Made by a program: the position numbers and the translations under genes. DNA of 64,000 nt. It comes from the human T2T-CHM13v2.0 reference genome, Homo sapiens. Under the pieces are notes generated by a model, which was given only the letters and a program-made list of their open reading frames with translations, searched no databases and was not told the DNA's origin. Each line of letters begins with the position of its first letter. The stretch's first letter is position 1. The DNA lies in the NCBI RefSeq assembly GCF_009914755.1, contig NC_060925.1; one strand, 5' to 3'. Shown here piece after piece: positions 1 through 64,000 of this stretch.

Positions 1-2042
<2,042 letters not shown>

Positions 2043-2654
2043 TATAATTTTCCATGCTGTTACCTCCAACTTTTTTAAAGTTATTAGATTCAGGTGAGCC
2101 TCTTATTGACAGGAAAAGCTGTATTTGTTTTCCAACTGAGTAAGACAGTCTGTTTTTGGCTAATGCCAAAATGTAGTTAATTTCTGTTTTTAATAGATTA
2201 TATTTATATTTATGGATTTGTTTATCTCCAATATGATTTATATCACAGCACATACCTTTTATTTTTATTTTTATTCCCTCTTTTATTGCCTAAAAAGATT
2301 GGGATTGGTTGAGTTTTTCTTTTCTTCCCCATTACATTTCTTTTTCTCTCTAGTTTGGGCATTAAACACTATTTCTAGCATTTGGAATTATCCTAAAAAT
2401 TTAACACATATATTTTTACTTAATGTTTATAGTTAATATGATTACTCTTCCGTTGAACTAGAAACTTAGAATACTTTAACCCTGATTAGCATCCCTCTTT
2501 CTCAATATATAACCATGTATACACACATATTAAATATATTTAAAAACGAACACTTCAGTATATAGTTATATATTTAGAAATCTATACACAAACGAGAAAT
2601 TACTGTTTCAGTGTAAGTTAAAACAATTTTAGCTCCCTGTACATTTACTAATTT

Positions 2655-3706
<1,052 letters not shown>

Positions 3707-3877
3707 TAAGTCCCTTACTGCTGTCATCAATGTTTGGTTCATCTTATTATTCATACATCTTTAAAAGCATCCAACACTAAGTATGCATCCAGATATTTGC
3801 TGATTAGATACATGAAAGAATGTGTGAGCCTAACTTCTTATTTTCCAGTGGAAATAGAAAGATTCTGCTGTAAGTGA

Positions 3878-4240
<363 letters not shown>

Positions 4241-4694
4241 CTATTCTTAACTTTTTAGGAGAAGATATGGAACATATCAATGCTTGAATGAAAGTAAAGT
4301 ATCTTCTCCTTAGAAAAAATGCACATATGAGCCTACAACAAATTTTGCACATAGTTCTAGGAAATTAACGGATACTTGAAGCATCCATCTGAAACCCAGC
4401 TCAGCAAACTTTGCTCTGGAAAGGTCTCAACCTTGGTACATTGGAGGTTTGGGTCTACAGATGTGAACTAAAGTCAGTTCCACCCTCGTGAATATACTAT
4501 TAAGACTATTGCCTACTCTAAATAGAGCAATAATTCCCTCAAAGAGAGATCTGAGGGCGTTATACCTGTATATAGACAAGAACAAGGCAGTTCATGGTGA
4601 CACCTTCCCTCTCCCTGGTGCTTGGAAGCCAGAAGGATATTGTCTTGGCTTCACCCCTCATCAGACTGTGTCATCTATCTTAAAACTCATCATT

Positions 4695-5166
<472 letters not shown>

Positions 5167-5266
5167 CTAAAATGAGTAGCTTTTGATCGGTGCCTGAGTT
5201 TATTTCTTCCCAACCATGTAGATTCCATTCTCAGACCCAATTCTTCCAGAATCCCCATTGTGCCCT

Positions 5267-6378
5267 CTATCTCTCCTCTTCCTCAGGCTCAGTCCAGACT
5301 TTGATCTGCTTGATCAGGAGTCAAGACTCTTGAGATGCCAACACCAGCAGCCGGATACAATTCAACTGTTCCACAGACTCTTCTTCAGAAAATACTACCT
5401 GGTCCAAATTTCCTCCCACCAGTGGCCCTAGCAGGGCATAGCGAGCACAGCTTTTGGGATCCTCCTGGGGGTCATAGCCCGGTTCCACTTGCCCCTGCTG
5501 CAGTCGGTACCTCCCGACTGCTATCTGGGTGTTTTTTTGTGGCCTGTCCAGAATCACTGTCAAGTAGTTTCCTTTTAAAGGATTTAAGGTAGAGTAGCCC
5601 TCCTTGTTCAGTGTATAAGTGTATTGTAGAATCACAGCCAACATTGATACCATGTCAGTAAGGACAGTTGCAACAGGGTTGTCTGGTTCACCAAAGACCC
5701 TGTCCTTCTCCACAGAAAAGCACATGTCATCAAACACAGAATAATTGCCTGTGTGGTGGAAGACAGAGGGACTGAAATGAATAGGAATATTCTGGGCCAA
5801 GAGAAGACGAAATTCAGAGAGAAGCAAGTGAGTAGGAGTGTCCTTATGGAAGAGGAGGAAAAAAGTGTTCAGGCGGGAGAAGTCACTGGTGCAGAAAACT
5901 TTCCCAGAGATGCTCAGGTGGGAGAACTCCAGGATCACCCAAGGTAGTTCTTTCCAGGCTGATAAGGCCGAAGAGATGGCAGCAGCGAATTTGGGGGTGC
6001 AATGAATATGATCTTCCAACAAAAGAAAGTAATCAGAGAGGTTGCTAGCAAAGTTCATGAGGAGGGCATGATCTACTTTCTGTCTGGAATAGAGGGCTTC
6101 ACAGAGTGATGAGTGATTAACGTCACTCAGATCTCCTGGGAGAGGGGAGCTATGATTGATCACCAGCAGCTTCCCGGCCCTAATCTGTGGTGTGAAGAGA
6201 CCTGAAATAGTGGCAGCTGTTTGGCCAAGCCATTCAGGGTCAGGACCTGACAGGTGGACCAGCACCACGATATACTCCAGCTCACGTTATGAGGAAGCTT
6301 GGAACATGGACTGCAGGTTGTCCAAGAGGTAGCTCCCACGAGGATGCTGCATTGAGGCAATCCCCACGGTCAGCAGTC
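5267..6378 (-). pseudogene. MGAT4FP: MGAT4-family (GT54, MGAT4C-like) GlcNAc-transferase pseudogene, last (catalytic) exon
   Basis: Acceptor ctcccccAG at 6380-6379, then LLTVGIASMQHPRGSYLLDNLQSMFQASS*RELEYIVVLVHL..., SRQKVDHALLMNF, DYFLLLEDH, WVILEFSHLSISGKVF, FSPSVFHHTGNYS (MGAT4C-type motifs). Premature TAA 6289-6287 and TGA 5323-5321 (at the position of a conserved Trp); presumed ancestral TAG 5269-5267. Symbol assigned from recalled synteny with TMEM183A. Confidence 0.85.
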
Positions 6379-7165
6379 CTGGGGGAGACATGAGGCACAT
6401 GAGCACTTCAGGATGGTGAAGCATTCCTAGGACTCTCCTCCCAGGTCTTCTCCTTAGGCTGATCCCAGTGACAATTCACATTCCTTTTCCTGGGACATGT
6501 AGTCCAGATAGGAGGTTAATATCTGATCAGAAATTGTGATGTGATTTTCTTTGGTCAAAGTATTTTGGTCAATATTTGGAAGGCTCTTGGGGAAGCTTTA
6601 TGAAGGGCAAGGCTCTCTCTCATGGGCAAGACTGCCGGGTACCAAAGGCAAATTGCTGGCTTGGCAAAGTATCTTAGCCTGGCCTTGACCTTCAGAGTTA
6701 TCTCAGCTACCACAGGTCAACCAGACCTGGATTAGAGGATCTCTGGAAATCTATGTAAACCCAAGGGTCCAATAGTCTACTGCACCGAGATCTGAAGTCC
6801 ACATGGCCCTCTTTGCCTACCCTCTACCCAATGCCTTTTCCCGCGCTCCCTCCGGCTCCTCCCCCTTCCTGTTTTCCCCTCCCTGGGGGCCGACCATGAC
6901 TGAGCTTCACTATGGGACAGCTCCTTCCCAGGGTCACTGTGGCCCTTCTGTCCTGTTGGTCATTCAAGGGGTGACCAGGTGGGAGGAAAACACACTCAGG
7001 ATCATAACATGGATCAAATTCCACAGCATGGCCCTGCCTCAGAGCACACACACTCTTTCCTTGCCACAGGCCAGTCAGTTCCCTTTTCAACCCTCCTTCC
7101 TTTTTCTGGCCAAAATACCCTGGCTGATCTTCCCCCAGTCAGGCCACTCCCTCCCAGGTACTCAC

Positions 7166-7321
7166 TCTTTTCCTGGGGACGGGCTCCAGCCAGGGATTGG
7201 TAGCTAGCCTGCTGGAGAAGATGGGAGTCTCTCTGCATCTCCTTGAAGGTTCACAGATGGTTCTTGCTTTCAGAGTTGATTTGTTTGACAGCTATTTCCA
7301 AGCTATGTCCTCCTTTTCCTT
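7166..7321 (-). pseudogene. MGAT4FP: MGAT4-family pseudogene, middle (stem) exon
   Basis: AG acceptor 7323-7322, donor GTGAGT from 7165; 3' end encodes ...QQASYQSLAGARPQEK-R joining LLTVG in phase 1; stops TAG 7294-7292 and TGA 7253-7251; 156 nt is incompatible with phase 0 to phase 1, implying a frameshift. Confidence 0.75.
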
Positions 7322-8476
7322 CTGAGGATAAGATATGTCATTCCTGAGGTTCACCCCCAGATTCCCTGGAGACAATTGAGGAGCAGCCTTTGAGGACAGG
7401 CTGGGCAAGCCTCAGCTTCCTGTGCCCAGGGAAGCCGAGTGTGGGGCTCAGGGAACCACTTTCCCCACCTCATCATGAAACCACACAGGGCTTTCCAGCA
7501 GAGGCCATGGGTCCTGGGTTGGGAAGTGGGGCTCCCTGGTTTGTGTGGAGTGCCTGCGGGAAGGGTTAAGTCTTGTGCGGAGTAAGCACTTGCCTGCCCT
7601 CACCGTTGTCAGGCTGGCCAGTGTCGTCTACCTCGGCTTAGGCCTGGGCTAGGTTCTGTGAGATGTGCTGGCACCCAGTGCCTGGCCCTGTCCTCAAGGA
7701 ACATAGGCCCCAGTGCCTCAATTCTAGAGTCCTTTCTTTTGCTCACATCTGACCGTGCACACATTTCTGAACCACTCCCCACACCTGCCCTGTGCTTAGC
7801 TCCAGCTGGTCTGAGATATTTTAGCAAAAATGTGGATTTCAAAGCCTGGCCAGGAACTGTGTGGGGTTTGGTCTTCTCACTTGCAGATGTTGTCCACTTA
7901 GGGAAGCTATTTCCAATCCTTCATGTGAGAAATGGGAAAAATCACATCTCCATGCTAGGTCCTGGTTGGGAAGTGGCCAGCACCCAGGTCCTCATTGCCT
8001 GCTAGTCCTGCCAGTCAGCCTGGTACTTTAGAGGTGGGTGTGCACTGCCCTCTCCACACCTGGAGTCCCCTTTCTTCCTCCCTGCTCCTAGTCAAATCCC
8101 GCTGATATATGAAGGGATAGTGGAAAGTGGCTGTTTTAAATTCAGGGATTTAGAAAGTAACTGTGAATCAAGCTGGTAGTGTTGGTTTTGAATGATTTTT
8201 TCAATAATACACAAGTCCTTTGCAGAGTTTTTGAAGGAAAGCTACAGGAAGTCTCTATCACTCCTATTCCATACCCCTCTGGCAAGCGAGTCTCCTAGTA
8301 ACCACAAATTAGGCATCTCATTGTCAGTTGTCTCCTATGTCTTGTACTACTCTGTTTTCCCCTGGAAATGTCTGTTTTATTTTTATTTATCTATACTTCT
8401 CCACTGTCACCATTGATGGTTATAACAAATTACTCATGTATTTCTTTCATGGGTTAGCAATTTACAGAAAGTAAAT

Positions 8477-8780
<304 letters not shown>

Positions 8781-8987
8781 ATCTTTTCTTAAGAAAAACA
8801 AAACAAAATTATTTCACTTCCTTTATGTTGATTAAAAAAGTATTCTGTCTTTACTTCTCTTTTCTGAGAACATTTACAGCAATTCTAGAGTTTCCCACAT
8901 AGATGGGGCCTAAATGTTGACTTTTATTTAGCTATTTTCCTACTTAATAATTGAAAATGGATTCCACTATCAGGTTCTGGTACTCAC

Positions 8988-9115
8988 CAACAGAAGTTTA
9001 TATTCAGCATTTTGGATTTTCTCACGGAGGAAGAAGCTCAAGAGGAATAAGGATATAATTGCTGTGACATATTTTCCAAGGCAATGATGCATGCTGCCAG
9101 GGGTTGGATGTAGCT
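8988..9115 (-). pseudogene. MGAT4FP: MGAT4-family pseudogene, first coding exon (type II signal anchor)
   Basis: Acceptor tttctctgcAG at 9117-9116, ATG 9092, MHHCLGKYVTAIISLFLLSFFLREKIQNAEYKLLL then donor GTGAGT from 8987, phase 0 matching the next exon. Confidence 0.7.
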
Positions 9116-10199
9116 CTGCAGAGAAATGTGGGCAGCACATGGATTTTAAGTACCTCCTCCTAGAGAAGCACACAGGTGCCATTTTCTTACCCTTTCCCTT
9201 TCTGTTCGTACTTCAAGGTATCACTGGCTTATTCTTTCCTGAGCTTTCTCCCTCTGCATACTAACACCTCTCACCCCAAATTTTTGCTATCTAAAAACTG
9301 CAAAAATTGCCATCTAAATGGCCTTTTAAAAGGCCAAGGAGCTTGATTCTATTTATTCTTTACATTCTGTACCTTCCTCATGGGTTTTCAGATGTATTCT
9401 TATTTTCTAGTTTTTTTATGACAGGAAGTTAACTAAAGATACATTTATTCACCTGCTTAAGCCAAGGATACGTCTTAGGAGGATCATGCAATAGAAGGGA
9501 AAAACCCTCTTGGAGAAGGGATGCAACCAGAAGAGGTGTTGTACCAAGGAAAGGAAACCAAAATAGAAGGTAAAGGGCCCGAGTATGATCCTTTCAAATC
9601 CCACATCTCCACTAAACCTCCCCTCTCCTGTCTCTCAGCCATTATGCTGACTGATTCCTCAAGGCTTACCCTTCCAAACTCATGTTTGGTTGGGGCGGTA
9701 GAATTTTTGTAGGAGCTTCTACCTCAGAGTCAAGTAAAAAATCGATATTTGAATATAAGCCCTTCATTGCATGTGCCACATTTCCAAGGGAAATATTGAG
9801 GTAGCAAGGAAAATGGAAACTAACTGGAAGTTTCTAACCATGTGAAAATTCTCACCATAATCAGAGCAGTATGTCCACTGGAATCATTTAATCTGTCTTT
9901 GGCTCTTGGATCACACACAGACAAATATAATTTGAAGTTCCTCTGAAAGCAGGGTTTTTTCTGAAACTAAAAATAAAACAGCCTTAGTGTCTGAAGGGCA
10001 GGGCTCTGACTGCACAGAGTAGGTTGAAGCCACTGAATGTCTCCTATAAGACCAGCCAAGCCTGGTCAACACTCTCAGGAGACACTACCTAGCAACCACT
10101 GTTCTTTCTGAATGGGGAGCAGGCAGCTCACCATCTCCCCCATCACTTGTAAGTGAAGGTTAGATTTGGGTGGTGAGAAATGTTAACACCAGCTTTCTA

Positions 10200-10600
10200 G
10201 CTGTGGTAAACACAGTAAGTCTCTCTAAATATTCCATTTGCTCCTCTATTCCTGGCCCCCTTGCAGTTAAGTGAAGCCACAATACTAACTCTAGCCAATG
10301 AAAAATGAGTGGAAATTAGTATGTGTCCTTTCTGGGGTAAGACAGTAAAAAACCCACATGAAATTCTCCATTTTTTCTCTTCCCTTACTCTGGTGACTAA
10401 GTTGGCTATGCATTCCAGATGGCATAGCTGCAAGACAGTGGAGCATCTGTCAGCCTAGTTCCCTGAGTGACTATATGGAGCAGAGTCAACACCTGGATGA
10501 GACATATAATTTGGGGGAGAAATAAACTTTTATTGTCTTTAACCACTGAGATTTGGGGTTGTTTGTTACCACAGCATAACTTAGCTATCCTGATTTGACC
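10200..10600 (+). mobile_element. MLT1-family (ERVL-MaLR) LTR
   Basis: 3' end AGAAATAAACTTTTATTGTCTTTAACCACTGAGATTTGGGGTTGTTTGTTACCACAGCATAACTTAGCTATCCTGA typical of old MLT1. Confidence 0.7.
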
Positions 10601-11519
10601 CAGTATTTTAGAAATCGTTCAGAATGCAATTCCACCACTTTGAATTAAATTGGCAGGTTTTGAATAATACCTTCAACAACTTACAAAGCCCTCATGGAGA
10701 ATTGTAAAGAAGAGCTACAGTGAGCTGTTGAGTCTTTCTTCATTACTTTCATTCCACATCCCCTTTCCAGGCTAAGATCAGGCCCAACGGGTAAGTAGAT
10801 CTGTTAGTTACCACAAATTGGTCATTAAACCTCTATTCTTTCCTAGACCCCTTGATGTTAATGTTTGACCCAAGAAATTTCCATATTCTTCCTCTGCTCT
10901 GCTTCAGTTTTATCATTGATATCATCCCACTTTTCCCCTGGCCTTGTGGAATTTTACTGTATGTGTGCATGGCCCAGTAGTCTTGACTTGAGGAAACTCC
11001 CATGCAGATTTCTGGAGCTCTTTTTCCTGCATAGTTCTCTCCTTCCTGGAATTCTGCTCTGTAATGTCTGTGGTTCAGAAATTACCTCAATGCAGAAAGC
11101 CAGGGAAACTGTAAGGCTTACTTTGTGTCTGTGCTTTCTCTCCTGGGTTACTTGTTGTTCAATGTCCGAAGGCATTTTTTTTTCTTATATTTTATCCAAT
11201 TTTCTAGTTGTTTATAATAGGAATTTAATACCAGTTCTAATTACCCCATAAAGATCCTAAATTCAACTTTTAAATCTAAAAACATCTACAATTATAGATG
11301 AGCTTTACTTAGTGATAGTATTATTTTGCTAAAGGCACATGTATAAAACTATTATAGCATTATGCTATAGGTCATGACTCACTTGAGACTAAATAAGCAT
11401 CTTTTTCCTTTTCCTTCTCCTACCCCTTTCTACTTTTTCTTCTTAGTCTTTAAAAAAATCTTCCTCATCTTCTTTCTTCTCTCTCAACCAAAATGCTTCT
11501 TTTAAAAAAATTTATGTAG

Positions 11520-11990
11520 AAGTAAAAATGAGCATAAAATTTCCGGTATAAAATACAATTATTAGTCTAAGAGCTAGTATTATTGTAACTTCAGTTTGAG
11601 ACTCTGCATTTTGTTTTCTACATCATTTTAGAGACTAATACATTTTAAAAAACAACTATTAGTCTATGTTTTTGGACACACAATGTATAAAGATATTTTA
11701 TGATATCAATAGCTGAAAGGGGTGGGGAGTCAGCAGTATAGGAGCAGAGTTTTTGTATCTATTGAAGTTAAGTTGGTATAAATTCAAATTAGAGTGTCAT
11801 AACTTCAGGATGTGAAGTGTAATCCCCATGGCAACCTTAAATAAAATGGTTATAGAATATACACAAAAGGGAATGAGAAGAAAAGTAAAACATTACGCTA
11901 CAAAAAACCCCAGCTAAACACAAAAGAAGACAGTAATGCAGGAACGAGGAACCAGAGTTATAAGGCATATAGAAAAACAATAGCAAAACC
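11520..11990 (+). mobile_element. Old L1M inter-ORF fragment
   Basis: GTTAAGTTGGTATAAATTCAAATTAGAGTG...GTAATCCCCATGGCAACC...ATACACAAAAGGGAATGAGAAG...AAGGCATATAGAAAAACAATAGCAAAA motifs. Confidence 0.65.
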
Positions 11991-12204
11991 TATGTGAGAT
12001 TTTCCTACATAGCCCTGGTATTTATATGGTTTATTTAAAAATTGGCCCACATTGTTATTTTTCAAAATATAGTTTTCTCGTATTCAGCTGTCCTTCCTTT
12101 ACATTTTATAACTTGACAATTCTGAGTATTACAATAGTGATTCTTTCCTATTACCCACTGTTGATGCTTTTAGAGAACTTTTATATATTCTACAAATATT
12201 CTTT

Positions 12205-12500
12205 CTTCTTTGTTTTGAGGCAGTGTTTTTTTACTCCTGTTGCCCAGGCTGGAGTGCAGTGGTGCAATCATGGTTCACTGCAGACAACTTCCCTGGTTCA
12301 GGCAATCCTCCTGCCTCAGCCTCCCAAGTAGCTGAGACTACAGGTGTGCACCACCACACCCAGCTAATTTTCTGTATTTTTAGTGGAGACAGGTTTTTGC
12401 CATGTTGCTCAGGCTGGTCTTGGACTCCTGAATCCAAACCATTTGCCCACCTCGGCCTCCCAAAGTGCTGAGATTACAGGTGTGAGCCATTGTGCCCGGC
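12205..12500 (-). mobile_element. AluJ-like element
   Basis: Antisense Alu, TSD AAATATTCTTTCTT on both sides. Confidence 0.85.
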
Positions 12501-12629
12501 AAAATATTCTTTCTTACCCCGAGTTTTTTTTTTAATCATCCTACTGTATTATATTTTATTCAAAGTATTTGTTAGCTATCCTGACATTCTTGATCATTGG
12601 ACCATTATCCTATGTACATTAAAAAAATT

Positions 12630-13305
<676 letters not shown>

Positions 13306-13394
13306 ACTACTGAGGTACCCCACTCGACATACTAAAATTTTGTCATAGCTTATCAGGAACTATATTCTAGGACCTCCCTTTAGAAGAGGAAGAA

Positions 13395-16900
<3,506 letters not shown>

Positions 16901-17257
16901 TTCCCAGAGCTCTCAGCTAATTATAGTAACTGCAAGTAGAGTGTTTATAGCTAGCATGGAACTCCATTTTTTTTTAATCCTACAGAGCTCCTATGTTACC
17001 CAGGAGAAAGGAATGGAGCAGGTATTCCCTGATAGAGGAAACAGTATAAAGATACTAAGGATTAGACTTGGGTCTGGCCCCCAAAATTGACTGGATCATG
17101 AAGTGTGGGATTATGAAGCTGAGGAAGATTGTGTTCACCCCCCAACTCATTCTGGTCTGCCCTTGGGACGTGGTACTTGATCAAACCTCTTCAGTTAATA
17201 GCAATTCCTTCTTACCTGGCCCCATTGCATACTAAGTCCTGGCCATGCCCCTTATAA

Positions 17258-17590
<333 letters not shown>

Positions 17591-18291
17591 CAAAACTTTG
17601 TAAGGCTAATAATTTGCAAAAGCAAAAACAGCATTTATCTGGACTGATGCCCATCTTAAACAGAGTGGAATAGGGAACACAGGTTACAGAAGGAGAAAAA
17701 AGAGCATTGTCACCGTGAGAGTAGCCAGAGAGATAATGAAGAGAGCTAAAAAAATGGAGTATCATCGTAAAGATGATTTCAAGAAGGATGAGATCTCATA
17801 GAAATATAAGAAAGAGAATGTAGAAAATGCAATGAAGAGGTCACTGGCTACCTTAAGAGTAGTTTCAATGGACAGGTGAATTTTGAAGCCCGAGTCTGGT
17901 GACACAAGAATTGTCTAGGTGCTGAAGAAACAAAGACAATGGGCAAAAGGTGTTCTTATTAGTCATGGTAGATAGAGGAGGGAACAGTGTTTGTCATGGA
18001 GGTTTTCAGGACAGAGTAGACTTGTGCATGTTTGTAAATTAGAGAAAGGAGCCTATAGGTGGGAAAAATATGTTCATTTCTGTAATTCCTGATGTGCAAA
18101 TTTTTGTAGACTCAATTATCACGTACTGAGGCTATACTGCCCTCTTGTGGTGCAGAGTGCCCAGAAACTTTATTCTAAATTAGAAGTCTGCAAACTTGCT
18201 GTAAAGGGCCAGACGGCAAATATTTTAGACTTTGAGGATCATTCGGTCTTTGTCATTATTACGCCTTGTAGAGTGAAAGGAGCCACAGATA

Positions 18292-19109
<818 letters not shown>

Positions 19110-19569
19110 AGCCACAGATAATACATAAATAGGTAGGAGTATTTCAATAAAACTTTATTTACAAAAAATATGTAGGGGTCAGATTTGGCCTGCAGCCTCT
19201 GGTTTGCTGGCCCTTGATCTAAACCTGTGTTCTCAATATTTGGACGGAACATTAAAGTTATCTGGGGATTATTTTTGTTTGCTTTGTTTTTAAGAGAATA
19301 ACTCCTGGTCTTGAAGGATCCTCCCTCCTCAGCCTCCAGAGTAGCTGGAACTACAGGTGTGGCCCACCAGCCTGGCCCTCTAGGGATTGTTTTAAAATAA
19401 TGCGAGTGCCCAGGCTACACCTCAGACTGATTGAATATGAAACTTTGGGTGTAGGGCCAGGTCACTAGTACTTTATAAAATGCCACCACCAGGGAGGGAG
19501 TCCATTGTGCAGTCATGGCTGAGAGCTACTGATTCAAATGAATATGCTTCTAGTTTTAAGTGCAGCCCA

Positions 19570-19820
19570 CCTTTATTGAGTGCTTATTATGTGCCAGGTG
19601 CTGAGCTAAGAGCTTTCCATATATTGTATTATCTCATTTAATCCTTAAAGCAACTCTATGAATTGGGAATCATTATGAAGCTCATCTTATAGATAAGGAA
19701 ACTGAATTTTTGTGAGATTAAGTAATCTGCTCCAGGTTATGTAGCTATTAAGAGAAGAACAGTGATTGAAACTGAGAACATCTGCCTCTAGAGCCTGAGC
19801 TTCCCATCGCTAGGCTACTC
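19570..19820 (-). mobile_element. MIR SINE
   Basis: TTTATTGAGTGCTTATTATGTGCCAGG...TCTCATTTAATCCT...ATAGATAAGGAAACTGA core. Confidence 0.75.
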
Positions 19821-19899
19821 TATTTGTTACTATTATTTTTAACTGAAAACCACTGAGAACTATGTGAATTGAACTATTTGTATCATATACTATATTTTA

Positions 19900-20521
19900 T
19901 TTTTAAAATTTATTTTATAAAATAGAGATGGGGTCTCACTATGTTGACCAGGCTGGTCTCAAACTCCTGGCCTCAAGCAATCCTCCTGCCTCGGCCTCCC
20001 AAAGTATTGGGATTACAGGTGTAAGCCACCACACCTGGCCATATACTATATTGTATTTTATTTTTTGCTTTTGAGACAGTCTCAGTCTGTCACCCAGGCT
20101 GGGGTGCAGTGGTGCGATCTCCTGGGCTCAAGTGATTCTCATGCCTCAGCCTCCCAAGTGGCTGGGACTACAGATGCCCGCTACAATGCCCGGCTGATTT
20201 TTGTATTTTTAGTAGAGATGGGGTTTCACCATGTTGGCCAGGCTGGTCTTGAACTCCTGACCTCAGGTGATCTGCCGGCCTCGGCCTCCCAGAGTGCCGG
20301 GATTACAGGCGTGAGCCACTGCGCTCGGCATCAATATACTATATTTTAAATAAGGCGGGTAAAGTTAATCACAAGCAATTTTCCCTAGATTTAATAAATG
20401 CAATAAATGCAGTTTTTCTAGTGCCACAGCTGTTTTTTTTTTTTTTTTTTTTTTTTTTTTGAGATGGAGTCTCACTCTGTCACCAGGCTGGAGTGCAGTG
20501 CCGCGAACTTGGCTCACTGCA
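19900..20521 (-). mobile_element. FLAM/Alu cluster (19900-20040, 20055-20329, 20433-20521)
   Basis: Antisense Alu monomer, Alu and truncated Alu. Confidence 0.85.
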
Positions 20522-20655
20522 TTCTTCTTATGAATCAGATTCTTCTCAGATCTTTTCCACAGCTTTAGCACATCATAGAAATTCATTGTTTAAGTACGCT
20601 TTCAGTTTGTTTTCTGTTACAGGTTTTCTCTTAGTTTGACTCCACGTGTACTAAC

Positions 20656-21111
20656 TGTTACACGCATCTGTATAAGAGACCACCTGAGCAGGCTTAGTGT
20701 GAGCAACAAGGCTGTTTATTCACTTGGATGCAAGTGGGCTGAGTCCGAGAAAGGAGTCAGCGAAGTGTGGTGGGATTATCATTGGTTCTTATAAGTTTGG
20801 GATAGGCCGTGGAGTTAGGAGCAATTTTTGTGGGCAAAGGATGGATGTTACAAAGTACATTCTCAAGGGCGGGGAGGATGTTACAAAGTACATTCACAAG
20901 GGCAGAGAGGACGCATTGTCACAAGGGCAGGGAGGAATGTTACAAAGTACGTTCACAAGGCGGAGGGGGAGACTGTATTGTCACAAGGGCGGGCAGGAGC
21001 GTTACAAAGCACATTCACAAGGATAGGGAATATCACAAAGTACATTATCACAAGGGTGGGAGAATGTCACAATGCCTTGACCATGGTGTGGCCAGCTCAG
21101 AGGAACTTACA
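20656..21111 (-). mobile_element. LTR7C-like solo LTR (HERV-H related)
   Basis: TG...CA ends; GAGACCACCTGAGCAGGCTTAGTGTGAGCAACAAGGCTG...GGGCTGAGTCCGAG and internal repeats TTACAAAGTACATTCACAAGGGC. Confidence 0.8.
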
Positions 21112-21189
21112 CTTAGACTACTAATATTAATCAAAGGCAAAAGTTCAGTATGACTCTTTTAATCTTAGAGGCAGTATAAGACAGTGGTT

Positions 21190-23616
<2,427 letters not shown>

Positions 23617-24146
23617 ATGAATTTTTTATTGATAACGTTGTGAAATGAGAAGCCTCAGCACTTACCATCTGCATTTTGAACTGGACTACAAACATGAATT
23701 ACATATAAATAGAAACCTTATTTGAAAGAATTTTCTTTTGTTAACAGCTTATTAGACATTTGTTTCATGTTGTAACTTTAGATAAATTAAATTTGAATAT
23801 TTCATAATTGTAATCAATTCTCTTCAGCTTCAATTTTAATTCCTAATTGATTCAAGCCTATTAGCAAGATCCCTGGTGGTAGTCTGTTACATAATGTTAG
23901 TAAAAGGCCTGAGGTTTTTCTCCTAACAAACTTGGTGCCAGCTCGTTAGACTGAAAATAAGATACTCTCTGGTAGATCCAGCGGATTGGATGCCTGGGTC
24001 CTAAGTTTCCCAAGCCAGGGATTATCACCTTTTAGGAGCTGCAAGGAAGTTAGAAGGATGAAGGAGAATAACTTAGGAAACCAAATAACTTCTTATGTGT
24101 CGCGGTGATACTTTTCTTTTTTTTTTAATTTATTTATTTATTTACT

Positions 24147-24583
24147 TTTCATGCGCGTCTGTGTGAAGAGACCACCAAACAGGCTTTGTGTGAGCAATAA
24201 AGCTCTTAATCACCTGGGTGCAGGCGGGCTGAGTCGGAAAAGAGAGTCAGTGAAGGGAGATAAGGGTGGGGCCGTCTTATAGGATTTGGGTAGATAAAGG
24301 AAAATTGCAGTCAAAGGGGATTTGTTCTCTGGTGGGCAGGAGTGGGGGTCGCAAGGTGCTCAGTGGGGGAGCTTTTTGAGCCAGGAAAAGGACTTTCACA
24401 AGGTAATGTCATCACTTAAGGAAGGACTGGCCATTTTCACTTCTTTTGTGGTGGAATGTCATCAGTTAAGGCGGGGCAGGGCATTTTCACTTTTGTGATT
24501 CTTCAGTTACTTCAGGCCATCTGGGCGTACACGTGCAAGTCACCAGGGATGCGGTGGCGTGGCTTGGGCTCAGAGGCCTGATA
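24147..24583 (-). mobile_element. LTR7/LTR7B HERV-H solo LTR
   Basis: TTTCATGCGCGTCTGTGTGAAGAGACCACCAAACAGGCTTTGTGTGAGCAATAAAGC...GGCTTGGGCTCAGAGGCCTGATA is the reverse complement of the HERV-H LTR; 5-bp TSD TTACT/ATACT. Confidence 0.9.
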
Positions 24584-24846
24584 ATACTAGCCCAGGGTCC
24601 TGCTCCCTTACAGTTCTGTAATCTTCACTCAGTGACTCGCTTCTGTCTCAATACAAAGGAAAGACGTTATTTTTTCTTTTTCTTCTTTTTTTTTTTTTGA
24701 GGCAGGGTATCGCTCTGTAGCCCAGGCTGGAGTGCAGTGGCGCAATCATGGCCCACTGCAGCCTTGACCTCCTGGACTCAAGTGACCTTCCTGCCTCTGC
24801 GATAGTTTTTCATGGATGCTTCTAGTAGTTTTTTGGAGGTATGGTG

Positions 24847-25614
<768 letters not shown>

Positions 25615-26172
25615 ATTGGAAGCTTTTAAGAACTCCTTCTCCTATTTTGAGAATTCAGAAATTTATTTATAGCTTTCGTAAAATAGAGTGAAGACTCTTA
25701 CAGACCTATGTTAGACTAGCAGGCGCTCAGTCTCTGTGGTCCGAGATAGAGCACGAAGATGACAGTGTATATGCATTTTGGTGCTGAAGTGGACCTGGAG
25801 TGTGGACAGAGGAGTTACTAAGAAGAATCCCGGAGACCAGGATGTAAACTCTCAATTCTAATCAACACAGGTGTGGGCTATGGTTCTGAGACACCATTCA
25901 TCTCACACGAGGTACGGCGATACGCGACACCACCCAGTACAACAGCTCTCTCTCCACCTGGAACCCGGACCCAGCTTGATTCGCGGGTGCCGGATGATGA
26001 CGTATCCTTGCACCTGGCGATGATTGGTTCGCGTGGAGAGGCGTCGTCCGACAACGCGACTCGGAACCCGGACCTATGTTCTCGCGAGAGTTAGCGGCCT
26101 CCGGTGTGGGATGGCCGCGGAGCCGGGCGGAGCTGGCTTGCGGCTCCCGGGGCCGGCTCTCCGGCCGGAGAC

Positions 26173-26281
26173 ATGGCCCGGGGGCCCGGCCCGCTAGGCA
26201 GGCCTCGCCCCGATACGGTCGCCATGCCCAAGAGAGGAAAGCGACTCAAGTTCCGGGCCCACGACGCCTGCTCCGGCCGAG
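26173..26281 (+). CDS. TMEM183A: TMEM183A coding exon 1 ([36 protein letters not shown])
   Basis: ATG in gacATGg context; donor GTGGGC at 26282; phase 1. Confidence 0.93.
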
Positions 26282-26480
26282 GTGGGCGAGGGGGGCAGGG
26301 GCGCTGAAACATTTTGGGGGCTGGCGGCTGGGAGGGGGCTGGACCGTGCCGAGGTGAGCGCTCGCGTGCCCGCGGCTGGAGGGCGGCTCGGTCCGGGGGC
26401 CTGCAGCGAGGAGGAGGTGTTGGCGGGGAAGACGCTGACGAGAGAAGGCCTCTTCCTTGAGGGTTGGTGCTGTGTTGCAG

Positions 26481-26570
26481 TGACCGTGGCGGATTACGCC
26501 AACTCGGATCCGGCGGTCGTGAGGTCTGGACGAGTCAAGAAAGCCGTAGCCAACGCTGTTCAGCAGGAAG
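26481..26570 (+). CDS. TMEM183A: TMEM183A exon 2
   Basis: ttgcAG acceptor, [30 protein letters not shown], donor GTAAGC. Confidence 0.95.
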
Positions 26571-27348
26571 GTAAGCTTTGCGCGAGCCTTTAAAGACTCA
26601 TGCCGCGAAGACAGAACTAGGTATTTTATTTCTGTTTTTCTTGCAGTCCTTTAGTCGTCTTCCTGTAACCGTGTTTGCTTTCGTTAGTGTTAACTTACAT
26701 ATTGGGGTGGAGGAGGATTAGTCAAGAGTAGCAGTTTCTGTAGCAGAAATATTTTCTTTCTTTCTTTGCATTTAAAAACATGTTTGCATACTTTTTAGTT
26801 TCCACTGCATTCTTCTTGGTTATTAATCTCTTTGCTGTAGTTCACATGTTTTACTCTGCAGTTTGCTTCCTTGTTTAATAACCTTGGAGTGTTCTTTTCC
26901 TTTTCTGGTGTTTCTCTTGCTTTCAGTCTGTTTACTCATGGGTCTGAGACTTGTGTTTTATGACACCTACTGCCTCCAGCTCAGGACCAGGATTAAATTG
27001 GATTCAATTTGTCTCAAACATTTCTCTGTAGACCTTATGAGAATACAAATCAGCTTTTATCCTGCAGGGTTTATAGTGGAAAAATTGTACACACCTTTTT
27101 TCTTCAGGGCTGAAAAAAGGAGTTTCTGCAACTTTGGAGTCAGTTTGCCCATTGCTTTCCTTTTTTTTTTTTTTTTGTATTTAAAATACTAAAATCTTTA
27201 TTTTTTTTGGTGACAGATTCTCACCTTTCTCTCTCAACGATGTTTTTTTTTCCCCCCTTTCCTGAATGGATGCTGATACCTTGGCTAAGTTGTTTGTATT
27301 TCTGGGTGGAGCTGTGTGCCATCTCATTCTCCTTTTATTTTCTTCTAG

Positions 27349-27516
27349 TAAAATCTCTTTGTGGCTTGGAAGCCTCTCAGGTTCCTGCAGAGGAAGCTCT
27401 TTCTGGGGCTGGTGAGCCCTGTGACATCATCGACAGCAGTGATGAGATGGATGCCCAGGAGGAAAGCATCCATGAGAGAACTGTCTCCAGAAAAAAGAAA
27501 AGCAAGAGACACAAAG
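27349..27516 (+). CDS. TMEM183A: TMEM183A exon 3
   Basis: Polypyrimidine/TAG acceptor, [13 protein letters not shown]...RKKKSKRHK (acidic patch then basic NLS-like cluster), donor GTATGG. Confidence 0.95.
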
Positions 27517-28189
27517 GTATGGAGCTTGTTCTCTTTTGGTTTATTAGACCTGCCTGTGGTGACAAATTGAAGATGTTACTTTCCCAGTAGCACAGGAGGA
27601 GATATAAGACGTGATACCAGGAGAGTTTAAAGAAAACTTGGCTCTCCCTAAGAACCTTGGTAGTGGGCCGGGATTTAATACACCTGGGCTTTCTTTTTTC
27701 TTTTGTCTGAATTCGAGAGGGAAAGAGATTAGTACGTGTTAGTAGAGTTCTGGAGCTGTGAACTGGACTCTAGTAGCCCTTCATTGAGAACATGTTATTA
27801 TCAGGTAAAAACCCATAAGGCAATGTGAAAATAAAAGGCCTTTGCATTTCTGGATTTCTGAATGTGTAAGGAAGCAGAGATGTAACCAAAAAATGTTTTC
27901 CAAAGTATGTGGATTTTACGTTAACTAGTTTTGTTACACACAAACATAGACATTATCGTGGGCTTTTAAGTGCTCTGCAATTAGTAATGTCTGCTTTATG
28001 TCTAATAAGTATTGTGGGAAATAGAAAAGTAGGTGATTTTTTTATATCCTAATGGCAATGAAATGTACACAAATGAAACAAAGAATAATAAACTGATGAT
28101 AATATAACGTGCCAAACCATCATTCAGATTCTGGGTTTTCCTTCAGACTTAATGAGTCAGAATCTCTTGGGGTGGAACTCAGAATTTTT

Positions 28190-28928
<739 letters not shown>

Positions 28929-29061
28929 TCAGATAATAGATATTTTTATTTGTTAAAGTATATTGAAGTAATAAGTTAATGAAATTAATGGTATGATTGC
29001 TTTGGAATTATTCTAGTTATTGTTAGTCATATCCCTCTTTTTCAGGATCCCAAAATTAAAA

Positions 29062-29283
29062 CAGGTCGAGCATTCCAAATCTGAAAAGCTCCAAAATTTG
29101 AAATTTTTGGAGCAATGACATGATGCTGAAAGGAAATGCTTATTGGAGCACTTTGGATTTCTGATTTTCGATTAGGGCTGCTCGACCAATAAGTACGGTC
29201 AAGATATTCCAAAATGCGGGAAAAGCCAAAATCTGAAACACCACTGGTCCTGAGCATTTCTGATAAGGGATACTCAACCAGTA
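29062..29283 (+). mobile_element. Tigger4/MER46 (Zombi) MITE
   Basis: CAGGTCGAGCATTCC...ATAAGGGATACTCAACCAGTA termini, ATGATGCTGAAAGGAAATGCTTATTGGAGCA core. Confidence 0.75.
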
Positions 29284-29409
29284 TTGACATTCTTCATACT
29301 TCTTTGTCCTTAATTTTTCACTTGAAATCGCTACTTATCACCATTCTATTAGGGATTTATCTTCTTGTTGTTTTGGACTTGTTCCACAGAATGGCTTTGA
29401 CTTAAAACA

Positions 29410-30490
<1,081 letters not shown>

Positions 30491-30815
30491 CTTACAGGCA
30501 CTTAACCATAATTCATATTTTACTTCCTTATTCTACTTTACCTCCATTAGGTTTCTCCATTCCATCAGACTGGTCTTTTTTTTTTTTTCTTTTTAAATTT
30601 CTTTTTATTTTATTGTTTCAGCAGGTATAATGTATTTTTCTTCTTTTTTTAAAAGCCTTTTTTTTAATGAAACATGTAGAAGAAGAGAGAATAGTCTGAT
30701 TATAACTCCATATAACTATTCCCTGCTTCAACAATGATCAACTCATGGCTATTAAAAAGTTTTTTTTCTCTTTCTTTTTTTAATTAACATTTTGTTTTTA
30801 TATGCTGTCAACTCA

Positions 30816-30851
30816 CGGCCATTTTTACTTCAACCATTACCCCCCACTCCA

Positions 30852-30889
<38 letters not shown>

Positions 30890-30936
30890 TTATTTTGAAA
30901 CGGCCATTTTTACTTCAACCATTACTCCCCACTCCA

Positions 30937-31000
<64 letters not shown>

Positions 31001-31010
31001 TTATTTTGAA
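30816..31010 (+). repeat. Tandem duplication of a unit containing a (CA)n microsatellite
   Basis: CGGCCATTTTTACTTCAACCATTAC(C/T)CCCCACTCCAT-(CA)n-CGGTTATTTTGAAA occurs twice back to back. Confidence 0.95.
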
Positions 31011-31439
31011 ACAATTTCCAGATATACCATCATCATCTTTGTAAATATTTTAGTAGTTATCTTTTTAAAAATACCATTATCACATCTAAAAGACTTTAAC
31101 AGTAATTTCTCAATGTTATTAAAATCTTGTTAGACTTTTCTGTTTACTGTTCTCACATGTTTTGCTTTTCTGAGTCCCTTGGTTTCATGTTAGCACTTAC
31201 TTGACATGCTTTTCCTCTTAACCTATGCCTATCAAAATTCTTCATGTCCTTCATGATTTATCTCCATGAAGCTTTCATTTACTGATTCTATTTCCTTCGT
31301 TTTGAAAGCTCTTAATAATTATGTATAAAACACTGACAATTCTTCATTATTTACTAAATTTTGTTTCTAAAGACAGAAAATTTGTAATAGCACTCTGCTT
31401 TGTAAAAGTCCTTATGGGTCTCAGTAGAGGAAATTTTTG

Positions 31440-33358
<1,919 letters not shown>

Positions 33359-33611
33359 GTTAAACTTCAAAATGGTATCGCCAATAGTTGTTAAATAAAG
33401 GCCTTAAGAACAAAACCTATTTACTTGGGCAACAGGAGGTAAAAGTTTCCAGCAGCTAGGATGAGCAGGAAATGATAAGTTTGAGGGGTTTCCTTGGACC
33501 TATTTAAAACCATTTTCTTAACTGTGCAATCAATCCTTGGGAGAAATGAAATTATCGAGTATCTTTAGATATGGTGTAGAAGATCAGAGATTATTCTTTT
33601 TTTTGTTTCAG

Positions 33612-33771
33612 AAGAACTGGACGGGGCTGGAGGAGAAGAGTATCCCATGGATATTTGGCTATTGCTGGCCTCCTATATCCGTCCTGAGGACATTGTGAAT
33701 TTTTCCCTGATTTGTAAGAATGCCTGGACTGTCACTTGCACTGCTGCCTTTTGGACCAGGTTGTACCGAAG
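33612..33771 (+). CDS. TMEM183A: TMEM183A exon 4 (F-box-like motif)
   Basis: tttcAG acceptor, [53 protein letters not shown], donor GTGCGA. Confidence 0.95.
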
Positions 33772-34682
33772 GTGCGACCACAGAGAGCTCACTCTTTTAT
33801 CTGTGTGGCTGATTTCATTACTGTTTGTGATTTGGAGCTACTCACTGGATGGTGACCTCTTTTCACTTTCTCTACTCCATGTCTGGGCATGACCCAGCTT
33901 TGGACTCCTTGAGCCCCTCTCTAATTTAAATTTGATATTATTAATTATCCAGGTAATTGTCTTCCGTGTGGTTGCCTCCTTCCCCACTCCAGTATCCACT
34001 TTCAGCAAAACGTCTTGCTTCAAGTCCCAGATAGAAGAGTCTTTGACTTTTCTTCAGAGGCTTATTTTAGCTAGAATGTTTAAAGCTACAGATGCCTATC
34101 TGCTCATCTTTCCAGCTGGATTAGGTGTTGCTTAGATTTGCTAGTTGTCTTTAAGTATTACACAGTTTTTGTATTTATGCAGCCTTATGTATAGTTGTAG
34201 TGGTGAGGAGTAGGCAAATTATATGATTAGTAAAAGGGCTAGTTTTTGATGCTAGGTATGGAAGTGTAGTGACAATTGTAAACTGTCAGGCTGTGGTGGG
34301 AAGGAATGTTGAAGTAGAAAGGAGTGGAGAACTCACTGTGAGATCTGACTGGAGAACCTGGTGGCTCTTCGCCAGTATAGGTTCCTCCAGGACAGGTTCT
34401 TTTTGAGCAGCTAAAGCATAATATACCGATACCAATTCAGAGTTTGCTCTTTTGTTCAGTGAAAAAGTGAGGACTTCAACTTTAAAAATGGATGGAGAAC
34501 TGCCGGATTACAAGGCAAAGACGTAAAAGTCGCCAAGAGGTCAAGTAGCACTGGGGACAGGCTATCTACTGGCCAGTGGAATAGTGCAGTAAAGTTCATA
34601 CAGAGACCAGGAGTCTTAGAAAACTGACCTAGAGCAGGAGAGACAGGTCACATATTGGTAGGAGTAATGTGTCATGTTTCAG

Positions 34683-34863
34683 GCACTACACGCTGGATGC
34701 TTCCCTGCCTTTGCGTCTGCGACCAGAGTCAATGGAGAAGCTGCGCTGTCTCCGGGCTTGTGTGATCCGATCTCTGTACCATATGTATGAGCCATTTGCT
34801 GCTCGAATCTCCAAGAATCCAGCCATTCCAGAAAGCACCCCCAGCACATTAAAGAATTCCAAA
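34683..34863 (+). CDS. TMEM183A: TMEM183A exon 5
   Basis: [33 protein letters not shown]...TLKNSK, donor GTAAGT, ends phase 0. Confidence 0.95.
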
Positions 34864-37203
34864 GTAAGTGAGAATTTGTGTTGGGGTTTGACTAATGAAC
34901 TCTTGTATGGTAGGCCTGTTATCATGGCTTGTCTCCAGCTTCCTTGATGGGGAGGGGTGTAGGTCCCAGGCTGCTAGGGGACTAATGTAAACTTCAGGGC
35001 TCAGAGATTTCACTTCTCCAAGACCTTTCTGCTGTGCTGGCTGGCTTATCTTACCTTAAAGCTTTCTGGTGCTTTTAGTGTATTCCTTATTCTTTTTATT
35101 TTAATGTATTTGCATACATTGTACATTGGACCACTCTAGATATAATGGTTTTGATGGTTTGGGCTAGGAAGAGCATAACTCAAATGGTAGACGTATGCTG
35201 TAATTTTTAAGAGGGGCTTTAAATCACAGTACAGAGGTATAACATGAACATCTCACTATTTTTCTCTTTCTAATGCAACCTTGACATCAGGGATTCCCCT
35301 TTATTGTTGACCTCCTTAAGGATTCTGGTGTAGACTTGACTTCTGTAGCATTTGGAAGTGCCCTGTGCCAGGCTATTGCCCGGCTCTGGTAGGTCATCTC
35401 ATAGACTATAAGGTACCCTGATTCATAAACCTTAGTTCTCTCAAGTTCTTTCTGTGTTCTAGGCTCTTTTTATCTCAGGATTTCCCTGATATTTTATATT
35501 CACATATTTATATTCAAGTTTCTGTCATTCTTCTGATTTGTAAATATGTCTACTAGCCTTTGGTCCATTCTCTCTTTTTCTCCTACCTGATGAAATTACT
35601 AAATCACCTTTGGCAAACAAGGTTACTCTGTTCCTACCCCAAATCTGATGTTCCATAGCATTTCCCATTCTCTTGTAGTTTGTTTTTATGGTATTGCACA
35701 TTATATAATGATTCTTCTCCCCTAGTTTAGCTCTAGGGTGATCATATCCTACCTAATACATATTAATTAAAAGGGTACTTTTGATTTCGAGATTATCGAG
35801 GTTCCCCCCAGCCTTGTAAACTGAGGTGGTCAGGGCTGTTGGCTGAGCTCAATTTAATATCATGCTAACTGGTGGATTTAGAGAAGGAGTAGAATGCCGG
35901 GAGAGTAGAATTTCACCCAGCAGCTGCTTCTGCTTGTAATATGAGTGGACAGTGTATCTTCTCACATTTACAGTGTCCCTTTCCCCCAAAACATTTGATA
36001 GTATCAGATTAACTGTGGTGAGCATGGGGATCATCCCAAAGTTAGCCATGCCAGGAGTGAATCAATTGCTGGGGGCAGAGCAGCATTGGGCAAACTCCTC
36101 ATGCTTGACACATCTTAGCGGCTCCAGTGCACAATGCAAGTGCTACTGCCTAAATTCTAAAATACCCCTATCTTCATATTCTTATCATTGTCTATTAATT
36201 TTTTTAAAGTGGACTGTAAAAAGCCAAAGTAGAATGAAAACTAAGGTCTTAATCCAGATAGTAAGCCCAGGCCATCTGGCTGCTGCTTTTGTGCCTTGTT
36301 AGAGATCTTCTGAAGAGGGTATGGGGCCTGCAGTGGCAGATATCCCGTGCATGGCCTTGCCACTTGTATACCCATGATTGCGTGGCATTCAGGGAGTTGC
36401 CAGCATGCCTAAAGGAAGTTGTCCCATGTTTCTGGACTCTAGCTTTTCGTATTTGATTCCCCCTCTCTCTCTTTTCAGTAGCATAGCTTGTGTGGGACAC
36501 TGGAGCCGTTGTGATGGCAGCAGAAGTGTTTTCCCCTTAAAGCCAAGCCCATTAATTTTGATGGAACAGCAGGACGTACAGGGCATGTCTGAAGGGCAGG
36601 ACAGCTGGCACGGCGGACGACCCACCCCTTATCCCCTGGGAGGTACTTCACTTCTTGTGCTTAACCCTAGCTGTAGCCTGACTTTCACTGAGGGGCTTAT
36701 TCTAGACAGAATTCAGCCTAGCTCTGTAGTTTCCTTACTGGCTGTCTGCTCCCAGAAGGTCCTGAGCAGTTTGCTTCTATTATAGGGCCAGCCCTCTCTG
36801 CCTACCTTATGGCCTTGTATCATCTTGCCTGGTGGCTGCTGGCTCTCCTTACATTTTAATGTAGAGGATTAGCCTGCTGAATCAGAGAGGATGCTCCAGT
36901 CTCTAGATACCATGTTTCTGTCTTTGAAGATAAGACAATAGGAGTTGATGTCAGTAGCCTCTGAGGTTGACTTATATTGGTCCCTCCTGTCCTTATTGAA
37001 CAGCCCTGGGATTGTCCGTTTTTATGTTGCACCAGTGTCAACTTGGGGGTCTATCTGTGCCAAAGTAAAATCTCAGCATTGGGACCGTGGCTGGCTTTAG
37101 AGCTGTCAAACAGAAAGGTTTTTGGTGATTATTTTGGTTGTAGTGTATTTTGATTTTTTTCTTTTTCTTTTTCTTGGTTTATTTTATTTTTACTTTCTTA
37201 TAG

Positions 37204-37284
37204 TGCTTACTTTTCTGGTGCAGAAAGATTGTTGGGAACAGACAGGAACCAATGTGGGAATTCAACTTCAAGTTCAAAAAACAG
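37204..37284 (+). CDS. TMEM183A: TMEM183A exon 6
   Basis: Long T-tract/TAG acceptor, [27 protein letters not shown], donor GTACGT. Confidence 0.93.
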
Positions 37285-37344
37285 GTACGTGGTCTTCTCT
37301 TTGTTTTTCAGATAATACCTTGTTCTAAGAGATTTCCCTAGATA

Positions 37345-37750
37345 TCTTTCTTAGTCTGTTTGTGTTGCTATAACAGTACCACAGATTCTGGGTAACTTAA
37401 AAAGAACGAACTTTATTTCTTAACAGTTCTGGAGGCTGGGAAGTCCAAGATCAAGGTACTTGCAGGTTTGATGTTTGGTGAGGGCCTGGTCCCTTTGCTT
37501 CCAAGATGGTGTCTGATTGCATCCTTCAGAGGGGAGGAACACTTTGTCCTCACATGGTGGAAGGTGGAATGCCAAAAGGGGCTGAGCCTAGTGTGAAGAC
37601 CCTCTTATAAAGGCCTTAATCCCATTCATGAGGGAGGGCCTCCCCAGTAGGTCACCTCCTAAAAAGGCCCTACCTCTTAATACTATTGTGTTGGAGATTA
37701 AGTGTCCACATGAATTTTGGAGGAGACACAAACATTCAAATCATAACACT
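37345..37750 (-). mobile_element. MST-family (ERVL-MaLR) solo LTR
   Basis: TTAGTCTGTTTGTGTTGCTATAACA...CAGTTCTGGAGGCTGGGAAGTCCAAGATCAAGG...ACACAAACATTCAAATCATAACA. Confidence 0.85.
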
Positions 37751-37784
37751 AGGCATGAAATTGCCTTACTAAAACAGTGTACAG

Positions 37785-37990
37785 CCTAAAAATCCAAAAT
37801 CTGAAATGCCTCATAATCTGGAACTTTCTGAGTGGCAACATGATGCTCAAAGGAAATGCCTATTGGAGCATTTTGGATTTTGGGTTTGTGGATTTCAGAT
37901 GCTCAACTGGTATAATGCAAATATTCCAAAATCTGAAAAAATGGGAAACACTTCTGGCCCCAAGCGTTTTGGATAAGGGATACTCAATCC
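37785..37990 (+). mobile_element. Tigger4/MER46 MITE
   Basis: AAATCCAAAATCTGAAATGC...CATGATGCTCAAAGGAAATGC...GGATAAGGGATACTCAA. Confidence 0.75.
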
Positions 37991-38252
37991 GAAGTGCCAT
38001 GAAAACAAAAGGTAAGAGGAACTATGCTGTATTGAAAGACAAGGATAACAACCTACTGCAAAGAGTAAATCTTGAGTGGATCCTGGATAAGAGAACAAAG
38101 CTATAAAAGACATTTTGAGGCAATTTAGGAAATCAGAATGTGCTATGGATAAGATGAAATAATTGTTAATTTTCTTATGGGTGATAATGATAATGTGGTT
38201 ATATGTAAGTGTATGCTGAATTATTTAAGATTGAAGTATAAATGTTAAGAGA

Positions 38253-38575
38253 ACATATTAAGAGAATAGTTCCCAAAAGATTAATTGCAGTTACAGGATA
38301 GTGGAAGTCTTAAGTCACCTTTACTTTGTCAATATATTTATATATTATTTAAGCTTATTTACCATTAAAAAAAGCTTTCATTGTGGAAGGAGGAGCCTCA
38401 TGTATTTCTGAACGTAAGCCTAAGAGACAGAGAAGACAAATTACATGAACTCTCCAGTTGCAAAGCCAATGAAAATTTTTTAAAACCTGGAAAAATTATG
38501 CCAGAGGCACATATATTGTTTACTAATCTGATTACTGTCCAAGCCTTGAACAGTGACAGTATTACTCAAAGGACA
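38253..38575 (+). repeat. Left arm of long inverted repeat (TMEM183A intron 6)
   Basis: Reverse complement of 40403-40721; near-identical conceptual translations in ORFs 38381+ and 40361- (EPHVFLNVSLR.REDKLHELSSC.ANE.FLKPGKI). Confidence 0.95.
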
Positions 38576-39515
38576 CCTGTATTATTAGGTGTAATTATGA
38601 TCACCCTATATTCTTATGTGGAATTATGAGCAGATATGGCAATAGGTTTATGGGTTTCTCTCTCACTATGCATATAAAACCCATAAACTCATTACAGAGG
38701 AGACAGGTGAAAACACATGGAATGGGGTGGGGTGGGGGGTGCGGGGATGGGGTGGGGAGGGAGATGTTTTCACTTGTCTCCTCTACTTAGTATCTCACTG
38801 ATGAGACACAAATACTATGAATTATTCTCACGTGATGGCAGGTGGGTTACAGATAAGTTTGTAATTAAAGTAAACCTTATTTTCCTATTGATTTATTTCA
38901 AAAACATGGTTCTGGGGAAGAATTTTAGTTCTGATATCTTGCATTTAATAAGATCTGCACAGTCTGTGATATCCATTAGACACTGGTAGAAAGTCCACCT
39001 TTCTGAGAAGGGATTGAGAGGCAGTCTTAGTGGTGAAATGTGACTAGAAGCAGACACTAGGATTACTGCAGGAAAGTGAATGCCGAGATTTTCCTTTAGT
39101 TCCGAGACTTGTGATTCCTTTATTTTATGGTGTCTGGAATTAGGTGGCCACTTCTGCTTCCATCCCTTTTGTGCAGCAGATGTTCTTTGGAGTCTGACAA
39201 GTTACAAGGAATTTGCAGTCTTTCAAACATTGTAGAACCTCTGGTAGAGGCTGTAAGTTTCCATTTCTTGTCAGATGGCAAGGAATACCATCTAAACGAA
39301 GCATAAACCCATTGCCACATTTGCTCATCCAAATGTATTTACCCTTCTTTCAAAGGGTAGGTTTTCTTTGATCTCTGTATAGAAACATGTATAAAGAGAG
39401 AAGATAAAAGTGTATCTCACTAGCTTTAGTTGAGCCATAGGATTTTCTTTGGTGGACTCTTAGAGCCATATAATGTTTCTTCTAAGCCATTGGATTAATT
39501 CTCAGTTCTCTTCAG

Positions 39516-39671
39516 TCCCCTAGGTTAAAGAGCAAGTGTACAGGAGGATTGCAGCCTCCCGTTCAGTACGAAGATGTTCATACCAATCCAGACCAGGACT
39601 GCTGCCTACTGCAGGTCACCACCCTCAATTTCATCTTTATTCCGATTGTCATGGGAATGATATTTACTCTG
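39516..39671 (+). CDS. TMEM183A: TMEM183A exon 7 (156 nt, phase 0/0, hydrophobic segment)
   Basis: ttcAG acceptor, [52 protein letters not shown], donor GTAAGT. Confidence 0.95.
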
Positions 39672-39751
39672 GTAAGTGGGGACTCAGGATGTCATTCTCA
39701 GCTCCTTTTTTTTTTTTTTTTTTCATTCTGAAAGGAGGTGAACCGCAGCTC

Positions 39752-41442
39752 TTTTTTTTTTTTTTTTTTTTAAGAGACGTGGTCTCACTCTGTCACTCAG
39801 GCTGAAGTGCAGTGATGGAATCATCACTCATTGCAACCTCAAAACTCCTGGGCTTAAGCTATCCTCTTGCTTCAGCCTCCCAAGTAGTTAGGACTACAGG
39901 TGTGCACCACCACCCCTAGCTAATTTTTATTTTTTGTTGCAATGGGTGTCTCACAGCGTTGCTGAGGCTTGTCTCAGACTCCTAGCCTCAAGCAGTTCTT
40001 CCACGTCGGCCTCTCAAGTGCTGAGATTATAAGTGTGAGCCACTGCATTCAGCTTTTTTATAGATTTTTGCTATATCTGAGGTTTGAAGGATATTTGTAA
40101 ATTTAACCATGAAGGAAGGTATCTTTTTTCAAAAAAAAAGTTTGAACTCAGTCCTGTATATTAGCAACAGACAGATTTGTGGAGACATTAATTATATCTG
40201 AGAGTATTTTACCTTGTTTCCTTCTTTGTAGGAAAGGGAATGTTTTTGCATTTTCATGTGTAGTGATGATTAATGATTGAGAAACATTATCCTATTAGGA
40301 AGAATGATGAGATATATACATGGGCACTGTATGTCAGGACCTTGAGGCATGCATATGGGGTTACAAATGGGATATTAAAATACAGGGTGACCAGCTCAGC
40401 TCTGTCCTTTGTGTGATATTATCACTGTTCAAGGCTTGGCCAGTAATTAGTAAACAACGTATGTGCCTCTGGCATATTTTTCCAGGTTTTAAAAATTTTT
40501 CATTGGCTTGGCAACTGGAGAGTTCATGTAATTTGTCTTCTCTGTATCTTAGGCTTACATTCAGAAATACATGAGGTTCCCCTTCCACAATGAAAGTAGC
40601 TTTTTTAAAATGGTAAATGACTTCAAATAATACATAAATATACTGACAAAGTAAAGGTGACTTAGACTTCCACTATCCTGTAACTGCAATTAATCTTTTG
40701 GGAACTGTTCTCTTAATGTGTCTGTTAATATGTATGTACTCTCTCTCTCTCAAATAATTTTGTATAATTGAGATTGTGTCATATATACAGTTTTGTTTTG
40801 TTTTTTTTGAGATGGAGTCTCGCTCTGTAGTCCATGCTGGAGTGCCGTGGTGCGCAGTCTCGGCTCCCTGCAACCTCTGTCTCCTGGTTTCAAGTGATTC
40901 TCCTGCCTCCGCTTCCCAAGTAGCTATCTGGGATTACAGGTGCCTGCCACCACACCCAGCTAATTTTTGTATTTTTGGTAGAAATGGGGTTTGCTCAGGC
41001 TGGTCTCAAACTCCTAACCTCAGACAATCTGCCTGCCTTAGCCTCCCAAAGTGCTCATTAGGGAGGCTTTCTTTAGCATAGTTTAAACGTGAAGCTGAGA
41101 AGGCCTTATAAAATTCTCCTTAATTTTTTATATCTTTAAAGGTTGGCTGGGCGTGGTGGCTCATGCCTGTAATCCCAGCACTTTGGGAGGCCGAGGTGGG
41201 CAGATCACTTGAGGTCAGGAGTTTGAGACCAGCCTGGCCAACATGGCAAAACCCTGTCTCTACTAAAAATACAAAAATTAGCCGGTCATGGTGGTGCACG
41301 CCTATATTCCTAGCTACTTGGGAGGCTGAGGCACAAGAATCGTTTGATCCCAGGAGGCGGAGGTTGCAGTGAGCCGAGATCACATCACTGCACTACAGCC
41401 TGGGCAACAGAACGAGGTCCTTTCTCAAAAAAAAAAAAAAAA
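39752..41442. mobile_element. Alus in intron 7: 39752-40053 (-), 40790-41055 (-), 41144-41442 (+)
   Basis: Alu consensus with poly-A/T tails. Confidence 0.88.
40403..40721 (-). repeat. Right arm of long inverted repeat (TMEM183A intron 7)
   Basis: See left arm; includes a 43-nt perfect match AGTTCCCAAAAGATTAATTGCAGTTACAGGATAGTGGAAGTCT. Confidence 0.95.
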
Positions 41443-41578
41443 GGTGTTTGTTTTATAATTTAGAGATTAATCTTGTGGCCTAGCCAGTATAAATTAGTCT
41501 GGACTATTTCATTTCAGAGTGAGCTCTTGGAAACCAAGGTTGTGTAAGTTGGATACTGAATTTGCTTTTCCATTTCAG

Positions 41579-41764
41579 TTTACTATCAATGTGAGCACGG
41601 ACATGCGGCATCATCGAGTGAGACTGGTGTTCCAAGATTCCCCTGTCCATGGTGGTCGGAAACTGCGCAGTGAACAGGGTGTGCAAGTCATCCTGGACCC
41701 AGTGCACAGCGTTCGGCTCTTTGACTGGTGGCATCCTCAGTACCCATTCTCCCTGAGAGCGTAG
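41579..41764 (+). CDS. TMEM183A: TMEM183A exon 8 coding part
   Basis: [18 protein letters not shown]...[28 protein letters not shown]; all 8 exons sum to 1131 nt = 376 aa + stop. Confidence 0.95.
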
Positions 41765-42231
41765 TTACTGCTTCCCATCCCTTGGGGGCAGCCTCGAGTG
41801 TAGTCCATTAGTAATCAGATTCCAGTTTGGACAGGGTGGCTGGATTGTATATCTCGTTAGTAATGTACATGCTCTTCAGGTTCTAGGGCTCCTGTTAGGG
41901 GAGGGAGAAATGTTGAATCAAGAGGGAAAACAACTACTATGATTTATAAACATATTTTAATGTAAAAATTTGCATTTAAAAGGAGTGGCCCTGTTTTCTG
42001 TGTTAAAACCCCATTTGGTGCTATTGAGTTTGTTCTTTATTCTTTTATCCCAGTGAAAATTGTTGATCTTGCTGTAGGGAAAAATTAAACTCTTTGAATC
42101 TCCAAACAAGGAAGTTTCAGCATTCCCTTATGGATCAGAGGAACCTTAGAGGCCTGAAATTGTTGCTTCCAGTTTAGCTGCCCCTCAAATTCAAGTGAAT
42201 ATTTTCCCTTCTCCCTTTACCCTTCTCCAGA

Positions 42232-43554
42232 AATAAAGCAGGTGACAGGGTTTTCAGAATCTTACCATATTGACTTGTGTATCTTTTTTAAAAAATAATT
42301 TGTGATATTTATTGCATACATTTTCTTTTGGCAGTTTTGGATTTTAGGTATTTTTTTGCATGAGGCTGATAATGGTGATGATGACTTTATACCCTTGGTA
42401 CTATACTAGGAACTTTACATAGTATCTCTACTTCTCACAGTCTTGCAAAGTAGGTGATATTATTCCCATTTTATAGTTGAGAAAACGGAATTAGTGACTG
42501 TACCTATAACACCAGTAAATGCAGAGCCAAGATTCTGACCCAGGTCTTTTTGTTGTACCATAAGTTTAAAAGATGAGTCTCATTTTTCTTGTGGTAGATG
42601 GTGGTAAAAAGGAGTAGGCAGAGTGTACATAGATAAAAAAAAGTAAAAGGGTAAGTAAAAAATTGATTGTGGTATATGTTATTCTAATCAGCCAAAAAAG
42701 TTTAGAAGATTGATGAAATGATCTTTTAAATATGTATTTCTGAATAAAATGTAAAACCAAGAAAGTTATTTCAGGAAGGATAGTGACCCTTTCCTTGAAC
42801 TGTTAGAAGGGCATTTATTAGGCTAAAACGTCATTAACAAAATGCATTGCATGTTGAAACCAGCCTCTTGAACCATAAGCACTTAGCGACTTTGCTCTGC
42901 CCTGTACTGTGCTGCTTCTGCTGTCATCCTGTGTGCCTACAGAAGCCTGGTCTTCCGTCCATGCAGAAATGCTTATGTCCTCCTGTTGTTTAGATGACTC
43001 CTATTGTTCAGGTGTACTCTGAGAAGAGAATCACGTTTTTCTGTTTTGCTAAGGAGAAAACCTTGCTGCTTGTCTCTCCTCCCACCCTCCACCATCCAAA
43101 ATTAACCAGTGAGCTGGATATTACCTGGATATTGCCAGGAGGTGGGCATTAAGACAGTATTCTTTAAAAGTGAAAATCTTGTGAGGCAAACTGCTAAATT
43201 CACATTTTTGTTTTTTTTTTTTTACCATCTTCCCTAGGAATATTCCTAGAAAGCATCTGCTTAATTTTGCTGCTAACAGCTAACCTTATCCCACGTTGAG
43301 GGTGGTATTAAAACTGTTCACACAGAGTGAGCCTGGGTCAGTCAAAAACAGAATTTGGGCATTTGAGTGATAACAGACAACCTAAGGACAATGAGCACTT
43401 TGCAGATCTCTACAATTAAAAGTTGCCTCTTTGAGGCAGGAGGGGAGAAGCACAGTCCCTGCCAGGTTGCCTGAACTAAAGATGCCATGGAGCAGGAGTG
43501 TCTTGGTGCATTGTTCCCCGCTTAGGAGTACCTTTAAAAAGGGGGTGAAATAAA
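42232..43554 (+). terminator. TMEM183A: TMEM183A 3'UTR polyadenylation signals (AATAAA at 42232, 42743, 43549)
   Basis: Canonical hexamers; distal one followed by T/GT-rich sequence ~43590. Confidence 0.65.
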
Positions 43555-43889
43555 TTTGGCTTAATAATTGTATTCTGACTCAGCTCTGAGTTTTTTGTGT
43601 CAAATTCCATGGTATGGTGACAGATACAGTACTAGATACTGCCTCAGCTCTCTCTCAGCATAATATTGACAAACATTTGGTAAAATGTGTTACCAGTGGT
43701 TATCTTGGCTTCAGCCTTCCTCTGCATTGGCTGAGTTGCCGTTTCTAGCATGATACATGCTTTATTAGTGACAGGATGTGAAGTGTCTCAGGGATTTCCT
43801 TTTGGTGAGGACCCCAGACCACCCGAAGAAGAATTAGAACTTTCTGGACTACAGGTTATATACTGTGATTTTGCTCTGTCAAGCAACAT

Positions 43890-44270
43890 AAATTGATCCT
43901 TGAACGCTGTGAGAGTTATGGACACAGACCCTCACACAGTTGAAAATCTGCTATGACTTTTGACTGCCCCAAAACTTAATAGCCTACTGTTGACTGGAAG
44001 CCTTATTGATAACATAAACAGTTGATTAATGTGCATTTTGTATATGTAGTATATACCTTATTATAATAAGCTCGAGAAAAGAAAATGTTATTAAGAAAAT
44101 CAAAGAAGAGAAAATACATTTACTGTTCATTAAGTGGGTCATCATGTTGAGCAGGCTGACGAGTAAGAAGAGGAGGGGTAGTCTTGCTGTCTCAGGGGTG
44201 GCGGGGAAGGAAGAAAATCTGCATGCAACTGGCCCTGTGCAGTTGAAGGCCCTGTTGTTCAAGGGTCACA
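43890..44270 (+). mobile_element. Tigger2a/MER28-like DNA transposon
   Basis: TIR-like TTGATCCTTGAAC ... GTTCAAGGGTCA; AATAGCCTACTGTTGACTGGAAGCCTTA core. Confidence 0.75.
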
Positions 44271-45059
44271 GATTTAGCTTCACTTACCCACCCCTCAGAT
44301 CAGAATTACTCAAGATTTCCCTGTCTTCAAAGAGACGCAAGGAAATTATGCCAAATGGTGAATATATTGGGTGGAAGATAAATGAGAGAAGGTTGTATGT
44401 GTCACTGATCTCAACTATAGCATTTGCTGCTGATATAGAACATGCTGTGTATATATCTATAAATACACACACATGAACACATTGCATGTATATAAAAATT
44501 GTTCACACTTTTAGTGGTGCTTACTGGGTATTGGTAAAGGATTGAGTAGGCACTGTGATGAAACTTCACAAAGCAGATGGAAAAGATGCATTAATAGCCA
44601 CAGGGGGCAGGGTAAGGGAGCAATTCAGGAAAATGGAGAGGCTTAGCTAAAATTTGTCAGTCAGGAATTTTGGCATTTGAGACTTGTTTTCATACTATGT
44701 ATATGTAATAGACAAACCCTTCATTTTGTAGTAACAGTGTTAGAACAGCCAGGTGCCTGAAGGCAAGCGACACAATTCACTGAAGAGCATACTACAGATG
44801 TAGTATCCGGATATCAAGTTTCCCCACTTAAAAAATGGGTGCGATCAAAGGAAAAGCAAGGAACGGGCAGGAGAGCAAGCGTGAAAGGTGACAAACTTGA
44901 CAATTACAAGGCCGAGACTAAGGCCAATTTAGGGAACGGGCTGTTAGACTAGGAACAAGGGCGAGTTCAGAGGGAGGGGCAGAATGTGGGCAGCACTCCT
45001 GGGCCCTGAGACCCTTCTGCGGAATAAAACTCTGGCACTTCGCCACCTCCTAGGCTGAA

Positions 45060-45800
45060 CCAAGATGGCGCGCGGCCTCAAAGCGGCGCTCTCGTCACGT
45101 GCCCGGACCCGAGGCGCTTGGGGGCGGGAGGCGTGGCCTCGGTCGCGGCAGCCCAGCCCCGCCTAGGGGGCGGAGCCGGGGGGGGTTGTCCGCGGAGGAA
45201 GGGGGCGGGGCCCCGCGGCCGCGCGCTTGGGCGGCGGAGGCTGCAGCTACCTCGGCGCCGGCTCGGCTCTAGGACGTGTCGGGCTGCACGGGTCGGGGGC
45301 GGCTCCCTGCTGCTTCCGAGCCTAGCCGCCTGGCCTTCGGCATTTGCAGGCAGGTGAGCGCCCAGAGCCTGGACTGGGGTAGGATGCGTCTTTTCCCCAT
45401 CTCCAGCTCCCCTCGACAGTTTGGGGAGGGGTCTCGTCTATCGCACCTCGGGAAACAGCCCTTTTTGACTCCGTATGTGCTACCTCCGGCAGGCGTCGGT
45501 ACTGCTTACCCTGCCGCCCCTCGCCCTCCTTTGCGGTGCCCTGTGCCCTTGGGGGTGAGGATAGGGGCGATGCCTGATCTGCGGGGAGGGCGTGGAGTGC
45601 GCCCTCTGCTCCATCGGCTTCAGGGGAGGGGGCCGAGTTGGCGAGTCTCCCGGTGGGAACGGAGCAGACTGCGCCCCCATTTCCCCTCCAGGAGAGTCAG
45701 AAAAAGCGCCTCTCGGCTCCGGGGCCAACCCCACTCCTTTGGGGACGCGATTCTGATGGGCTGAGGTCTTCGCTCTTCGCGGGGGTCTTAATCTTTCCCG
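45060..45800 (+). promoter_or_regulatory. PPFIA4: PPFIA4 CpG-island promoter
   Basis: CpG-rich; YY1-type CAAGATGGCG 45061-45070, GTCACGTG (E-box/HRE) 45094-45101, GC boxes near 45121, 45166, 45201. Confidence 0.85.
45230..45353 (+). other. PPFIA4: PPFIA4 non-coding exon 1 (start approximate)
   Basis: Strong donor CAG|GTGAGC at 45353/45354 just downstream of the GC boxes. Confidence 0.7.
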
Positions 45801-48800
45801 AGTTGCTCATAGCACCCCTGTTCCTGTCGCTAGCTCTCCATTCCTCGAACTGCCAGCCTCAGTCTGTGCCAGAGATGCCCCCATCTCCGCAGTGCCAGGG
45901 CGGTGGGGTGGAAGGAGCGGCCAACCCGAGGCCTGGTGGGGGTGGGGACAGGGGTGGGCGCAACAGGAAAAGAGGGCTGGAATAGAGATGCCTGAACTGG
46001 GAGGGTGGGAGTGGGGCGCTGACTTACGTCCACGCAGTAGGGATGTTTTCCAGCGCAGATTTTGAGGTTTTGATGGTGGGTGGGAAGAGAGAGGTCGGGC
46101 TGGAGGACTTGGAGACATGGTGTAGGTGGTTTTCTTCGAGAAGGAGGAGGGATCCAGGACAAGGTGCCACTAGGAGCTGATGTCACCTTTGAGGAGAGGT
46201 GTGCTGGTAGTTTCCATCAGAGGAGCAGGAGAGTTGGGGCCGTTCTGTGTGGAGAGCAAGTGGTTAAGGAGGCGCTGCTTCGCAGGGAGATCCCCTCCTG
46301 GTGTGAGCTTAAGGGTCCCCTCCAGGAGCCAGGTTTCAGGGATTTCCCATAGTCCTTTCCAGAGTTCTTGGATCTGGTACCTAGTACTTTGCTCAACATC
46401 CAGCAAACATTTGTTGGACACCTACTATCTGCCAGATACTATGCTCGGTGCTAGGTCTTCTGAAGGCAATTTACAGCCACGGAGTAGCTGAAAGGTACAC
46501 ATAGGAGGCACACATAGCAGGTATTCTGTTAACACCCTTCTCACCGCCCATCCCCATTCTGTTACATTGCTGTTGGATTAGAAAAAGAAAGAACTGTGTC
46601 CACGTGCTTTCAAACAGCTGTCTGAATTAGACTCCAACCTACACACCCCCTACCACTATTAACTGGCCAGGTAGTCCCAGGGAAGCTGCCTAAGCAAAAG
46701 GGCAGCTTGAATGATTTCCCTTGGTTATTTTCTCAGATTTTGTCCTGAGGCTTGAGGAGGCTTCGTGGGGTAAACGGTATCTCAAAGTAAGGAGATAATG
46801 AATGACAAAATGGTTATTGGGGGCCAAGAATGTCCTAGACACTCTGTGTAGTGGGAGACGCCATCTCTGGAAGATGGAATAGTGTGGGGGAGGAGGGTGT
46901 AGAAGGGAATTCGCATCCAGTGGAGTTGGGGTTTGTGCTGCTGAGCATGTCGTGATGTCAGAACCGTGCGGTGCATGAGGTCTGGCTGCTGGGCTGTAAA
47001 GGAGGGCTGGAGGGGCAGGGCATGGCAGGCAGCCAGGCTCCTGGGTCTCATCTCTGAGTTGATTGCTGAAATCTTAGAGTTGGAAAGAGTTGTCAGGGAT
47101 GGCTTATAGGTCCTCACAGAGCCTCTGAGGATGGCAGAGCTAGAGCTAGGCAAGAGAATGAGTAGTCAGGCTGTGGTGGTGATGAGGTGGGGATGAAGGC
47201 TCAGCAGGGCTGGGGAGCTGGGTGTTAAGGGGGTTTTAAGATATGGGCAGCTAGCCGAGGCCTTCGAATGCCAAGGACATTCTTCCCTGGGCTTTAGGCC
47301 CTACTGTGTTGGCTCCATAGGTGAGTTGCTGTAGAAACAAGGTGTGGCAATTGAGTGGTATGGGGTGTGTGTGTGTGTGCACACGCGTGTGTGAGTGTGT
47401 GTGCTTGTGCATGTGTTGGAGAGGAGGAGAGGTGAGGAGCAGGGAGGACTGAGGGAGTGAAAGCTGCCTCAAAGTCTGGGTCCTACGTAGGGAATTGAGA
47501 GAAATGGAGGGGAGGGAGTGGGGTCAGAGGGAGGGACAAGTGTGTATTGCAGCCACATGAAGTCACCATCTGTCCCCCTCTGGCCTGCTAGCTCACGGAC
47601 CTATAATTAGCTCTGGAGGGCATACGGTGCTGGCTCACAGGAGCGTGGGACTTCGGGTGGCCAGCAGAGTGGAGGATTCAGAGGGACCATGGTCCTTGAT
47701 GTACTGTGGAAGGGGCTGCTTCTAGGGGACCCTCTGCATTTGCTGTACTGGGAGGGGCCTGAGGCAACTGAGAATGTCACAGGGACAGGGCTGGTGGGGG
47801 AAACAGCAGTGGGGGAAGGAGCTCTAAGCGAGGATGGCAGGAGACTCCAGGGCTGGTCTGAGCCTGAGACCTCCCCGTTTGTTGCCTGGCTGCTGGCCCA
47901 CTGCACAAGAAGCACGATTGCTGCCCAGCTCATTGCTCTGCCTTCAGAGAGGCTCGGGTGCTGCAACCTCGGGGCCTCCTTGAGGTGTCTCCATCCCCCC
48001 AGGTGAAGTCAGCTGTAGCGTGGAATAGCCATCTGCCTTTCACTTGGTGGCTGAGAGGCCTTGGCTGGGGATGCTTCGTTCTGAGAGAGTTGGAGGAGAA
48101 GCTGCCACCAGTTAATTCCGTTGGTCAAACTCCACGTGGTGCTCAGCACTGACCCCCTGGCTGTGCCAGAGACTGAGTGTTTGGTCACATGCTTCTCTGT
48201 ACTGCTCTCCAGTGATTACATGTGTATCTGTGTTCTCTCAAGTAGCCTGTGAACTTTCTGTCTTACATGTCTTTTGCTTTCATAACAGTATCGGATGCAT
48301 GGAAATCACTCAGTAAGTGATCATTGGATTGAATTGAAGAGGTCTGTCTTCTGATCCCCTGAGTTCCATGAAGCAGGGCCTCCTTGCCACTGGAGATATT
48401 TAACCTGGAGCAGCAAAGCCTCTGGGGACCCAGGACACTGGTGTTACATCCCTTTGGGGGCATTAGATTCTGTGGGCAGTAGATGAAGTGAAAACTTCCC
48501 AGTCTCTCATAAAGCATGGCATATGGGTTTATAACCCTGAACAGTAATATGAATGTATAGATATGGTATATATGTATTCTATATTATGTAAATAGATACT
48601 GTATATACTACTGTAGAGTGATTTTACAAAGAGTGCATACGCACAATATGATTTTGTAGTGAAGTGTCAGATGAAATAGCTGATTTGATTTTAGAGGCCT
48701 TTATTGCTTATTTCGCCCAGCTGTTAAGAGTTGAATTCTCATAAGTTAGATATATACTTGATGTGCCTTCATGGCCACTGTCTTCAGATAGATAACTGTC

Positions 48801-49649
48801 ATTTCAAAGAGAGATGGGTTTTCCATTCAATTTAAGAAAAAGCTTCCTTAGAACGATGAAGCCTTCCTCATTTGATAGTGAGCTGCTTGTTCCTGAAGGA
48901 TAATCAAGTCAAGACTGGGCTGCCAGGGATGTTGTGAAAGGAACTCCCACACAGGGTGGGAAGTGGCCTGTGTGACCTCCGAGAGCCCTTCTGAGTCCAG
49001 GTGTGAGGTGAGGCTGGATGGGAGAGGGCCTCAGCAGCTGCTTCAGAAGATGGCTCTCCTTTGGCCTAGAGGAGCGCTGCTGGGAGTGGAGGCCTGGGGA
49101 GTGGGGCCGGGCCTGGAGCTTTGCATGAGCTGTTCCGTGAGGAGTGGGCATTTTGGGACATGCAGGGGGGTGACCCCAGAAATCTCATGGACATGGAGGC
49201 CTGGGCTTGGGAGATGGTGCAGTGCATCCCTGATGGGTGGGGGTAGGTAGAAAGATGGGATGGCCCCAGTTCCATGACTTCAGCTTAAACTAGGCTAGTT
49301 GTGGAGTGCCCCAAATTTTTGGTCCTACTTTGGGGCAGAGCCCCTGGAGCAAGTGGAGCTTTCATTCTTTCAGTATCACCCCATCCCTCCCTCCTCTCTC
49401 GATTATACCTTCTCACATAGGTTCGAGGCCACACGTGGACTTACGCTGTCTCATGAGCAGCAATACACTTTCATGATCACACACGCATACTTGCACAAGC
49501 TCTCACAGCTCCCATGTGCTCCTGGGAGCATGTATGATGTTATGAATCCCAGATGCTTATGCATGTATGACCACACACATTTACTGTCATGGCTGTGTAC
49601 CCACACATGTGTTCTCATGACCACAATTATATGCAGTCAAGATCCCTGA

Positions 49650-52666
<3,017 letters not shown>

Positions 52667-55600
52667 CCATGTCAGTCCTGTTTTGGAGTTCCCCTTCTTT
52701 GAAGTCAGTCAGGGATGGACTGCCCTGGAACGACTGTCAGCACAGGTCTGTTCAGTTCCATGGGTGTTAGGGCCCTGTGTTAGAGTACTCAGAGATGGGT
52801 CTACAGATGAGATGATGTAAAGTAAGAGAAGCCCCTTGAAGAGAGGTATAACTAGAGGGCAATGCTGGGTCAGCGGAAGGGCAGATCTCACACACTGGAG
52901 GGATCAGAAGAGACTCCATGGAGGAAGTGGTGTTTGAGATGAGCTTAGCAAGGTGATCTAAGCTCATGAGACCAACATGGAAAGGGAGATGAGAGGCAGG
53001 CCAGTGAGGAGCTGGGCAAACAGGAGCTATAGGTGGGTCCTGGGAGCAGACCTCAGTGAGCAGGGCTAGGGAAGGGCTAGGGAGCAGCAGGAGAGGAGGT
53101 AGGGCTGGATTTCTGGAGGAGAGGATGGGTGAGGGCCAGGCTTCTGGGGGTACAAAGCTAGACAGGGAAGAAGGAGAAGCTTCTGGGCAGCCTGAGGCAT
53201 GGGCAGCTGGGCTGCAGGCCCACGTTGGGGAGAATGTCTGAGAGCCCCAAGGACGAGGGCTCCGAAGAGTGTCTGTTTCTGCAGCGCCTATGGGAGTGGG
53301 GGGCAGTGGGGGGAACTCAGGGAAGCTGCCTACAACTTGGTGTGGAGCCAGCTAGGGGCTGGGAGCAGAGATTTGGGTGCGTGGAGGATGGGGCCTTCCA
53401 GTGGGGCCTTTCAGTCACCCATGGCCTCATGACCATGTTGGCTGCTCTGCAGAGGCCTTCCCCAGGCTGGAGGAGGAGGACAGGGAAGGCCAAGGGGAGC
53501 TGTCCTCCGGCTGCCATCACCCTGATGAGGGTGGGGAAGGTTTCTTGGAGAAGACATGAAGTCTGAAGGAGTTGTCTTTACCCTCTCTCTTCTTCCTCCT
53601 TCTACCCCTCTTTGGCATGAGACAGACAAATTGAATCCTGGTTCTTCATTTCACTAGCTGTGTAGACTTGGTTACATGACGTTGCATCTCAGTTCTCACT
53701 TCTGTGAAATGGGAAGAATAATTACATCTTCCTTGCAAATAATTATGAGGATTAAAATAAATTAATCCATACCACTTGGAAGCACAGTGCTGGGCACATG
53801 GTAAATGTGAGTGACTTACAGCAGCTCTGGCGACCATTATTTTTCTGGAAGACCCCCGCCCTCCCCATTTCTTCAGATCCTCCTCTCACCTCCAGCTGGG
53901 TGGGTGTCCGACCCTCCTGTTTTCCCTCGTGGCTGCCACCTGGAGGCTCCCTTTTTGCCCAGCTGAATAGCCCCTCAGACGCTCCTAGTGGCCCTGCCCC
54001 GGGCTGTGGTCTCCGCAGGGGCTGGCAACCTTGCCTTTGTCCAGCTCTCTCCGTGGCCAGGCCTGCCATCTGGTAGGCAGGAGGGAGCCAGGCCTGTGTG
54101 TGGGGCCAGCCAGAGCAACAGACCCAAATGCCCATCCCTCCTGTGTGTTAGGAAAAGGTGGGGGTGACTTTTGGGATGCCAAAGAGGCCCCCAAGTTACC
54201 TCTTTTGTGTTTCTAAAGGCCCAAGGCCTACTTTTTGTCCAATCCCCCACCCCCCACACACGCACACTCACACCCACTCACTCTTGAGCCCTCTTCCTCT
54301 GTTTCACAGCCTGCCCACACTCCTCCCCGGCAAAGCCCCTTGCAAATGCTTGCTTTGGGGACTGGCAGCTTTCGCCTCTGAATCAGGACCTGTGAGTGTT
54401 ACTTAGAAATTGTGCGGGAGTTGAGGAGGCTTCTGTTAGGCTGAGATGATAATTGCGCTATTTAAAGACGGCCCTGGAGCCAGAAGGAGCTGGAAGGAGC
54501 CAGGTGCCCCACGTGGCTGTCCTGGGGCTCCCTTCTGCTCACTGTTTCTGTGTAGCAGCAGAGAGGACAGGGGCAGGAGGTCCTGGACAGTCATCTCAGG
54601 GGCATCTGCCTGGCAGTCCTCTCTGGGCTATCTTCAGACCAGCTTTACATGATGCCATTTGGCCAGGGGAAGTGGAGTTGCTCGCTGGCACCTGGTTTAG
54701 AGAGAGGCCAGGAAAGGGCTAGTGAGAAGAGAAGCAACCAAAGCCAGCTTCTCAGTTGCTAAAATGACCAGGAGGATTTGGGGAGGCCAAGTTGGACCAG
54801 ATAGCCAGTACCTCACAGTGGGCAGCCTGAGGTCCTGTTCTTCCTTCCTGAGAACTTCTCCAGCCCCTTTCCTGTAAGAAGCTTTAAAAACTCCACCCAC
54901 AGGTGGCCAACACTAAGGTAATTCACATTCCCGTGCAATCACAGGGTGCTTTCTACTCTTCATTTGCTGCCCAGCCATGATCTCATCCCTCTAAGGAAGG
55001 CAAAACCAGGGTTGTGGGTTTTGTCTTGTAGCCGAAGCCTCAGTAGGTGATAACAAGCCTGAGATCAGCCAGCTGGTCTGTGGCAGGACTGTACCCCAGT
55101 CTCCTGAGTCCCTGCTCTGGGCTTCTTCCTTTATGCTATGCTACGGGCTGCCTGGGGATCTGCTGGGCTGGGGCCATTCCTGGGATACCTAAGCTCCTTC
55201 CTGGCACACTACAGTCTTCTCCAAAGTTAGCCTCTGCCACAAGGGGCCCCTTCCCTAGCCTAGTCTTCTCTTTTGGCCTCTCGTGGCATCTTGGTGTGTG
55301 TGGAGGGGTGGGGGAAGATGGGGAGGTGGGCCTGGATGTGGATGAGCTTGAGGGGGTAGGCTGGGGCCATATGGCCTTTCAGCCTCAGGGCTGGAGCATT
55401 CAGGGTGGAGGGACCTGGGCATGGTGGGTGGGAGAATTGGAGGAATGGCTGTTATCAGCATCAGGGAGATGGCAGCTCTGGACAGACTGGGGCAGCAGCC
55501 CCTCCTCTCCACTCCCAGCTGCTCTGAGGAGCAGGGAGGTGCGAGTAGGCTGCCCTGGCAGCAGCAGTGTTGGGGAAAGGAGGAGGCAGACCAAGCTTCT

Positions 55601-57362
55601 ACTTTTTACTTCTGTAGCCTTCTGGGACCCTGCCCTCCACAGTGGCTGTCTGGCTTGGGGAAGGATCCCCTTGACCAGAGTTTGTGTCCAGTTTCTATGC
55701 ATGGGAGTGTGTATGTGGCCACGTGTGTATCTGTTCTAGGTCTCTGTGTTTCTATCTTGGGGCATGTGTGTGTGCATGCCCACGTGCCTGCTTGCACTAC
55801 TGCACCCCTCTGGGAAGGGCTGCGAGTGTGAGCTCTGAATTTTCAAGCTGGTGCACTAACTTTCCTCGGATCTAGACCCCACATTGCTCCCTAGTCTCCC
55901 TCTTCCTTTCCCCTGTTTCTGCCTAGAGCATCAGTACTCTGGGGAGGGGGTCCAGGTAGGAGAGGCCCGGCCCTTCTCTCTTTTCCCTGCTGGGTTCAGT
56001 CCTGCCACAGGCCTGTGCAGTGTCTGACCTCTTACCTCACACTGGGTCCTGATGCTTCTTGTCCACCCTGACCCTCCTAGTCTGCCTGTTATTCTCACCC
56101 CGAGGGTAGACAGAAGGCTTTCATTGTGTCTCCCATAAGATAAGAGAGAGGGGAAGGAGGGAAAATATCATTTTTGGGCCACCTCCAGTGTGCCTATTGC
56201 TGTGCTGGGGGCTTCACACCCCTTCTGTCCTGCAACTGGGACCTCTGAAGACAGTCCTCTCTGAAAAACGACTAAGGTGGTAGCTTTCTAACGTAGACAG
56301 GGAGGTTGGAATCTGATTGTAGGCAGAGAAATCCCTCGCTGCATGCGGCCTTTTTCTCATTACTTTCCTGTTACTTCATCGCCGGCTTCCTTTGCTCTGA
56401 CCATTGGGCTCCTGTGCCAGGCTCAACGTATCAGCAGAGCCAGGCTATGCACATGCTGACTGACCTCACTGGTGACTTCTGCAGTGTCAGCAATGGGTAA
56501 TGACGCCAAGAGAGCAGATTCTCAGCCATGATAGGGGCCACACTGTAGCCCCACCCTAGGAGAGTGGCACCCTGCACCTCTATATCACCCCTGGGTTCCT
56601 TTCCATCATTCAGTCCCTGCTCTGATGCAAAGGTAGGAGGCTGTGAACTCCGAATCCAAGCCTGCTGTCTGCTAGGCCTGCGTGCTGTCCTCCTTGGCAG
56701 GTTTTGGAAATGGGGAATGACTTGAGCCAGAGCCTCCTCCCTGAATTATGGGCAATGTAGCAGGTCAGGGCTCTCTGCCTGCCCCAGTACCCAGTCTGTG
56801 CCTCTCCAAACCCTTAGCCATGTTGTGCCAGTATCCAGGGCAGGAACTACTCTGCCCCTGTTTCCTAGGACCCCAAGAGTCCAGCCTTTAGGACTCACAG
56901 CCACTCCCACTAAGAGTCCTTTCTACCCATCTGCATTTGCCTTGGTTGGCTTAAGTGATGGGGAAAAGGTTGGGGGTGGCACAGAGACCCTATTTCCTCC
57001 CCTCCAACCCCCAGGTCTCAGGAGGACTCTGGGCATCCTGCCGGCTGCTCCCCTGCCGCTGACTGAATCATTTCTATATTTGGCCAGTGAGCCACGTGGG
57101 TAGGGGAACCACTGCCACTGCGGCTGCACTTCTGACAGCTGTGGGGAGCAGGGGGAGGCAGAGGCTGGGCAGTAGGCATGTGCATTCCTTGGGAGAACTA
57201 AGGAGGTGCCATCAGAGTGAGTAAGCCTGGAGAAGGGGCATGCGCCAGCACCTCCCTCTCCTCCCCCATGTTCTAGTTCAGGTCCTGTCTCCTCTGCTCC
57301 ACCCCCTCCCCTGATGCCCTTCTCCACCCAGTTGGTACTCACAGCAGTCTCTTTTCCCACAG

Positions 57363-57761
57363 ACACACTGCCCTCCAGAAACGATGGGTGTCGCTAGATC
57401 CAGCTGGGACTCTGCCAGCCTCCGGCACTCAGTCTAAGAGAAGGGCCATCTTCCAGCCCTGCTGTCCCTGCCTGTCATGGCCACATTCGGCTGCTGTCTG
57501 CATGTCTGGGGACACAGGGCACCCAGCCCCAGCCCTGAGAAGTTAAGCCAGGCCTTCTGGCTCAGTTCCACAGGGGCACTCCAGACCCCAGGCCCCTTTC
57601 AGAGCAAAAGCAACTGATGCTATGGGAGAAGCCCCTGCCCACCTGTCCACTCGCCTGGCACTGCCCACTCTGAGACCCATGCACTGGGTTCCCCTGGAGG
57701 TGCCAACCCTGTGAGTCCCTCCCTGTCCCCTGACGCTGAGAAGGCCCTGCCAACCCCCACC
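57363..57761 (+). other. PPFIA4: PPFIA4 exon 2, 399-nt 5'UTR portion
   Basis: Acceptor tctcttttcccacAG at 57361-57362, contiguous with the ATG at 57762. Confidence 0.75.
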
Positions 57762-57995
57762 ATGTGTGAGGTGATGCCCACAATCAATGAGGGGGACCCC
57801 CTGGGTCCCCCTCATGGCGCCGATGCTGACGCCAACTTCGAGCAGCTGATGGTGAACATGCTGGACGAGCGGGAGAAGTTGCTGGAGTCTCTTCGGGAGA
57901 GTCAGGAGACCTTGGCGGCCACACAGAGCCGGCTCCAGGATGCCATACACGAGCGGGACCAGCTCCAGCGCCACCTTAACTCCGCCCTCCCCCAG
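57762..57995 (+). CDS. PPFIA4: PPFIA4 (liprin-alpha-4) first coding exon
   Basis: Kozak accATG; MCEVMPTINEGD...ANFEQLMVNMLDEREKLLESLRESQE...ERDQLQRHLNSALPQ is the liprin-alpha N-terminus; donor GTAAGG. Confidence 0.96.
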
Positions 57996-58539
57996 GTAAG
58001 GCCCGAAGGCCTGCGTCTCTCTTAACCCCTTTCCCTCCTCTAGCCCTGCTAGATCCACTGGGCCCTCAGCTCATCTGCATCTATTTGCATATCAATAATT
58101 GGAATTCACTGAGCATTTACTCTCCTTCATCTCTCTACGTGAATTCTTTCCCTGTCACTCCCATGCTCCTCAGTCTGGAAGGTGAAATGGATGGAATTTG
58201 ATGTGGGTAGAAAAACGCAGCCATAGGTGTCAGCTACAGTGAGCTCAGGCGGCCAGTAGGTGGCACCCTAGACTGGAAAGAAACCTCCTCCCTGCGTACT
58301 CCTCTCCAGTGCCCTATTCTTGGAGGTGGGTGGGGAATCACAGACAGTAGAGATGGGTGAGTTCTTAGAGATCATCTCGTCCAGCTCCGTTATTGCATAG
58401 ATCAAAAAAGCAAGAGACATCACATGGAAGATGATAGGCAGGGCTGAATCTAGCAGCCAGATGTCTCGACATCCTGTCTCACACTCAACAGCACAACCAC
58501 CAGCTGTCCTGTAGTCCCGTGTACTGTGTCCTTTCTGTG

Positions 58540-61689
<3,150 letters not shown>

Positions 61690-62147
61690 TTCTCTTCCCT
61701 CTTTCATATCCATCAGTTTCTGTTTGGACCTTAATCCACCAAACCAGAAGCAGAATTCCCCTCCATCAGTTTCTAAAGGAAAATGTCATTGAATTCCTGG
61801 AGAAATGGAAATGCCAGGTGGGAGGGAGGATGTAATCTGGTCATATTGGTGGCTGGATGGGGAAGGGTCTGCAGAGCAGACTCAGTGACTTTCTCACTCT
61901 TGTGTACAACTCTGTTCCCTTGGATTCTAACACATGGAATGCATGGAGGACCCAGAGATGTGGACCCCTCTGGAGAAGCACATGCTAGCTACAGGTTTAC
62001 TGACCTGCAGTGTGGATGGATTGGGATTTTGTGGGGGAGGTGGTGGAAGTAAGGGATGGGTGAGAGGATCCCACCACTGACTTGCATGTGCAGGACACTG
62101 CTTTGGGGGTGAATCCTGAAGCACTGAGGGGCCTTGGGGGTTTTCAG

Positions 62148-62249
62148 GAATTTGCCACCTTAACCCGGGAGCTGAGCATGTGTCGGGAGCAGCTTCTAGA
62201 GCGGGAGGAAGAGATATCAGAACTGAAAGCAGAACGGAATAACACACGG
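62148..62249 (+). CDS. PPFIA4: PPFIA4 coding exon ([34 protein letters not shown])
   Basis: ttttcAG / GTAAGT, 102 nt, liprin coiled-coil homology. Confidence 0.96.
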
Positions 62250-62624
62250 GTAAGTGGGGATGACCTTGTGTCGCGCGCGCGCACGTGTGTGTGTGTGTGT
62301 ATGGGGGTGTGTTGTGAACACCTTGACCAAGAGAGCAGGCAAGAGTGGGGCCAGGCACAGTCCTAGCTCAAGCCCCATCCTTCCCTCTTCCTGTCTCCCA
62401 TCCTGGGGTGAGAGTTACATCGTTTAACCACCAGTGCTGGGCTCTCCACCTGTAGTTGCTGGTTCACAGAAAGCTCAGGGTCCTGGGGAGAGGCCGGGGC
62501 AGTCACCTTGAGTAGTATCAGTTGGGGCAGGAGCTCTGTGCCCATTTGGAAGTATTTCAGTGTTTTCACAGTGGGGTGGCTGTAACTCATGTCTGCTCGG
62601 GGATCACATGGACCCTGCTTGTAG

Positions 62625-62936
<312 letters not shown>

Positions 62937-63129
62937 TAGGGAGCACTGGCTCCCTCCAAACATTGTCTTAACTTCAAGGTCCTCCTGTTAGGCTCCCTCC
63001 TGCAAATGTGCTGCTTAGTAGGCCCTTCACTGTCCTCATGCTCAGTGGTGGTAGACCAAGCCCAGTCTCTTCCAGCCTGACTCAAGTGGGGTCCCCCTTT
63101 CTTCCTCCATCTCCCCTTACCTCGAGCAG

Positions 63130-63204
63130 GTGCGAGAGCGGCTCCGGGCAGCGCTGGAGCGAGTCACCACCTTGGAGGAGCAGCTGGCAGGTGCCCACCA
63201 GCAG
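63130..63204 (+). CDS. PPFIA4: PPFIA4 coding exon (VRERLRAALERVTTLEEQLAGAHQQ)
   Basis: cAG / GTAATC, 75 nt. Confidence 0.94.
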
Positions 63205-63446
63205 GTAATCTGCCTGCTCACCCTCAGTCTGCAGCTCCTGGAAGTCCAGGCTGGTTCACCCCTGTGCCCTACTCTGTTTCTTGTCAGATTTCTCCCTGCC
63301 ATGGCTGGAAGCTGCTAGGCAAGGCTAGGCTGAGCACCTCTTTCTAGGAGACATTTTTTAACTAAGACAGGGGCTTTGGAAGGGTCTGGAATGTATGGGA
63401 GGTTCTCTTCTCTTTGACTCATTGCCCTGGGGCTTGTGCCCTACAG

Positions 63447-63536
63447 GTGTCTGCCCTGCAGCAGGGGGCAGGGGTGCGGGATGGAGCGGCAGAAGAGGAG
63501 GGGACTGTGGAGCTGGGGCCGAAACGCCTGTGGAAG
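63447..63536 (+). CDS. PPFIA4: PPFIA4 coding exon (VSALQQGAGVRDGAAEEEGTVELGPKRLWK); gene continues beyond window
   Basis: ctacAG / GTAGGT, 90 nt, in frame. Confidence 0.85.
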
Positions 63537-64000
63537 GTAGGTCATGGAGAGCTGTGTAGCAGGGGTCATGTGTTCCCCAAGGTGGGAGGTTGGAGGCCCG
63601 GCTCTGCCTTAGTTCAGTAGACTAACTGCTTGAATTAAATTTGAGGCTTTCTCTGATATTCCCCCTTCTCTTTTCTTCTTCTCCCTACCCCATCTGCAAT
63701 GAAATCTGTAGATTTTTATTTTAGTGCCCAACACATGCTGGGCACATCATACGCTTGTCTGCTTGAATTGTTAGGCACCATCTGCCTCATGTGGCAGCAT
63801 CAGGCAAGATTCCTTCTCTGTCTGAACCTTTGTTCCCCCAGTCACGCCCCTTTCTGGGTTACAAGAGGCTGGCATAGCAGATAAAACTAGAAACTTGTTT
63901 TCAAGAGAGACAAAGGATAGCAAGGTGTTTGGTCATTGTCAGGAGTGACCTCCTGGGGCCCAGAGGGAGGCAGTTGTAGCCAGAGGAGTGCTGTGATGTT

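What the first reader, a model, noticed from the sequence alone, without database searches (positions are those of the whole stretch)
38253..40721. Non-Alu ~320-bp inverted repeat that brackets only TMEM183A exon 7
Seen: 38253-38575 is the reverse complement of 40403-40721 at roughly 90% identity by eye, with perfect runs of 43 and 35 nt. Fainter homology continues inward (38601-38612 vs 40379-40390; ~38641-38715 vs ~40204-40297). The ~1.8-kb loop holds one exon, exon 7, which is 156 nt, phase 0/0 and encodes most of the only hydrophobic stretch ([16 protein letters not shown]). The outer part looks like an ancient L1ME tail, but independent L1ME copies would be far more diverged, so this is a local inverted duplication. 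Known: complementary flanking introns promote exon skipping and back-splicing and are ADAR substrates. Inference: a pre-mRNA stem that loops out exon 7, giving an in-frame 324-aa isoform lacking the hydrophobic segment and/or a single-exon circRNA. High outer and low inner identity suggests an old duplication kept similar by gene conversion or selection for pairing.
Basis: partly seen in the sequence, partly recalled or inferred. Interest (0 to 1): 0.85.

Follow-up and report, generated by a model that had tools for sequence, protein, structure and literature searches.

The report
Unique inverted repeat bracketing TMEM183A exon 7
Two copies of a roughly 360-base stretch found nowhere else in the genome sit in opposite orientation in the introns on either side of TMEM183A exon 7 and could pair in the RNA, but nothing available here shows that this changes how the gene is spliced.

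Summary
The inverted repeat is real. It is slightly longer than reported: 38212-38575 pairs with 40403-40766 (E 3e-106). The core is 93% identical at aligned positions.

It is not Alu and not a high-copy family. The two arms are each other's only matches in the T2T genome. Of 224 inverted pairs found in 224 kb of nearby sequence, this was the only low-copy one. A local inverted duplication is therefore supported. From its divergence it is probably primate-age, but that is inferred and has not been tested across species.

In silico the arms form a duplex of about 335 bp that loops out exon 7 alone.

The functional reading has no support:
- 0 of 18 RefSeq transcripts skip exon 7.
- 6 of 6 processed pseudogene copies keep it.
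- Both splice sites look strong.
- The exon is short for circularisation.
- No paper found reports a TMEM183A circRNA or RNA editing.
- The "hydrophobic segment" is reported to be a buried beta-strand, so a skipped isoform would probably misfold.

I found no signal of gene conversion or of selection for pairing. The inward homology is inconclusive.

Verdict: a genuine, unusual but probably neutral structure, and a good candidate for intronic dsRNA and ADAR editing. It is a new member of a known kind.

The parts
38212..38575 (+). Left arm of the inverted repeat, in TMEM183A intron 6. The high-identity core is 38253-38575.
   Evidence: blastn E 3e-106; alignment counts; only two copies in the genome; not soft-masked
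40403..40766 (-). Right arm, the reverse complement of the left arm, in intron 7. The core is 40403-40721. A (GA)n run lies near its outer end.
38576..40402 (+). The 1827-nt spacer, which is the loop of the predicted RNA stem. It holds exon 7 and one antisense Alu.
39516..39671 (+). TMEM183A coding exon 7: 156 nt, phase 0/0, aa 264-315. The acceptor is preceded by a pyrimidine tract and the donor reads GTAAGT.
   Evidence: present in 18 of 18 RefSeq transcripts (2 use acceptor 39524)
38598..38638 (+). Possible short inward continuation of the left arm after an indel. It pairs with 40352-40393. Probable but weak.
   Evidence: local score 13 vs 7.1 +/- 1.5, reached by 4 of 500 shuffles; blastn alone E 4.8
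39772..39920 (-). Antisense Alu inside the loop, just downstream of exon 7. These are the coordinates of the partial SRP-like match.
   Evidence: Rfam Metazoa_SRP 64.6 bits, below gathering score, as is typical for Alu; masked 39823-39943
40796..41439 (.). Inverted Alu pair wholly inside intron 7 (antisense about 40796-41063, sense about 41174-41439). It pairs with itself in the predicted fold and does not compete for the arms.
38045..38204 (+). Old low-copy interspersed repeat next to the left arm. Six of its nine genomic matches end at 38202-38204, 8 nt before the arm begins.
   Evidence: 9 matches elsewhere, 71-87% identity

Best explanation
About 360 bp of otherwise unique intronic DNA was copied once, in inverted orientation, about 2 kb away. 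One copy now lies in TMEM183A intron 6 and the other in intron 7, with the constitutive exon 7 between them. From the arm-to-arm divergence this probably happened in the anthropoid or catarrhine stem lineage.

Shown: the repeat, its uniqueness in the genome, and its predicted ability to form a nearly continuous RNA duplex of about 335 bp that loops out exon 7.

Inferred: in the nucleus some pre-mRNAs form this duplex. It is then an ADAR substrate, giving clustered A-to-I editing in both arms, and it is removed with the introns. It yields at most a low level of exon-7 skipping or a 156-nt circle, while the exon-7-containing mRNA remains the product. On this reading the repeat is a neutral structural relic and not a regulated switch.
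For: - Repeat and extent.
- Two copies only in T2T-CHM13: (first look found 2 candidates, both scored). One search shows the tool does detect 71-81% identical old repeats.
- No Alu/SRP similarity in the arms, and the arms are unmasked.
- Only 1 low-copy pair among 224 inverted pairs of 150 bp or more within 10 kb, in 224 kb of sequence.
- Duplex energy and full-region fold.
- No Alu in intron 6, so this is the only long cross-exon complementarity.
- Constitutive use of exon 7: 18 of 18 RefSeq transcripts. 6 of 6 processed copies contain exon 7, including the 100% identical chr3 copy that PMC5010893 lists as human-specific, which is therefore younger than the repeat.
- Strong splice sites.
- Short exons circularise poorly.
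- No sign of conversion or pairing selection.
Against: - No RNA data could be consulted, so editing, skipping and back-splicing are all untested. Their absence from RefSeq and from retrocopies only shows that they are not dominant.
- The age is inferred from K2P 0.07-0.09 with a recalled neutral rate, not from other species. Any gene conversion would make it a minimum age.
- The colinear weak similarity inward of the arms, if real, would need either an older duplication or error-prone repair at the junction.
- The direction of copying (which arm is the parent) and the mechanism are unknown. No target-site duplication was found.
- Matches in closed regions of the reference are not shown, so 'two copies' is a lower bound.
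Confidence: 0.6

Rival explanations
1. One reading: the stem is a working loop-out device. It produces a meaningful amount of an in-frame 324-aa isoform lacking exon 7, a single-exon circRNA, or both.
For: - A long, stable cross-exon duplex is predicted and is the dominant long-range helix in the fold.
- Exon 7 is phase 0/0, so skipping stays in frame.
- No competing Alu lies in intron 6.
- Inverted repeats across flanking introns are reported to drive back-splicing (PMC11263572 passages; PMC4201285 abstract).
Against: - 0 of 18 RefSeq transcripts skip exon 7.
- 6 of 6 processed copies retain it.
- 0 papers for circTMEM183 terms, and none of 6 papers holding TMEM183A and circRNA concerns such a circle (the other four judged by title only).
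- A 156-nt exon is far below the lengths that circularised well in the ZKSCAN1 vector.
- The exon encodes a reported core beta-strand, so the isoform would likely be unstable.
Confidence: 0.15
2. The duplication is much older and longer (about 500 bp per arm). Its outer 320-360 bp have been kept alike by arm-to-arm gene conversion or by selection for pairing.
For: - Identity drops abruptly at 38575/40403 at an indel.
- Weak colinear similarity follows it: 4 of 500 shuffles reached the first block, and 0 of 1224 GC-matched controls and 5 of 1000 dinucleotide shuffles reached the chain-like score.
Against: - The wrong orientation of the same inner sequence scores the same (27.5 vs 27.75).
- blastn finds nothing significant inward (E 4.8).
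- Differences in the core are spread as chance expects (longest run P 0.16; 42-49 of 50 identical in the six full bins spanning alignment columns 51-350).
- G.U-preserving versus A.C-making transitions are 11 to 7.
- 91-93% identity is far below that of conversion-maintained palindromes (recalled).
Confidence: 0.15
3. The arms are two independent insertions of one interspersed repeat family (L1, a DNA transposon or an LTR) that happen to face each other.
For: An old repeat abuts the left arm. No transposon library was available to exclude a very old family.
Against: - No third copy in 3.1 Gb, although the tool finds 71-81% identical repeats.
- The arms are 91-93% alike, which independent old copies would not be.
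- No flanking target-site duplication.
- No Alu/SRP signal.
Confidence: 0.04

Closest known systems
Inverted Alu pairs across flanking introns (IRAlus) that promote back-splicing and influence exon choice
   Same: Complementary sequences lie in the introns on both sides of an exon. They are predicted to pair in the pre-mRNA and bring the splice sites together (PMC11263572 passages).
   Different: The arms are not Alu and are not repeated elsewhere. The duplex is longer and closer to perfect than the Alu pairs in this window, which are 72-84% complementary. No circRNA or skipping is documented for this exon.
Short non-Alu intronic complementary sequences sufficient for circularisation (Liang and Wilusz 2014, ZKSCAN1/HIPK3/EPHB4 plasmids)
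   Same: 30-40 nt of inverted repeat suffices there (abstract). The arms here far exceed that.
   Different: That work shows that repeats must collaborate with the exon. A 51-nt exon did not circularise, and ZKSCAN1 exons of 400 nt or less did so poorly (section 12). Exon 7 is 156 nt.
Mouse Sry locus, where large inverted repeats flank the exon and give a circular transcript (recalled, no call)
   Same: A locus-specific inverted duplication, not a transposon pair, brackets a single exon.
   Different: The Sry arms are many kilobases long and the circle is a major product. Here the arms are about 360 bp and no circle is known.
Conversion-maintained palindromes of the human X and Y chromosomes (recalled, no call)
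   Same: Local inverted duplication with a unique spacer.
   Different: Those have arms of many kilobases with more than 99% identity. Here the arms are about 360 bp at 91-93%, with no conversion signal.

Membership tests
Young high-copy interspersed repeat pair (Alu or young L1) | Many similar copies across the genome | tested here: not met
   Each arm finds only itself and the other arm in 3.1 Gb. Both arms are unmasked.
Young high-copy interspersed repeat pair (Alu or young L1) | Alu: similarity to 7SL/SRP RNA | tested here: not met
   The Rfam E-value scan of 37000-42000 gives SRP-like hits only at 39772-39920, 40807-40960 and 41146-41428, none in the arms.
Local low-copy inverted duplication | Two copies, inverted, close together, more alike than either is to anything else | tested here: met
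   It is the only low-copy pair among 224 inverted pairs in 224 kb.
Local low-copy inverted duplication | One arm absent in outgroup species (a dated single event) | not testable with these tools
   No other mammalian genomes were available. The age is inferred from K2P 0.07-0.09 only.
   No transposon library was available. Only an unnamed old repeat ending at 38202-38204, outside the arm, was seen.
DNA transposon with terminal inverted repeats | Target-site duplication at both outer ends, and other copies in the genome | tested here: not met
   No flanking direct repeat at the arm boundaries. No other copies. The interior holds a constitutive coding exon.
circRNA-promoting reverse-complementary matches | Complementary sequences in the upstream and downstream introns that can pair | tested here: met
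   337 intermolecular pairs at -492 kcal/mol. A 334-pair stem appears in the fold of the whole region. Prediction only.
circRNA-promoting reverse-complementary matches | An observed back-splice junction of the bracketed exon | not testable with these tools
   No reads or circRNA databases were available. 0 papers for circTMEM183 terms. Supplements are closed and could hold such entries.
circRNA-promoting reverse-complementary matches | Exon long enough to circularise (a correlate, not a strict rule) | tested here: not met
   Exon 7 is 156 nt. Exons of 400 nt or less circularised poorly in the ZKSCAN1 vector, although a 360-nt two-exon circle did form.
ADAR (A-to-I editing) substrate | Long, nearly perfect intramolecular duplex in a transcribed region | tested here: met
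   Both arms lie in introns of one gene on the same strand.
ADAR (A-to-I editing) substrate | Clustered A-to-G mismatches in RNA-seq | not testable with these tools
   No reads or editing tables were available. Of the 15 listed of 30 papers holding TMEM183A and 'editing', none is by title about RNA editing of this gene.
Conversion-maintained palindrome | Arm identity near 100%, or patchy tracts of identity | tested here: not met
   91-93% identity. The longest perfect run of 42 nt has P 0.16 under uniform scatter. Bins of 50 columns hold 42-49 identities within the core.

The most novel reading that the evidence does not exclude
The repeat is a primate-specific, selectively kept RNA switch. 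Pairing of the two unique arms, tuned by ADAR editing or by RNA helicases, loops out exon 7 in particular tissues or states. This gives a fold-disrupted, exon-7-less TMEM183A or a small circular RNA. The arms are held alike by gene conversion after a much older duplication, whose decayed inner part is still faintly visible.
Probability: 0.06. Interest if true: 0.55.

Novelty: new member of a known kind. Interest (0 to 1): 0.3.

Why it matters
Almost all long intronic duplexes in human genes come from Alu pairs, so their effects are hard to separate from other Alu properties. A unique, non-transposon duplex of about 335 bp around a single constitutive exon of a broadly expressed gene would be a clean natural test case. 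It could show how much a strong cross-exon stem alone changes splicing, back-splicing and ADAR editing. If it has no effect, that is also informative: strong splice sites and a short exon would override even a very stable loop-out stem. For TMEM183A itself the matter is minor, since the gene's function is unknown (PMC5010893 passage).

Tried and rejected
- Young repeat family: rejected.
- Transposon with terminal inverted repeats: rejected. There is no target-site duplication and no other copies.
- 3' transduction or retroposed copy: neither arm has a poly(A) at either end (read). The Alu next to the right arm has no partner next to the left arm. I dropped this.
- Which arm is the parent: the inner flanks are unique and the outer left flank is an old repeat that is not duplicated. 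This gave no answer.
- Gene-conversion signal from run lengths: none.
- Pairing selection from G.U versus A.C: 11 vs 7, no signal and low power.
- Inward homology: several statistics were tried and it is left inconclusive, because the forward orientation scores as high.
- Pfam on exons 5-8 singly: 0 families for 4 of 4.
- Rfam: nothing in the arms.
- Literature for a TMEM183A circRNA or RNA editing: nothing found in main texts. In one search I saw only titles and abstract starts for 15 of the 30 papers. Supplementary tables are closed and are where circRNA or editing-site lists would be.
- Background survey: only 224 kb, and it includes the finding's own window, so the rarity estimate is rough.
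- Not done: protein homologue search and structure prediction of TMEM183A (see below), cross-species comparison, any RNA-seq check, any check for an inversion polymorphism. The one haplotype here has exon 7 in the sense orientation.
Full report
**1. The observation**

The inverted repeat is in the sequence at the stated place.
- The repeat finder returned a colinear set of inverted pieces spanning 38253-38575 and 40403-40721.
- A blastn of intron 6 against intron 7 returned one strong minus-strand match, 38212-38575 vs 40766-40403. It is 87.1% identical over 373 columns with gaps counted, E 3e-106. Every other hit had E of 0.09 or worse.
That outer piece is only 77.5% identical and contains a (GA)n run in the right arm.
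There are 14 transitions, 7 transversions and 7 indel events, and K2P is 0.070.
- Over the whole repeat, 325 of 355 positions are identical, K2P 0.090.
- The longest perfect runs are 42 and 35 nt.

**2. What the arms are**

Each arm, searched against the whole T2T-CHM13 genome, found only itself and the other arm. The first look gave 2 candidates and both were scored.

The same tool is sensitive to old repeats.
- With all of intron 6 as query it listed dozens of 71-81% identical copies of two other families, at window 37344-37749 and 37788-37999, from 7738 candidates.
- It also found 71-87% identical copies of a small repeat at 38045-38204.

The arms carry no SRP-like (Alu) signal. The three Alus of the region all lie in intron 7: 39772-39920 minus, 40807-40960 minus and 41146-41428 plus. 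The arms are not soft-masked, and intron 6 has no masked stretch at all.

I ran a small survey over the 64-kb window plus 16 blocks of 10 kb from chr1:202.0-202.4 Mb, 224 kb in all. It held 224 inverted pairs of 150 bp or more within 10 kb. 223 were high-copy, and the only low-copy pair was this one.

A local inverted duplication is the reading that fits.

I could not name any ancient family. I can only say that six of the nine genomic matches of an old repeat end at 38202-38204, 8 nt before the arm.

**3. Origin and age**

- No target-site duplication flanks either arm.
- Neither arm ends in poly(A).
- The inner flanks are unique.
- Which arm is the parent, and by what mechanism it was copied, remain open.
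- The age is inferred. K2P 0.07-0.09 between arms is somewhat more than human-macaque neutral divergence as I recall it. That puts the event roughly in the anthropoid or catarrhine stem lineage. This is an inference from a recalled rate, and it would be a minimum if conversion has acted.

**4. Gene conversion or selection**

- With the observed number of differing columns scattered at random, a longest run of 42 or more occurs in 16% of 20000 simulations.
- Bins of 50 columns inside the core hold 42-49 identities.
- Of 18 transition differences, 11 leave a G.U pair in the sense RNA and 7 give A.C.
- None of this points to conversion or to selection for pairing, though power is low.

**5. Inward homology**

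- Just inside the sharp boundary, after an unequal replaced segment, 38598-38638 aligns to 40393-40352. The local score of 13 compares with 7.1 +/- 1.5 for shuffles, and 4 of 500 shuffles reached it.
- Further in, about 38640-38687 against 40297-40253 is weak. The fraction reaching the observed score was 0.024 of shuffles and 0.087 of 2058 natural controls.
- A chain-like score over both blocks, 27.75, was reached by 0 of 2058 controls, 0 of 1224 GC-matched controls and 5 of 1000 dinucleotide shuffles.
- However, the same inner sequence in the wrong orientation scored 27.5.
- I therefore take the first roughly 40 nt as probably homologous and the rest as unproven. The 'high outer, low inner identity' argument rests on this unproven part.

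**6. The RNA stem**

- Co-folded as two strands, the arms give -492 kcal/mol with 337 intermolecular pairs out of 364 nt. The gain over the separate folds is -372 kcal/mol, against -14 +/- 4 for 30 shuffles of one arm.
- In the minimum-energy fold of 37204-41764 (4561 nt), the arms form a 334-pair stem that loops out 38576-40402, and so exon 7 alone.
- In that fold the antisense Alu at 40796-41063 pairs with the sense Alu at 41174-41439, within intron 7.
- These are thermodynamic predictions. They ignore co-transcriptional kinetics and bound proteins.

**7. Does it change splicing?**

The available evidence says not as a major outcome.
- All 18 RefSeq TMEM183A transcripts contain exon 7. 16 use acceptor 39516 and 2 use acceptor 39524.
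- The acceptor follows a pyrimidine tract and the donor is GTAAGT.
- Processed copies of the mRNA serve as a fossil record. Searches with exons 6, 7 and 8 and a blastn of two older copies found six copies: chr3:152.73 Mb, chr15, chr5, chr14, chr3:84.74 Mb and chr7.
- All six carry exon 7 after exon 6. None joins exon 6 to exon 8.
- The chr3:152.73 Mb copy is 100% identical over these exons. It is listed as a human-specific retrocopy in PMC5010893 (passages), so it postdates the repeat.
- No paper holds circTMEM183-type terms.
- 6 papers hold both TMEM183A and circRNA. I read the TMEM183A passages of two: one concerns a pseudogene lncRNA and one only lists the gene. The other four I judged by title.
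- Of the 30 papers holding TMEM183A and 'editing', I saw the 15 listed, and by title and abstract start none concerns RNA editing of this gene.
- Supplements, where circRNA and editing tables live, were closed.
- Liang and Wilusz found that 30-40 nt repeats suffice for circularisation (abstract). They also found that a 51-nt exon did not circularise and that ZKSCAN1 exons of 400 nt or less did so poorly (section 12). Exon 7 is 156 nt.

**8. The protein side**

- Exon 7 encodes aa 264-315, and the most hydrophobic 19-residue windows start at aa 294-303.
- The AFTM paper states that residues 300-320 are predicted as a membrane segment by UniProt and HTP. In the AlphaFold model, however, part of this region is a hydrophobic beta-strand within a soluble globular domain (PMC10013729 passages).
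- An exon-7-less protein would then lack a core strand. It is not simply a version without a membrane anchor.
- Pfam found no family in exons 5-8 taken singly.
The antiquity and conservation of exon 7 were therefore not tested here.

**9. Verdict**

The structure is real and unusual: unique sequence, about 360 bp, 91-93% identical, bracketing one exon. The kind is known, namely intronic complementary sequences across an exon, and here they arose by a local inverted duplication.

The most likely consequence is an intronic double-stranded RNA that is edited and discarded, with little effect on the mRNA. This is an inference that needs RNA data.

Noticed in passing
window 38696-38784: A G-rich tract (38719-38766, runs of GGGG/GGGGG) sits between a 20-nt inverted repeat (38696-38715 / 38765-38784, 95% complementary). 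The tract resembles a tandem array on chr21. It may be a G-quadruplex-forming element inside the loop, about 750 nt upstream of exon 7.
   Followed up: partly
window 37344-37999: There are two older interspersed repeats in intron 6. One is a family of about 400 bp at 37344-37749 (copies 71-80% identical; 7738 first-look candidates for the whole intron-6 query). The other is a family of about 210 bp at 37788-37999 (80-81% identical copies). The second folds into a 40-pair hairpin (37786-37891) and gives a sub-threshold mir-1290-like Rfam hit at 37772-37848. Neither family was named.
   Followed up: partly
window 39516-39524 and 41673: Two RefSeq mRNAs (NM_001322955, NM_001322957) use an acceptor 8 nt inside exon 7. 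This shifts the frame, and the coding part then ends at 41673 instead of 41764.
   Followed up: no
G000 C3:152733418-152733976; C15:28676112-28676671; C5:32637146-32637696; C14:65064399-65064896; L006 (C3:84.74 Mb); L005 (C7:147.77 Mb): There are six processed copies of TMEM183A of very different ages (100% down to about 78% identity over exons 6-8). The chr7 copy has about 390 nt inserted between its exon 6 and exon 7 parts.
   Followed up: partly
window 39686-39781: Two long T runs lie within 15-100 nt downstream of the exon 7 donor. The second is the tail of the antisense Alu in the loop.
   Followed up: no
TMEM183A protein aa 300-320 (exons 7-8): A published AlphaFold-based survey suggests that TMEM183A may not be a membrane protein at all, despite its name (PMC10013729 passages).
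   Followed up: partly
window 38045-38204: An old low-copy repeat (9 matches elsewhere, 71-87% identity), six of whose nine matches end at 38202-38204, directly abutting the outer boundary of the left arm. Whether this junction has anything to do with the duplication breakpoint is unknown.
   Followed up: partly
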